A stretch of 64,000 bases of DNA from a virus, in IMG/VR virus record IMGVR_UViG_3300009285_001996; one strand, given 5' to 3'. The notes below the pieces were generated by a model that was not told where the DNA came from, made no database searches, and saw nothing but the letters and a program-made list of their open reading frames with translations. Both the position numbers and the translations under genes were made by a program. Positions 1 to 64,000 of this stretch are shown in pieces; the first letter of the stretch is position 1; every line of letters begins with the position of its first letter.

Positions 1-2120
1 GGCGGTCTTGCGTCTGATAGTGTTTAGTCAGTGAAAAACAAGGAATAAAAAATGAAAGAATCTGTGAAAATTAGTGCAAGTGAAAATCTAGTGAAAATTC
101 AAATGGTCATCACCCATAGGGGGTTGTGGGCTTTGCGTCACGCATTAGAAGCGTACAATAGCGATGTTGGTAATGATCTCCTCGCTATGATCGAGAGGGC
201 GGCTGATAGCGGGAGAGTCCCAAATAAACGATCAGAAGATATAGATATAATGCAGGAGTGGGGCTAAAATTCTCTTGCGTTATTGCCGATAGGTGGTAGA
301 ATACAGGAGTAAAGACAAACCAAAACTAAGAGAATGGGGAGCAGGACAATGGACAAAAAGTGTACAGATTGTGAAATCGTGTTGTCTAGCATTTACGCAC
401 ATACGCCCGATAACAAAAGAGTGTGTAGGGAGTGTGCGGGGGCACGAATTAGGGCGGAAATGGTTAAGAGCGGTAGAATCACACTCTATCTAATCTTCAG
501 ACCCCAAGAAGTACCCGACTATCAAAAAGGGGTACATTACAGAAATCGAGGCTGGTACGTGACCGATTGGGCAGGTTCCCCATCTATGGTTTTTCCTGCT
601 ACAATACACAAGGGTCGGCACAACATAGCACGCACACGGTATGATGCTTGGTTTCGCGGTCCTGATGGGTATATATGGCATGGATTACAGTATGGGGAAA
701 ATACCCAGATTTGCCATTGTCGGCGGACTAACAGAAAATAAGCTAAAAGCGATTGCACATTTAACCTATGAGGTATAAAATGAGTAATACCCCACTAGAT
801 AAATTTGACGAAATATTAGAGGTGATAAATAATGACGAAATAGTCGTAATGGACATATACGATTTTTATTCACAAGATGACGGTCTTTTAGGGGACCAAA
901 CAATTAGAAATCTAGAATATTTTGCTGATTGTATCAATCGCCTATTAGATTTAGCGTATACGAAAAAGAGTGAGCGTTAACCAAATCACGGAGGGTACTC
1001 CAATGGGTGAATTAACCGATGTATTAATTGAATGCCATATAATCGCGGATATCCGAAAACGGATAAACTGCCGATCTATGGTATATCAGGCGGAATTAAA
1101 GGAAAGGGTAGCCCTACACAATAGCTTACCCTTTAACACCTATTTCCTTCTGCCATATCCTGAGTGGGAACCTATTATGGATGAATATCTGAAAGGTATA
1201 CTATGACACTTGAACAAGCTGTAAAATGGTGTTCTGATAGGGAAGTCAAAATTGATATAGAAGGAGGGAGGGGAGTCTGTTATGTAGCAATCCGCCCAAT
1301 CTATACCCCATCGGTATGGATGTCCCAAAAACACAATATTTCCCCAATCATCGCATTTCTAGAGGCGGTTGAGGCAGCGGTGGTAATGAGTAAGGAAATT
1401 GATGGAGAATAAACGATGACGACCCTATTAGAGAATGTTAGGGAGAAAGTATCTGCGCCTCTATCAACCCGTATACTAGCGGCGCGAATAGCAAATAGTG
1501 GGGTGGTTAGAGTGTCGGCATTAGAACTAGTGGAAATTTGTCAACTATTTACGCGAAGCGCGGAAACCAATTCACAGATTGTCACTAGAACTACACCCCG
1601 ATGGAAGGGTGGGGCGAAAAATCCCGTGGTTGCCATTTTGGCAGACCCCAAAACGGTTGTTAAAGTCAGTAGATATAATTGTAATCTAGGTATATGGTCC
1701 GCCCACGTCAACAGGCAAACCACCCGTGAGGGGTTAGATGTGCCCCCCTATGAACCGTTGCCCCCCAACGGTAAGGAGTATATGGGAGATTCCCCCGTTA
1801 TGGTGGGTACTAATACGGGTGAATTTTATTTATCGGTCATACCCATAGGCTGGTGGTCGGAAACCGCCTACTTTACTGATACTAACCTTTCCCTGCCAAA
1901 TTTGCATAGCGAGGAGTATAAATGGGAGGGTGTAGGTAGGGCGGCTCGGGAAACTGGAATTGAGAAAGTCCCGTCAATTAGAACTCCCAATTTTGCCAAC
2001 ATCGTTCAACTGGCTCCCTGGGGTCGTGGCAGTGATGGTAGGTTTGTGCCTTGTGAGATGGTTTTCGTGGTTGGCGCCAATAAAATTTTGGAAAAACATG
2101 GAAATCGGTAAAGAATTCTT

Positions 2121-2148
2121 TTGCAATTTCCGATAACCATGCTATAAT
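2121..2148 (+). promoter_or_regulatory. sigma70-type promoter
   Basis: TTGCAA-16 bp-TATAAT upstream of 2209 ORF. Confidence 0.65.
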
Positions 2149-2208
2149 AAAAGAGTGAGAGGGGCAAACGCCCAGTTTTTCTAAACCCTATTTTGAGGAG
2201 CCACGATC

Positions 2209-2514
2209 ATGGCAAAGCAAAGTGACGGTAAGGCGACGACAACGGTTGAAAAGCCCAAGCGCAAATTTGTGCCCAATAAGGATTTTGTCCTTTGTTGGGA
2301 GGAACACAACGGCGATCCTATCAAGGTATCGTCAATTCTGGGGATCAACCCCCTAAGTGCCCGAATGAGGGCCAAGAAGATGCGAGGACTTGGATACCCC
2401 GTTTGTGAACCCGTGAACCTCCCCCGAGGGCGCAAACTCACCCCCGAAGTCGTGTCGGCTGAAATCGCCGAACTGAAAAAGCTGTTGCGTGAGCGAAGCA
2501 AGGCGAAAGCCTAG
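2209..2514 (+). CDS. small basic putative DNA-binding protein, paralogue of 12859-13056
   Basis: GAGGAG RBS; FVLCWEEHNGD...AKKMRGLGYPVCE aligns with FIDVWNKHSGD...AENLRKLDYPICD. Confidence 0.55.
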   Translation: MAKQSDGKATTTVEKPKRKFVPNKDFVLCWEEHNGDPIKVSSILGINPLSARMRAKKMRGLGYPVCEPVNLPRGRKLTPEVVSAEIAELKKLLRERSKAKA

Positions 2515-2524
2515 AGCGTTAAAT

Positions 2525-2640
2525 TATCTAGGATATTCCCTTCTCCTTACCAAAAACTGAGTAGACCGTAAATCATATCGGTCGGTAGGGGGTAACAAGC
2601 TATTACCCATAGGGTAGGGCGGGGATGAATGTCTTAGATA
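2525..2640 (+). ncRNA. candidate structured RNA (three-way junction)
   Basis: TATCTAGGATATTC/GAATGTCTTAGATA closing stem; inner stems GACCG/CGGTC and GGGTAA/TTACCC. Confidence 0.45.
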
Positions 2641-3132
2641 CTACGGTTGAACCTTTACTATGGAGATTGAACGATGGTTAAGAAAAACACGATTGTGCAA
2701 TACAAGGGCGGTGGGTATGACGGTTGTTTTTGGGAATGGAATTATGCCTACTACGATCATGATGGGTTATTCCATAATCTAGTATCTAGTGGGCGTAACG
2801 GGTGTTCTACCGAAGAAGAATTGGAGGAATATATCCACAGGGTTGACAGTGGCAATTCCTATTACGAGTATGATCTATATTGCTTAGATGATGAAAAAGA
2901 ATTAAACCGATTCGGAAAAGAGACTCCTATTAGTCATTTAATTCACGTGGCTAACGCTATTAATAATATCAATGAAGATTGTGATATTAAAGTTGCCTGT
3001 GATCGTTGTGAAAAAATAGTGCCAGTAGTTAGTGCGGTGGGAGTGGGTCCGCACGGTATCGGAGGCATCGCAATGGAGTATGGGGATATAGTTTGTGAGG
3101 AGTGTATTGACAATAACGATCTAGATGAGTAA

Positions 3133-3270
3133 CCCCCGAGGTATCCCCGCGCGGGGCATAAGTCGCGTTCCCCATCGCGCCGCCCCAGCGGGGATTTTTC
3201 ACACCCGTAAGGGTGGTCTAGCCCAACATAGGTAATCTGGCTATCATGGCTTATAGTCAGCGAGGGCGAT
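3133..3270 (+). ncRNA. candidate GC-rich structured intergenic RNA
   Basis: ATCCCCGC/GCGGGGAT stem, CACCC-GTAA-GGGTG GNRA hairpin, CTGGCTAT/ATAGTCAG hairpin. Confidence 0.4.
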
Positions 3271-3302
3271 GTAACGGTTCTAGTTTGTCGAACAAAAAAA
3301 AT

Positions 3303-3330
3303 TTGACAAAAACATAGAATGTGGTATAAT
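3303..3330 (+). promoter_or_regulatory. sigma70-type promoter
   Basis: TTGACA-16 bp-TATAAT with TG extended -10. Confidence 0.8.
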
Positions 3331-4185
3331 AAGGGGGTGAACCCTTGGGAAAAATTAGGAGATTGAACTATGACCAGAAAACATTTCAAGGCATTGGCCG
3401 AAGCAATCGCTACCATTAAGAATAAAACCGAACGAGAAAGGGTAGCAGTATTGATTGCTGGAGTTTGTCGAGATTCTAACCCCAATTTTAACAGTGGGGT
3501 TTTCTACAAGGCTTGTCAATTAACATGCCAACATGGGGGAATATGTCATGTGGATTAAAGTGTGGTGGTTTGGCAACGAAGAATGGGCCTGGCAACCATC
3601 TGCCGATCTTATTCCTTTTCTCTGGAAAGAAGGAGAGTTGTCCGATGGGCAGATATGGGCGCAAATTTCTGAAGATGGACCTCTACGCCCCTTAACCCCA
3701 GCATCAGGAATATGTGAATGAAAAAACCCTTTCCAGTTGACCGCTCAAAGCTAGAATCCGCTATCACCACGGCGGAAAGTAATGGAGGGCTACCTAACAT
3801 AACATTACTTTGTCAGGTAGTAGCCGAATTGTATAATGCCAATAATCCCCCAAGGGTGATTACACACTCTGTTGTCGGATTACGAATAAGGGAATGGGGC
3901 ATCTCTATTAAAACGATCAAAGGAAAGAGGGGTAGGGTAAGTGATAGCCCCACCAATAGCGATTGTAAACCCAAAGGAAACCGTCTATCCGAATCCGTCT
4001 TACAAACACTACATAGGGATGTGCCCCTTCGATTCCATCCCGTGATAGAACGTCTAAATAAGGGCAGTAGGTCGGCAGCGGTCAAGCTGAAGTGCCTAGA
4101 ATGCAGTGGGTGGCAAACTTCGGAAGTCGCCAAGTGCGTATGTCCTGACTGTCCACTTTTCTCATTTCGACCATACAAGCGAATT

Positions 4186-4221
4186 GCCCCAAATTAGCAT
4201 TGTGCTAGTTGTGGGGTTTTT
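4186..4221 (+). terminator. intrinsic terminator
   Basis: GCCCCAAATTAGCA/TGCTAGTTGTGGGGT hairpin followed by T run. Confidence 0.55.
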
Positions 4222-4254
4222 CTGTTTACAACTCTTAACTTAAGGGATTTAATT

Positions 4255-4701
4255 ATGCGTAATGAAGTAAACAATTCTGCCGACGTTATTGATTCGCGGG
4301 ATGTTATTGCGAGAATCGACGAATTGGCGAAAGAGCTACAAGAATATTACTCAAAGGAACGTGAATTTGAGGACTCCGACCTACCTTTTAACGAATGGAT
4401 AGAAGAGACTGCCGATGACGATAAGGCAATCATGCAAGAGGAGGCTATCGAATACCTAACCCTGACATCCCTAGCAGAAGAATGTGAGGGGATAGCTTCA
4501 GACTGGAGTTATGGCGAAACTCTCATTCGAGAAAGCTACTGGGAGGATTATTGTCGAGAATTAGTATCGGATATTGGAGACTTGCCAAGAGACTTTCCAT
4601 CCTATATCGTTATTGATTGGGAAGCTACCGCCGAAAATTTGCTGACAGATTACTCATCGGTTGAGTTTGACGGAGAAACCTATTATATTAGGTCGTGCTA
4701 A
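4255..4701 (+). CDS. ArdA-like acidic antirestriction protein
   Basis: very acidic; C-terminal YIVIDWEATAENLLTDYSSVEFDGETYYIR resembles ArdA C-terminal motif. Confidence 0.55.
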   Translation: MRNEVNNSADVIDSRDVIARIDELAKELQEYYSKEREFEDSDLPFNEWIEETADDDKAIMQEEAIEYLTLTSLAEECEGIASDWSYGETLIRESYWEDYCRELVSDIGDLPRDFPSYIVIDWEATAENLLTDYSSVEFDGETYYIRSC

Positions 4702-5626
4702 CCACTAACCTATGGAGGCACTATGGCAAGATTTATAGGCTCACAATATCGGGAAACCCTAGAGGAGGCGGAATACCGAGTACATGAATTGCGCAACGAT
4801 GGAACCGCCATTCTAGATGGTGGTGGTAATCTGGAGTTGTGGCAAGCCAATGATGACTATGCTGGTTTCGTGGTGGAAATCAACGGAGTCGGGTACGAAT
4901 TTGTAAGTGAGATAATCAATAACGATTAACAGGGTAGGTATCTCGTTATGGGACACTATCACTATAATTATGAGGAATGGTGCGAGGATTGTCTGCCGGT
5001 CAGTCCAGCCGAGGCGGACTGGGATGATGGGGAACAAGATACACCCGCAAATTGCTCTTGTTGCGGTCGCCCACTCGATTACACACTTACAACTGACGGC
5101 GTTAATTATGTAATTGAACAACTGTGTATAGTCATGTCAACAGGGATAGACACCCATATAATCCCAAATATGGGGACTGCTGAAGAGGAGTGTCTTACCT
5201 ACTATCACGGTATGCCTCACTATGAGATTATGAGAGATTGGGCAAGGGATTTATCAAACTATTTCCTGAACCCTGAAGATCAGGAAATCGTGGGTTATTT
5301 TCTCAATGAGTGTAATAAACTAAATAGTAAACTACGAAAGTAGGAGGTGTAATTATGGAAACCCCCAGAGTAATTATTAGGGTGGTTGATGGTAAGATAG
5401 CAGAAATCCGTTCTAACACGACCATCGTATCGGTAGCAGTAATTGATCTTGAAAAAGAAGCTACTGTATCCGATGAAAGATTTTACCCTATTATGGGCAG
5501 CGCTTTGGATGATTGGGAAAATATGGCGTACACCCTAACTAAGATTGAACATCAACTAAACTAATGGATTAGTCTTGACTATTGGAGTTATGGTCGGTGT
5601 AAGTCAATTAGTATTGGAATTAAACC

Positions 5627-6271
5627 ATGCGCACAATTGAGAAGAAAGTCTATAGCTTCGCTGAACTTTTAGAAATAGAAAAGGCAGAGGGGGTATCGGG
5701 TAGGGTGGTCAATAAGGTAAGATCGTGGTTACAAAACGGAAATCTAGACTGGGATTGGTGGAGTTGTGTAACAGACGATTGGCAGGAAAGGTTAGGGAGG
5801 ATCGGATTTGTGGAGGCGAAAATTGAGTTTAGTGGGTTTGGTTCACAAGGGGATGGGGCGTCATTCACAAGCGAGATAGACCTAGAGAAATTGGCTGGAT
5901 TTTTCAGCGATGCAAATTACGGGGATAAGGATATACAATCAATTCCCCGCTCTATTAACCCGCAATATGGGCGACTATCCACATTAGAATATTACGTCTA
6001 TTCTAGGGTTGTGCGAACTTCTCATCAATATTCACACGAAAATACTTGTCAGGTAGAAATATATCTTGATAATAGAAATGGTAAAGGAGTAGCCGTCCTA
6101 TTATCCCATCTGGAAAATGACGCCCAATCTCTGAGGCTGCGACTCTGTAGATCAATCTATCACGATCTACAATCTGAGTATGATTATCGTTGTTCTGACG
6201 AATGCCTAGTTGACTTCGCGGAAGCCAATCAATACACATTCGATATTCACGGTCATCCAGAATTTTCATAA
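5627..6271 (+). CDS. conserved phage hypothetical protein
   Basis: 214 aa ORF with FSGFGSQGDGASF motif typical of phage early proteins. Confidence 0.5.
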   Translation: MRTIEKKVYSFAELLEIEKAEGVSGRVVNKVRSWLQNGNLDWDWWSCVTDDWQERLGRIGFVEAKIEFSGFGSQGDGASFTSEIDLEKLAGFFSDANYGDKDIQSIPRSINPQYGRLSTLEYYVYSRVVRTSHQYSHENTCQVEIYLDNRNGKGVAVLLSHLENDAQSLRLRLCRSIYHDLQSEYDYRCSDECLVDFAEANQYTFDIHGHPEFS

Positions 6272-6878
6272 TGCCCGTTACTAAAGGCGGACTCGCTAAA
6301 GTGTTGATAATTCTAGAGCGTATGCGTTACCCTTTGAATGTCTTACCCAACCCTTGCGGTCTATAGTCTGGCAGAGTGGCGTAGTCAGCGAATTGGTGGG
6401 CGGTGGCTTGTAGTTATTGGTTTTGCATAAAATTACATTAAAATAATCAGGCGACCACCAAAAGGTAGTCTAGTACGTCCAGTGTTATTTATTCCAAAAC
6501 AATTCTATTTAATAAATTACCCAATTTAACAGTCTGAGAATATTTTCGGGAAAATTTTTATTTTGTTGATTTACCTCAAAACTGGTTTTTGGTAGTATTA
6601 AGCACGAGGGAGATGTATATAAGAAAGGAAAATCGAGAACGAAATGGTAGTGTATTAACTGTTGAGTTAGTAAAAACTAAAGGTAGTAACAAAAGAAACG
6701 AATAGTTACTATTGATTCTTATTGCTTACTAATAATCAGACTTGAGGGGGCTGGACTATGAGACATGCCCACATTCTCCATTTAGCCTAATCTATGGAGA
6801 TTCCCTACCTCGCCCCCCTTATAACTTCCCTGCTATAAAGTATTTTCAAGAAAAATGAAGGCGTGGGAAATAAAACAT

Positions 6879-6906
6879 TTGACAAAATTCTGGAATATGT
6901 TAAAAT
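6879..6906 (+). promoter_or_regulatory. sigma70-type promoter
   Basis: TTGACA-16 bp-TAAAAT. Confidence 0.65.
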
Positions 6907-7235
6907 TGGGGAATTGACCGACCGATTATCTAAACTGGGGAGTCCCCCTATCTAACAAAATTGGAGTCTGCACATGAAAGTCAGATTTTTGTGCGATTGC
7001 GAAATCGAGGTTTGTGAGTCTTACGACGAAGAAAACGATACTGGGGAGTATTCTAATGGGGTGTTTTTGACTGGCGACGAAACCGAATTCGATATTATAG
7101 ACCATCCACTAAAGTTAGATAATAAAGAAATGGTATTTGTTGATGACCCTGAGTTGGTAAACGTGCAATTCCCCAGTGGCGGAATAGCGTGTTGTGTGTC
7201 GAGAGGATGGTTTGAGGTAATAGAGGAATAATATT

Positions 7236-7604
7236 GTGGATGCCAACATTCAATCATTTGTGAACGCATACATAGAGTGTGCATTGTGGGTATCTACCGA
7301 CGATACCGACGACCCACTAGATAAGAACTACATTCCAGAAGATATCTCTCCTGATTCCTTTGCTAAAATAGTGGAGGAATGCGAGCAATTTTGCAGGAGA
7401 AATAAGGAGGATATTGAGGGTGGGTTAGGATATGAGCGGGCTGGACACGATTTTTGGTTAACCCGTAATCATCACGGGGATGGGTTTTGGGATAAAGATT
7501 GGGGGTGGGAAGAGGAAGTGGGTGATAGACTAACCGAAAACGCCCAAGCGTTTGATAGTTGTTATTTATATGTGGGAGATGATGGTCTAATTTACATTTT
7601 CTAA
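7236..7604 (+). CDS. conserved acidic phage protein
   Basis: AGHDFWLTRNHHGDGFWD motif recurrent in phage early proteins. Confidence 0.5.
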   Translation: MDANIQSFVNAYIECALWVSTDDTDDPLDKNYIPEDISPDSFAKIVEECEQFCRRNKEDIEGGLGYERAGHDFWLTRNHHGDGFWDKDWGWEEEVGDRLTENAQAFDSCYLYVGDDGLIYIF

Positions 7605-10600
7605 ACATGGGTAATTTAACGATTAGAAAACTAATTTCCACCCTATTATCTTCCTGCCAAAATATTGATGATGAATGTGTGGTTAAAATTATGAAACGAG
7701 AACCAACATTAAATGGCATAATCGAAACGGCTAGTTTACCAATTCGGCATATTAACGGAATTAATAATAGTATTTGTGTAGAAGATAGCGAGATTGTTTT
7801 TGTGCCATATTAACAAGGAATTATGTTATGGTATTGATTATTAAACTATGGGAATTTTTATGGAATAATAAAGGCAAGTATTTAGGTATCGAGTTTGTAT
7901 ATGAAGAATGGGAGATAACATAAGGAAAATTATATGTCCAGAACATATTACAAAGTGGTAGATGCTTATCTCTATTCGGCTAGAACAAAAAATGACGGTT
8001 GGGAAACAAAATATAAAATAGGAGAATTTGTATCACCACCATTTGGTAAGTCATTTATTTTTAGAACACTAAAAGCCGCCAAAGAGTTTAGATCATTTTT
8101 TTGTAGGGAAAAAATATTTCGAGTTGAAGCCAAAAGAGTATCTAAATATGGGGCGTTTGTGCGTCCTTGTTTTGATTTTGAGGAAAATGCGTTGTCAAAA
8201 TGGAATATATTTTACACAATAAAACGAAGAATCGTCAAGCCTAAAAATATATGTTACTTTATGGAATATGGTTTACCAGATGATACATTGTTTGCAGATG
8301 CAATTATGCTAATTAAAGAAGTGTGTCCAATATGTTAGAATTACTAACTACTGAACAATTGCGCAGAATGGCTTGTACGTCTAGCCACAAAATCCACTCA
8401 CTTATTAACGATGCTATCCCCAAAGGGGCAACGGAGGCACTTGCTCATAGTATTGTTTACTATCACCTAAATCCCGATCCCAACCCTAATAGGTGGTTGG
8501 AGCATATCCCGCTGACTTCCGATGTTGCCATGTTGTGTGCCGAATTTTTTTATGCCGCCCTTTGTAAAGAAGAAAGTGAGCGCATATTAAGGGAGAGGAA
8601 AGCGGTGGAAGATAACATTAAGTAAATACTGACCCTTCCCCTTTCAAAGGAATTGCCAACATGAGAACTACACAGTTTATCGGTCTGACCAAATTGGGAA
8701 GTGATTTTATCGCAAGGTTAACTTCCCTGCCATCCGATTCCCACACAATTGGTCTGTCGTTAGAAGAAATCTCACTTAGAAAATGGGATTTGCCAGACTG
8801 GCTAAATCATAATTCAGCGGAGGGAGAAAAATGTATTAGAGAGGTGGTACAAGTATGTCCGTGGTCGAGCGGTCCCATGATATTTACTTGCTTAGAAATC
8901 GACTTTGGAAAAGGTTTCAAGCAACGGTGTTTTGAGTGGATAAACGACCCGACTGTTAAAAATGAGTACGATTACGATGGTGGGAGAATGTGGGTATGAC
9001 TGACAATGATTGGATTGCTGTGAGTCAAGAAAGGCTGCTGATGGAACAAATTAACAAAAGATAAAACAAGGAATAATATCATGGATGTTGGTGAATATAA
9101 GAATCTAGGTCTTATGAATGGGTGGGCTGATAATACCCCCCAAGAATACAGAGAATGCGTTAAGTTGGGACATACCCACATACAAACTCGACAATATAAA
9201 CCACATGAACATTGGCGAGAGTTCTGTTGTACGATTTGTAGGTTTGTATATGAGGTGGATAGTTCAGGTTAGATACAACCATATTTAATAGGGCGCGAAT
9301 GTCCTACTTAATTCAAGGAAATTGATCGTGATTACAACGACAGAAATAGTAAAAATAAAAAGGTGTAAACTATGAAATGGGAATTGGCAGGAAAAATTGG
9401 TGAGGCGACTGGTCGAATTGCAGAAGTAAGAGTTGTATTTATTAAGGATATGTGGGAGGGTTTCCACAATGACGATTAACCAATGTGAAAAAATTACCCA
9501 AGACCTTATGGTGGAAAATTGCGACAACGATATTGTTTTCGATCTATGCGGACCCAGCGGTGTTAAAAAGTGTAAATGGTTAGACCCATATATGGGATTA
9601 TTTCAGGTTGATGGGTCTAGTAGTTTTATGATGGTGTCAGATATTATGTTTATGGATGTATGGTGTGAAAATATCAGATTAAACGAAGGATAATAGTATA
9701 TGCAAATTTCCATATGTGAAAGTTAAACTGGTTGGTAGTAATGGTAATGCGTTTGCAATTTTAGGTAAGGTGCAATTAGCTATGAAAAAGGCTGGCGTTA
9801 GCAAAGAGGATATAGATAAATTCATGGAGGAAGCTATGAGTGATGATTATGACCACCTTTTACAAGTGTGTATGGAAACCGTGAATGTGTCATAGGGGAA
9901 TTTATGATGTGTGTGCGTAGAGCGTGACTAGAAAATTTAATACAATGAAAATTACCAATACTATAATTGCTATCGTTTGCGACTCCATAATGCTTATTAT
10001 GTGTATATACGGTATTTACCGAATTTCGGCACATAACCAGTTTTTAAGTGAACGTAATTTGTTTTTGGAAGTTAAACTAAACACTAAGTAAGGAGTTATG
10101 AAAATGCCAATCAGACTTGCTAATACCGCGAGAGAAATTGATGTCAGAAACCTTAAAGATGGACAAATTGGTGTTATTACAAAATGGACAACTAGAGAAT
10201 ATTTTGGTAGAATAGTGCAAAGAATGAATAATAGTTTAATAACTATTGGAAAATCTGGAAATAATTCATGGAGTGACTTTTATAACGTGACTATGCCTAC
10301 TAATTGTTTTGTTAGAGTGTTAGAAAACGGTGAACTAATCGAAGTAATAGATAACCAGTAAGGAGTTTTAACATGGGAGTTGGAACCGATTACGGCATGG
10401 GCGAATCCAACATTGATAAAGAGACGGGAATTAGGTATGGGGTGATACCTGAAATAGATGTGTTGGAGGCTTGGAGTTGTGATAGTGATCCCTATTATGG
10501 AGAGTCACAGTGTCCAGATTGTAATAGTGAGAGTCTAACACCAACAGATCATGGATATTTATGTAATAATTGCGAAATGGAATGGGATGATGAAGACGTA

Positions 10601-11665
10601 TTTAGCAATGAGCCATTGTCGTGGTGTCTCGACAAAGGTGGTTATATTGCCCAGTGTGACACTTATGGTGACATATTTGTAATAAAAAGTCCATACTATA
10701 CTCACGCCCAATTTTGTAGTCCGTGTGATCCAGGAGCGGGACATCTTCAAAACCCAATGGAAGACGGTGTAAAAACCTACTGTTTTGACCCTAGTTGGTT
10801 TATGCCAGTAGATGACGGTGAAATAACGGGCGAGTTTGATGGTGAGCCTACTTCCTGCCCATATCCAGTATACAAAGTAGATAGCGGTGAATGTGTATTT
10901 AAGCCAATAAGGTAAGGAGCAGAGATATGTTAGATATCGAGAAAGAGCTAAAACGGGCGAACGAAGTCTATGCCAAGTGCGATAGTCTCAACCATGAATT
11001 GTGGCAAAAATGGTTGAGGACTGGTTATAAATTACATGTGGCTGACAGCTATCTTATTACCCACTCTACTAACATCCTCCTACAAAAAGCAATTTACCGC
11101 AATGGTGTAAAATTATTTTTTGTGAACGCGTGGGTTTATGTTACAGATCAAGAGCCTCATATCGGGATAAGTCTTATGCCTGAATGTCAATTTAATACGC
11201 ACGTTGGGCAAGAACCCGCCTTCAGTGTAACCTATATGGGTAATACAGATAGTCCTACCATAATAGAATACTTCTTTATTGAAACCTATGATAAAATGGA
11301 CTGTAAACCTGAAGATTAAACGTTAGATACCTACTCTAGTGGGGGTTTTTTATGATAAGAGATATATTTGTAACATATAACGATGCATTAGACCCAATAA
11401 TAGAAAGCCTTACACCCATAAAAGGGTTAATGGAGATTAAAGATTTGTCGATAGCAGCACCAATAGGGAGAGCAGATTATCTAGCTAAATTATATGAGCA
11501 AAAAATGCCCAGTGTAATTAATGGGCATGTGGATATTATGAGGGCGGGGTTTTCGCCATTTGATAAAAGGGGATTAAAAGAGGAGTTTCTACCCTGTGCG
11601 GGGGGGCGTCATGCACAAGAATGGAGTACGGAACTAGAATAGATTTTATTTTTTCTGTAGTCCAC

Positions 11666-11693
11666 TTGACACTTTCTGTTGATTATGTATAAT
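11666..11693 (+). promoter_or_regulatory. sigma70-type promoter
   Basis: TTGACA-16 bp-TATAAT. Confidence 0.8.
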
Positions 11694-11758
11694 CAATGTA
11701 GAAAGGGGTGAGTGTCGCCCTTATTTGTGAATAACCGTTTTGCATAAGAGGTGCCGCT

Positions 11759-12175
11759 ATGGTCAATACACAAGATAAAGATTTGCGGGAAATCCAGCGT
11801 AAGCTAGTAAGCGAGGAAAAAGTCTTAGAAGGGGCTAAATCCCGTTTACAGGAGCAAGAAGGTAGGGTACAAGCCACTCGTACTCAGTTAGAACAGATCA
11901 TTAGAGATTTGGGTGGACAACTAGGTCTCTCTATTAGGGAAGCCAGTAAGGTAATTAGGAAGCCTCGTGCTGAAAAATGGAGAATTGAGAAATTCCTATC
12001 ATTTATTATGAAGGCTCATCCTACCACAGAAGAGGCTCGTGCCCTTCTATCCAAATTTAAGGTTAGTCGTGCGACAGTCTATAAGTATGTGGTGGCGGAT
12101 ACAGACGGTAGATACATCTTGAATAAGGATGGCAAGAGAATGTTAGATAAGTTGATGGCTCAAAAACAAAATTAG
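11759..12175 (+). CDS. coiled-coil plus HTH-like protein
   Basis: N-terminal coiled coil; LSKFKVSRATVYKY HTH-like segment. Confidence 0.5.
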   Translation: MVNTQDKDLREIQRKLVSEEKVLEGAKSRLQEQEGRVQATRTQLEQIIRDLGGQLGLSIREASKVIRKPRAEKWRIEKFLSFIMKAHPTTEEARALLSKFKVSRATVYKYVVADTDGRYILNKDGKRMLDKLMAQKQN

Positions 12176-13074
12176 ACAACCCCCCACTAGGGGTAGGTAA
12201 TTTTATCAAAAATGATATTGACTTAACATAGGAACATCCCCTATAATCGGCAAAGTGAAATGCTTACCTCGGTTGATTTTTTCTAAGGGGAACCAGTAAG
12301 ATGCTAGTTAATCTACACGGAGGGATTATTGATGAACGGTTACAACAATTAGATCAAACAATAAAAACTATGAAAGTTCCAGCGTCATTAGGTGATGTCG
12401 AAATTTTACTACAAGCAAGAGAGTGTGTAAAAAACTGTAAAGGATGTGATGGGCATAAAACACTAATAATTCACGCTATAGAGATGGCGACTATCGTGCT
12501 ATACAAAGAGGTATTAGAAAAGGAAAAGTTTGAGAGAGCGATGGGCTAATTAGTTATAGGAGAAATAATATATGTTATGTTCAGAATTACGAATTGGTGA
12601 TAAAGTAGAGTTTATTTATAATAATGGGCAACACAGTGGGACTACAAGACATTTAGTTGTGGATTCGCTATATGACGACGACGATTTTGGAGGTTATGAA
12701 GAACTAGTGGCTTTAGGTGAATATCGCAGATTTAAGCCTAAATTTGTAGTTGATTTACGTTTTATTGGCGATAGATTGATAACAATAACACTTACACCAA
12801 AAGAATTAGAAATACTAAAATTAGCGATAGAGATAATGAATAATCATTGGAGTGGAAAATGATAGATAATGTAGAGTTTATAGATGTGTGGAACAAACAT
12901 AGTGGTGACACTAAAGGGGTATCTCTCGAATTAAGAATATCGGTTGAGTATGCTAAAGCTAAAGCGGAGAATCTACGCAAACTAGACTACCCTATTTGCG
13001 ATGAACTAGAAGCGGAATTTGCGGCTAGATTGCCCAATTTAACACAACCCATCTAAAAACCCCAAAAAAAACAT

Positions 13075-13102
13075 TTGACAAAATCCACAAACATGGTATA
13101 AT
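13075..13102 (+). promoter_or_regulatory. sigma70-type promoter
   Basis: TTGACA-16 bp-TATAAT with TG extended -10. Confidence 0.8.
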
Positions 13103-13143
13103 ACGGTTGGCGGGACGAAAATTACACAACAAAAAACTGGAGT

Positions 13144-14406
13144 ATGATTATGGCAACTGTACTAGGAACCAAACGAGAGAGTTATGCAGGAGATTTCGTG
13201 TTGCAAAACCAAGAGGTGGCATCTAAACAAGGTTTTGGGCATGTGTCCAAAATCTGGTTTAATAAAACTATGTCGTTTGACGATGGATTATCCAAACTAA
13301 GTGAACAGCAGGGAGTTATTAAGGACGTAATGACGCCCCTATCTGAGTGGCGAACCTCCATTGTAGACGATAAGTTTTCACTGGAATATGTCGGGGATAA
13401 CAATGATGTGGAACAAACAAACTATCATCCGACAGAGCGGGCAATGTCCCAATTGGCGACTTACGGGGGAATGCGTGGCGGAACCTGTTGGGATTTAACC
13501 CAAGATAAACGAGACAATGACGATGAGGGTGGTGAAATTAAGGTCAAACGAGGTCGATGTGACGCCGAAGTACTGAAAATGTACTTTGATACTAACTTGT
13601 TTAACGCCGAACGTACCCCCCAAGATAAACCGCGATTTATTCGTACATGGAACAATAACCATTCTATTCGGGCTTTTTTGAGTGATAGGTATGGAGTTGT
13701 TAATAATGAGTGGTTTTTACAAGTTCTAAAAGAACTAATTCCAGGGGGTAGGCTATCGCATTGGAGGGGCGATGCGGACTCGATTTGGGGTAATGTTCTA
13801 ATTCCCGACACGATTAGGCAGGAGAAGGATAGCGATTATGGGGGGATGTTGTCGGTGTCTAATTCAGAAGTTGGAGAGCGCCGCATTTTCACCCAACCCA
13901 GCGTTTTTAGGGCTATTTGTATGAATGGGTGTATTTGGAATAGGGAGGATGGCAAATCTATCAATAAAAAACATTTGGGGGAGATTAATCTGGGCGAACT
14001 ACGATCTCAAATCGAGCATAACCTTACTACACAAATTCCCCTGCTAAATCAAGGCATAGAAAGAATGTTGGGGATTAGGGCATATGGCTGCGGAGACGTT
14101 CATGTTACTAGTGTAATCGCGGAAGTATGTCAATCTAACAAAATACCTAAGTCATTCGGCAAGGGTATTCTAACATCTTTTCTAGATGAGAGAAATGTAC
14201 TCGATAAAGACGCGGACTCCCTATTCGGTATTGTGGGCGCTATTACCAGGTTTGGTCAAACCCAAGAAAATAAGGTGTGGTATGATATGGATTGTTTAGG
14301 GGGCGAACTTACCAATTTAGATATTGATGGGTGGAGCCGAATTAAGAGTAGGGCAAAAGAACTACGAGAAAAGGACATTGAAAAGATTTTTGGGTTGGCT
14401 ATATAA
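13144..14406 (+). CDS. DUF932/DUF945-like phage protein
   Basis: RAFLSDRY, SNSEVG and FRAICMNG motifs. Confidence 0.65.
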   Translation: MIMATVLGTKRESYAGDFVLQNQEVASKQGFGHVSKIWFNKTMSFDDGLSKLSEQQGVIKDVMTPLSEWRTSIVDDKFSLEYVGDNNDVEQTNYHPTERAMSQLATYGGMRGGTCWDLTQDKRDNDDEGGEIKVKRGRCDAEVLKMYFDTNLFNAERTPQDKPRFIRTWNNNHSIRAFLSDRYGVVNNEWFLQVLKELIPGGRLSHWRGDADSIWGNVLIPDTIRQEKDSDYGGMLSVSNSEVGERRIFTQPSVFRAICMNGCIWNREDGKSINKKHLGEINLGELRSQIEHNLTTQIPLLNQGIERMLGIRAYGCGDVHVTSVIAEVCQSNKIPKSFGKGILTSFLDERNVLDKDADSLFGIVGAITRFGQTQENKVWYDMDCLGGELTNLDIDGWSRIKSRAKELREKDIEKIFGLAI

Positions 14407-14409
14407 CCT

Positions 14410-14622
14410 ATCCACCACCCTAACTACGGCAGTCAGCTAAGGGTGTAATGGGTTCGATCCCCAACCACATATAATAACCGTTATGTGTGAGTAAGCCATA
14501 GGTGGACATTATGCTCTCCAGCGGTTGGTGACAGTTCCGTATCCCCACTAAATTACAGAATGGGATAGACTTTCTGCTATAGCTAGCATAGTAGAAGGGG
14601 GACCACAGGAGAGTTCCTTTTT
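14410..14622 (+). ncRNA. candidate structured ncRNA ending in T run
   Basis: nested stems TCCACC/GGTGGA, CACCC/GGGTG, GGG-TTCGAT-CCC, CACATATAA/TTATGTGTG, CTCTCC/GGAGAG, TTCTGCTAT/ATAGTAGAA. Confidence 0.5.
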
Positions 14623-15788
14623 TATTATAAGGGTTTTACTATGACTTGTTCAAAATGCCTCCACATATTTCATACCCTAGAGGGGGAAGAACGCGACCAC
14701 GAATGTCCGAAGTGTGAGTATTATCCAGAAGGTTGGTCTAACGATGAAGGAGTTGAAAAATTAAAACTTTCACTCTATCATTTTCCCTGCTATTTCTCCC
14801 CTACTCTTGTTGTCCGCCATCACTAAGAGCAATATCGCTATGGCTTGTCCTACGTGCGATCACACGCTACAAAACATCAACGCTAAACCACCTATCTTTT
14901 GGTGCCCGAGATGCGGAACTATTAAAGATGGTGACAGTAGCGAAGAACCAACGATTGTAAAAAGAACATTATGGTTATGTGATATCGTATTAGAACAACA
15001 AATGATGATTGGGTATATACACCCAGAAAAATTAAGAATGGCTGAGATAGCTGTGCGGGAGTGTTGTGGGAACAATATGTAGGGTAGTAAATAAACCATC
15101 TATTTAAGTTGGAGGTTAATAAATGTTAGTTAGTTATACTGGTGAAAATGAAGTGATTATTTGTGAAGTGGAAAAAGAAGAGTCAACAGTAAAGGAATAT
15201 TTTACGAATGGTGGTCGTAACACCGAGGATTATGATAGAGAACTACATATTAACGTCGTTCAAATAACCGCAGAAATTAAAATTTGGGATTATGAATAAG
15301 GAGAACTAAAATGGTCGTAGGAACCTGTAGTAATTGTGGTGGTCAAGTTGAACGGGATATGGAGGGAAATTTACATTGTAGGAGATGTGGGGCAACTAAA
15401 TCAATTTTGCCAGTTATCCCAATGCCGCCACCACCTAAATATCCGTTTCCCAAAAACCCATACCCAATAGAAAGAATAAAGTATCATTGGTAATATGGAT
15501 GTATCTCATGAGCGAAATAGCTGATGATATGATTGGGGGTTTTAGTTGTAGTTGGTGCGGAATTTACTTTGAGGAATCACATGGGTATCCCGTAATTTGC
15601 AGGGGGTGTTATAGAGATTGGCAGAAGGAAAACAATAGTAAAGGAAAGAGGGAATTATTAAGAATGTGCGGCGTGCAACTGGCAAATGAAAAAGAGTTGT
15701 GTGAGGGAGAAAAATGGATATGGAAAGGGTGAGCGGATATTGAGGAGTTGTGGTAAAGGATAAAGTCAGCGGTTTCTACCCTGTCAGA

Positions 15789-16523
15789 TTATTTTTGAGT
15801 AATGGTATATTTCCTGGTTGACTTTCCCACATTCCTACCCTTAAACGTCGGTAATTGACTATCGCAGTTTGGACATACTAACTGGATATTTTCTATTGCC
15901 CAGTTATGAGCGTCACCATCTATATGGTCCACAATCAAAGTTATAGGTTTTCCCTGCCAGTTTTCTCCAGATTGACCACAAACCATGCAGTTGTTGCCAT
16001 GTTGACGAATTATATATTTCCTAACTATTGATGATGACCCAGTATACTCTCTATCGTAATAAAACCCATCTTTTTTAACTCTATTTTCCCACTCACTCCT
16101 TATCGTTTGTGTTAAATGAGTTTTAGCACATCTTTCAGAGCAAAAAAGTCTCATACTTTTGGTTTCTTGACCACAAAACAAACACTTGCCAGCTTCGCCA
16201 TTATATTGAGATAACTTTTGATAATACAATTCGGCTTTCTTATTCTGTTTTTGAATTCTCTCTTTATTTTTCTCATTATAACAATCTGGGCAATATCTCT
16301 TATGACGAATAGCGTCGTTGTCACAATTGATGCATTTTCTCTTGTATTTTCTACTAATTGATTTCCTGCCAATTTTATCGTAATATTTAATTAGTGTCTG
16401 AGATGTCTTTTGATGGATATTACTACGTTCTTCTTGATAGCATTTATCACAATATTTTCTCTGTTTAGGGACTGGACAACCACACTTATTACATCGACCC
16501 TCTGGTTTTCTTTTTGGGTGCAA
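15789..16523 (-). CDS. HNH homing endonuclease with N-terminal Zn fingers
   Basis: VDHIDGDAHNWAIENIQLVCPNCDSQ HNH motif; lies opposite to the + strand genes, next to the tRNA; frame extends upstream through FCSRSCSAKHNN. Confidence 0.85.
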   Translation of the reverse strand: MHPKRKPEGRCNKCGCPVPKQRKYCDKCYQEERSNIHQKTSQTLIKYYDKIGRKSISRKYKRKCINCDNDAIRHKRYCPDCYNEKNKERIQKQNKKAELYYQKLSQYNGEAGKCLFCGQETKSMRLFCSERCAKTHLTQTIRSEWENRVKKDGFYYDREYTGSSSIVRKYIIRQHGNNCMVCGQSGENWQGKPITLIVDHIDGDAHNWAIENIQLVCPNCDSQLPTFKGRNVGKSTRKYTITQK

Positions 16524-16682
16524 CGTATTGTTATGTTTAGCGGAGCAAGACCTAGAACAAAATTTCGGGTGTACTCCTAAATAAGGTTGTATTGCCCCCT
16601 ATTTAAGAATACACCACCCGTATTAAGAATCTCTTAAAAATCGAACTAAAAGTGACCGTTTGACGATTAAGGATTATTTTTG

Positions 16683-16755
16683 CCGACATTAGTTTAATGG
16701 TTAAAAACAACGTACTTATAATACGTAGAAGATGGTTCGATTCCATCATGTCGGA
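16683..16755 (+). tRNA. tRNA-Ile (anticodon UAU)
   Basis: acceptor CCGACAT/ATGTCGG, D arm GTTT..AAAC, anticodon arm ACGTA-CTTATAA-TACGT, T arm GATGG-TTCGATT-CCATC; CCA not encoded. Confidence 0.85.
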
Positions 16756-17473
16756 TTTACAAGCAGGGATACGGTTCATTTTGTCTTACCCAACACCAGT
16801 ATTATAGTCTTATGAGAACAGTTAGCCAAATAATGAGAAAGCAACAAACCACATGCACTATGAACTGACCCAAGAAGTGAAAGAGCGGCTAGAATGCTTG
16901 AACCAGGAGGTCCGAACCTTGAAGATCAGAAAGTATGAAATTAAAAAGCAACTAGCTGCCACAAAGCAAGAGTTTGAAGCACTTATTGTTCTGTATACGC
17001 CCAAAGGCGGTTCAATAATTAGATTTTACGGACCAGATAACGCACTGCACGTTGACCCTCCTTGTCAAATGGATATGTAGAAATAACTGCCCTCATTTAG
17101 GTAGCTAGCATGAAAACTATTTTGTCTTTCCTATGGTTTATCTTCTGCATATGTATGTTTTGCTTACGCAAAGGAAATTCGTCATGGTTAGCTGACGAAT
17201 AGTTGTCCCACTCAATTCCAGTAATCTCGATCTTATGGGAGTAGTCACCGATTAACACGCCTACACACTGATCCTGAATTTAATAGGGGATTTCTACATG
17301 GATTGTCCACGTTGTTCTCAGAAGATGATGGCTATAGAGTACGCCTACAATCACCCAGAGCACTACGATGGCATTAGTGAATGGGCATGTGAGAGTTGTG
17401 GGGTGCGTATTGGTCGGTGGAGTGGAAAGGTTTTGAAAGATGGCGAAATAGAAAAAAGATTTGGAGGTGTATT

Positions 17474-18823
17474 GTGTTATCCTTAATTATGTGGTCCATC
17501 GCTTTAATAGCTTGTATTGTACTTATACAGGTTGTGATTAAAATTAGCAGGAAAGTATATATAAGGGGGTATAGTTCATTGGATGAAGCGGCTGAGTTCT
17601 TTGGGACTGTGAAATCGGAAATTCCCGATGAAAGGTTACGCCACCGCATTTACGAGAGCGCTAGAACTGGCTTGTATAAGGATGTGTTAAAGCGGGGAGT
17701 GACCCTTATTGAGTTATTAGTTGTAATCACCATTATGACTATTCTTTCTGCTATACTCATACCTAGACTTCCACTCTGGAATGAGAACAGGGCTATTAGG
17801 GAAGCCGCTCGTGCCACCCATGTTTTCCTATATCACGCTCGCACTAGGGCTATAGAGAGTGGGCGACCATGTGGGGTGTTATTGGAGTCGGCAAGCGGAC
17901 GCCCCAATACTTGCGTAACTCTCAGGCATGTCGAGCAACCGCCACTCTACAGCGGCGATCTCACCACATCTTATACTCGATTTCGGTGGGTATCCGTGCC
18001 CCTACCTAGTGGTCAGCCCGGACCCCTCCTTCTTAGGTGTCAACTTAGTCAAGGGGGGTTCTCCCCCAACCTAGTTCGTCGTGGCGACCTAATTAAGATT
18101 AACTATCAAGGGCAATTCTACCGCATTATAGATGATATTACTAACAATAATGATTACCCAATTAATAATTCCTATATTGATTTCACGCAAGAAGTTAGTA
18201 CCAAAGTCGAGTGGTATCCACAGACCCCAAAACGTGACCCAATTACCCAAAATATAATTTTAGACATAAATGGTGACTGGGTAATGGAAACTGGCAGTGG
18301 AACGCCCGTAATTTGGGTAACGGAACCTTGGCTAACATTAGAACCGCTCACCAATCCAATTACACCATTTCCGACGTTATTACACTGGAGTTTGGAGTTC
18401 GCTCCCATCTCTATTACACTAACCCCACATCCAGTCAATCGCATGTTAGGTGGAACTTCTCTACAATTACCACGTTTGACGTGCGTAGACCTACAATTCT
18501 CGGGAGTTGGCGATTCTAACCAGTGTGCCAATGTCTCATCTATTATTATGTTTAACACAAGTGGGGATTTTTCCACTCTATATTACGGCTCACAAAGGGC
18601 TACTATCACCGCCCCCATCTCCCTGCTAATTGGTAAAACTAAAAGGGTAGATTTATCACTATTACCAGATGATAACTTGAATAACTGGAGAGACTTAACC
18701 AATTTATGGGTTACGGTAAATAGGCAGGGAAGTGTAGGGGGGGGTGAAGTAGCGGTCGGGAACTCATTTGATGAGAGTAGACGATTAGCTAGAGAAAGTC
18801 AAATTGCTAGCGGCGGACGCTAA
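17474..18823 (+). CDS. prepilin-type N-terminal cleavage/methylation domain protein (Planctomycete type)
   Basis: KRG|VTLIELLVVITIMTILSAILIP motif at ~17690; IREAAR...ARTRAIESGRPCGV; start chosen from GGAGGT RBS, alternative GTG at 17684. Confidence 0.8.
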   Translation: MLSLIMWSIALIACIVLIQVVIKISRKVYIRGYSSLDEAAEFFGTVKSEIPDERLRHRIYESARTGLYKDVLKRGVTLIELLVVITIMTILSAILIPRLPLWNENRAIREAARATHVFLYHARTRAIESGRPCGVLLESASGRPNTCVTLRHVEQPPLYSGDLTTSYTRFRWVSVPLPSGQPGPLLLRCQLSQGGFSPNLVRRGDLIKINYQGQFYRIIDDITNNNDYPINNSYIDFTQEVSTKVEWYPQTPKRDPITQNIILDINGDWVMETGSGTPVIWVTEPWLTLEPLTNPITPFPTLLHWSLEFAPISITLTPHPVNRMLGGTSLQLPRLTCVDLQFSGVGDSNQCANVSSIIMFNTSGDFSTLYYGSQRATITAPISLLIGKTKRVDLSLLPDDNLNNWRDLTNLWVTVNRQGSVGGGEVAVGNSFDESRRLARESQIASGGR

Positions 18824-20127
18824 TATGAAAAGTGCTGTAAAATTCAATTGGACGTGTTCCCATTGTGGTAAGCGAAATCTCACTAAGATTAAATTTCAGT
18901 TTGATATACCTAAACAGTATTATGCGGAGTGGAAATGTGGTAAGTGTGGTAAAAATACTATGATCTCGTTCAGTTTTGATATAAGTCCAGTTTACAAAAC
19001 GGAGGTTTGATTGTGAAAATTAACGCTAAATTTACATTGTCGGTTCCATCTGAGGAAGATAAACCAGTAAGATTACGAATTGAGGATGATGATGCTCGTG
19101 TTACATTTATAGAACTATCCATTGAACCAAAAGTGTTCGTACAGGCATTGGGTAGTTTAGGTAGCTGCCCTTGTGATTGCGAAGTTAGAGGGTTAAACAA
19201 ATTGGGATTGAAACATGAATGTAAATCATTCCAATTTCAGATGCCAGACAAAGATATGGAATATAGACAACGGGAAAAAGTAGCATATAGATTGGCTAAC
19301 AAATTGTGCCCCGAAGGATGGGAACCAGATAATTATTTTGGTTCACAAGGCTCATTCTTTTATCAAGATGGCGAGTTATGGGCTAAAGTTATCATTAGAA
19401 GATGGGTGCCGCAAAATGCTAAAACCTAAAATTACGAGGTGTGAATATGATAATTAGATCACATGGTAAAGACGATGGTGGTTATTTCAAAATCCAGCGA
19501 TGAAAACTTTAAAGGTAAAGGTACGCCAAAGTGTTATCACAGATAGAACTAAGAGGAATGCTTGAGAGTGGAGACCTAGTTCAATGCCACGCTTGTTTAG
19601 GTAACGGTAAAACAACATATCACTTTGACTGTGATAATAAATGTCCAGAGTGCGGAGCGGGATTATATTGGCAATGTGCTCCAGAATATATTCCCACCAC
19701 AAAAGATATCCAAATGGCGTATAATCAAGAGGCTATAAGATTATCGCTACGGGTATCTGAAATAGCTGATAGTGAAACAATGAAGAGTATTGGTGTACAA
19801 TTAATACTCCAAGCGTAGGAGGTTGTATATGGCTAATTGGCACAAAGTATTGGATGTTAAGGATATTTGGGATAAAACCGATAACATGGAGTACGATGAG
19901 AAAAGTGGATATTTAGCCGATGAGGGCGGACCATTAGTGACAGCTAGACTACGCAAACTTTATAAGGTTGAAAATAATCACCAACTACCATATCCGCTCA
20001 ACGAGATTACTGAAAGTTTTGAGTTTTGTTGTGATATAGAAGATTTCGACAATGCCTTGCATGACCTATACGATTGGGGTGATGAAGGACATAGATTGTG
20101 GATTAAGACTTTTTAGTTTATCCAATA

Positions 20128-20487
20128 ATGTCGTCCATAGATCGTTACTTTCGTCTTGCGAGGCAAACCGCTCTTAAAGGTGACACCAAAGAGGCATCAC
20201 GTCAATATAGGCTAGGAGCCGTGGGGGTCCGTAGAGACGGTACGGTCGTGGTATCCCCAAATATTCCCCATCGTACTCCCGAGATTGCAGCCCACGCAGA
20301 ATCCCGTCTTTGCCGCAAACTGGACTGGAGATCAACCGTTTATGTGGTTAGAATATTGGGGAACGGTCTAATGGGACTAGCCCGACCTTGCCCTAAGTGT
20401 CAGTCACTTATGAGGTTGCGTGGCGTAAGTCGTTGTTATTATTCGATTAGTGAAAGTGAATGGGGCGTTCTAGAATTGGTTGGCTAA
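20128..20487 (+). CDS. cytidine/dCMP deaminase-superfamily protein
   Basis: HAE ... PCPKC zinc motif. Confidence 0.75.
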   Translation: MSSIDRYFRLARQTALKGDTKEASRQYRLGAVGVRRDGTVVVSPNIPHRTPEIAAHAESRLCRKLDWRSTVYVVRILGNGLMGLARPCPKCQSLMRLRGVSRCYYSISESEWGVLELVG

Positions 20488-21153
20488 CACTTACAACTAA
20501 ATAAGAGATCAAAAATGATGGAGATTTGGGTACGGAAACCTACGCTAACATATCCATCAACACAAACGATGAAATTGGTGACGACGAGTTTGTAGCCAAG
20601 ACCTATAGCGAGAACGCTGGTTTAATTGAGCCATTGATCGACCAGGGATTATTTGAGGATACAGGCAGGGAAGTTAGGGTTGGATTAGCGGGGCAGTGTC
20701 CAATTCTTAGATTGACGCAACTAGCTAGAAAACATAGTGTGGGAAATACGAACTAAAAGGAGTATGTTATGCAAATAATACCATCATATGATATAATTTC
20801 ATTTTTTCAATACACAATACCACCTTGTTTAGTCGGGTTTATTCACTTTTGTATTGGAATTTATTTATTTATCAAAACCAAAAACGTTTGGGTTATCTTA
20901 GCCCCAAGTATCGTCGCAATTTTACTTTCAACAATCGGATTAATATTTCCGTTTTATAGTATTGTAATTGTTGATTATGTATTAACAGTATTTATCAATA
21001 CGGTTTCTATTAGTATAATATCTTCGCCATTGATTCTATCCCTTCTCTCTCTATATACTTTTTTCTCTTGCCATAGTAGTAGTGTCCAAGCCGTCACTTT
21101 TCAACCAGTAATCCAAAAATTTTTCCAAAAAAAAGAAAATTCTTAAACCACCA

Positions 21154-21182
21154 TTGACCGCCGCCCCGCCATCCGATATAAT
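21154..21182 (+). promoter_or_regulatory. sigma70-type promoter
   Basis: TTGACC-17 bp-TATAAT. Confidence 0.65.
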
Positions 21183-21630
21183 CCATAAAGTGTGTAGAAC
21201 CTTTTCAGGAGATTGAGAATGTGCCTAAATATTGACTCTAAAAAGACCGACGCCGTAAAATTAAAGTTATCCAAGGATGGTTTTATTATTGGGTATAAGA
21301 TATTGTCATTTTACAACAATGTTTTATCCAGCACTATATTTAATATAAAACCGTGGAAGAATGGATGGAACTTATCATCTAGGAGGGGGGGAACTAAGTT
21401 GATAAAACGAGAAAAAATGTGTCAAGAAATATATCGCGGTATTCATGTTTTTTTAAACCGTCCACCAAAATCATTTATTGGAATTGGTGATTATGTGATT
21501 GTGCGAGTGAAATGTTATCCAAAACATTTTGTTGCGGCGGGTGGTATTTATAGTAAACTACCTGGGGGTGTTTTTACTAAGGTGTTCTTAGATGAAAAAG
21601 ACTACAGAAAGGCTATCGGTGGTTAATTAT

Positions 21631-21960
21631 ATGCAAACCTTCCTGCCCTATCCAGATTTTGTTAAGTCGGTCGAGTGTTTGGATTATCGCCGATTGGGAA
21701 AACAGAGAATTGAGGCTAGGCAAATCCATAACGCTATTCAACCTAACAGTAACAGTAGATGGCGGCACCACCCTATCGTTAAAATGTGGCGAGATCACAC
21801 AAACGCTCTATCGTACTATATTAATTGCGAGATTAAGGAGTGGGTTAGAAGAGGGTACAAAAATAACATGGAATTATTAAAGGTGGTATTTCCCATAGTT
21901 TATCCTCAATGGTTTGTGGAACCAGATAATTTGCCATATGTGTGGTTTACTCAATACTAA
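21631..21960 (+). CDS. MSMEG_6728-family / pyrimidine-dimer DNA glycosylase-like protein
   Basis: MQTFLPYPDF..S...LDYRRLGKQRIEA.QI and HPIVKMW motifs. Confidence 0.8.
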   Translation: MQTFLPYPDFVKSVECLDYRRLGKQRIEARQIHNAIQPNSNSRWRHHPIVKMWRDHTNALSYYINCEIKEWVRRGYKNNMELLKVVFPIVYPQWFVEPDNLPYVWFTQY

Positions 21961-24655
21961 GGAGTGTTATTGTGATTGACCTACAAAACTACAAAACCTA
22001 CATTGAACAAAGCGAAAGTATTATAGCGGGGGAAACCACATTGGAAGATGTTTTGACCGATGAGGGGTATGCTTGGTCTCGCTATTTATGCGAGGCTTCT
22101 CGTTTATGTAATTTTGGGATTAGTGGTTCAGCCTTTAGGGACTGGATGGCTGGATTATTCAGAAGCGGTGTTTTACTCTATTGCCATAATTACCACAACG
22201 GAATTAAGTTCTGCGAAGACCCTACAGCAAAGTTACGCCCTGGGATTCAAAAATCTTGCACAAATGGAAATCCACAGCCGACACCCACTAACGGTAGATT
22301 GTTACATATCAATAGTGCTCCTGTCCATCTTCAAGAAAAAATGCGGAAAATAGCACAGGAAATACTAAGAGATGCGGCTTGTATAGTATTAGATAAGGCT
22401 TCATTGGTAAAAATGGAAGCTGAAGAAAATACAAGAAAAGCCAAAGAACGGGAAGACGCAATGTTGTCAGCTTGGGAAAAATACGAGGTATAATGGAGGA
22501 TTGTGATGAACGGTTGAATTATAGGTATTAAGATTAATAATCCAGAGTTGGTTTCTTAACACAGGAGTTTTGCAATTCTTGGTGCTGAGAATGCCGAAAA
22601 GTTAGTCACACTAATAGAGAATCAGGCTCCACTACTTTATGACGGAATGTTAAGGTGGGGGTTTATGTCTAGGGTAAAAGTAACTTGTGTTCCAAGATTG
22701 TATATTTTAGAGAAAGTTTCTCAGATGTTTTAATGTATCACGGAGTATGTGTTATGTCTATTAAAATTTCTAATGTAAAAATAACAAAAGAATGTATGGA
22801 GAGAATTAATGTGCTACAAGAGCATATTATGGCTGTAGAAAATGCAGCTAGATATATTAGTAGTGCTACTTATAGAGAGCGAGTTATAAACAGTAATTTA
22901 CGAGAATTATTAATTGAAGAAGAACTAGAAGAATGGCGAAATTTATGTATGTGGGGATTGACTGTCGATGATAAAACCAGAGATAGAATTAAGGTGGCGG
23001 CACGTCAAAGATTTTTAAGAGACGATATAAGTGTAGCTCATTGGTTGAATAATGGGGTTATGCCTGGGCATTGGTTAGTCGCTGATGAGGATGAATTTAA
23101 GGAGATGGCAAAGAAAGCGTTTGGCGGTGAAAATGTTTAATAAGATATTCCTATACTTTCTAAAAAGGTTCATTCGTACTAGAGATGGGCGTATTACAGT
23201 ATATAGGCTTTTAATCGGCAATATAGACAATCCTAATAGTATGGTAAAAATAGCAGAGGAGTTATATGAGAGTATGAGGGGGAAAGGGGTGGGTGTGAAC
23301 TGGTTGGTTAATGTGTTGTGTTTATCACTTAAACAACTTTTAGCGAGAGAGGAATAAAACCAACTTTTGTGATTAAAGAATCGTATTATGGTACTACAAG
23401 TGATCCAAAGATTACACTTATTCCTGGATTATCTATTGATTGGATACACTAAAGATTTGCCTATTACTATTATTTAGTGGAGTATTGTATGGTTTAATTT
23501 ATACCTTATTATCGCGGAGTTTATCATGCCCAAATACTATGTTACGGTGTCACCAAATGAAAAAGTTATAATTGCAGACGATCATAGAACAGCATTAAAA
23601 ATGTGTATAAGTAGATTGATAGAATTAGCCGAGACCGACTTTGTGGAGGTCGCTACTCTAGCGAGTGTTGGCGAACAAGGTTTTGGTTTTCACGAAAACG
23701 ACCTACTTTTTTTGACGGAACCGATTTTGGATGAGTTGGGCGTGAAACATAACTTGAAAGGTATGGAAAAGCTGGAAGCGTTGGATAACTATTACAAAAG
23801 GTTGGGCGGCGATTGTCCTGATTTTGGGGTTGACCAAGACAGGGGGGTTGCATAAAATGTACGGGGCGACTTCAACGCTTGAGGTCAGATATGGGGAAGT
23901 TGAAACCCACCAGTATAGAAATCTACTTTAATTATCATTGCCCTAAATGCGAAGTCGAACATAGTGTGCCAGTAAAGGAAGTAAGAGAGATTGGAAAGCG
24001 GTTGTGTTGGTGCGGATACATATTAGATTTTGCCCCCATGACTAGTGTAGATGTCTCACCCAATTTCGGTAGCCTTGGTTTTGAGACTTTCACGGTTAAA
24101 ATTGGGGGCGTTAAAAGTGTGGGCGGGAGAGTTAGTAGTGGAAATAATAGGGTTTTGAAGTACGAGTTAAAGAAGTTGGGCATTAAGGGGGATGAAGCTG
24201 GTATTATTATTGATAAGTTAATGAATGACGGAATTGATATGTGTAATGTGGATGAGTGTATTAAATATGTGGTAACTAGGTGTTTATGATGAAAGACATT
24301 TTCCGCCCTCATAGTAATCCAACTAGACTAATTTATGACGCTTTTCAAGCCGAGGCTGAAAAAAGAGGTAGCAAAAATACTGATGATTGGATTATAGCAG
24401 AAAGATTAGTTGTGTGGCAGACAGCTAAAGATTATGCTCAACAAAAAGGTTTAAGAGTTCCAACATTAGAAGAATTGGAGTTGTTTATGAATACCAACTG
24501 GAATGTCGTGGATGAACAAACAAACACAACATGATGATGGTTATATAATTAATATAGAGGGAAAAGACGGAACAAAGTGTGTTTGTGGAGATTATAATTT
24601 ACCCTGGGCAATATGTAGTGCTATAAGGTCGGTTTCATTACCACGAGGATAATAT

Positions 24656-25813
24656 ATGAGTATTTCAACACATAAAGCTGAAGTCTTTAGAATAGATAGA
24701 TTAGAGCCACATCCAAATGCAGATTCATTAGACCTAATTTACAAAGATGGTTTTACTATCATTAGTCAACGCGGCACTTTTAAGGTTGGCGACCTAGCCG
24801 TTCACGTTCAGCCCGAATCCGTTGTAGACATTTCCCTGCCACACTTTTTGTTTTTGGAAAAGCCAATCGTTAAACCAAAAAAGTTAAGGGGTATATTGTC
24901 GATGGGTTTTTTGTTACCCGCCCCGCCAGATAGTCAGGCGGGCGACGATCTAGCAGAGAGGTTAGGTATAAGTCATTACGAGCCAGGGGCAGACAACGAG
25001 GATGGTAACTCTGTTAGCGGTCCCCCTATTGTGTGCCCAAAATATGATATTGAAAACATTAGGAAATATAATACATTATTTAATGATGGTGAATTAGTAT
25101 GCGTAACTTGTAAAATAAATGGTGAGAACTCTCGTTATGTGTATACCGAAAAGGATGGTGTTGGCACCATGCACGTTGGGTCGCATGGACAATGGAAAAA
25201 GATGGATGAACGGTGTGGTTGGTGGAAGGTATTGGCTAAGTATCCACAAATACAAACCTTCTGCCAAAACTATTCAGGCTGGGTAATCTATGGGGAAAAG
25301 TATGGAACTATCAAGAATTGGAAGTATGGTAGAGTAAATGTAGATTTTGCATGTTTTGACATTCGCAAGGCGGATGGACAGTGGTGTGGGGTTGACGAAT
25401 GGCGGACTCTATGTAAACAGCATGATATCCCTACCGTTCCTATTATCGTGGAAAATTTCCCATTTAATTTTCCTCAAATTGAAGAGTTCTCGAACGGACC
25501 ATCCTTAGTAGAGGGCGCAGACCACAATAGAGAGGGTTGTGTGGTAAAACCTATGGTGGAGAGGTATGATAAGAAGGTAGGTAGAATTATACTTAAATGT
25601 GTTGGGTCGGATTATTTACAATCAAAGTCTCACCGAATGTTCAATATTATTACTCCACAGGAATTAGCGGTTCTATTTCACCAAACTTATGAGAGGTTAG
25701 CCCCTGAATACGGTTATGAGACAAGGGAAGAAACTCGCCAATTTGATGAGACTTCACCTAATGGTAAATTAATGGTAGCAGTATGTAAAGAACTATTACA
25801 ATATCTTAAATAA
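24656..25813 (+). CDS. RNA ligase, DRB0094/Rnl2-like family
   Basis: HPNADSL N-terminal OB-like domain; KINGEN (KxxG), IYGE, FDI, REGCVVKP ligase motifs. Confidence 0.85.
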   Translation: MSISTHKAEVFRIDRLEPHPNADSLDLIYKDGFTIISQRGTFKVGDLAVHVQPESVVDISLPHFLFLEKPIVKPKKLRGILSMGFLLPAPPDSQAGDDLAERLGISHYEPGADNEDGNSVSGPPIVCPKYDIENIRKYNTLFNDGELVCVTCKINGENSRYVYTEKDGVGTMHVGSHGQWKKMDERCGWWKVLAKYPQIQTFCQNYSGWVIYGEKYGTIKNWKYGRVNVDFACFDIRKADGQWCGVDEWRTLCKQHDIPTVPIIVENFPFNFPQIEEFSNGPSLVEGADHNREGCVVKPMVERYDKKVGRIILKCVGSDYLQSKSHRMFNIITPQELAVLFHQTYERLAPEYGYETREETRQFDETSPNGKLMVAVCKELLQYLK

Positions 25814-25821
25814 AGAAAATA

Positions 25822-26897
25822 GTGATGACAGTAAGAAAGACAATTGATCTTGTATTCAGCTATGACACTACTGGCTCAATGAGCGCCGCCATCGGTCAAG
25901 TTAGACGTGGTGTAGCAGAAACCGTCAAGTATTTATTTAAGCAAATTCCTGAATTAAGAATAGGAATTATTACGCATGGTGACTACTGTGATGGCGATAA
26001 AGTTATCACAATGTTGGATTTAACTGACGATCAAAACGCTATTTGTGAATTTATTAAAACCGCGCCAAATACTGGTGGTGGTGATGAAGATGAGTGTTAT
26101 GAGTTCGTATTAAACAGAGCGAGAACGTTATCATGGACTGGGGGTAAAATAAAGCACTGGTTATGATTGGGGATGCAAATCCTCATGCCGTTGGTTATAA
26201 ATACGGTAGTATTAAGAACGATTTGGATTGGAAAAACGAACTTACCCTATTATTGGAGGCTGGAGTTAATGTATATGCAGTACAGGCGTTAGGCAGGAGG
26301 GGATCAGACAAATTTTACAATACAATGGCGAGTTTAGCGGGAACACCAAAACTATCCTTAGAACAATTTTCTGATATTAACGACATTATTACTGCTCTGT
26401 GTATGACTCGGGCTGGTAAACTGCCCGAATTTAACAAAACACTGGAAAGCCGTCGTAATGTATCATATTCTGTAATGCGGACGGTAGAATCTTTGGGGGG
26501 AAAGAGGGCTGCCCCAAAACGGATGACCGCCCACTCTATGTTTGCGGTCCATCCCAGCCGATTTCAAATTTTATATGTTGATCGTGATTGCTCTATTAAG
26601 GATTTTGTACAGGAAAATGGACTACGATTTAATATAGGTAGGGGGTTCTACGAATTTACTAAAAGTGTTGTAATTCAAGATTATAAGGAAGTAATTATTC
26701 AGGATAAGCGAAACGGCGAAATGTTCTCAGGGGAAAAGGCAAGGGAAATATTAGGGATACCGATTGGTATTACTACTAGGGTTTCTCCTGCTAAATTAAC
26801 AGACTATAGAGGGTTTGTTCAAAGTACGTCGTCAAACCGCAAGTTATTAGAAGATACACATTTTCTCTATGAGTTGGACGATTGGAGTGAAGCATGA
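25822..26897 (+). pseudogene. vWA-domain protein split by a 1-nt frameshift (~26140-26150)
   Basis: DTTGSM MIDAS motif and GGGDEDECYE in ORF1; ORF2 continues NKALVMIGDANPH in the -1 frame. Confidence 0.75.
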
Positions 26898-27104
26898 AAG
26901 ATTTACAATTTGATTGTCCCCTTACTATTAGTTATGATACCTTATTGGACGAGTTGTATGATAATTTAACCCTGGGGGAATTGAGGCAACTTATTATTGA
27001 CATTGACGACATGGTTAGTGATGATAGTTTTACTGCATCTGTTATTGACAAACTCGAAGATGTACTACAGGATGAATCGTTAATTAGACTAGGTAGAAAA
27101 TAGA

Positions 27105-27605
27105 ATGCTAATTATAAAATGTAAAAAATTTCACCCAGAAGCCAAATTACCGACTAAGACTCACGATAGCGATTTGGGGTGGGATTTAAGCTGCGTGGCT
27201 GACGCCGAGTTTGTTGATAATGGTCATCAAGGCTACTTATCCTTTACACTACAACCTTCCTGCTCACATTTATTCAGAACTGGGTTGGGAATTCAACTGT
27301 GGGATAGGGGTGGGATGGATGGACGTTACGAAAAGAAGATGGATGATTTAGGTTTTATCCCATTTGATCGTTCTGGGTTAGGAGTTAAAAACTGTATACA
27401 TAGGTTGGCGGGGGTCGTAGACGCGAATTTTGTTGGCGAGATTTTAGTTAGATTGGTAAATCTAGGTAAAGACCCTTATATCATCAATACTGGCGACCGA
27501 ATCGCCCAAGCCGTAATTGTGGATGTGTACAGAGCGAGGGCTGAGTGGGGAAATTTTCAAGAAACAGATAGAGGCGAAAAGGGGTTTGGAAGTTCTGGTG
27601 ACTAA
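27105..27605 (+). CDS. dut: dUTPase
   Basis: GWDL, DRSGL, GVVDANFVGE, GDRIAQ, RGEKGFGSSG motifs. Confidence 0.93.
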   Translation: MLIIKCKKFHPEAKLPTKTHDSDLGWDLSCVADAEFVDNGHQGYLSFTLQPSCSHLFRTGLGIQLWDRGGMDGRYEKKMDDLGFIPFDRSGLGVKNCIHRLAGVVDANFVGEILVRLVNLGKDPYIINTGDRIAQAVIVDVYRARAEWGNFQETDRGEKGFGSSGD

Positions 27606-27621
27606 GGTGGGGGGATAAATT

Positions 27622-28681
27622 ATGCAAGGTAATAAATTATTTTACAATAGAGTGTATTTATCTGGACCTATTGATAACGCAAAGGACTTTGGCGTTGAGT
27701 GGAGAATATTTGTTCAAAACTCTCTATCTGATTTAGATTTGATTTTTTTGGACCCTTGTAATAAACAATTGTATAATAAAGATTCTTTTGAGATATATGA
27801 AAATAGAGATCATAGAAACAAATTGATACAAAATAGAAATTTTGAACTATTAGCGCGAGAAATGAGAGAAATAAGATCAATCGACTTACGATTGTGCGAT
27901 ATATGCGATTTTGTAATAACCTATTTAAATACAAATATTTATACTACTGGGACTATTGAAGAAATAACATTACTAAATAGAAGAAAGGTGCCTGTTTTAA
28001 TATTTATCGAGGGTGGATTTGATATGTTGCCAAATTGGATTTGGGGAATGATTCCATACCAGCACGTTTTTTCTGATTGGAATTGTTTATTTGAGTATAT
28101 ACGATATATCGCCTATGCTGAGTTTCCAATAGAAACGTTTGGTAGATGGAGATTTATAGATTATGGAACCCTATACAAGAAAAGAGGGATAAGAATATCG
28201 CAAAATAAAGTTGCTATTGTAAGTCCTGAAGATTATGACTATTTAACACAATGGAATTGGTCTGCCGTTCCGCAGGGAGTCGGTAATTTAAAAAGATGGA
28301 GGGCTATGAGAAAATTAAAAATTGATGGTAAAAGTATTACTAGATTTATGCATCAGGATGTTGTTTTAAGAATGGAATTAGAGTATGATATGGTTAATAC
28401 AGTAATTGACCATCGAGATAGAAATCCTTTAAATAATAATCGTGAAAATTTAATTTTAACTACATCATCTATTAATTCGCATAATAGGTCTAAACAAACC
28501 AATAATACAACAGGTAAAAAGGGCGTTTGGTTTAACAAAAAAAAGAAATAAATATGTTGCAGAGATAAAAATTTGTGGCGAAAAACACTTTGTCGGCGGA
28601 TATGATACAGTTGAAGAAGCGTCTCTTGCAAGAAGAGAATATGGGAAAACATTTTTAGGGGAAAATTATTTTGATGAGTAA
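27622..28681 (+). CDS. nucleoside 2-deoxyribosyltransferase-like domain fused to HNH-AP2 endonuclease (frameshift in A8 at 28537-28544)
   Basis: VYLSGPID...DLRLCDICDF...TGTIEEI; IDHRDRNPLNNNRENL HNH; AP2-like NKYVAEIKICGEKHFVGGYDTVEEASLAR continues in +1 frame to TAA 28679-28681. Confidence 0.7.
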
Positions 28682-28800
28682 TATTTTTATTCTGGTTGGT
28701 ATAAACAACGGTGATATTGAGCCTTGTAATAGATGGGTGTTTATAAATTTTGATAAAATAGTAAGTAAATAACCCAAAATAACCTCTTAGTGGTGTAGAA

Positions 28801-29016
28801 TTGAAATTTGCTAGAACTAATAATGACCGTAAGATTTTTAGAGAAACAACAGCGTCTTTGGACAGAATTAATAATGATTTGGGTTATATCGAAGGAAATG
28901 TACAATGGGTTCATAAAGACGTAAACCGAATGAAGTGGGCTTTTACACAAGATAGATTTTTAGAATTATGTTGTTTGATTACGGAGAATATTAACGGAAA
29001 GAAAGTGGCAGCGTAA
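28801..29016 (+). pseudogene. HNH-like endonuclease C-terminal fragment
   Basis: ASLDRINNDLGYIEGNVQWVHKDVNRMK. Confidence 0.6.
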
Positions 29017-30916
29017 AAGTTTTTAGAATGTGAATGAAGATGATAATGTTGACCATATGAAAAGGTGGTGGTTTTTTAACTATTCTAAGATGAGGGTAGC
29101 ATAGATGCAAACTAGACCCCAAACGTCCGCACAACCAATTTTTAAGGTTGGTGATAAAGTAACGTCCAGAAAAACTGGATTACCTATGGTGGGGCATGTT
29201 TTTTGTATTAACGACGGCATTGTCTTTCGAGATTATATGTTATCACAGGGCAAAAGTTTGATGGGTTGGGATGAAGCCTATCCAGACTGGGTAAATAAAC
29301 CAGTGTATTCAGTCAAGCTTCTTTGGGGACCGCAAAAGCTGTGTAATTATCGAGAGTGGATTAGGTTTTCCAAAAAAGAACACCAGAATAGAGAGTGTTA
29401 TAATAAATATTCAATAGTTAGTGAGTATGTGGCGTACCCCGAGGACGATTTAGAGATATTCGGGTAGAATTTTAGAGGATGAAGATGAAAAATAATAAAT
29501 TATATTACAAAGTAGTTACTGGGGATTTAAAGTCTGTTTGTTATGATTTTGCTGACGAACAAGAGGAACGGTTTTTTGTAGTGCGGTTAAACTAATAAAG
29601 CAGGCTTAACATTATGAATACTAAAATTGTAAAAGTTCAAATTGCCGTGGCTGTTGATAAAAACGGTAAGTGGAATGCTAGTGGGTCTTCTATTTATAAT
29701 AATCAAGATTTTGCTTTTATAGTTGACGATTTAGAAGAAGGAGAAAGCCGTTTTATTGTGGAGTGCGAATTGCCCATTCCAGAGGCGGTTGTTGTACAGG
29801 GAGGGGTTACGGTAGTCAATCAGAGCAAAGGAGAGTAACTTGCCTTATATAAATCAGGTTAGTCGCAAACAAATTGACGGTCATATTGACGTATTGGTGG
29901 ATTCGATCAGGGGAAGTGATAAACTAGAAGGAGTAATAAACTATGCTGTAACACGTCTAGTATTGGGTACGCTTAAACCATCTTTAGGGTGGTCCTACGC
30001 CAGTCTAATGAAGGTGGTTAGTACTCTCGAATGTGTAAAGCAGGAGGTAGTCAGGCGTCTAATTTCACCCTATGAGAATCTTGCGTCTCACAAAAATGGC
30101 GATTTATTAGAATTTGATGATGGAGAAAAGTGGTCGATTGAATTAGATGAGATTATATATAGGGAAGTTTTGGAGGAAACCAATGGGTAATGACAATGAA
30201 CTATTAAATGTAGCTGATAAAGTAGTTGGTAATTTACCGCAACGCAAAGATCAACAAATAGTATTCGATCCATTAACCGCTCTCGCTATTGCTAGTTTGG
30301 TCGTATCTGCACTTCGCCTAATCGTAGAATTATCAAATAGATACTGCCCGCGAAGCGATAAGGCGGTGGTTGCTCGTAAACCAGGGTTACTACAACGTTT
30401 TTTGGTGCGACGAGCCATCAAGCGAGCAATTAAAGTTCATAAAATTAGTAGGGTATCGGTAAACGATGTGGAAATCGCCCTGTGGAGAACCGCTAGGGAA
30501 GCTACCGACCGAGAAATCCGAACACTTTTTCAATGTTGACATAACCGCCAGTTTTTTTTTGTTTACAGAATTGAGCACGGTGTATATTATATTGGTGTTG
30601 GAGGCTACTATGAAATAACCACTCGGGCACCAGTAAATGTGCAATTTCTGTTCTGGGGGGCTAATCAACCAAAATAATTCCATAACTACTTGCCAATACT
30701 GTCTTACTGAAGATAGGGTTATTGAGGCGATAAAACTAGCCGTTTATACAATAGAGGATTTGGGAGGGGATTCGGACGATCTTAGGGCTATTTTAGAATT
30801 TTTACCAGATTATCCAGTTGTGGCGGTCATGGAGGCGGAAATTCGGAACGTTAATAAATATATTGTAGAAATTATCAAAAATACATTCCATGTACTGTCA
30901 CTCAAGGAATAAACCT

Positions 30917-32767
30917 ATGGTAAAATTATCATTCTCGTTTATTTTGTCATTATTTTTATGTTCTAGCGTTATCGGTAAGCCCCTCACTCCGTTTGAGATT
31001 CAGGAAGCCACCGTTCGCGTTCATGCAGGAAATGCGTATGGGTCTGGCACCTGTTTTATGGATGATGGTAAATCTATTCATATTTTGACTAATGCACATG
31101 TTGTGGGACAAAATCGCACGGTTATGGTGGAATCTTTTAAGTCTGGCTATAAAACTAGGGAAATTCCCGCCCAAGTTACAGGAAAATGGATGCAGGAAAA
31201 AACCGATGTTGATTTTGCGGTCCTAAGTGTAAGTAAATCTTACTTTGGTGGTTTTTTACCTAAAATAATCTCCATGATTCCGCGAACCTACCGCGCTCAA
31301 CGAGGCGAGTATATCTATAGTGCTGGATGTCCTAGTGCGATGTGGCCTCAGAGTTGGCAGGGAAGAGTTCAATTAGATGAAGAATCCCGATATATATTTC
31401 TTCCCGCCCCTATTGGTGGGCAAAGCGGTTCTGGTGTTTTAACCATTATTCGTGATAACGATCAGTATTTTACTAGATTGGCTGGTGTTGTTACTTGGAG
31501 AATTACCGCTGACCAAGAAGGCATTGATAATGCGGTTGGTGGCGCTATCCCTATTAATACTTTTTTTGCCGTCATAGACGGAAATTATAAAGCTAAGGTC
31601 GTACCCGTAAATTATATACCCATTGCATATTTTAATGCCTACGATGAAAAACGGTGTGGGCGGTGTGGTGAATTTCTTAAAACTCACGCTTACTGTAGTG
31701 ATGGTCAGTTTTATTGCTACAGAATAAATTCTCGGGGGGAAAGAGTAGTAATACATCCCCAAACTGTCCGCGTGGTAGATTTCGGTCCCCACACATTTGT
31801 AACTCGATCTACAGGAAGAACATTATTGTGGCCTTTTGACTCTCCACTACCAAATAACAATAGTTTTGAGTATATTAATAAGCAAAATTTATCCCCCATT
31901 CCAATAAATAGGGAAGAACACGTACCATATTATGACGAACAAAAACCACTGTCTGGTGAGTGGCCTTTTTCTGGTAACAAACCTACCCCTAATAATAATG
32001 CTGGTAATGATAATCTGTGGCCCTTTGATGATGATAGAATAGTGCCGTGTCCCCCACCAGGGGGGGGCGGGCAAAACCCTGATCCCTACGGGGGTGGGCA
32101 GAATCCCTATGGTGGGCAAAACCCATACGGGGGTGGGGGTGGTGGAGATAATCCTTTTGGAGTAGTCCCCCCCAATGTTCCTTGGGATGATAATACCCCA
32201 GACCCCAATCCTAATCCGACCCAACCCAGCCCTAACAATCCTTCTCCTGCCCCATTACCCCAAACTCCACAAACACCACGCGGCAGTATTTTTGATTGGT
32301 TTACGTTTGCTAGATCAGAATGGAACTTTAATTTCCTGAATGCGATTGGAATAGCATCGTTGGCTGGTTTACTAATTATTATATACAAGAAGATTAAACC
32401 TCTATTGTTATCAGCCGTGGATAAATGGCAAGATAAATCTCAACGATATATTGCAGGAAAGTTTGGGGAGGAGGTAGCCCAAGAAGTGCGAGATATTATG
32501 GAGGGTGTAGAAGAATATTTGGTTGGGGTAGCCGATAGGTTAGCCCAAGAAAATTCATCGGCAAAACTAGCCATTAAAACAAGATATAAAACCTCTCTGC
32601 GACAAAAACTTGGCATTACCGATAAGACTAACTTAACCGCTAGTGATATTCAAGCGTTAGTAGAGCAACTTGCTGCGGACCCTAACGAGCCAGATATTGA
32701 GCCAGGAATGGCGGATAAAATTCGCACATTAGTAGAGAGTATGTCTAAAGAAAAAGTCAAGAAATAG
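30917..32767 (+). CDS. secreted/membrane trypsin-like serine protease with Pro/Gly-rich linker
   Basis: signal peptide; LTNAHV, DFAVL, GGQSGSG catalytic triad; GGQNPY repeats; TM segment near C-terminus. Confidence 0.85.
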   Translation: MVKLSFSFILSLFLCSSVIGKPLTPFEIQEATVRVHAGNAYGSGTCFMDDGKSIHILTNAHVVGQNRTVMVESFKSGYKTREIPAQVTGKWMQEKTDVDFAVLSVSKSYFGGFLPKIISMIPRTYRAQRGEYIYSAGCPSAMWPQSWQGRVQLDEESRYIFLPAPIGGQSGSGVLTIIRDNDQYFTRLAGVVTWRITADQEGIDNAVGGAIPINTFFAVIDGNYKAKVVPVNYIPIAYFNAYDEKRCGRCGEFLKTHAYCSDGQFYCYRINSRGERVVIHPQTVRVVDFGPHTFVTRSTGRTLLWPFDSPLPNNNSFEYINKQNLSPIPINREEHVPYYDEQKPLSGEWPFSGNKPTPNNNAGNDNLWPFDDDRIVPCPPPGGGGQNPDPYGGGQNPYGGQNPYGGGGGGDNPFGVVPPNVPWDDNTPDPNPNPTQPSPNNPSPAPLPQTPQTPRGSIFDWFTFARSEWNFNFLNAIGIASLAGLLIIIYKKIKPLLLSAVDKWQDKSQRYIAGKFGEEVAQEVRDIMEGVEEYLVGVADRLAQENSSAKLAIKTRYKTSLRQKLGITDKTNLTASDIQALVEQLAADPNEPDIEPGMADKIRTLVESMSKEKVKK

Positions 32768-32799
32768 ACGGAATTGCGTGCGGGTGGGCGCACGACACC

Positions 32800-32831
32800 A
32801 CGGGCGGGGCTTAATCTTGCCCGTTTTTTTT
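32800..32831 (+). terminator. intrinsic terminator
   Basis: ACGGGCGGGG-CTTAA-TCTTGCCCGT hairpin followed by T run. Confidence 0.75.
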
Positions 32832-32852
32832 GTTAAAATTTACAAAGTCCAC

Positions 32853-32881
32853 TTGACAGTTCTAAATCAATCGTCTATAAT
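32853..32881 (+). promoter_or_regulatory. sigma70-type promoter
   Basis: TTGACA-17 bp-TATAAT. Confidence 0.8.
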
Positions 32882-34685
32882 AGGGGCGGAATATAAGTTT
32901 TGACTAATTTGCAGGAGAATTATTATGTTAGTAAGTTATGTGCGTAATAAAAAGCGCGAGAAGATTGGGGTGGTGGTTGCAATTTATCGAGATCAGGTTG
33001 GGTGGTCACTTTGTCGTACTAAATTAGATAGGTTTGATAAAGATTTAGGGCTGAGGATTGCATATGGGCGAGCAATAACGGGTAGTGCTACAAAGCCGCC
33101 AACGACAGTAATGAAGACGTATAACGATATGATGGATAGGTCTAAAGCATATTACAAGTTTTAGGAGTTTGACCATGAAAACCTATTATAAAATTGTTAG
33201 TAAAGATTTGAAGTCTATTGTGTCTATTAATTTGGACACTCCAGATGAGTATGTCGTACAATATTGTGTCAATAGATTTGTTGAGCCAAAACTAAAAGGC
33301 ACAAGTCTATTTGTTTTTGACACATTAAAAAATGTAAAACGTTTTTTTAGCCCCCCTTGGGTACATGGAGAACGGTATATTATTTATGAGGCTGAAGTAA
33401 AAAATCCGAAGCAAATAGGTTTATTTAGTTCCTATTGTAATTGGGTATATTTAGCAGAATTATTAGAACTTAAAAGAAGTAAAAAGAAGTGGTCACATAA
33501 AACCAGCGTTCCACCAACAGGAACGGTATTTTGTAGTTCAGTAAAGTTACTTAAAAAAGTGGATATATAATTATGAAGGGTAATCTAACTAATACTCTGA
33601 ATGGTTTAGCGTTTATAATTGGTGTGGTGTTAATGATATTTAAAGTGGGAGGCATAGAAAGTATATCGTGGTGGCTTATCTCTGCTCTAATTTTTGGACC
33701 TTGGGTATTGGTATTTTTGAGTATAGTATTTTTGACGGGGGCGGCGGCGGTTGGGTCAGTTGTAGATGCGAACCCCGAATCCCATTTGGATAGGGGAGAG
33801 ATCAAAATTACGGTTGGTGGCAAAGATGTAAGTTTAGAGGAATTGTTGGAAATGTTAAATAACAAGTAAACGTTGGAGTTACTGCAATGGAAGTTCTAGG
33901 ATTTGTGTTGGCTATATTTTTGATTGTATTGTACATTCACAAAGTCGATCAATGCGACCGTCTAAAAGTAAAGTTAGATCGTAATGAGTTTAGTTATTTT
34001 GTGGTTCGTTTAGTCGAGAGTTTTAGTAAACCGAAAATTATCGGTAATTTACAATGGAGGTTAGAAATGTTATCAGGTAAAATCAAGTTAACTTGGGTTA
34101 AGAGCGTTAGTGCTAATGTCGTTGGGCAACCATTGGTTGTTGGCGTAGATGGTGTAGAGGTAACTATGCCAGCCGAAGTGTTGGCTCCTGAAGTGGAGTC
34201 CTATGAGTTTTTCGCAAAGGAGGGCGCAGCCGTAGAAGTTTCTCTCTGTGCGGATAATGGCTCATTTAAATCAGACCCCGTAACGCTATCATTTGTAGTT
34301 CCCGTACTTGCCCCACCCCAACCCCAAACCAATCTGGTTTATGAGGTTGTGGAGGTTGTAGAGACACCAGACGATCCAGTTCCACCAGCGGAGCCAGTAT
34401 AATATGGAACCATTATCTAATGTAGTCTACGACTGTGGGTTATTTGTAGATGAACCAAAACCAAAAGGAATGGCTAAAATAGGAATGAAGATGAGGGGGG
34501 TGGCTAATCTGTCGGTGACTTCTAAATATGATGTTGAGTTGGGCGACGGATTATCGGTTAAACAAGTGGGTGATTCTATAGCTAACTCTCCTGCTGAACA
34601 GATTGCGCTCTTAGTAGAATATCTTAAAGTTAAAAAGGGGGTTGATATTGTTAATTTATTTGTTGTGTATTAGAAAAGTAAAGTT

Positions 34686-34757
34686 GATGTAATGTATAGT
34701 AATGTTACGTTTAGTCGAGTATTGTTTAGTGGAGTGAAGTATATCTGAAAAAGATGT
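34686..34757 (+). ncRNA. pentamer-repeat guide-like unit A
   Basis: gatgt aatgt atagt aatgt tacgt ttagt cgagt attgt ttagt ggagt gaagt + hairpin ATATCT-GAAAA-AGATGT + T-rich tail. Confidence 0.85.
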
Positions 34758-34782
34758 TTTGTTTTATGAAAGAAGGTGGTGT

Positions 34783-35097
34783 ATGGACGATATAAGGTAT
34801 ATAAGAATTGTCGGCGAGGGGGTTGACATTATCTCCAAGGTAGAGTATGATGACCATCAACAGGCGTGGCGGTTGACAAAACCGATGGGTATAATAGTTA
34901 CGGAACAGGGTGTTGGGTTTATGAAATATCCAATGTTTGGTTCTATGCTAATGGTTAGTGGTGGCGATTCAATTTTGATTAAAGATGAGCATATTTTGTG
35001 GATAGAGACTCCTACTACAGAGTTAGAAAATGCTTACAGGGTAAACGTCTTACATGGTATTAGCGTTCCTACTCAGGGATTAGTATTACCAAATTAA
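34783..35097 (+). CDS. small phage protein (possible Sm-like beta fold)
   Basis: ATG after GAAGGTGG; resembles small conserved myophage proteins (..KPMGI..GFMKY..EHILWIETPTTELENAY). Confidence 0.55.
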   Translation: MDDIRYIRIVGEGVDIISKVEYDDHQQAWRLTKPMGIIVTEQGVGFMKYPMFGSMLMVSGGDSILIKDEHILWIETPTTELENAYRVNVLHGISVPTQGLVLPN

Positions 35098-35717
35098 GGA
35101 TGTTGATTGTGTTTGATAAAATCCAAGATTTGTATTGGCAAATTGTGCCCTATGATTGGCGGCTTCGCCAGATCGTTTACCGCTTGCGGTGTTTTTTCTG
35201 GTGTCGGTATACCACAGTAAAACCCAGAACTCTTCCTTACCACACATGGACGGATCGAGATAATTTGCTTGCGCACTGTTCATTTGAGATATTATCACGC
35301 TTTATTGAAAACGAGTGTTCTCCCGGTAATGTAGATTGGTACTCGGATGATTGTCCGCATAAGATAGTGGTAAACGGAGTTGAGAAATGGGTTAGGGACG
35401 AAATGCAGGAGATTTATGAATGGTGGCATAACAAATATATTAAGGGTCAAAATGACGAAAATGAACGATTGCATAAGGAAATAGAGAAAGTAGAACCTAT
35501 TACATATACTGGTGAAAAAGATGGTCAGTGGTATTGGGAGCCTCAATTTAAGTGTGAGGAAGACGCGGTGGAGTGGAAAGGGTATATGCGGGCATTAAGT
35601 GATTTAGAGCGTAATATTGAGAGCGAGCTACAGTTAATGCTTCACAGACTCGTTGATATACGACAATATATGTGGACCTAACCAATTGCCGCTTTAGATG
35701 ACTCAACAAGGAATATA

Positions 35718-36848
35718 GTGGGAAGTATCTCAGTGAAAATTTCGTCAGATATAAAATTCGATTTCGACGATGTTCTTATCAGACCGCAACGATCTACTTT
35801 GATTAGTAGGGCAGACGTTATTTTGGAGAGAGAATTCCAATTCTATCATAGCCCAAGAATTTGGCAGGGAATTCCAATTGTGTGTTCTAACATGGCGGCT
35901 ATAGCTGGATTTGAGATGGCTACCGCTCTCGCAAAACACAAGATGGTAACATGCCTTCATAAGTACATTTCCACAGACGACCTTATCAATTTTTTTGTGG
36001 AACATAAAGATTTAGTGGATTATGTGTGGGTAAGTGTTGGCTATGGCGATGATGAAATAGACAAGTTAATAAGGATCACAAAGGAGGTTGGGTTTCAACC
36101 AAACGTTTGTATAGACATCGCTAATGGACACCTAGAATGCTTTGTCCAATATTGTGCTGATATAAGAAATGATTTTCCAGATTCTATTATTATGGCAGGA
36201 AATGTTTGTATACCAGAATCAACACAAGAGTTAATTTTACATGGGTATGTAGATTTGATTAAGATCGGAACTGGCGGAGGAAGCGCCTGCCTGTCTAGGA
36301 TGGTTACTGGAGTGGGATGCCCCCAATTATCAGCATTGGATATTTGTGCAAGCGCTGCCCACGGATTAAAGTCGGCAGAGAAAAGGTTGGGGTTAGTATG
36401 TTCAGATGGTGGGTGTAAAACAGCGGGCGATGTATGCAAGGGATTTGTTGCTGGCGCAGATTTTTTGATGCTGGGAGGAATGCTAGCGGGCACAAAGGAG
36501 TGTTGTGGAGAATGGACTACAGAGTATAAGGATGTGTGGGGTTGTTGGAACGAAGAAACGCATACTGATGAAGAATTAAAAAAGTGGAGAAATATAAAGA
36601 GTCGTAAAAAGTCATTAAAAGTATATGGTATGTCATCCCATCTTGCGCAGGAAAAGCATGGAGTAGGTAAGAAAGACTATCGAGCATCAGAGGGCGTGGT
36701 TATAGAAGTACCCTACAAGGGGAGCGTTGACGATGTAGTACAGGAAATATTAGGCGGGATTCGGTCATGCGCGACGTACATCGGGGCGTGCTCTCTGAAA
36801 GATTTTTCTAAGTGTGGAGAATTTATTCGGGTTTGTAGACAAAAATAA
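35718..36848 (+). CDS. guaC: GMP reductase
   Basis: DFDDVLIRPQRSTL.SR, IDIANGH, KIGTGGGSACLSR, SDGGC, YRASEG. Confidence 0.92.
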   Translation: MGSISVKISSDIKFDFDDVLIRPQRSTLISRADVILEREFQFYHSPRIWQGIPIVCSNMAAIAGFEMATALAKHKMVTCLHKYISTDDLINFFVEHKDLVDYVWVSVGYGDDEIDKLIRITKEVGFQPNVCIDIANGHLECFVQYCADIRNDFPDSIIMAGNVCIPESTQELILHGYVDLIKIGTGGGSACLSRMVTGVGCPQLSALDICASAAHGLKSAEKRLGLVCSDGGCKTAGDVCKGFVAGADFLMLGGMLAGTKECCGEWTTEYKDVWGCWNEETHTDEELKKWRNIKSRKKSLKVYGMSSHLAQEKHGVGKKDYRASEGVVIEVPYKGSVDDVVQEILGGIRSCATYIGACSLKDFSKCGEFIRVCRQK

Positions 36849-36860
36849 GGGAGTATTTTA

Positions 36861-37625
36861 ATGTGCAAAATTCTAAAATCACTCATTTGCTTAACTTTAA
36901 TATTATATAGTTCTATTTTATTTGCACAAAATCAAGTTATCAAAAATATACGGAATTTAACTGTAGGAATTACTGTTGAAACGCCAATGGGGGGAGCAAA
37001 TGGTTCTGGTATCCTGTTTTCCTGTAACAATCAAACTTATGTATTAACTGCGGGACACGTAGTTTCTGTTGCTAGAATTATTGGGTTTAAGCGAACTAAA
37101 ACAGAAAGCCAACAATTAGTAGCCTATGCGCCCATTTTTATAGAGCAAATAGTTGATAGCGGTAAAACTAAAAAACTAAGAAAATTTCCAGCAACTATAG
37201 TGCGTAATGGACTAATACACGATAATCTTGATGTAGCCGTTTTAATGCTTATAGACGTAGATCAAGAAAACAATCTTAGTTTTGATTTCAATGAACCAGA
37301 CATAGGGACAAACACTTTGGGATGTGGGCAGTTGTTAGATAGTGAGTTATTAACTACGGATGGTATTGTTAGTGAAATATATACGACAACTGATTATGGT
37401 TTTCATCATCAGGCTACAAATAATGTTCAAGGTGGGTTTTCTGGTGGTGGAATCTTTAATGCCGATAACGGTAAATGTATAGGTATAATTACTCAAAAAA
37501 CACTTGTAGGATGTGCTTTTGTACCATCTGGTGAAATTCTTAAATGGCTACAAGATAATGAAATAAATTGGTTAGTTGATAATTCTGAACCGTTGGACAA
37601 TGTTTTAACATTAGAATTGGATTAG
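36861..37625 (+). CDS. secreted trypsin-like serine protease
   Basis: signal peptide; LTAGHV, DVAVL, GGFSGGG. Confidence 0.85.
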   Translation: MCKILKSLICLTLILYSSILFAQNQVIKNIRNLTVGITVETPMGGANGSGILFSCNNQTYVLTAGHVVSVARIIGFKRTKTESQQLVAYAPIFIEQIVDSGKTKKLRKFPATIVRNGLIHDNLDVAVLMLIDVDQENNLSFDFNEPDIGTNTLGCGQLLDSELLTTDGIVSEIYTTTDYGFHHQATNNVQGGFSGGGIFNADNGKCIGIITQKTLVGCAFVPSGEILKWLQDNEINWLVDNSEPLDNVLTLELD

Positions 37626-37635
37626 GGAGATTTTT

Positions 37636-38136
37636 ATGCGGAAACATGAAGTATTCTTAAAGTGGTGGCTTTTAGTTGTGTTGATGAGTGTCGGATTTTA
37701 TTTTGTTTATGCTTATGGTTTGTTTAATGAATTATGGAATAAAGATTTTACCAAAATTACGCTTATTATACTTGGGGGATTTTTATTAACATCGTTACAG
37801 TGTGGCATTAAAACATTTCGTTTAAGTAGTTCTATAAATAAAAAACAATGGGAAAATGTTGCAGAAATAGAGAAGGAATTATCTATTGGTTATTTCGCTT
37901 GTGCCATATTTGTTTCACTAGGTTTATTAGGTACGTTAATTGGTATGGTATACTCCTTACAAGGTTTCGCCACAATTGATGTTAGTAATTTAACCACTAT
38001 TCAAGGTTTAATTCCCAAATTAACTATGGGTGTATCAACAGCGCTCTATACCACTATTGTTGGTGTTATTTGTTCTATTTTGCTAAAACTACAATATTTC
38101 AATTTGGAATATATTATTAGGAAATATCATGGATAA
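37636..38136 (+). CDS. MotA/TolQ/ExbB-family membrane protein
   Basis: LGLLGTLIGM and GVSTALYTTIVG transmembrane motifs. Confidence 0.8.
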   Translation: MRKHEVFLKWWLLVVLMSVGFYFVYAYGLFNELWNKDFTKITLIILGGFLLTSLQCGIKTFRLSSSINKKQWENVAEIEKELSIGYFACAIFVSLGLLGTLIGMVYSLQGFATIDVSNLTTIQGLIPKLTMGVSTALYTTIVGVICSILLKLQYFNLEYIIRKYHG

Positions 38137-38740
38137 TGAAAAATATAGTGATGGACTTGTATTTTTCGACCTACTATTTAATCTTTTATGTTGTTTTATT
38201 ATACTGTTTTCCCTTGCCTATATATTAGTTAATGAACAAAATAAAAGTGATCGCGCCGTAGAAAATACAGCGGAGTTTCTAATTACCTTCATCTGGGCTA
38301 ACGAAATTGGAGACGATGTAGATGCCTATGTTGAAGACCCTCTTGGTAATTTAGTGTTTTTCAGGCGTAGAGAAGAAGGGTTAATGCACCTAGACAGGGA
38401 TGATTTGGGTAAAAGGAACGATGTAGTTAGATTGGCTGACGGTACAACGGTAAAGTCTGATGAAAATAAAGAAATAGTCACCATTCGAGGTATTATACCG
38501 GGGGAATATGTGGTCAACACCCACATGTATTATAAAACGGAAGATAGCGAACAAACCGAAGTTACAATTAAGTTAGAAAAGATAAACCCTAAATTAAGAC
38601 TTATTACTCAAAAAACAGTAATACTTAGTGATAATGGTGATGAAAAAACCGCTTTTAGATTTAATATTGATAAAGAAGGCGATGTAACTGGAGTTAATGA
38701 GTTGAAAAAGGATTTGGCTAATTTAACACATCAGGAGTAA
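38129..38740 (+). CDS. ExbD/MotB-like single-pass partner protein
   Basis: FFDLLFNLL TM with conserved Asp; overlaps ExbB-like gene. Confidence 0.55.
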   Translation: MDNEKYSDGLVFFDLLFNLLCCFIILFSLAYILVNEQNKSDRAVENTAEFLITFIWANEIGDDVDAYVEDPLGNLVFFRRREEGLMHLDRDDLGKRNDVVRLADGTTVKSDENKEIVTIRGIIPGEYVVNTHMYYKTEDSEQTEVTIKLEKINPKLRLITQKTVILSDNGDEKTAFRFNIDKEGDVTGVNELKKDLANLTHQE

Positions 38741-38743
38741 ACC

Positions 38744-39352
38744 GTGGAAACTCTATGGATTCCCCTTGCGTACATTTTATCGTTGACAATCGCTCTGTGG
38801 TTTATTATTGGGTGTCGTGGATTCTGGCTATTAAAAACCGCTATTATTGGTGTGGTAGCATATATAGGAATTTGTATTTGGATTACATTACCAACATTTG
38901 AGGGATGGTCAACTAAATCGCCATTACCAGTTAAATTTGAGATTAAATGGGCTGATGTTAAGGAGCCAAACAAAAAAACTGGTGATAATGGCGTTATATT
39001 TGTTTGGATACAATCTTTGTGTGTTGCAGAAACTAAAACTTTTACTATTGATTCATTGAAACCGTTTTTTGTGGTATTACACCAAAGAGATCAAATAAAA
39101 GAGCCTCGTTTACATCAGTTGCCTTATTCCAGGTCGGGGCATCAACAAGCGAATGAAATCCAAAACATTATTAAGGATGGTGGAAAGTTTTTTGGTACGA
39201 CCAATAAGGGCGGAACGGGGAAAGAAGGACAAAACGGTAATGGAGATGGGAGTAATAGTGGTGATGGTGGTAGTTTAAGCCAAGAGCAAGTCCCTATGTT
39301 TTATCAATTACCCCCCCCACATTTTCCTGCTAAAGATGAGCACTCAATCTGA
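38744..39352 (+). CDS. membrane protein of the ExbB-like cluster
   Basis: two N-terminal TM helices, Gly-rich C-terminus, co-transcribed. Confidence 0.5.
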   Translation: METLWIPLAYILSLTIALWFIIGCRGFWLLKTAIIGVVAYIGICIWITLPTFEGWSTKSPLPVKFEIKWADVKEPNKKTGDNGVIFVWIQSLCVAETKTFTIDSLKPFFVVLHQRDQIKEPRLHQLPYSRSGHQQANEIQNIIKDGGKFFGTTNKGGTGKEGQNGNGDGSNSGDGGSLSQEQVPMFYQLPPPHFPAKDEHSI

Positions 39353-39998
39353 CTTTATATTAGATAAATTTAATGGTCAAACTGGTTATTTTGTGGATGT
39401 TGGTGCAAGCGACGGCTTTAACGATTCCAATACTCTAGACTTAGAGAAAAACGGTTGGAGCGGTATTTGTATTGACGGACTAGAGCGTAATTACCAATCA
39501 CTGTTGCAAACTCGCTCGTGTTATTGTGTAAACGCTGTTATTGCAGGAGAGAATAGGAAAGCCGAATTTGTCTGTCAGGGGAAATCTGGTAGTAATGGAT
39601 TGGGTGGTAGTGGTCTAACCGAATTTATGGACAAACCACACCTAGATTTTATCATTCATCATTTAGGCGGTCGTCTTACAACGGTAAAAACTAGAACACT
39701 GGAATCCGTCCTTCGGGAATACTTCGCCCCTCTCACTATAGATTTTCTGGATGTGGATGTGGAAGGTGCCGCCTGGGAGATTCTGAGAAATTTTCCGTTT
39801 ACCAAGTGGCGGTTTTCGTATATTAATGTTGAGGTATCAGCAGAATTGACACCACCACTAACTTCCCTGCTAAATAGATATGGGTATGTAGAATGTGGTC
39901 GTTTTGGTCAGGACGTAATGTTTAAGTATAATAAGGTTAGCACAACCAAAAAAAGGATAAAGTGGAATATGTTCTTTGGTAAGTATATAATAAAATAA
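39336..39998 (+). CDS. FkbM-family methyltransferase
   Basis: FVDVGASDG..SNT..LE..GWSGI; IDFLDVDVEGA. Confidence 0.85.
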   Translation: MSTQSDFILDKFNGQTGYFVDVGASDGFNDSNTLDLEKNGWSGICIDGLERNYQSLLQTRSCYCVNAVIAGENRKAEFVCQGKSGSNGLGGSGLTEFMDKPHLDFIIHHLGGRLTTVKTRTLESVLREYFAPLTIDFLDVDVEGAAWEILRNFPFTKWRFSYINVEVSAELTPPLTSLLNRYGYVECGRFGQDVMFKYNKVSTTKKRIKWNMFFGKYIIK

Positions 39999-40008
39999 AC
40001 CTTATAAT

Positions 40009-40085
40009 TTAGTTACGTCAAGTGATGTATAGCGATGTGGCGTGGAGTATTGTATAGTGAAGTTAAGAATAACCGAAAAGGTTGT
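40009..40085 (+). ncRNA. pentamer-repeat guide-like unit B
   Basis: ttagt tacgt caagt gatgt atagc gatgt ggcgt ggagt attgt atagt gaagt taaga + ATAACC-GAAAA-GGTTGT. Confidence 0.85.
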
Positions 40086-40087
40086 AT

Positions 40088-40264
40088 ATGATAAATGATT
40101 TTGTTATCCTATTTCAAGATTTAGAATCAAATATTATTGAATATGAGTGTAGTGTGTGTGGTGAAGTATTTATTGCAGATTACGCATTAGGAATAAATTT
40201 GGATATAAGTTCTGGCGATAGAGCAAGATGTCCCAATTGTGATAGTGTAGATAATTCATTTTAG
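40088..40264 (+). CDS. small zinc-ribbon protein
   Basis: CSVC ... CPNC; flanked by units B and C. Confidence 0.65.
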   Translation: MINDFVILFQDLESNIIEYECSVCGEVFIADYALGINLDISSGDRARCPNCDSVDNSF

Positions 40265-40322
40265 TGATGTAGAGCGATGTGATGCAGAGTGCTGTTGTGT
40301 TGAGAACATCTGAAAAAGATGT
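40261..40322 (+). ncRNA. pentamer-repeat guide-like unit C
   Basis: ttagt gatgt agagc gatgt gatgc agagt gctgt tgtgt tgaga + ACATCT-GAAAA-AGATGT + T run. Confidence 0.85.
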
Positions 40323-40369
40323 ATTGTTTTTTATGTAATGCTTTTAATTTTAATTTAAGGAGTTGTATT

Positions 40370-40900
40370 ATGAAGAAAATTGTGAGTGTAACTATTAAGG
40401 GAGTTGCTCCACTTTTACTAAATCGCCCATTAACGGACGAGGAAAGTGGTGGTGGTAGCAAAAAGAAAACCGAAATCTTAGCACCAGAACAGAAAGCTAA
40501 CTCCGTCAATTATTTTGATGAGGAAGTTGGTTGTTATGTCCCCAATTCAATGATTAAGGCATCACTGCGAGACGCTAGTAAGAATTTTAAGCGTGGTCGT
40601 GGTAATTATGCCAAGACCCTAAAGGCTAAGTTATTCGTGACTCCAGAAAAGATTCCTCTAAACAAACAAACTTTTGATCTAATCGACCGTCGAGCGGCTA
40701 AGCTACCAACTAACGGAGCAATGATTACAGCTTCTCGCCCAAGATATGAAAATTGGGAGTTGAGTTTTAAGGTTGAATATGATGATACAACTATTGATGA
40801 CAAAACTTTGAGGGAAATTTTTGATGAGGCTGGTAGTTCAACATGTATCGGGAGTTATAGACCGGAGTTTGGAAGGTTTGAAGTTGTTAAGTTTGAGTAA
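40370..40900 (+). CDS. stand-alone Cas7/RAMP-like RNA-binding protein
   Basis: AAGGAG RBS; N-terminal VTIKGVAPLL strand, YVPNSMIKASLRDA (cf. RAMP IPGSSxKGxxR), C-terminal G-loop IGSYRPEFGRFEV. Confidence 0.75.
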   Translation: MKKIVSVTIKGVAPLLLNRPLTDEESGGGSKKKTEILAPEQKANSVNYFDEEVGCYVPNSMIKASLRDASKNFKRGRGNYAKTLKAKLFVTPEKIPLNKQTFDLIDRRAAKLPTNGAMITASRPRYENWELSFKVEYDDTTIDDKTLREIFDEAGSSTCIGSYRPEFGRFEVVKFE

Positions 40901-40917
40901 TATATTAATTTTACCAT

Positions 40918-40985
40918 AATGTCAAGTTAAGTTAAGTGCGGTGTAGTACAGTCTCAGTATAGTCTAGTATACCACAATATGGTGT
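40918..40985 (+). ncRNA. pentamer-repeat guide-like unit D
   Basis: aatgt caagt taagt taagt gcggt gtagt acagt ctcagt atagt ctagt + ATACCA-CAATA-TGGTGT. Confidence 0.8.
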
Positions 40986-41020
40986 ATGTTTTTAACAATA
41001 TAAAATATTAAATAACAATA

Positions 41021-41092
41021 AATGTACATCGAAGTCAAGTACAGTATAGTCAATTAAAGTGAAGTTTAGTCTAGAATAACCGAAAGGGTTGT
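41021..41092 (+). ncRNA. pentamer-repeat guide-like unit E
   Basis: aatgt acatc gaagt caagt acagt atagt caatt aaagt gaagt ttagt ctaga + ATAACC-GAAAG-GGTTGT. Confidence 0.8.
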
Positions 41093-41094
41093 AT

Positions 41095-41490
41095 GTGTCT
41101 GATTTAATCACTCCATCAATCTTAGATATTAAAGCTGATATAGAGTATTGGTGGAAACAATTTACTATTAAGTTAGAGGTTCCGTTATCTGAATTATTCC
41201 CAGAACCAGAAAAGGGGTGGGTAAAACACATTTGGAAACATGGGTCCGCTGATTTATGCGTCTTTCATAGTAATAAGTTAATATGTATTATCGAGGCGCA
41301 TGGACACCACCATTTTAGTAATAAAAAACAAATAATGAACGATAAAAGAAAAGCTAAATTATGTCAAATTAACAATATTGGATGTTTACAAGTCGCAAAC
41401 AGTGTAAGAGATACAATAGCAAGGAGAAAATGGAGAAGGTTATTGGGTAAATATATATGGAACGATTGTGTGAAGTGTAGTACAGTCTAG
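41095..41490 (+). CDS. Vsr/DUF559-like PD-(D/E)XK-fold nuclease
   Basis: ADLCVF...IIEAHGHHHF...NDKRKAKLCQINNIGCLQV pattern. Confidence 0.65.
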   Translation: MSDLITPSILDIKADIEYWWKQFTIKLEVPLSELFPEPEKGWVKHIWKHGSADLCVFHSNKLICIIEAHGHHHFSNKKQIMNDKRKAKLCQINNIGCLQVANSVRDTIARRKWRRLLGKYIWNDCVKCSTV

Positions 41491-41543
41491 TTGTGTATAG
41501 TCGATTACTGTGCTGTGATGTGTAGAATAGCGGAAAATGCTGT
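41467..41543 (+). ncRNA. pentamer-repeat guide-like unit F
   Basis: tgtgt gaagt gtagt acagt ctagt tgtgt atagt cgatt actgt gctgt gatgt gtaga + ATAGCG-GAAAA-TGCTGT. Confidence 0.85.
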
Positions 41544-41578
41544 AATTATTTTCTTACTTTTAACAATGGAGATTTCTA

Positions 41579-41965
41579 ATGGCAAGTTTTAACAAGGTTA
41601 TTTTGATGGGTAATGCCACTCGTGATGTAGAACTACGGTATATCCCAAGCGGTAAAGCCGTGGCTGACTTATCACTGGCGGTTAATAATCGTCGTAAGAG
41701 TGGTGACGAATGGGTAGAAGACGTAGTGTTTGTAGATTGTACAGTTTGGGGTCGCACTGCGGAAGTTGCTGCGGAATATGTAAAAAAGGGTAAGCCTGTT
41801 TTAGTAGAAGGCAAACTTATTCAAGATAGCTGGGAAACACCAGATGGACAGCGACGTACAAAGTTAAAGGTTGTTGTTGATTCTATGCAATTATTGGGCG
41901 GTAAGCCTCAAGATAACGAAGGCGATACACCAGCAGTTGGTGATGACGACGATTTACCAATCTAG
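41579..41965 (+). CDS. ssb: single-stranded DNA-binding protein
   Basis: [21 protein letters not shown]...WGRTAE...KG.PVLVEG; acidic tail DDDDLPI. Confidence 0.96.
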
Positions 41966-42146
41966 CAGGAGAATAATAAGTGAAGGACTTCGCTTTACTT
42001 ATACTAGCGTTAATAGTTATAGTATTGGCATTTAATGCTGGTAAACAACAATCTACCAATAAAGCCGTTATCGAGGCTATACACCAACACAACATAGCCA
42101 TTTGTGATATGAATAGTTCAATAGAAATGTTGGGGGGGTTGAAAAA

Positions 42147-42941
42147 GTGACGCTAAGGCCGGTAGTTAAAATTATGGGCGGGAAAAAACATCTTTGGAAA
42201 TGGATAGTCCAAAGTTTTCCGCCCGACTACGAAAACATGGTATATGGAGAATTGTTTATTGGTGGAGGCTCTGTTTTTCTCAATAAAAAGCCTTCTGGGT
42301 TAGAATATATTAACGATATAGACGAAGGACTGATTTCAATTTGGCGAACTATTTTTTATCCAGAGTTCTTGCAACAATTACATTCACTGTCCTATAGTGA
42401 AAACACATTCAAAGCCGCCTTAATTTATTTATTACACAAGAATAAGGGTTTAATTGAGTGGGCAGTTGCCGAATATGTAAAACGAAGGATGTCTAGGGGC
42501 GGTCTAGGTAAGACATTCGCCTGGTCCGACCGACTGAGGGGCGGCGAACCCGGCGATGTTCATGGGTGGAATACCGCATTGGCTCAATTATCGTCTATCG
42601 CAGACCGCACACAACACGCCCATATCTCCTGCAAAAACGCTCTCGATTTAATTCACGAACTTGATAGTCCGCAAACACTTCTTTATCTTGATCCACCATA
42701 CTTAAAGGAAACTAGAACAGCAAAGAACACCTACCAATATGATTTTACAAATGAAGACCATATAGAATTACTGGAAATTATAATCGGTTTTAAGGGGAAG
42801 GTTTTGATTAGTGGGTACGAGTCAAGTTTGTACGCTAAATACCTATCGGGATGGAGATTAGAGAAAAAAGAAATGCCGAATCACTCTGGACAGGGAAAGA
42901 CTAAACAGAGAAGAGTGGAGTGTTTATGGTGTAATTTTTAA
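42147..42941 (+). CDS. dam: D12-class DNA adenine methyltransferase
   Basis: GGKK, ELFIGGGSV, NDID, YLDPPY. Confidence 0.88.
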   Translation: MTLRPVVKIMGGKKHLWKWIVQSFPPDYENMVYGELFIGGGSVFLNKKPSGLEYINDIDEGLISIWRTIFYPEFLQQLHSLSYSENTFKAALIYLLHKNKGLIEWAVAEYVKRRMSRGGLGKTFAWSDRLRGGEPGDVHGWNTALAQLSSIADRTQHAHISCKNALDLIHELDSPQTLLYLDPPYLKETRTAKNTYQYDFTNEDHIELLEIIIGFKGKVLISGYESSLYAKYLSGWRLEKKEMPNHSGQGKTKQRRVECLWCNF

Positions 42942-42969
42942 TGTTGTGTAGAACGGAGTTGGGTAATGT
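42940..42969 (+). repeat. degenerate pentamer unit G (no hairpin)
   Basis: aatgt tgtgt agaac ggagt tgggt aatgt. Confidence 0.4.
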
Positions 42970-43219
42970 ACATACAATCAATAATAGAGAAATGCGGTGT
43001 CTGCAATGTTGTATTTGACCGCTCTCATAAAACAGCCACCCCAGAGGTAGCCATTGGTTTGTGCGATAATTGTGTTGGTTCTCTTGCCGATAAATCTCTT
43101 ATTGGTAGGTTTATAGCTGAAAAAGTAATTTTTACTACAGAAATTGGTGTTAACGAAGAAATCACGGTAAAGGCAACCTTAGATGGTGAAGTAATATATC
43201 AGGTGGTAGTCTATAAATA

Positions 43220-44311
43220 ATGTCAGAAATAAAAAGTATTAATTTACGTGCCCCCATCAATGACTTGGGTTATGGTATAGTTGGGCAAAACATATTACTA
43301 GAGCTATGCAAACGCGGTGTAGAAGTCGCCTACTTTCCCATTGGGCAGCCCCGACCATCTTCTAAACTAGAAGCCGATGTAATTTCTCAATCTATCGGTC
43401 GTCAGCCCCTCTATAACTGGGAATCTCCCTGCCTAAATATATGGCACCAGTTTAATATGGCAGAGAGTATAGGTAGGGGTATGAGATGTGGGTATCCAAT
43501 TTTTGAAATCAATAAATTTACTGGGGTAGAACGTCACCAACTGGCTAGTTTAGACGTGGTGTTTGTGACAAGTAAATGGGCGAAAGAAGTGGTAGAGCAG
43601 GAGGTTAGCAATGTAAAAGTGGTGGTTGCACCATTAGGCGTAGATACCTCGATCTTTTATCCACAAAAGATATCTCCGAATAAAAAAACAGTATTTTTGA
43701 ATATAGGAAAATGGTCTATAAATAAAGGACATGACATATTAATAGATATATTTAATGAAGCATTTCCTAATGGCGAAGCTGTCTGTTTATGGATGATGAA
43801 CGATAATCCCTTCTTAACCGAACAAGAAACCGCAGAATGGCAGTCTTTATATAAAAATAAGTTGGGAGATAAGGTTGAGTTTTTACCACGGGTGAGAACA
43901 CAAGCGGAAGTCGCCAATGTGATGAATTCGGTAGATTGCGGCATATTCCCAAGTCGAGCGGAAGGGGCAAATCTCGAAATTATCGAAATGATGGCTTGTG
44001 GAAAGCATGTAATAGCCACCAACTATAGTGGACATACCGAGTTTTGTACATTTGATAACTCCCTGCTAATACAAGTTGATAAGTTGGAAGAGGCTTACGA
44101 TGGAAAATGGTTTTTGGGTTGTGGAATCGCTAATGTGGGCGAATGGGCGTATTTGGGTGATAGTCAGGTTGAACAAGCTGTGTGCCACCTACGCACTATC
44201 CATCAACAGAAATTGGCAGGAAGGTTAGGTATAAATAAAGAGGGAGTGGAAACTGCTAAGAAGTTTTCTTGGTCAAACTGTGTAGATAATATCGTTAATA
44301 ATATTAATTAG
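43220..44311 (+). CDS. GT4 glycosyltransferase
   Basis: PLGVDTSIF, KGHDILI, FPSRAEGANLEIIEMMACG. Confidence 0.88.
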   Translation: MSEIKSINLRAPINDLGYGIVGQNILLELCKRGVEVAYFPIGQPRPSSKLEADVISQSIGRQPLYNWESPCLNIWHQFNMAESIGRGMRCGYPIFEINKFTGVERHQLASLDVVFVTSKWAKEVVEQEVSNVKVVVAPLGVDTSIFYPQKISPNKKTVFLNIGKWSINKGHDILIDIFNEAFPNGEAVCLWMMNDNPFLTEQETAEWQSLYKNKLGDKVEFLPRVRTQAEVANVMNSVDCGIFPSRAEGANLEIIEMMACGKHVIATNYSGHTEFCTFDNSLLIQVDKLEEAYDGKWFLGCGIANVGEWAYLGDSQVEQAVCHLRTIHQQKLAGRLGINKEGVETAKKFSWSNCVDNIVNNIN

Positions 44312-44321
44312 GGAGGTTGTT

Positions 44322-44960
44322 ATGGTCGAACGAAAATTTGGACGATTTTATGTAGAAGATAATCGAGATAAGAAGTTTAGAATTCAAAAGGTGGCACCCA
44401 TACGAACAAGCCGAACATATAGTAGTCGGTGGTTTGGAGATCAAAAAAATACCAGCGAATGCGTTGGGTATAGTTTATCCCACCTTTTAGAATGTTCTCC
44501 ATATAAACAGTGGCTTAATCCTAGCGGTATTTATGATTTCGCTCAACTAATAGACGAGTGGGATGGCGAGTACGATGGTACTAGTGTACGGGCTGGCCTA
44601 AAAGTATTACAAAAGTTAGGTTTTATTAAAGAATACCGTTGGGGTAAGACATTGAATGACGCCGTAAATAGCGTATTAGAGGTTGGTCCAATTATTATTG
44701 GGGTCAACTGGTATGTAGACATGATGGAAACCGATGGTAAAGGGTTTATTCATGTCGGTGGAGAAAATTTGGGCGGACACGCAATTTTAGTGGATGGCGT
44801 ATATGTCAAAACCGAGAAGTTTAGGTTGAAGAACAGTTGGAGCGACGAATGGGGTAAGGAAGGGCGTTGCTATCTGTCATTTAAGGATTTCTCCAGATTG
44901 ATGAAAGAGGAGGGTGAAATTGGATTGGTTATTGAACAAACGGCTAAACCAACATACTAA
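44322..44960 (+). CDS. papain-like (C1) cysteine peptidase
   Basis: DQKNTSECVG, GGHAI, KNSWSDEWG. Confidence 0.85.
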   Translation: MVERKFGRFYVEDNRDKKFRIQKVAPIRTSRTYSSRWFGDQKNTSECVGYSLSHLLECSPYKQWLNPSGIYDFAQLIDEWDGEYDGTSVRAGLKVLQKLGFIKEYRWGKTLNDAVNSVLEVGPIIIGVNWYVDMMETDGKGFIHVGGENLGGHAILVDGVYVKTEKFRLKNSWSDEWGKEGRCYLSFKDFSRLMKEEGEIGLVIEQTAKPTY

Positions 44961-45617
44961 CAAATAAACATAGGGAGCATTTACATGTTAACTAGACGAC
45001 AATTTTTACCAGCACTAGCATCACCGTTCTGTTTTTATCCCGCCCCATCACACCAATCACAATTAAGGGGAAGTGTATTATCTGATATTGATGCACCGTC
45101 TAAGAAAATAAAGTTTCCTGGAATTAATAATATCTATTGTGTAACTACCGATAGTCAATATTCGTACTTAATAAAAAAAGACGGCGAAGAAATGATGATT
45201 GTATCATACGGCGAATATAAAGGTAAAATGCCAGATAGAGAAAGCGATATTTTGAAACTAACGCAATGTTCGCATAGGTGTTATCCGTTAGAAATGTGCG
45301 ACCTATGGTTATTCCACATCATACATAATGACGCTATTAAATGTGGAATTATGAGTTTACCAACTAGTTTTAATGCTACACTAAAAGTACATGATTTTTT
45401 CGTAAACGCAAAGGTTGCTACAGATGCGGATATTAAAAACTTTATCAACTATCAAATGTGTGGTAATATTATTATGAAGGAGGGGCGGCGTGAGCAAAGG
45501 TAGTAATCGTCGTCCAGAAAAAATTTCGGGTTCTTATCGACGTAACTGGACAAAAATCTTTCGTAAACAATGTAAATGCAATGGAAATGGTAACTGTAAA
45601 AGTTGTGGAGCGGGCAA

Positions 45618-46091
45618 ATGCCAAAACCATTAAAGAAACCAAATAGAGGGGCGGATTTACAGTGGTTATTTTGGGATGACTATTATTATTTACTATATAA
45701 ATTAATCAACGAAATTCAGCATGATATTTCGGTTGGTATAATCTCTATTGATAAGGTTGTGGGGATTGCGAATGGTGGCTTGAACATTTCGATTCCGATA
45801 GCCGCTACCCTAAGAGTCCCCCATGAGAGAGTGTTGATTAGCCATAGCAATAATGTTATGGAAAACATAGATTTTATGGATGGTCCAGAACGCATTTTAG
45901 TGGTGGACGACATTGTAGACAGTGGTGCAACTATTACTGATTTTTGCAAAATACTTGCCCCACACCACACTCTTTCAGAGAACATGTGGGTTGCCGCCCT
46001 CTATAAACAAGAAAAATTTGCAGGAGAGTTCCCCCATTATTATGCCGACACTAACAGTAAATGGGTAGTTTTTCCATACGAGTTAGATTAA
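45618..46091 (+). CDS. purine phosphoribosyltransferase-like protein
   Basis: GIANGG, ILVVDDIVDSGAT, WVVFPYE. Confidence 0.85.
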   Translation: MPKPLKKPNRGADLQWLFWDDYYYLLYKLINEIQHDISVGIISIDKVVGIANGGLNISIPIAATLRVPHERVLISHSNNVMENIDFMDGPERILVVDDIVDSGATITDFCKILAPHHTLSENMWVAALYKQEKFAGEFPHYYADTNSKWVVFPYELD

Positions 46092-46106
46092 CAAAAGGAG
46101 TGTGCC

Positions 46107-46451
46107 GTGAAATATTTATTTTTATCTATGTTTTCTCTGCTAATTTTATGTTTGGGTTGTTCTAAGGTATATTCGCAATACCCCACATTTAATTCTCCAT
46201 TTCATAGTTATGATCCATACTACACAGACCAGTCGCCAGACCACGGCTATTTACGTGTAGACCCCCAATTTGGTAGACGATACAGTCGTCCAATTCCGCC
46301 AAGGCATTATTACCAGCCATATCCTCCATATTACTATCAGCCATATTCGCCACCCTATTATTATAGCCCTCCTTATTATCCACCACAACCTCAACCGCCG
46401 TTGCAACCCCAACCACTACCCCCACACTTTTATTTTTATTTGTGGCACTAA
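46107..46451 (+). CDS. secreted Pro/Tyr-rich low-complexity protein
   Basis: signal peptide then YYQPYPPYYYQPYSPPYYY repeats. Confidence 0.5.
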   Translation: MKYLFLSMFSLLILCLGCSKVYSQYPTFNSPFHSYDPYYTDQSPDHGYLRVDPQFGRRYSRPIPPRHYYQPYPPYYYQPYSPPYYYSPPYYPPQPQPPLQPQPLPPHFYFYLWH

Positions 46452-46919
46452 TCATATGACCATTGTAAAATCGTGGCGTGGTCGAGATGGCGTTTTGATA
46501 GTTAGAAGAGATGGTTATGTTATCGAAATTAACGCTGGTACTACTAAATGGACGTATTCAGAATTCTTAGATCAAACTAATAAGAGAGCGGTGAAAAAAT
46601 TACTCACAGCAGTATACGGTAAAGCTATTATAGATGATGTTATCTTATTAGTACAATCATTAGTGGGAGAAAATTGTGGGTAAACAGAATAAGGAAGTAG
46701 AAGAGTTAAAAAGTGTGACATTGCAAAAAAGGAGAAACGAAGCAAGTATCATAGAATGGCTGGGCGGCAAACTGAATAAAACCAATAAAGTAAGTATTAA
46801 TTATTTATATGATGGATTTTACAGGGTTAATATAAGACTGCGTAGTTCTACGATTATTAGTGATAGTTATTTTCTGATGGTTAAAGATGGTGTGGTTACA
46901 CATAGGAAAACCCATAACA

Positions 46920-47861
46920 ATGTTTGAATTAAACGACATAATTACCACAAAAAATTGGCAGTCCTTGTGCGACCATATTTATGACGCTCCCAATTTAGAC
47001 AATGTGCCAGAAGGGGGATCGTGCTGGTGTGCTTGCGACCAAATTCACGAATTTTTCAAGAGGATAGATGGTACTGGACGTTCTTACATATTGGTAAGTT
47101 CACACTCTGACTATGGATTGGCATTACAAGTTGAATATCCCATCATCAATGATGTTATAACGACCGCTCGTAAAATTGTTCGAGGCACTAAACCAGAAGT
47201 TGGCTACCGCCCCATCACCATACAACCTTCCTGCAATCTAACCAGATGCCACCCCTCTCATAAGTACAGCGTTCGATGTTATTCGTACACCAACGCTACT
47301 CTACCTAGAATCCCCGACGAAGTAAAACATTGGTTTTTGGTCAACAATATGGTGAAGGATGAGCCACGAATTACCAATATACCATTTGGTGTACCAGAAG
47401 ATAGAGTAGAAAAGTTCGCCAACCTACCTAAACGAGATAAAAAAGGTTTATTGTATGTGAATTTTGGTGATTATACATTTGAGAGGATAGAGTTGAAAAA
47501 TTTTTATAGAGAGCAGTCTTGGGTAACATTCAAAGAAAATATATCATTTGATGAATATTTAGACGATATTTCCACACATCATTTCACTCTCTGTCCTAAC
47601 GGTAATGGTGTTGATTGTTACAAAACCCTTGAGGTTATTTATGCAGGAGGTATCCCCCTTGTCGAAAGAAGCGTAACCACTGAAGGGTTAAAGTTGCCGT
47701 TTATTATTGCGTATAATATGTTTGGAATATTTATGAAAGATCATTTGAGAGAACTTGTAAAAAGCGATAATGAAATCATCAATACTATTGGTGAGTACAA
47801 TTATTGTAAACTGTCATTTTGGCAGGAAATTATCCGTAAGACGAAGGAGGCTATATGTTAA
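46920..47861 (+). CDS. exostosin-like glycosyltransferase
   Basis: LLYVNF, FTLCPNGNGVDCYKTLEVIYAGGIP. Confidence 0.7.
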   Translation: MFELNDIITTKNWQSLCDHIYDAPNLDNVPEGGSCWCACDQIHEFFKRIDGTGRSYILVSSHSDYGLALQVEYPIINDVITTARKIVRGTKPEVGYRPITIQPSCNLTRCHPSHKYSVRCYSYTNATLPRIPDEVKHWFLVNNMVKDEPRITNIPFGVPEDRVEKFANLPKRDKKGLLYVNFGDYTFERIELKNFYREQSWVTFKENISFDEYLDDISTHHFTLCPNGNGVDCYKTLEVIYAGGIPLVERSVTTEGLKLPFIIAYNMFGIFMKDHLRELVKSDNEIINTIGEYNYCKLSFWQEIIRKTKEAIC

Positions 47862-47941
47862 CTTTTCTAGTGGCTTTTGGGATTTTCGCCGTAGGATGGC
47901 TACTTTTCAAAGTGATACTCTAAAAATTTTGAAATCTCACC

Positions 47942-47969
47942 TTGACAATTTCCACATTTTTCATATAAT
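47942..47969 (+). promoter_or_regulatory. sigma70-type promoter
   Basis: TTGACA-16 bp-TATAAT. Confidence 0.75.
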
Positions 47970-47986
47970 ATGTAGAGAACGCCACC

Positions 47987-48535
47987 GTGGCAGGAAAGCG
48001 ACCCATGATACCGAACACTGCAAAGTTGGACGATCTATCATTATCTGATTACTTATCTATAGCGAAATATTGTATATTACATTATGTTCATGGACCAATG
48101 AAGTATAAAATGGTTGGTGATGATGACGCGGTTGGCGGTGTAGCTACAGAAATAATGTTGGGAATAGGTAAATATAATCCAGAAAGAGGTATGAGCCTGA
48201 ATACCTATGCTAATATGCGGGCTAAAACTGCTATTTATAGGTGGTTAAATAATTATACTAGAAATAGTAGGGTCCGCACTAATTGTAGGTTGGAGAGGCG
48301 TTACGAGCATACTGGATTAAGTGCGATGTTAGAAATAGAGCAGGGAAGGTTGTTAAATGAGGCAGTAAATGATCGGTTGACAGAATATCAGCGGTTGTGC
48401 TTAGAAATGTACTATTTTAAGAATATGTTATTGAAAGATATAGCAGATATTTATGGGGTAAGTAAACAGGCTATTAGTCAGAATATAAGAAGGGCGGAAA
48501 AGAAGTTGGGTGGGGCAGTGACTCTTAAAACATAA
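47987..48535 (+). CDS. sigma70-family RNA polymerase sigma factor
   Basis: KYNPERGMSLNTYA region 2; LKDIADIYGVSKQAISQ region 4 HTH. Confidence 0.8.
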   Translation: MAGKRPMIPNTAKLDDLSLSDYLSIAKYCILHYVHGPMKYKMVGDDDAVGGVATEIMLGIGKYNPERGMSLNTYANMRAKTAIYRWLNNYTRNSRVRTNCRLERRYEHTGLSAMLEIEQGRLLNEAVNDRLTEYQRLCLEMYYFKNMLLKDIADIYGVSKQAISQNIRRAEKKLGGAVTLKT

Positions 48536-48891
48536 GGTGGTAGCGTGTTTTGGAATAAAAAGAAAAAAGTGGCGTTGGAGTTTATACGTTTTTCATTCGA
48601 CGAAGAAAACAACATTATTATAGATTTTAATTTTCCTGCTTTTGACACCGAAGTTACTCGAAATAGGACAGCATTACTACTAGATAGTGCTACATCACAA
48701 ACTGCCGCTCTAAAATTACAAGAATTTCTTTTAGATTGGGCAAACCAGAATAATAAAAGAGAGTATGTAGAAGGGATAATAAATAAATGGATGTTATTAA
48801 AGAACAACTATATGGGAGATTCAAACATTGGTGGTCCATGCGTTAGACCTAGTGAAGTGTTCAACTATCAACAAGCAAAGTAAATAAATAG

Positions 48892-49779
48892 ATGCCCGAA
48901 TTAGTCAATAAGTATTTCCCAGTTTTAGATCATGGTTTTGTTGCCCTAAAAGATTATATGGGTAGCGACCAAGATATTGAAGAGGCGGCTAGGGTCAGCT
49001 ATGGTGGTGGTAATAGGAAGGCTTCAGATACCCGTAATTTATTGCGTTATTTAATGAGAATGAGGCATACAAGCCCGTTCGAGATGGCAGAAATAAAATT
49101 ACATATGGGATTACCCATCTTTGTAGCCCGCCAAGCCATCAGGCATCGTGTTTTCTCAACTAATGAATTTAGCGGTCGTTATTCAGTAATGCCATCTATT
49201 TTTTATGAGCCATCAAGAGATAGATATGTAGAACAAAGTAAAACTAATAAACAGGGTAGCAATTTCGATTCTCTAATTTTTGATAATGATGATGATTGGG
49301 AGGATTTTGAGCAATCTCGTTGTATATCTAGGGAGATATCCGAAATACACTACAACTGGTGTATTAAAAAGGGAATTAGCAGGGAAATAGCCAGAATAGA
49401 TTTACCACTCTCTACTTATACTTATTGGTATTGGAAGGTCGATCTACACAATCTACTCCATTTCCTTGAACTAAGACTAGATGAACACGCCCAATGGGAA
49501 ATTCGTCAATACGCCAAAATAATTGCTGGAATTGTTGGGCAACTTTTCCCATTAACTTGGGAAGCGTTCTGTGATTATAGGTTATATGGGGCAAAATTTA
49601 GCTATCAAGAAATGAAGGGGTTAATAGATGATAAAGACCCAGAAGGCTTATCTCGTCGGGAATATGGCGAATTTAAGAGAAAGATAAGTGAATTACCAAT
49701 ATATAATACTTACCCATTAGATATTTCCTCTGCTAAAGACCATAAGTATTTTGAGGATATGATTGCAAAATCGTTGTAA
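48892..49779 (+). CDS. thyX: FAD-dependent thymidylate synthase
   Basis: AARVSY, HTSPFE, RHRVFSTNEFSGRY, HAQWEIR. Confidence 0.96.
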   Translation: MPELVNKYFPVLDHGFVALKDYMGSDQDIEEAARVSYGGGNRKASDTRNLLRYLMRMRHTSPFEMAEIKLHMGLPIFVARQAIRHRVFSTNEFSGRYSVMPSIFYEPSRDRYVEQSKTNKQGSNFDSLIFDNDDDWEDFEQSRCISREISEIHYNWCIKKGISREIARIDLPLSTYTYWYWKVDLHNLLHFLELRLDEHAQWEIRQYAKIIAGIVGQLFPLTWEAFCDYRLYGAKFSYQEMKGLIDDKDPEGLSRREYGEFKRKISELPIYNTYPLDISSAKDHKYFEDMIAKSL

Positions 49780-49791
49780 TGGAGTGCTGGT

Positions 49792-50409
49792 GTGGAGATT
49801 AAAATTGTAAAAACATTGGATGAATTAGCCAAAATATGGGAATTGACATATAGTGAGTATTTACGAGAGGGTTATTGTTCTCCGCGTCCATGTAATAAAC
49901 TATGTCACTATAAGCATTTAGATATTACAGACAATGGTGAGTTATACCCTCAAACAACCGTGTATTATGTAGAAGAATATGGAGAGGTGGTGGGGACAAA
50001 CAGTATTACATTGGATGGACTAGGGGGACTGCACGTTGATGGCTCATTTCGAGAAGCTGTAGATGAAATCAGATTAGAGGCAAAAGAAGCGAAAAAGGTG
50101 TTGGCGTCATCATGGAGAATTGTAACAAGTTATAAGTTGCGCAATACTATATCTGTATTAACAGAGTTAGTTAATGTTGTATATAACCAAATTGTAAAAA
50201 ATAATATTGATATTACTTTATTTATTTTCCACCCAAAACACGCACAATTTTACGAACGAATGGTGGGATTAAAGACGATTGCTGGACCACTCTCAGAACT
50301 TGCGGTTACTGGTCATCCAGCCGTGTTAATGAGGGGCGACATAGAAGATGTTGATATATGGCGTAATACATACGCTAGACTTAAAAGAAGAGGTAGAAAA
50401 AATGCGTGA
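49792..50409 (+). CDS. GNAT-fold N-acyl amino acid synthase (FeeM-like)
   Basis: L.Y.EYL.EGY, GTNSITLD...GL..D..F, HPKHAQFYERM. Confidence 0.65.
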   Translation: MEIKIVKTLDELAKIWELTYSEYLREGYCSPRPCNKLCHYKHLDITDNGELYPQTTVYYVEEYGEVVGTNSITLDGLGGLHVDGSFREAVDEIRLEAKEAKKVLASSWRIVTSYKLRNTISVLTELVNVVYNQIVKNNIDITLFIFHPKHAQFYERMVGLKTIAGPLSELAVTGHPAVLMRGDIEDVDIWRNTYARLKRRGRKNA

Positions 50410-50884
50410 TACAATAGGACAATTTAAGTATAATGTAACGACAGAGATTTCTAGGTTAAAACTTTGTAAATCAGACCGTGATAGTTTAATTATTAACCAT
50501 ATCCCACTAGTAATAAAATTAGCATCGGTGTATGGTAAACGTAAGCATAACACAGAAGAGTTAATAGGTGTTGGTTGTTTGCGGTTGCTTGAGGTCGTAG
50601 ATAAATACTTTGATAAAAAAAGAGGTAATTTAACAACATTGTTATATAGGGCAATTCCACAGTCGTTTAGACAACACGCTAGAGAAAATGAGTATCTGGT
50701 TAAATTTCCGAGAAGGACATGGAAACAAATGGGTAAAATTAGAGTGTTTTGTAATGAGCATGGGGGAAATTTTCCGTCTAAAACTGAAATGAAAAGTCTT
50801 TTAGGATATCAAAGATTTTCACAGAAAAGGTATGGTGAATTATTTTGTGCGTGGACGTGCTTAAATAAGGAGGCGGTTGAGTGA
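50402..50884 (+). CDS. sigma70 region 2/3-containing protein
   Basis: LIINHIPLVIKLA..Y....EELIGVG...L; LVKFPR. Confidence 0.65.
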   Translation: MRDTIGQFKYNVTTEISRLKLCKSDRDSLIINHIPLVIKLASVYGKRKHNTEELIGVGCLRLLEVVDKYFDKKRGNLTTLLYRAIPQSFRQHARENEYLVKFPRRTWKQMGKIRVFCNEHGGNFPSKTEMKSLLGYQRFSQKRYGELFCAWTCLNKEAVE

Positions 50885-51526
50885 AAAAAAAGATTACCTG
50901 GATGAAGTTCGTGGACCCTTTGGGCAGCAACCTAGATGACGTGGAAATGCCAGGCTTTGAAGATGACGAAGAATCTGAAATTATGTCTGACATGGAAGAT
51001 GAAGGAATGTTTGCCAAACAAAACCTACAGGTCATGCAAACTCCATTTGGTGTGATGACTGTGGGAGATCATTCCGTGGTATCTCGCCAATTCGATTTTT
51101 GGTGGTTATTCAGCAATTTCTCCATAACATCAGAAATCTTAAATATGATCGAGGCAGTTCCAGGCGTGGAGATTATCGACAAATACTGCTTAACTCGCTA
51201 TCGCATGAAAATAGGGTTTCCTATATCTGGGTTGTTCGATTCTGCCAAAGTGAAAGCTAATATTCAAGCTATTATTGATAATATTGACGCAGAAGTGGAC
51301 ACGATAAAAGATGATGAATTAGCTAATTTTTTACCACAAGAGATAATAGAGGAGGTGGGGGTAGTACGAAATCAAATACGAGAATATAATTATTGGTCAA
51401 TAGCAGTATTACCAAACGGACGAATCTCCCATGTCGAAGACAACGATCTTAGTGATAACTTTTTACACAATACATTTATTTATAAATTAGCAACTCAGTT
51501 AGTGGACGGATATTTATTATCAAGTA

Positions 51527-52249
51527 GTGATTATCAATAGTCAATTATCCACCAATTTGAAGTTTCTTATGGGCAATAAAAAAACCGAAATTACCGATAG
51601 GATTACTAACTTACAGTATTATGGAATTGATGTAGATACTAGAGAATTATGGTTACATAGTTATCCAGATTCCACCCTACCAGAGGAGGATGAAGAGCCA
51701 GGAATTTGTTATAGGATAACCGCTACTTTTATTAAAAATTTATTCTTACTTGACCATCTTGGTAATGATTCAATACTTATACACGTAATGTTATGTGGGG
51801 GGTCGTGGAATTTCGGCATAGCAATTTATGATGCCATTAGGGCGGTCAAGAGTAATACGATAGTGGTTGCCCATGCTTATGCGAGATCAATGTCCACGGT
51901 TATACCTCAAGCTGCCAACTTACGCCTAATTATGCCGAATGCCGATGTTCTAATTCATTTTGGTAGCGAACACTATTCGGGAAATTACATGACGGTACAG
52001 GCAGGGGTTGAGTGGGACAAATTACAAACAGAGACAATGCTGGATATCTACCAAGGGCGCTGCTCCAACGGTCGATTTTGGCAGGAAAATAATATAGGTA
52101 ATATAAAAGAGTGGCTAAGACAGAAAATGGTGGAGAAACAGGACTACTATATGACGGCGGAAGAGGCGGTCAGAATGGGGTTCTTCGATGGGGTGGTCGG
52201 AGACAAAGGTATAGAAAATATAGGGAAGATTAGGAGGGTATTATCGTGA
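51527..52249 (+). CDS. ClpP-like protease subunit
   Basis: GG....IAIYDAI, ARSMSTVI, MPNADVLIH, DYYMTAEEAV.MGFFD. Confidence 0.8.
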   Translation: MIINSQLSTNLKFLMGNKKTEITDRITNLQYYGIDVDTRELWLHSYPDSTLPEEDEEPGICYRITATFIKNLFLLDHLGNDSILIHVMLCGGSWNFGIAIYDAIRAVKSNTIVVAHAYARSMSTVIPQAANLRLIMPNADVLIHFGSEHYSGNYMTVQAGVEWDKLQTETMLDIYQGRCSNGRFWQENNIGNIKEWLRQKMVEKQDYYMTAEEAVRMGFFDGVVGDKGIENIGKIRRVLS

Positions 52250-52422
52250 GTGAAATACAACGTGGGGATTAACCAAACGACTAGTTTTCCCCCTACTTCC
52301 TCCTGCTAAAACCCTCTTTGTGGTGTATATTAAGGTGGAATTGGACAGTTGAGGCAGCTTACGTTGCTCCAACACAACATCTGGACAACAGGATTGAATC
52401 TCAAAAGTGGAGATTTCATAAT

Positions 52423-52956
52423 ATGGCTACGACAACTGTAAAGGCTGGGGCGGTAAAGCAAAATTGTGGGGTGGCGGCGCTTGCCAATGTGCCAGCAGAC
52501 TCCCCAATTACCGATGGTCTAAACTTAACGGAAATGACTGGCAATAAAACCGTTGGTGGTGTAAAGGGTCCAGAGACCGATGCTACTATTGCGGCGGGAA
52601 CTGATAGTAAAGGTGTTTATCAACCCCTAACGGGTGATTACGCAAAAACTAGAGCGGAACAATACGTTGTGCAAGGGGCTACTACCAAAATTGCTGGACA
52701 AGCCTATGCGAATGGTGTTTTTACGAATGCCGATAAGGGGTTTGGGCGGTATCCACAACCAATCGAGTCCCGTAGAACTATACATATTAGTGATTGGTCT
52801 TACATTACGGGTGCGGCTACTATTACTGGAGTTACCAACGATAGTTTTGGCTCAGACAATGCGGCTCGACCAACTCGCTCTATTCCTGGCGAGCTAGTAG
52901 TTATGCGTACTGGTAAAACCCCGACTCAAAGCGATTACGCTGAGAAAACGGGCTAA
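52423..52956 (+). CDS. hypothetical Thr/Gly-rich protein (possibly virion-associated)
   Basis: GGAG RBS; composition; follows GGTGTATATTA motif. Confidence 0.4.
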   Translation: MATTTVKAGAVKQNCGVAALANVPADSPITDGLNLTEMTGNKTVGGVKGPETDATIAAGTDSKGVYQPLTGDYAKTRAEQYVVQGATTKIAGQAYANGVFTNADKGFGRYPQPIESRRTIHISDWSYITGAATITGVTNDSFGSDNAARPTRSIPGELVVMRTGKTPTQSDYAEKTG

Positions 52957-53481
52957 CCATTACAATTAACAATGGGGGCTGGTAATAGTGCCACGCCCCC
53001 CTAGCGGAGATAGAGCAATGCAAGAGAACATCGGGCTAGGCGAGTTAATTGGAGTAATGTTGGCTGTTTTAGCAGTATTTGAAATATTAGCTAGAGTTAT
53101 AGTATCACTAATTGACAAATTTATTGGTAAAGGACCAGAATCTCACAAAAAATGCGTGTTTAACGATGCTGAAAGTCAAATAGAAGCAAGGAAGGGCATT
53201 GATGAAATAAGGGTAAAAATTAACGAAGTTCACAGTGTTATTGGGGCGGTTGATGAGGCGGGCACTCGATTAGTATATTTCCCGAGAGCTTTTTTACAAC
53301 AACAATATCAATACCAAGAACGTCAAATAGACGTACAACTTGGTCTACAATCTAAGTTGTTAGATAGAATAGAAGAAATTAACCGTGGACAAGAAAGGTT
53401 GGCTAATCTACTGGATATAATGGGAAAGACGATAGAAAAATTAGTAGACAGGGTAGAAAAACTATTATAGAGAGGTGAAAA

Positions 53482-54018
53482 ATGTTCAGGACAATGCTTG
53501 TAATTTTGATGGCTTTGGTTTTAGTAGGCGTAGCATGGGGAGATGGATTACCCACTACTCCCAGTCAAACAATTATCAATAATGGAATTAAACCATTGGC
53601 GGAACCAACGCCTTTAGCTATACGAAAAGGACTTGTAGATCAACATAACCTTATTTATGAACAACACAAGGTTTTATACAGTCACGAAGACGCGATGAAA
53701 ATGGGGCTCAAAGAAAATAAGTATGTCTTTATTTATTTTCATTCTGAATATTGTTCTCCCTGTAGGAGAATAGAACAAACATTTAATAACCCGCAAGTTA
53801 AACAAGCATTACAAACCTATATTATTTACATAGTAGACGTAGATCGAGAGCCCGGTATACTTGAGATGTATAGACAAGCATTTCAAAATCATCCATTTAA
53901 GATTACAGGAATTCCCTTTTACGCATTAGTAAATCCGTACACCCGAAAATGCGAGAGATGGGGCGTCGGTTTTCGTTCAAGTTCGGAATTTTTGTACTGG
54001 CTCGCGTATAACAGATAA
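53482..54018 (+). CDS. secreted thioredoxin-fold protein
   Basis: signal peptide; YFHSEYCSPC; GIP. Confidence 0.75.
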   Translation: MFRTMLVILMALVLVGVAWGDGLPTTPSQTIINNGIKPLAEPTPLAIRKGLVDQHNLIYEQHKVLYSHEDAMKMGLKENKYVFIYFHSEYCSPCRRIEQTFNNPQVKQALQTYIIYIVDVDREPGILEMYRQAFQNHPFKITGIPFYALVNPYTRKCERWGVGFRSSSEFLYWLAYNR

Positions 54019-54020
54019 TG

Positions 54021-54135
54021 TGCCACTCCCCCATAAATAAAGACTGTGTACCCAGACAACGGTACGAGTAAAGGCGACAGCGGGGGACGCAAGTGACACG
54101 ACCCTTAGTGGCAAATTAAAACTGTCGCCTCTTTT
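54021..54135 (+). ncRNA. candidate pseudoknotted or switchable RNA
   Basis: TGCCACT/AGTGGCA, CCCCC/GGGGG, GTACC/GGTAC and crossing AGGCGACAG/CTGTCGCCT followed by T run. Confidence 0.45.
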
Positions 54136-55209
54136 ATTAAATTATTACCTTATAGTTATGCCTATTAAATATACAAAAACAGAAGCCAAAAATAAATCTC
54201 TACTATGTGGAATTGAGATGATTGGAGATTATTTTTTAGGTAACACTAAAACAGACTTTAAATGTTCAAAATGCGGGAAGATATTCAAAACGAGACCTAA
54301 TAGTGTTTGGCAGGGGAAAGTATTATCATGTGGACATTGTAATGATCCACAAACTTATTATTGATTTTTTTATCGTTAAAACAAATCAGTATGGACAATT
54401 AACTAAAACAATGTTAAATTATCCAGAAAAATATGAAGAATATATTTGCAATTTTGACCCTCCCAAAATGTATAATGGACAATTAAACGAAAAAATAAAA
54501 AATATTGTATAATAAATATGGCATCCATTCGCTTCCTAGTTGATAAACAGGTCAGAATTTTAGAAATGTCGATTAAAAACGGCAGTCTAACTTTAGATGA
54601 ACGGGTAGCGGCTGTAAGAACCGGACAGATTTATCAAATAGATAGTTACGATAATGGTCCAGAAAATACTATAAATGTAGTTTTCGGTCAAAACTCACCA
54701 TTAAGAGGTATAGTTTTAGGCATTTCTAAAGCGGATATAACATTAAATCCAGACGTTCAACCTGAACTAGCACAAAATCAAGGTGGATGTAAATCTTGCT
54801 AACCAATAATAGAGGTATTATATAGATGAATCACATCAGATTATTAACAAATGCCGTAATTCATGCCCAGTACAAAACGGGCGATAAACACTTGAAGGTT
54901 CCCTCTGGTAGATTTCTCCCTGTACAAAAACTAGTCGAAAATCCCGATAACACGGTTACGGCATACTTACAAGATGGGGGAATCGTGCATTCTTTAGATA
55001 AGTCTTGTTTTTCCGTTCAAGGACAATTAGTATATGAGAAAGCGACAACCCATGAAGGGGCACAACGGGAACCGCCAACTCCAGTTCTTACCCACAACGA
55101 ACCCGCCCTCTCTATTCCGGATGAATTACCCGCCCCCTTTTCTCCCGCCTTATCAGATGAAGATTTTGAACAAACTGTAGATGATGAATAAAGGCTAGGA
55201 GTATCTAAA

Positions 55210-55461
55210 GTGGAATCTTTGGGGTGGATAGGATCAGTTTTGTTGGGTATATGCGGGATTTTTCAACTATGGCGGATACACACAACCAAGAGTGCGTCAG
55301 ACCTATCTTATCTTTTCCTGCTATCATGGCTTTTGGGTGAAGTTTTTCTATTTTGGTATGTCATATCTATGCAGGAAGTTAGTATATCGCTATTATTCAA
55401 CTATTCATTTAATATAGTGATAGTAATACTCTTAATTATGGGAAGAATAATATATGAATGA
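55210..55461 (+). CDS. PQ-loop/SemiSWEET-like membrane protein
   Basis: LGWIGS..L..CGIFQLW....TKSASDLS; three TM helices. Confidence 0.7.
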   Translation: MESLGWIGSVLLGICGIFQLWRIHTTKSASDLSYLFLLSWLLGEVFLFWYVISMQEVSISLLFNYSFNIVIVILLIMGRIIYE

Positions 55462-55803
55462 TGTACAAGAGACGTTGAGAGCCATTTATGAAAACCCTAA
55501 AGAATTAGCCTCTAGGTATGCGGGCAAAATCAGTGGAAAGCGGGTGCGGCTGTGCAAAAAGTGTAACAATCGGGGATATTTAGAGTTTACCGCGCCCGCT
55601 GGAAAGACTATTATAGAACATACTATTGTGTGTGAATGCGTGTTGGCCAACATCAAAAGTGAGGCGTTGGAGTGTGGACATGGGTAAGACGGTGCGGCGG
55701 CGGGATAAGCAAACCCGCAAATTTCTGAAAGAGCGTAAGTTAAGCAGGAAAAAGCGCAGTGGACAGTTTGAAGATTTATTCGTGAAACACAGGGATAGAA
55801 ACA

Positions 55804-56409
55804 ATGGTGGATAGTATACTTTTTGGAGATTATCTAAGAGAATGGAGAAAATATCTTAGTGAAGAAGAAATTGTAAAATATACACCAGTCCTGAAAGAGT
55901 GGTTCGAGCATATACAACCAGTAGAAAGACCGTCTTGGGATGAATATTTTATGTCGTTGGCGATTTTGGCTAGCTCAAGGTCGATGGATGCCCAAAGCAA
56001 ATTTGGGTGTGTGCTAGTGAAAGATAAGAGAGTTTTAAGTATAGGATATAATTCTTCACCTGGGAAAATGGATGATTCACTACTGCCGAACCTAAGACCA
56101 ACTAAATATAAATTTATGGTACACGCTGAATTAAACGCGCTCAATCTATGTAATAATAGACCAGATGGAGCAACGGCATATGTAACAGGAATTCCCTGCT
56201 CTGTTTGTTTGCGTAGCTTATATCAATCGGGAGTGCGAGAAATAGTTTGTTTGAATGTCCTAGCTAATATGCAGAAGGATGACCCAGAGGAAGAATTAAC
56301 ATTTAATACAATAGTTAAGATGGGCAAAATGAGCGTTAGATTTATTAGGTTGGATAAAGAGAAGTTATTAGGTGTTTTTACTAATTCTCTAAATAGGTTG
56401 GGAGTATAA
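55804..56409 (+). CDS. dCMP deaminase
   Basis: RPSWDEYFM, GYN, HAELNAL, PCSVC. Confidence 0.9.
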   Translation: MVDSILFGDYLREWRKYLSEEEIVKYTPVLKEWFEHIQPVERPSWDEYFMSLAILASSRSMDAQSKFGCVLVKDKRVLSIGYNSSPGKMDDSLLPNLRPTKYKFMVHAELNALNLCNNRPDGATAYVTGIPCSVCLRSLYQSGVREIVCLNVLANMQKDDPEEELTFNTIVKMGKMSVRFIRLDKEKLLGVFTNSLNRLGV

Positions 56410-56614
56410 TATGATTAGTTTTGATAATCCCCAGTTCTGCACATACGCCATCTCGCTTTGGGTGCGTGACGCCAACGGTAATGGTATTAGGAAGATCAGT
56501 TGTGAGAGCAATTCAGCAGATGAGATTTGCGGATTTTTTCAAAAGCATGGCGGCAGCTATTACCGAAAAAGTAAGAAAAAGACTGACAAAAAAATAGAGA
56601 ATAATTAAACAGCA

Positions 56615-58789
56615 ATGTCAATGAAGGCACTACAAAGCTATACCTATTATTCTAGGTATGCTTGTTATAACAAAGAAAATAAGAGACGGGAAACTTGGTT
56701 TGAAGCTGTTGACAGAATGATGGATATGCACCTACGAAAGTATCCAATTATAAAGGATGAAATAGAATGGATTAGACCACTAATAAAAGAAAAAAGATTA
56801 TTGGGATCACAAAGAGCTTTACAATACGGCGGTGCGCCAATAGAGAAAAAGAACGCTAGATTATATAATTGCTCCTTTTCATATTGCGATAGACCTAGAT
56901 TCTTTCAAGAAGCATTATGGATGTTATTATGTGGCTCTGGTGTCGGATTTTCTGTACAGAAGCACCACATAGATAAACTACCAAAAATTAAAGACCCAGC
57001 TACAAACATTGTAGAAACTTTTATTATTCCAGACTCTATAGAAGGATGGGCTGATGCTTTAGGTATACTTATTGCCACATATATGGAAAGCAAAGAATAT
57101 ACAGAGTGGTATGGTAAAACCGTAAAATTTGATTATTCTCAAATACGATCATTAGGGTCTAAGTTATCTTCTGGTGTTGGCAAAGCTCCAGGTCCAGAAC
57201 CGCTACACAGATCATTAAATAAAATACGTGAATTATTAAATAAATGTATTTTGGAAGGACAAAAAAAATTAAAACCCATCAATGCTTACGATATAGTAAT
57301 GCACTCTGCCGACGCAGTTTTAAGCGGTGGTGTTCGTAGGTCCGCCACTATTTGTTTATTTAGTATTGACGATCAGGAAATGATGTCGGCAAAAACAGGG
57401 AACTGGTTTTATGATAATCCACAAAGGAGTAGATCGAATAATTCAGTAATGCTATTGAGGCAGAATACTTCTAAAGAGGATTTTTTAAACATTATTGATA
57501 AGGTTAGAGAGTTTGGAGAACCAGGATTTATTTGGGTAGAAGATTTAGAATGCGGATTTAACCCATGCGTCGAGGTTGGGTTATATGCGTATGATAGTGA
57601 AAATAGGTCGGGTTGGCAAGTTTGCAATTTATCTGAGATTAATGGGGGAAAAATAAAGTGCGAAGAAGATTTTGCGTTAGCCGCTAGAGGAGCAGCTATT
57701 TTAGGTACTTTACAAGCTGGATATACTAATTTTGAATACCTTGGAAGTATTTCGGAAGAAATAATACGTAGAGAAGCATTATTGGGTGTGTCGATAACTG
57801 GTATGATGGATAATCCAGATATTATTTTTGACCCAGAAATTCAAAAACGAATGGCTAAATTGGTTGTTAAAACAAATAAGTGGGTGGCAAATAAGATAGG
57901 GATAAATCAGGCGGCGAGAACAACCTGTATTAAACCGGCGGGATCAACGTCTTGTGTATTGGGAACTTCCAGTGGTATACATCCACATCATGCCAGGCGT
58001 TATTTTAGAAGAGTGCAAGCTAATGCAATAGAGCCAGTTTTATCTTTTTTTAAGAAATACAATTCCTATGCTGTAAGTAAGAGTGTGTGGTCGGCTAATA
58101 ACACGGACGAAATTATTACTTTTTGTATCGAGGTTCCAGATGGAGCAAAAATAAAAAACCAAATTTCTGCTATAGAATTACTGGAATACGTCAAGGAAAC
58201 ACAGAAAAATTGGGTATGCAATGGAAAAGTTCAAGAACTTTGCGCTAATGAAAATTTATCACATAACGTATCTAATACTATAAATGTAAGAGATGACGAA
58301 TGGGATATCGTAGCAGATTATATATATAAAAATAGAAAGTGGTTTGCTGGAATATCTTTATTGCCATCATCTGGAGACCTTGATTACCCACAAGCGCCAA
58401 TGGTAAAGGTTAAGCTACCAACAGAAATTTTGCGAATATATGGGGATTGCGCTTTGGTTGCATCTGGATTAGTGGTTGATGGAATGCACTCGTTTGATAA
58501 TAATTTATGGGCTGGTTGTGACGCAATATTAGGATTAGGTAGCGAACAAACCACAGAAGATAAATTAGATTGGATAAGGCGTGTCAAACGGTTTGCAGAA
58601 AGATATTTAGGTGGTGACACAAGAAAGGCAACCTATTTACTAAAAGATGTTAATAATTGGAAAACTTGGATGGATTTAAATAGAGAATACAAGGATGTGC
58701 CATATGAAGAATTTATTGAACAAGAGAATACCGTTGATTTACATGACACAATAGCGTGTGCCAACGGAGCTTGTGAGATACATATATAG
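56615..58789 (+). CDS. nrdJ: class II (B12-dependent) ribonucleotide reductase
   Basis: YNCS, GSGVGFSV, GGVRRSA, NPCVE, CNLSE, TCIKPAG, C-terminal CANGAC. Confidence 0.88.
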   Translation: MSMKALQSYTYYSRYACYNKENKRRETWFEAVDRMMDMHLRKYPIIKDEIEWIRPLIKEKRLLGSQRALQYGGAPIEKKNARLYNCSFSYCDRPRFFQEALWMLLCGSGVGFSVQKHHIDKLPKIKDPATNIVETFIIPDSIEGWADALGILIATYMESKEYTEWYGKTVKFDYSQIRSLGSKLSSGVGKAPGPEPLHRSLNKIRELLNKCILEGQKKLKPINAYDIVMHSADAVLSGGVRRSATICLFSIDDQEMMSAKTGNWFYDNPQRSRSNNSVMLLRQNTSKEDFLNIIDKVREFGEPGFIWVEDLECGFNPCVEVGLYAYDSENRSGWQVCNLSEINGGKIKCEEDFALAARGAAILGTLQAGYTNFEYLGSISEEIIRREALLGVSITGMMDNPDIIFDPEIQKRMAKLVVKTNKWVANKIGINQAARTTCIKPAGSTSCVLGTSSGIHPHHARRYFRRVQANAIEPVLSFFKKYNSYAVSKSVWSANNTDEIITFCIEVPDGAKIKNQISAIELLEYVKETQKNWVCNGKVQELCANENLSHNVSNTINVRDDEWDIVADYIYKNRKWFAGISLLPSSGDLDYPQAPMVKVKLPTEILRIYGDCALVASGLVVDGMHSFDNNLWAGCDAILGLGSEQTTEDKLDWIRRVKRFAERYLGGDTRKATYLLKDVNNWKTWMDLNREYKDVPYEEFIEQENTVDLHDTIACANGACEIHI

Positions 58790-58800
58790 GATATTATCAT

Positions 58801-59646
58801 TTGTGCACCCTTTACACTGGCAACTGCCTAGATATTTTTCCTGCTATACCAGATAAGTCAATAAACGCCGTAATTACGGACCCACCCTATCCTGGCATAG
58901 TACGAAAATACGGTTGTATGGACGAAGCCGAATGGATGGAAATGATGAGGGGGGTAGTCCAACAATGTAGGCGAGTTTTGACCGACAATGGTAGTGCAGT
59001 ATTCATTTTACAACCAAATCAATCACACGTAGGAACAGTCCGAACTTGGCTCTGGGATTTTATGGCGTGGACATCTAGGGAGTGGAACATGGTACAGGAT
59101 GTATACTGGCACAACCCATCCCCTTTCCCAACCGTCCATTGTCAACGTAAATACGGTCTAATGAGACAATCTATTAAGGTTTGTGTATGGTTAGGTCCAC
59201 CAACTTGTTATAGAGATCAAGACGCCATCCTATTGCCTATTGCTGAAGCCACACTAAACGATAAGAGGGTCAATAATAATAATTTAAAGTATTCTCCCCA
59301 AGGCGGAAGTATGAGATATGCCAGAGGATTAGCCACATGTAAAGAAAGGGGTGGCTCCACACCAATCAATCTATTAACTATTTCTAACTCACAACCGCAC
59401 CACGAGGGATGTAAAGGTCACGGCGCAAGTACGCCTCTTAAATTGTGTGAATGGTGGGTGAAATACATAACCAAAAATGAAGATACTGTACTCGACCCAT
59501 TTTCTGGGAGTGGTAGTGTTGGGGTTGCCGCCCTAAATTTGGGCAGGAAGTATATAGGTATAGATAGTTGTGTGGAATATACGGAAATAGCGGAAAATAG
59601 ATTATCACTAACCCTCTTATCTTTAACTGGTGCCCACCCAAAATAG
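58801..59646 (+). CDS. beta-class N4-C/N6-A DNA methyltransferase
   Basis: TDPPY followed by VLDPFSGSGS. Confidence 0.88.
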   Translation: MCTLYTGNCLDIFPAIPDKSINAVITDPPYPGIVRKYGCMDEAEWMEMMRGVVQQCRRVLTDNGSAVFILQPNQSHVGTVRTWLWDFMAWTSREWNMVQDVYWHNPSPFPTVHCQRKYGLMRQSIKVCVWLGPPTCYRDQDAILLPIAEATLNDKRVNNNNLKYSPQGGSMRYARGLATCKERGGSTPINLLTISNSQPHHEGCKGHGASTPLKLCEWWVKYITKNEDTVLDPFSGSGSVGVAALNLGRKYIGIDSCVEYTEIAENRLSLTLLSLTGAHPK

Positions 59647-59662
59647 CAAAACATATCTAGCC

Positions 59663-60073
59663 ATGCCAACCTATTGTTATCAATGTTCGCTATGTGGACA
59701 CTACCTAGAGGAATTTCAGTGGATGTGTGACCCCCCACTTATTTCCTGCCCATCCTGTCAAAAACAATCATTAGAGAGAGTTTTAACTATTCCCTATGTA
59801 GCCATTAAAAAGAGTGATGGCGAGATTACCATTGGACATTTAGCCAATAGAAATTCTCAAAGATTTTCTGATGACCAGAAAGGCCACTTATTGAATAAAG
59901 ACAAGTCGGATAAATCTGTCCCCGATAGGGAGTTACCAACTGGAATGTCGTGGGCGGAAAAACAAACACTACAACCTACCCTTTTGGACAAATACCAAAC
60001 GGCTTCGCATAAAGAAATAAATAAAATGACAGATAAGCAGAAGGATACCTATATTAAGACGGGAAATAAATAG
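59663..60073 (+). CDS. FmdB-family zinc-ribbon protein
   Basis: MPTYCYQCSLCGH...CPSC. Confidence 0.75.
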   Translation: MPTYCYQCSLCGHYLEEFQWMCDPPLISCPSCQKQSLERVLTIPYVAIKKSDGEITIGHLANRNSQRFSDDQKGHLLNKDKSDKSVPDRELPTGMSWAEKQTLQPTLLDKYQTASHKEINKMTDKQKDTYIKTGNK

Positions 60074-63000
60074 ATAGAAACATAACCTTTATCATTAATT
60101 TAGGAGGATGTACTATGGACGTTTCTGAACTATCACTATCAGAGTTGATTTTACTACAAGGTCAAATTGATAATACGATTCAGGTGTTAGTGGCGAATGA
60201 CGGTCTTGAGGAGGAAATCGAATCACTACATGATGGGCTATTAGAAAACCAATACCTAACCATTAAAGTGACCATTCCTGTTGATATTGTGGTATATGAT
60301 ACTAATGGCTGTTGTATTGACATTGTTGAAGACGTCGAAGTTATGGATAGTGTGATTGAGCAAGCTGAAAAACACAAGGACGTGAAAGCTGCAATTAGAA
60401 AAATAGTCCAACAAGAAAGCGGTTTAGACAAGAGTGTTGCTAAATTGGCTAAAAAGTATAGGGTTAGTGAAGAGTTTATTCTAAACAGAGTATATAGAGA
60501 ATAAATGTGAGGTTTTTTATGAAATTCATAGTGAATATAGGTATTGCCGCCTACACAGAAACAGAGGGGCGGCACCCAAACTCCGCTAAAATTACGATTC
60601 CAGTGTGCGCGGATAAAACTGGTTTCACTATCGAGGTTGATTGTGGTGAAAAAGACACCGTTTCACAAATCCAAACTTTATTAGAAAAAATGAGGTTAGC
60701 CTGTGAATAACAACCGTGGGATTGGTTGGCAGAGCGCATTTGACGACGTTATATTCGCCGTACAAAATGACGTGCCAGAGCCAGAATTAACCGTAATTAA
60801 ATGTTCGGCGTGTGGACAAAAATTAATAGAGTTATTTGTGGTGGGAGACGGTCCCACTTCACAGTTAATCGTGGAATGCCCATTCTGTGGGGACAGGTCT
60901 TTTAAAGTTAGTGTACGAGGAGCATTCAAGTTTGCCGCTTGCGATAACGTAGAGATTACAAATATTCAGTATGGCGACAGTATAATTTTTAGTACAAAAA
61001 CATCAAGTTAAGGAGTTATTATGGGCGAACTAGGTTTACATATTATTGATAGCGGTAAACATAATGGGGAAGTTACACAAGAATTAGTGGGATATTCTCC
61101 TGCTCAAATGGTAGGATTACCACCAGAACGGGTAGACGTTGACGATAGGGGGTGTTTTGCCAAGGAATTGACCACAATGAGTGATGGAGTAGTAAAATCA
61201 TCGGTCTATTATTTGCGAATGGGAGTTGGCGGACACTTATTGGACCCTTGGAATATGCTTAATAGTGGTTCTGAGCGTAGTTATGCTAAACATGCAGGAA
61301 AGGATAGTGATAAATTTGTTAAGGTAAATGAGCGGTGTTTTAAGTTTTATATGAGATATTTAACTACTCGTAATAGTGCTAACTACTTAAATGCTGATAG
61401 AGAACTATTTACTGGTTAACCACTAACATAAGTAATTAACTATAGGAGATATAATAATGCGTAAACTAAGTAAGATCGAACAATTTTGGCTAGATGAAAA
61501 CACTGGTAAACTAACCGCAGAGGAAATAGCAGGGGAATTAAAGGGGGTAAGTACAAAGAGTGTGGAAAAGTATTTGGAAAAGTTAGGTTTACAGAATTTG
61601 GAGGTCGAGACCCCAACACCTCAACCAGTGGTGGTGAAAAACGACCAATTTGACCTATCTCCAGGTGATGAACTTATCATAGAGGATAATTACAAGAATG
61701 GTTTGCCGATTCCCACTATTGCCAAACAAATAAATAAAGCAGAAGAAGCCGTTAAAATGTTTATTGCTAGTAAACTTAGGGGGGCTGGTCGTGAGTTTTA
61801 TGGGGGAAAAGGACAAATCTCTAATCGACGAGTCGCTACCGTGATGACCGAAAGAGGAAGTGAACATTCGGATATAGTGGGAGATAGCGGCGGTCCCCAA
61901 AAGACAAGTAATCGTATTCATAAAATTAGAGGATAAATTATGCCAGTAGATAACCATTTACCAGTTAATGACGGTACATGGGCACCAACTGTTAATATAC
62001 CTATACCACCCATTTTTGTGTCCTATCCAAGTGAAGAAATCACAAAATTGGACACCATTATTCAATTATTGAACAGGATTATCGAGTTAATGCAAATGGG
62101 AAAGTAATATAATATGTATAAGATTATTGAAATAGTATTACTTATCTTAGCTTGCATATGTACTTTTTTATCTGGCTATATGGGTCATACCAATTTATTT
62201 GTGGGCGGTTTAATTTTATCAATTCCATATATCGTTAATATGAACAATAAATAATGATAATATGCACTAATCCAAATGACCCCTTCTTACTAGATAAGGA
62301 CACCACAATATGGATAGCCACTCTTTCAGATAACACTCAAATTTTCCAGGATGACAATCGACCAGAGTTAAACGAGCCCTCAGCTTGGCGCAGACTCAAA
62401 ACCTATTTAGGGCAGGAAGGTTTACATATAGTGGGGGTTCACTTTAGGTTTCGCTCACATGTGGTTTCCCTGCCATCATCTCCCCAAAATGAATATTATT
62501 GGAGTAAGGGGGTCGGGGCGGCGTGTGGAGGTCGATCTTCTAACTTCTTTATTTATGGAAGGCGAGAGGGGGACGTACTAATACGCGACTGGTATTCCGT
62601 GCCCGCTATTGTACGATCCCCCCATCTACAACAAACTAATCCTATTGCCGACTTTATCAATCACCCAAACTACATACCAATAATACCGATAAGGATATCT
62701 TTATGCCAGTCAAATCAATGATAGATAAAATATGTGAAACTCAAAATAAATTAGCTGCTGGGGTTGACGATGATGATACCAGAGTGCAAAAATTAGGTAG
62801 ACTTATTCAACAGTACAGAGAAATTACAGATAATGATTACAGCGTTGTAATAGAAGGATTGTCAAATCGGGAAACTTGGCTTTTCGACCACATTTTAACA
62901 CTATTCAAAGTTCCACTGTACTAGGGTTGAAATGGCGGATCATCGTACCGATAAATGCTGTTATCGTAGTTCGTATAGTGATTCCGACCTATATATCACT

Positions 63001-63644
63001 CCCTTGCAATATATTACAGAGATTTTCTTTGAGCGTACAGCTAAGGGGGCGTTACCTAATGAGTTCTGGCGGTTGCCGCAATACAAAAAAGAGTGGGGTA
63101 GGAGAGCTAAGGAGGTAGCAGCACTACTGAAGAAATATATACCAGAGGCTATCATTCAAGGCTTGAGAGACCCACGCCTAAAAAATCTACAGAGCCTCCA
63201 CGCCAAGGCTAGTTTTTCGTACAAAAAAGTGTTCGACGAGTATGAGAATAGATTAAAAGTGCAGGAAAAGTTAGATGTGGAAGAGGTTAAGCCAGTCAGC
63301 GGGGAAACTAGACAGCCGTTTAGACAAAGTTCAGTATTTGATTTATTATAATGCCTAAAAAATTAACCCAAGAAGAAGCAGAAAAAAGGAGTTTAGGGGT
63401 TGGAATTGAGATGGTGGGAGAGTATACTAACAGTAGTACAAATTGTAAATTTCGATGCCCATGTGGAAAATTGTTTCTCGCCCAACCAAGTAATATATGG
63501 AACAAACACACTAAGTCATGCGGGTGTAATATAACCTGTAAGGGTAAAAATAATTTCAATTTTAAAGGATATGAAGAAATACGCGGTAGTCAAATTAGGA
63601 TGATAAAACAACACGCGAAAGGAAGAATTAGGAAATAACAAATA

Positions 63645-64000
63645 ATGAAAAAGCAAAAAGCTGAAGAAAATATGCCAAGTCAAGAAGTAGATAATACGCA
63701 GAGAGTATTAGACACCATTACAAAAACATACGGTGATGACGTATTATATTCTGGTAGTCATTTAATAGAAAATCCACCACCGATTTTAAGCTGGTCGCCA
63801 GCCCTTGATATAGCTCTTGGGGGAGGGGTGCCGCCAGGGATTGTTTGTCTCTGTTCCCGGCCAAAATTAGGCAAAACTTCTAGTGCGATTTCCCTAGCTC
63901 GCAACGCACAAAAGGCTGGGTTATTTGTGTTAATTTGTGATATTGAAGGGCGGTTAGCCCCAAGAGATTTAGATATAGATGGTTTAGATCATTCAAAACT
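63645..64000 (+). CDS. recA: RecA/UvsX-like recombinase (runs off window end)
   Basis: hand translation: SPALDIALGGGVPPG...RPKLGKTS...DIEGRL. Confidence 0.8.
   Translation, partial: MKKQKAEENMPSQEVDNTQRVLDTITKTYGDDVLYSGSHLIENPPPILSWSPALDIALGGGVPPGIVCLCSRPKLGKTSSAISLARNAQKAGLFVLICDIEGRLAPRDLDIDGLDHSK

Follow-up and report, generated by a model that had tools for sequence, protein, structure and literature searches.

A detached guide-like unit beside a mismatched gene in a phage genome with a Vipr homologue and a predicted nuclease

The window analysed here, 64,000 nucleotides of IMG/VR virus record IMGVR_UViG_3300009285_001996, looks like a large phage. Its gene at 40370, described as Cas7-like in a first-pass annotation made from the sequence alone, is by sequence comparison a Vipr homologue: the product matches the Vipr of phage SUSP1 (chain 36pp_D) with E 8e-12, and a profile search gave E 2e-24 with the G-loop aligned. 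The same Vipr is also encoded on a 171-kb contig, and the runs containing it are labelled as groundwater or soil metagenomes. VIPR guides (vrRNAs) are built from GGY/NN pentamers followed by a conserved tail, and they pair with the target while skipping one base that falls on the wobble position; YNNNG-type repeats are mentioned as well (10.64898/2026.04.26.720920). With a detector for period-5 G[CT] runs, applied to the 64 kb, we found six tracts, all on the plus strand, at 34689 (A), 40012 (B), 40264 (C), 40921 (D), 41024 (E) and 41470 (F). Units A, B, C, E and F have a common tail, in which the stems have changed and yet remain paired, while the hairpin of D differs. The features of the two regions are collected in the table.

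Table. Guide-like units, genes and near-self sites in the window.
Feature	Position	Strand	Description
Unit A repeat tract	34684..34740	+	One degenerate and ten in-register (W)GT-NN pentamers, closing AGT; predicted guide region
Unit A tail	34741..34765	+	6-bp hairpin, GAAAA loop, T-rich run
Gene preceded by unit A	34783..35097	+	Phage gene, 104 aa; PHROG 527, E 0.0015
Near-self site of guide A	34786-34817	+	Codons 2-12 of the 34783 gene, 17/22; skipped base is the third codon position
Unit B	40011..40085	+	vrRNA-like, same tail family
Zinc-ribbon-like gene	40088..40264	+	58 aa; near-self site of guide B at 40112-40143 (16/22)
Unit C	40263..40322	+	8 repeats; 9/16 to the vipr gene it precedes, no match
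vipr gene	40370..40900	+	176 aa; G-loop GSYRP, with Ser at the position of SUSP1 Vipr D177
Unit D	40920..40990	+	7 repeats, then 3 more after a register shift; hairpin of another type; no adjacent match
Unit E	41023..41092	+	12/22 to the gene it precedes, no match
Accessory (vap) gene	41095..41490	+	Predicted Vsr/DUF559-like restriction-endonuclease fold; likely GTG start
Unit F	41469..41543	+	vrRNA-like
ssb gene	41579..41965	+	Near-self site of guide F at 41735-41766 (17/22)

Elsewhere in the window, three copies of a TTGACA...TATAAT-like element (3287-3335, 6863-6911 and 13059-13107) are probably strong early promoters. At 37106-37160, in the 36861 gene, a contig from run X11 has 10 differences in 55 bases, possibly representing a recombined or variant strain at low depth.

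Sequence reading and repeat scans agree that unit A contains ten in-register (A/T/C)GT-NN repeats starting at 34688 and then AGT. The repeats follow the (W)GT variant and not the GGY consensus itself. Their 6-bp hairpin occupies 34741-34757. Read along the unit, the NN pairs are GA AA AT AA TA TT CG AT TT GG GA; these letters had been given correctly in the first-pass annotation, but the first GA comes from a degenerate, out-of-register repeat, and the clean units run from AA to GA. That annotation had also described A as a guide-like unit of the window's RAMP system, detached from the Cas7-like gene by 5.6 kb, with a hairpin and tail nearly identical to those of unit C. All of this agrees with our results: the distance to the vipr gene is 5.6 kb, the two hairpins are identical at 16 of 17 positions, and TTGTTTT follows both. 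A promoter scan for unit A found none above chance.

The proposal that unit A matches the gene it precedes was confirmed, at 17/22 over codons 2-12 when the guide is read with a one-base skip, and all five mismatches are indeed single-base. Among the 127,936 sites of the window this is the sole one at which the 11-unit guide scores at least 17/22. The ten clean units score 15/20 against the same gene, which is attained at 3 of 127,942 sites. When the comparison was made in frame with the next gene, shuffled guides equalled the score in 1/3000 and 0/3000 cases for 11 units and in 6/3000 and 10/3000 for 10 units; when any frame or strand in 34501-34960 was allowed, they did so in 2 and 4 of 1500 for 11 units. 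The mismatches are scattered, and the longest run of matching units is two. As in a homing element, the near-self site of guide A lies in the gene beside the insertion point, and the phage's own allele differs from the guide.

It might be supposed that A, though a true vrRNA, is directed at something unrelated and resembles the next gene by accident. If only the ten clean units are scored and every frame on either strand in the vicinity is allowed, 37 and 21 of 1500 shuffles (1.4-2.5%) are as good, a score of 17/22 somewhere in 64 kb is not rare, and the skip-2 control attains 17 once. Such an accident is nevertheless highly improbable, as three of the six units match the gene right after them, in its codon frame, at a level that about 0.3% of shuffles or fewer attain, and similar cases occur in other, nuclease-bearing loci. 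The two further units are B and F. Guide B matches the zinc-ribbon gene it precedes at 16/22 (4/3000 shuffles as good), and guide F matches the ssb gene it precedes at 17/22, its best site in the window (0/3000 shuffles as good). The near-self sites of A, B and F are all wobble-aligned and in codon frame. For C, D and E we found no match to the next gene. The idea that guides are dispersed beside the loci they police thus fits A, B and F and does not fit C, D and E; with three of six units following the rule, guides are not generally dispersed beside their targets. Over 33 bases (40021-40053 and 40263-40295) B and C show 79% similarity, and C may be a shortened duplicate of B. Against the last codons of the preceding zinc-ribbon gene, unit C scores 11/16 (p about 0.015).

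We compared guide A with 28 distant homologues of the 34783 gene (20-39% identity); two homologues of this gene match Pfam DUF6561. Three of the four residue-changing mismatches, at residues 3, 5 and 7, are comparable across these homologues. The guide's residue is present in 12, 19 and 12 of the 28, respectively, and the residue of the phage's own gene in 6, 2 and 5. The first-pass annotation would have been contradicted by homologues that never carry the decoded residues; at these three positions they do carry them. At residues 9-12 the guide keeps the register of the own gene and fits 1, 0, 0 and 0 of the 28 homologues, which means that a real target would have to lie in a much closer relative than any found. 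On balance, we read unit A as probably a detached vrRNA that is directed against the 34783 allele of a close relative and is kept beside the phage's own, mismatched allele.

Searches for that allele covered several sources. The exact guide A pattern had 0 hits in IMG/VR, and a relaxed pattern had 39, none homologous to the 34783 gene. A tblastn search of GenBank phages gave no match. The sole close protein is 99% identical and is the same at the guide A site, no site of at least 80% for guide A was found in a homologue, and we found no empty site lacking unit A.

Unit A might instead be a relic, copied from the adjacent gene when the guide was acquired and left without a current target once guide or gene had drifted; an earlier allele of the phage itself, or recombination at the locus, would have been its source. 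The lack of a non-self target in the exact and relaxed pattern searches fits this explanation, as does the unusual register at residues 9-12, which guide A shares with its own gene and which occurs in none of the 28 homologues. A decaying element, however, would hardly be expected to keep an intact scaffold and hairpin (10/10 in-register GT), and guide F fits non-self ssb genes better than its own. A relic is therefore unlikely, although this reading overlaps with the targeting of a relative's allele if the phage's own allele changed to escape the guide.

The position of the near-self site bears on another alternative, in which Vipr loaded with unit A would sit, by partial pairing, on the start of the phage's own gene and damp transcription of that gene or those downstream, with no cutting. 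The site extends over codons 2-12, and an 11/12 sigma-70-like promoter match (34823-34851) starts 6 bases beyond its end, inside the 34783 gene. The tail-proximal units are the perfectly matched ones, 2 in A, 4 in B and 5 in F. However, no more than two consecutive units of A match, and the mismatches lean toward residues of the homologues, which self-regulation does not predict. In related loci (L151 and L193) the match frequently falls where the upstream gene ends. Published VIPR work contains no self hits of at least 80% (10.64898/2026.04.26.720920), and tolerance of mismatches is not described in the accessible part of the structure paper (10.64898/2026.04.26.720927). Autoregulation consequently seems quite unlikely.

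The targeting of a relative's allele can be followed further with guide F. It matches the ssb genes of 8 viral contigs at 20/22, against 17/22 for self, and a two-base mismatch at an invariant Gly persists in all of the best non-self ssb genes. The 20/22 form also occurs in 2 of 151 Planctomycetota genomes; at least one of these matches sits in a chromosomal-type ssb, between two genes that from their sequences encode ribosomal-protein-like products. Guide F could thus aim at the ssb of a rival phage or of a host. The latter possibility recalls phage flagellin and TldR (10.1101/2023.11.30.569447), where a guide silences the host homologue and the phage supplies its own copy next door. The Planctomycetota matches speak for such replacement and repression, but 149 of the 151 genomes lack the exact form of F, and no cellular homologue was seen for the gene that follows A, a member of the phage family PHROG 527. 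This explanation is plausible for F and not for A, and may hold for F alone; for unit A we regard it as very improbable.

To see how partial self matches look elsewhere, we turn to an all-against-all scan of 356 guides from 190 loci. In one clade of related contigs, guides match non-self loci at 18-20/20. The guide at L058:7312 matches its own adjacent gene at 16/20 and the corresponding site in L033 and L036 at 20/20. This case serves as a calibration, in that a partial self match is the expected look of a guide targeting a relative's allele. In L151 a guide lies between a Cpn10 gene and the nuclease gene, and L008 has the same gene order without the guide. The L151 guide matches the Cpn10 allele of L008 and L211 at 18/22 and its own at 17/22 (0/2000 shuffles), a one-base difference, so that the pair may be taken as a weak sign of the direction of targeting. 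The exact pattern of the L186 guide had no match in our search.

The association between guide and adjacent gene is not a general property of VIPR. In 80 viral loci, 9 of 167 guides matched the downstream gene at p<0.05, and in 80 metagenome loci 6 of 126 did so; there is no excess of adjacency across all VIPR loci. In loci with a nuclease gene, adjacent non-VIPR genes match in 5/21 tests, compared with 5/200 for genes farther away (Fisher 9e-4). When all loci were used and a DUF559-type class was added, a step taken after the L193 result had been seen, nuclease-bearing loci outside the window gave 5/25 for adjacent genes and 2/210 for non-adjacent ones (Fisher 1.7e-4), where four loci account for the five hits (L008 for two, L151, L156 and L193 for one each), L008 and L151 are related phages, and several of the "adjacent genes" are spurious frames over vrRNAs. 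The loci outside this class gave 8/212 and 29/1046 (p 0.38). L185, which has a DUF559 gene, was misclassed among them as nuclease-free; it also matches its upstream gene in antisense at 17/20. The matched adjacent genes vary from locus to locus and include Cpn10, SMC-like, zinc-ribbon and, in L186, RNase H-like genes. What is directly established for the window and these loci is the anatomy of the units, the code match, the homology to Vipr, the prediction of a nuclease fold and the recurrence of the pattern.

Several other loci deserve mention. L213-L219, from bacterial assemblies belonging to several phyla, are compact loci of vipr, guide(s) and nuclease gene with the same accessory family, and their guides have no match in the flanking genes; possibly these are defence versions of a host type. 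In compact vipr-guide-nuclease loci from named bacterial assemblies we found no notable match to the flanks. L116 has a detached GGY-NN unit at 4427-4510 (G005:C1 about 15430-15510), 12 kb from vipr, with unmatched flanks, so a detached unit need not lie beside a target. A large phage (L208, 6887-8324, on the contig of L001) carries a vipr-guide-nuclease block downstream of ssb, and its guide has no ssb match. The guide right after vipr in L008 (8505-8580) matches its own vipr in antisense at 19/30 and failed the wobble-aligned test; a guide of L120 matches its own vipr in antisense at 15/20.

The family of the accessory gene at 41095 adjoins vipr in at least 39 of the loci collected. The product and its homologues (8 aligned) have invariant D, E, H, D and R residues, and the product has a weak DUF2726 match. 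Its structural model (pLDDT 84.5) has restriction-endonuclease folds as the top Foldseek matches; the match to Vsr has TM 0.59 and E 0.07, and a single Foldseek hit reached E<=0.001. On the basis of this modelling, the product is a predicted nuclease.

The Vipr itself provides a link to the scaffold of unit A. According to the accessible portion of the structure paper, D177 of SUSP1 Vipr contacts the first G of GGY (10.64898/2026.04.26.720927). We surveyed the equivalent residue in 83 distinct loci among L001-L224, with duplicates collapsed, taking those that had 8 or more scaffold repeats and a G-loop that could be read. Where 45% or more of the scaffold is G-first, the residue is Asp (73/73 distinct loci); where less than 10% is, it is Ser (4, the window included) or Thr (6) in 10/10 loci, these loci not being independent of one another. 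A quick tree of 106 Vipr proteins places the six Thr loci in one clade and requires three changes for the Ser rows, at least two of them forced by well-supported branches, so the residue appears to have switched in several independent events. As the G-loop residue tracks the first base of the scaffold, the WGT scaffold of unit A is tied to this Vipr.

How unit A might act can be outlined as follows; its expression, loading, real target, sparing of self and outcome are what we infer. Unit A would be transcribed along with its operon and would load the phage's Ser-type Vipr in trans. The complex would bind the allele of a co-infecting relative at the start of the gene, and would either block it or cut it with the predicted Vsr-like nuclease. 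The phage's own copy would be spared by the five scattered mismatches; since no more than two consecutive units match, the own allele would be expected to escape. Linkage of guide and resistant allele would be maintained, since recombination that parted them would produce a self-targeting genome. Should the nuclease cut, the break would be repaired from the genome with the guide, and both the allele and the guide would be copied into the rival, resulting in local marker exclusion.

This last version amounts to RNA-programmed free-standing homing, in which a Vipr filament recruits the Vsr-like nuclease and guide units are copied in during repair. We put it forward tentatively, as a doubtful but possible extension of the targeting of a relative's allele. 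If it is true, each 100-base guide unit would be a non-autonomous homing element that cuts the relative's allele of the neighbouring gene, one nuclease would drive many loci, and the VIPR cassette would enter new phage neighbourhoods by way of an edge guide directed against the flanking gene. Phage VIPRs have so far been described as silencers. A phage VIPR with a predicted nuclease, and with guides beside the phage's own mismatched copies of their targets, would be a programmable free-standing homing endonuclease, which would give a reason for the dispersal of guides through the genome. Two open points would become testable, namely the number of mismatches that protects self and the origin of new guides. 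If the system only silences, our observations are a tidy extension of known inter-phage targeting. The link between G-loop residue and scaffold base gives a simple means of assigning detached guides to their Vipr.

Among known systems, the closest is the type II VIPR of Escherichia phage SUSP1. VIPR was published in 2026, and detached guides and the targeting of related phages have already been described. The window shares with it a Vipr homologue, pentamers with variable NN, a conserved 3' tail, one accessory gene and, probably, the one-base skip on the wobble position and guides pointing at related phages. It differs in that the scaffold is WGT and not GGY, the tail is a short hairpin in which no pseudoknot was seen, and single units are interspersed between genes. 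The phage also carries a predicted nuclease in vap, whereas published VIPR nucleases are confined to the defence-island types III and V (10.64898/2026.04.26.720920). The matches of the window's guides to their own adjacent genes, 73-77%, fall under the 80% threshold for self hits used in the same study.

Solo vrRNAs, as described in the available part of 10.64898/2026.10.15.759431, occur in F5 satellites and in VIPR-null phages of the SUSP1 family and are defined by the absence of a Vipr from the contig or from the surrounding 20 kb. Unit A resembles them in lying away from the vipr operon with its tail kept, and like them it would match self less well than non-self. It falls outside their definition, as vipr is 5.6 kb away and solo vrRNAs borrow a foreign Vipr. 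Their targets, as far as that part of the report lists them, are vipr, vrRNAs, satellites and REP elements, and not a homologue of the neighbouring gene as proposed for A. WGT/NN motifs beside a Vipr-like protein are also known from non-canonical VIPR arrays (10.64898/2026.10.21.760802); the accessible text of that paper discusses no targets, no adjacency and no residue associated with the change of scaffold. The term "homing" is absent from the VIPR literature that we found, and a literature search, with most subscription journals outside its reach, gave no paper on guide-target adjacency or the D177 switch.

The free-standing homing endonucleases of T-even phages (seg and mob) have targets up to hundreds of bases from the insertion, according to the available part of PMC2988022. 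Like them, unit A is an intergenic element with a proposed target in a related phage's copy of the adjacent gene, and local marker exclusion would be expected. Whereas seg and mob use one protein per site, the specificity of unit A would come from a 100-base RNA together with a shared complex of Vipr and nuclease. The TldR system associated with phage flagellin is similar as a phage RNA-guided system that targets the counterpart of an adjacent phage gene. In the part of that work available to us, TldR is a TnpB-derived protein with a contiguous guide and a host promoter as target; for the gene after A, no host homologue was seen. VIPR, solo guides and WGT repeats are thus already published, and the window adds three cases within a single genome of a guide-like unit beside a gene that it matches, their association with a predicted nuclease gene, and a rule that relates the G-loop residue to the scaffold.

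Follow-up and report, generated by a model that had tools for sequence, protein, structure and literature searches.

A candidate VIPR guide ahead of a phage ssb gene fits foreign ssb alleles better than the phage's own

A tract of eleven pentamers (unit F) ahead of the ssb gene of this phage spells a stretch of SSB that natural ssb alleles elsewhere match at 20 of 22 bases (10 of 11 units), compared to 17 of 22 (8 of 11) for the phage's own allele, as a sequence-only reading of the DNA had proposed. We lean towards the view that unit F is a guide for the RAMP-like protein Vipr, perhaps together with the predicted nuclease Vap, against the ssb of competing planctomycete phages, and that the phage's own mismatched copy is likely spared. 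The ssb alleles of other phages are the most likely aim, with the host copy as a possible second target. Of the phage's 171-kb contig, the searches for guides and targets covered the 64-kb window (the whole stretch of DNA analysed here). The features of the locus are as follows.

34688..34757, + strand: unit A, isolated guide of 10 units with a tail, lying 5.6 kb from vipr
34783..35097, + strand: orfA, weak PHROG 527; codons 3-12 fit guide A
40011..40085, + strand: unit B, 11-unit guide with tail
40088..40264, + strand: orfB, zinc-ribbon-like, 58 aa, Pfam matches below cut-off; codons 9-19 fit guide B
40263..40322, + strand: unit C, 8-unit guide with tail, ahead of vipr
40370..40900, + strand: vipr, RAMP-like, 176 aa, G-loop IGSYRPEFGRF; PHROG 4652
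40920..40985, + strand: unit D, 7 units, a 1-nt register slip, 2 further units, weaker tail
41023..41092, + strand: unit E, 10-unit guide with tail, ahead of vap
41095..41490, + strand: vap, 131 aa, predicted Vsr-type PD-(D/E)XK nuclease
41469..41523, + strand: unit F, 11 WGT/NN pentamers, predicted vrRNA guide
41524..41543, + strand: tail of F, AGAAT plus 6-bp hairpin with GAAAA-type loop
41579..41965, + strand: phage ssb, Pfam SSB E 7e-33, planctomycete-like
41735..41766, + strand: partial self-site of F, ssb codons 53-63, 17/22 bases, 8/11 units

Six predicted guides and a VIPR locus

A period-5 scan of both strands of the window returned six tracts, all on the + strand. Unit F is a real feature, as its tract score of 10.8 was reached in none of 100 Markov-resampled windows; the score of the weakest tract, unit E (7.2), was reached in 4 of 100. 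The F pentamers read tgtGA agtGT agtAC agtCT agtTG tgtAT agtCG attAC tgtGC tgtGA tgtGT (41469-41523) and decode to [DE]VTL[CW][IM]RTA[DE]V. Both the dinucleotides and the ssb decoding agree with the sequence-only reading, whose first TG comes from a degenerate GATTG unit preceding the pentamers. A 6-bp hairpin with a 5-nt loop terminates units A, B, C, E and F and is weak in D; in the tail of F it has a stability of -5.1 kcal/mol, equalled in 1 of 200 shuffles. Across the 57 units of all six tracts, 29 start with AGT, 18 with TGT and 1 with GGT, and AT is the second commonest NN (7/57). Unit D is possibly decayed, and the run GT AC CT, common to units D and F, hints at exchange between guides.

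A promoter scan gave 20 sites compared to 9.1 expected, with no clear start for unit F. Elsewhere in the window, a three-copy repeat at 3287, 6863 and 13059 carries TTGACA and TATAAT-like boxes and probably represents strong early promoters. The window also holds one tRNA gene (16683-16755), a 475-aa ORF with a prepilin-type N-terminal motif, an unusual phage cargo (17396-18823), and a 34-nt inverted repeat, 85% complementary, with its arms 40.7 kb apart (21628-21661 and 62397-62430).

Passages of two VIPR preprints describe Vipr as coating GGY/NN repeats, NN as pairing with DNA with every third base skipped, and binding as silencing transcription (bioRxiv 10.64898/2026.04.26.720920,.720927); in SUSP1 the R-loop is described as extending from the tail end (bioRxiv 10.64898/2026.04.26.720927). 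The published criterion for VIPR targets is a match of at least 80%, and VIPR types III-V carry enzyme vaps (bioRxiv 10.64898/2026.04.26.720920). According to passages of a satellite preprint, natural SUSP1 targets read at 89% on average (bioRxiv 2026.10.15.759431). The passages concerned also report self-hits at ≥80% as absent in the clades checked and list satellites, prophages, other VIPRs and REP decoys as targets (bioRxiv 10.64898/2026.04.26.720920, 2026.10.15.759431). By the features assessed here, the window locus is a VIPR system: it has a RAMP-like Vipr with a G-loop, pentamers with NN, a structured 3′ tail, a vap, and a wobble-aligned natural target at 80% or above (20/22 in ssb) in which the 1-nt skip falls on codon position 3.

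The vipr product aligns with SUSP1 Vipr (PDB 36pp) over residues 20-172 (phmmer E 8.1e-12), and vipr as the sole query recovered no close viral relative. A vap search with a five-homologue alignment found 5 viral and 37 metagenome loci, some of them duplicates, and vipr lies beside vap in 36 of the 42. D53, E67, H73 and K86 are invariant in the vap alignment. The sole Pfam signal is DUF2726, below cut-off in 14 of 29 vap proteins, a family that is grouped with Vsr and DUF559 among PD-(D/E)XK nucleases in a published passage (PMC3424549); the Vap profile had no match among PDB sequences. The structures nearest to a Vap model (pLDDT 85.7) were Vsr (Z 10.5, rmsd 2.8, over 105 aligned residues) and the I-Bth0305I catalytic domain (PDB 3r3p; Z 9.8, rmsd 2.8, 96 aligned), with two further structures level with the latter at Z 9.6, one a mitoribosomal chain and the other an endonuclease-like protein of Neisseria. 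On this model Vap is a predicted nuclease that folds like Vsr and I-Bth0305I, and the shared fold is no proof of its activity. The vipr, vap and ssb frames are all open, and each was found unchanged on about 20 contigs.

Within the Vipr G-loop (40850-40890), Ser stands where SUSP1 has Asp D177, the residue described in a passage on SUSP1 as reading the first G of the repeat (bioRxiv 10.64898/2026.04.26.720927). G is the first base in at least half of the repeats at 57 of 58 loci with G-loop Asp; at three loci with Ser, G-first repeats make up 0-2%, and Ser is likewise present at L327, which also has TGT repeats. The Ser loci, among them L131, L132 and L327, represent few independent lineages. 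Several other loci carry related arrangements. On the viral contig with the closest ssb found, GAC/NN repeats come after an ORF distantly similar to Vipr (L209 738-1560). On the minus strand of L306 (11179-11525, G007), two degenerate WGT-type tracts, each with one ORF behind it, lie far from that phage's vipr, whose guides are GGY; these tracts are possibly orphan guides. Long multi-guide arrays occur in the vap clade (L341 1168-2180, L344 4323-5910 and L313 5549-6430) with no Rfam ribozyme match, and no Rfam hammerhead was found in five vap-clade loci.

Unit F and alleles of ssb

With the 1-nt skip, the best F match in the window is to codons 53-63 of the phage's own ssb, 211 nt past the last unit, where the sequence-only reading had placed an 8/11 fit about 200 bp downstream. 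This self-site was reached by 2 and 15 of 1000 shuffles and by 0 of 2000 in the next-gene test, and at skips of 0, 2 and 3 F rose nowhere above 15/22 in the window. The five tail-proximal units match both the phage's ssb and the 20/22 allele in full and unit 6 mismatches both, so that the distal five units discriminate between them (3/5 vs 5/5). The phage SSB is 68% identical to a Pirellulales SSB over 108 columns and lies nearest to Planctomycetota SSBs in a tree, with a weak grouping with a related phage and long branches. The tree places the origin of this ssb in a lineage of the DVTLW type.

Following the earlier suggestion to match the F pattern to Planctomycetota and phage ssb genes, we searched it with unit 6 as a wildcard, dropped after inspection, and examined 8 viral contigs and 120 genome loci, the latter from 19 of 64 database parts (about 420 estimated in total). 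All 128 loci are ssb, in frame, with 10/11 units and 20/22 bases matched. The codon start at unit 6 is GG in 116, GC in 7, GA in 3, AA in 1 and TC in 1 of these alleles, and AT in none of the 128. An exact 11/11 F site was found neither in metagenome contigs nor among the 128 loci, nor did a relaxed W[IM]RTAEV pattern yield one in viral contigs. The Val and Leu of F are residues of the common allele, and its Ile/Met stands against the Gly of that allele. As unit 6 mismatches in 128 of 128 and the R-loop of SUSP1 starts from the tail end, a 10/11 allele may be engaged only partly.

By a hand count of record titles, the 120 genome loci comprise about 98 Planctomycetota, 16 Verrucomicrobiota and 6 other. 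Chromosomal 20/22 sites sit in pth-rpsF-ssb-rplI operons: of the 80 cellular loci whose flanks are long, pth is present at 77, rpsF at 64 and rplI at 59, and at least one of the three at 78, compared to none of the 8 viral loci. DVTLWGRTAEV is the usual allele in the Pirellulales, to which Novipirellula rosea belongs: a match with at most 3 mismatches occurred in 67 of 101 genomes (reversed control 2; a few rows not ssb), including 32 rows at 2 mismatches by hand count. Across the phylum the figure was 12 of 301 (control 3), of which 7 read as ssb, seed included. The notion that this motif is usual in planctomycetes therefore holds for the Pirellulales and does not extend to the phylum.

Viral alleles of this kind are scarcer. 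We scored 80 viral ssb genes related to that of the phage: two reach 20/22, one each reaches 18 and 17, and 60 stand at 8. Five viral 20/22 carriers that we examined share only ssb with the window (one also a methylase) and have no second guide target beyond chance. The one clear relative of the phage, a 160-kb phage with 31 shared proteins and its ssb directly before vipr, scores 12/22 against F and has the same Cys as the window phage, so this difference seems to be characteristic of the lineage. We found no sibling phage whose ssb allele fits better. The sequence-only reading had suggested that the phage may silence or cut the ssb of the host or a rival while its own recoded copy escapes. 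Our results favour the rival over a cellular target, as 8 phage contigs fit equally at 20/22 and units A and B fit phage-type genes, and lend the escape of a recoded copy weak support.

Guides and the genes behind them

Units A and B also fit the gene that follows them. Guide A matches orfA codons 3-12 (DIRYIRIVGE) at 15/20 bases (75%; 5 of 2000 shuffles), and guide B matches orfB codons 9-19 (FQDLESNIIEY) at 16/22 (73%; 6 of 2000). That both fit phage-type genes right behind them points to a rule by which guides address alleles of the neighbouring gene, and makes it likely that these sister repeats are guide RNAs against rival versions of that gene. C, D and E showed no fit to vipr and vap.

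The window and 80 vipr loci together supplied 101 distinct guides, five of which reached p≤0.01 in the next-gene test: F, B, two of L136 and one of L138. Restricting the test to 37 distinct vap-clade guides with sufficient downstream DNA (classes counted by hand), 6 of 13 guides with an ordinary gene behind them reached p≤0.01, compared to 0 of 24 with vipr or vap behind them. Five fits lie in open frames, those of A, B, F and two L136 guides (20/30 and 21/28), and these five cassettes come from only two genomes. L343+6332 (p 0.009), whose matched frame is interrupted by a stop, was not counted as a cassette, nor was L138+3319 (p 0.002). The five self-matches range from 67 to 77%, under the 80% target criterion, and the sites lie 46-211 nt behind the guides. 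This spacing ahead of a homologue of each guide's own target suggests that position matters, a signature of homing and allele exclusion. The two L136 guide-plus-gene cassettes (5629-6432; the same as L314 and L340) precede small CxxC proteins, like orfB.

The mismatches within these cassettes look like homologous protein sequence. Over the 27 mismatched units of the five cassettes, BLOSUM scores exceeded two nulls and were more conservative than random (P 0.014-0.048), although no single cassette was significant and F alone gave P 0.6-0.8. For guide A, at three clearly aligned mismatch positions in eight distant homologues, the guide residue occurs in 13 of 24 cases and the phage's own in 1 of 24 (hand count).

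Searches for foreign targets of the other guides were negative. The exact A pattern had no viral match, and orfA and orfB had no close homologue. No target was found for guide B, whose relaxed pattern gave 6 viral matches, none in an orfB-like frame. In 151 Pirellulales-order genomes guide B had 4 matches at 3 mismatches, which we rejected as about the expected number by estimate; two of the four fall in what we take to be dCTP-deaminase-like genes. Matches of E and B in the related phage (16/20 and 17/22) were likewise rejected, with about 2 expected in 160 kb by estimate, and no target was found for units C and E.

Possible roles of the guides and comparison with known systems

If unit F acts against rival ssb alleles, the guides would each derive from, or be maintained against, a foreign version of the following gene, and each would travel as a cassette with the mismatched allele of its own phage. 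The isolated position of unit A, 5.6 kb away from vipr, agrees with such an arrangement. Upon co-infection the rival's copy would be silenced, or cut with Vap; if cut, repair from the carrier could copy both the guide and the resistant allele, as in intronless homing, and a host chromosomal ssb, which fits equally well, might be hit as a by-product. This reading draws on the Vipr match, the self-fit of F above chance, the finding that 128 of 128 loci are ssb with 8 of them viral, the in-frame next-gene fits of A and B, the 6/13 vs 0/24 contrast and the Vap fold. Against it stand the searches that found no better sibling allele, no 11/11 site and no target for A or B, the origin of the five cassettes from only two genomes, and the occurrence of 20/22 sites in only 2 of 80 viral ssb relatives while they are common in Pirellulales chromosomes. 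More tentatively, and with a chance well below even, the system could be RNA-programmed homing in which Vipr recognises and Vap cuts, making the 75-nt guides minimal gene drives that convert rival alleles; as F reads a motif shared with Pirellulales chromosomal ssb, an operon essential to the host would then be struck by this guide as well.

Could the host gene be what F is kept for? F would then silence or cut chromosomal ssb so that the phage SSB replaces the host's, with polar effects on rplI or damage to the chromosome. The 20/22 sites are indeed mostly chromosomal, as the operon genes around 78 of 80 flanked cellular loci and the 32 two-mismatch rows in 101 Pirellulales-order genomes attest, and the phage's own ssb lies directly behind F. 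The phage SSB being nearest to those of Planctomycetota makes a host with a 20/22 allele plausible, and together with the equal fit of the chromosomal allele this keeps the idea open. A and B, however, follow the same next-gene rule on phage-type genes, with guide B at about chance in Pirellulales-order genomes. Unit 6 never matches, and the published passages list satellites, prophages, other VIPRs and REP decoys as targets. As SSB is abundant and stable, silencing its gene late would probably bring little benefit. We consider this explanation unlikely.

Somewhat less probable still is that the guides are weak self-regulators or relics, once or partly matched to the gene behind them and damping its expression. 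Guides lie directly upstream of the matched gene, and the five tail-proximal units of F match the phage's ssb in full, at the end where R-loops are described as starting; as this ssb comes from a DVTLW-type lineage, F may simply keep the ancestral state. Yet the mismatches lean to the family consensus and are not random, the obvious genes for autoregulation, vipr and vap, are never matched (0/24), and self-targeting would be costly with a nuclease partner. Decay of F from a former perfect match to a DVTLWGRTAEV allele, disabled when unit 6 was overwritten, we regard as improbable. AT is common enough among the NN for repeat-to-repeat conversion to have supplied unit 6, and D has its register slip and C only 8 units, but the tail of F is intact, vipr, vap and ssb are open and recur unchanged, and the 89% average of natural SUSP1 targets in the satellite preprint passages speaks against the need for a perfect match. 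Finally, one unit was dropped after inspection, and six guides and four skip rules were tried, which could have produced the F-ssb fit by chance. A chance origin is effectively refuted by 128 of 128 matches in one family and frame and by 67 genomes compared to 2 in the reversed control, and the independent ssb match in the window adds to this; we give it next to no weight.

F offers a pair of natural sites, the phage's own at 17/22 and a foreign one at 20/22, and is the first candidate found for a VIPR guide from a phage with a fit to an essential gene of the host. The next-gene layout bears on the acquisition and spread of such guides. If the predicted activity holds, so small an RNA-guided nuclease system (176 + 131 aa), blind to the wobble base, would also be of interest as a tool.

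Among known systems, the window repeats hold no CRISPR-Cas-like repeat-spacer array with contiguous spacers, and Rfam returned only a tRNA. The VIPRs of SUSP1 and a P. fulva prophage share with the locus a Vipr homologue, pentamers with NN, a 3′ tail, the wobble skip, a vap and a self-match below 80%; guides that target vrRNAs also show a lower self-match than rival-match in passages of the satellite preprint (bioRxiv 2026.10.15.759431), in which the term 'ssb' is absent. The locus differs from published VIPR in its WGT/NN rather than GGY/NN repeats, simple hairpin tail and Vsr-type vap. It also differs, as far as the published passages go, in its dispersed guides, each before a gene whose homologue it spells, and in best natural matches that include an essential chromosomal gene. 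Non-canonical VIPR arrays (WGT/NN and GAC/NN) likewise place WGT/NN beside a Vipr-like fold, in passages that treat repeats and folds and not targets or cassette layout (bioRxiv 10.64898/2026.10.21.760802). The main-text passages of the literature on VIPR, homing and self-targeting that we drew on held no account of neighbour-allele guides or ssb targets.

The mode of action, on our reading, would most resemble intronless homing. The free-standing endonucleases of T4 (segF/56, segG/32 and mobE/nrdB) are described in published passages as making their cut in related phages, within the gene they adjoin and hundreds of bases away from where they are inserted, and as spreading by repair, with marker exclusion as a result (PMC2988022). 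Like these, each guide lies beside a gene whose homologue it would attack, and the Vap fold is near that of I-Bth0305I. Unlike them, the specificity would come from an RNA guide via Vipr, and a single nuclease would serve several distant cassettes.
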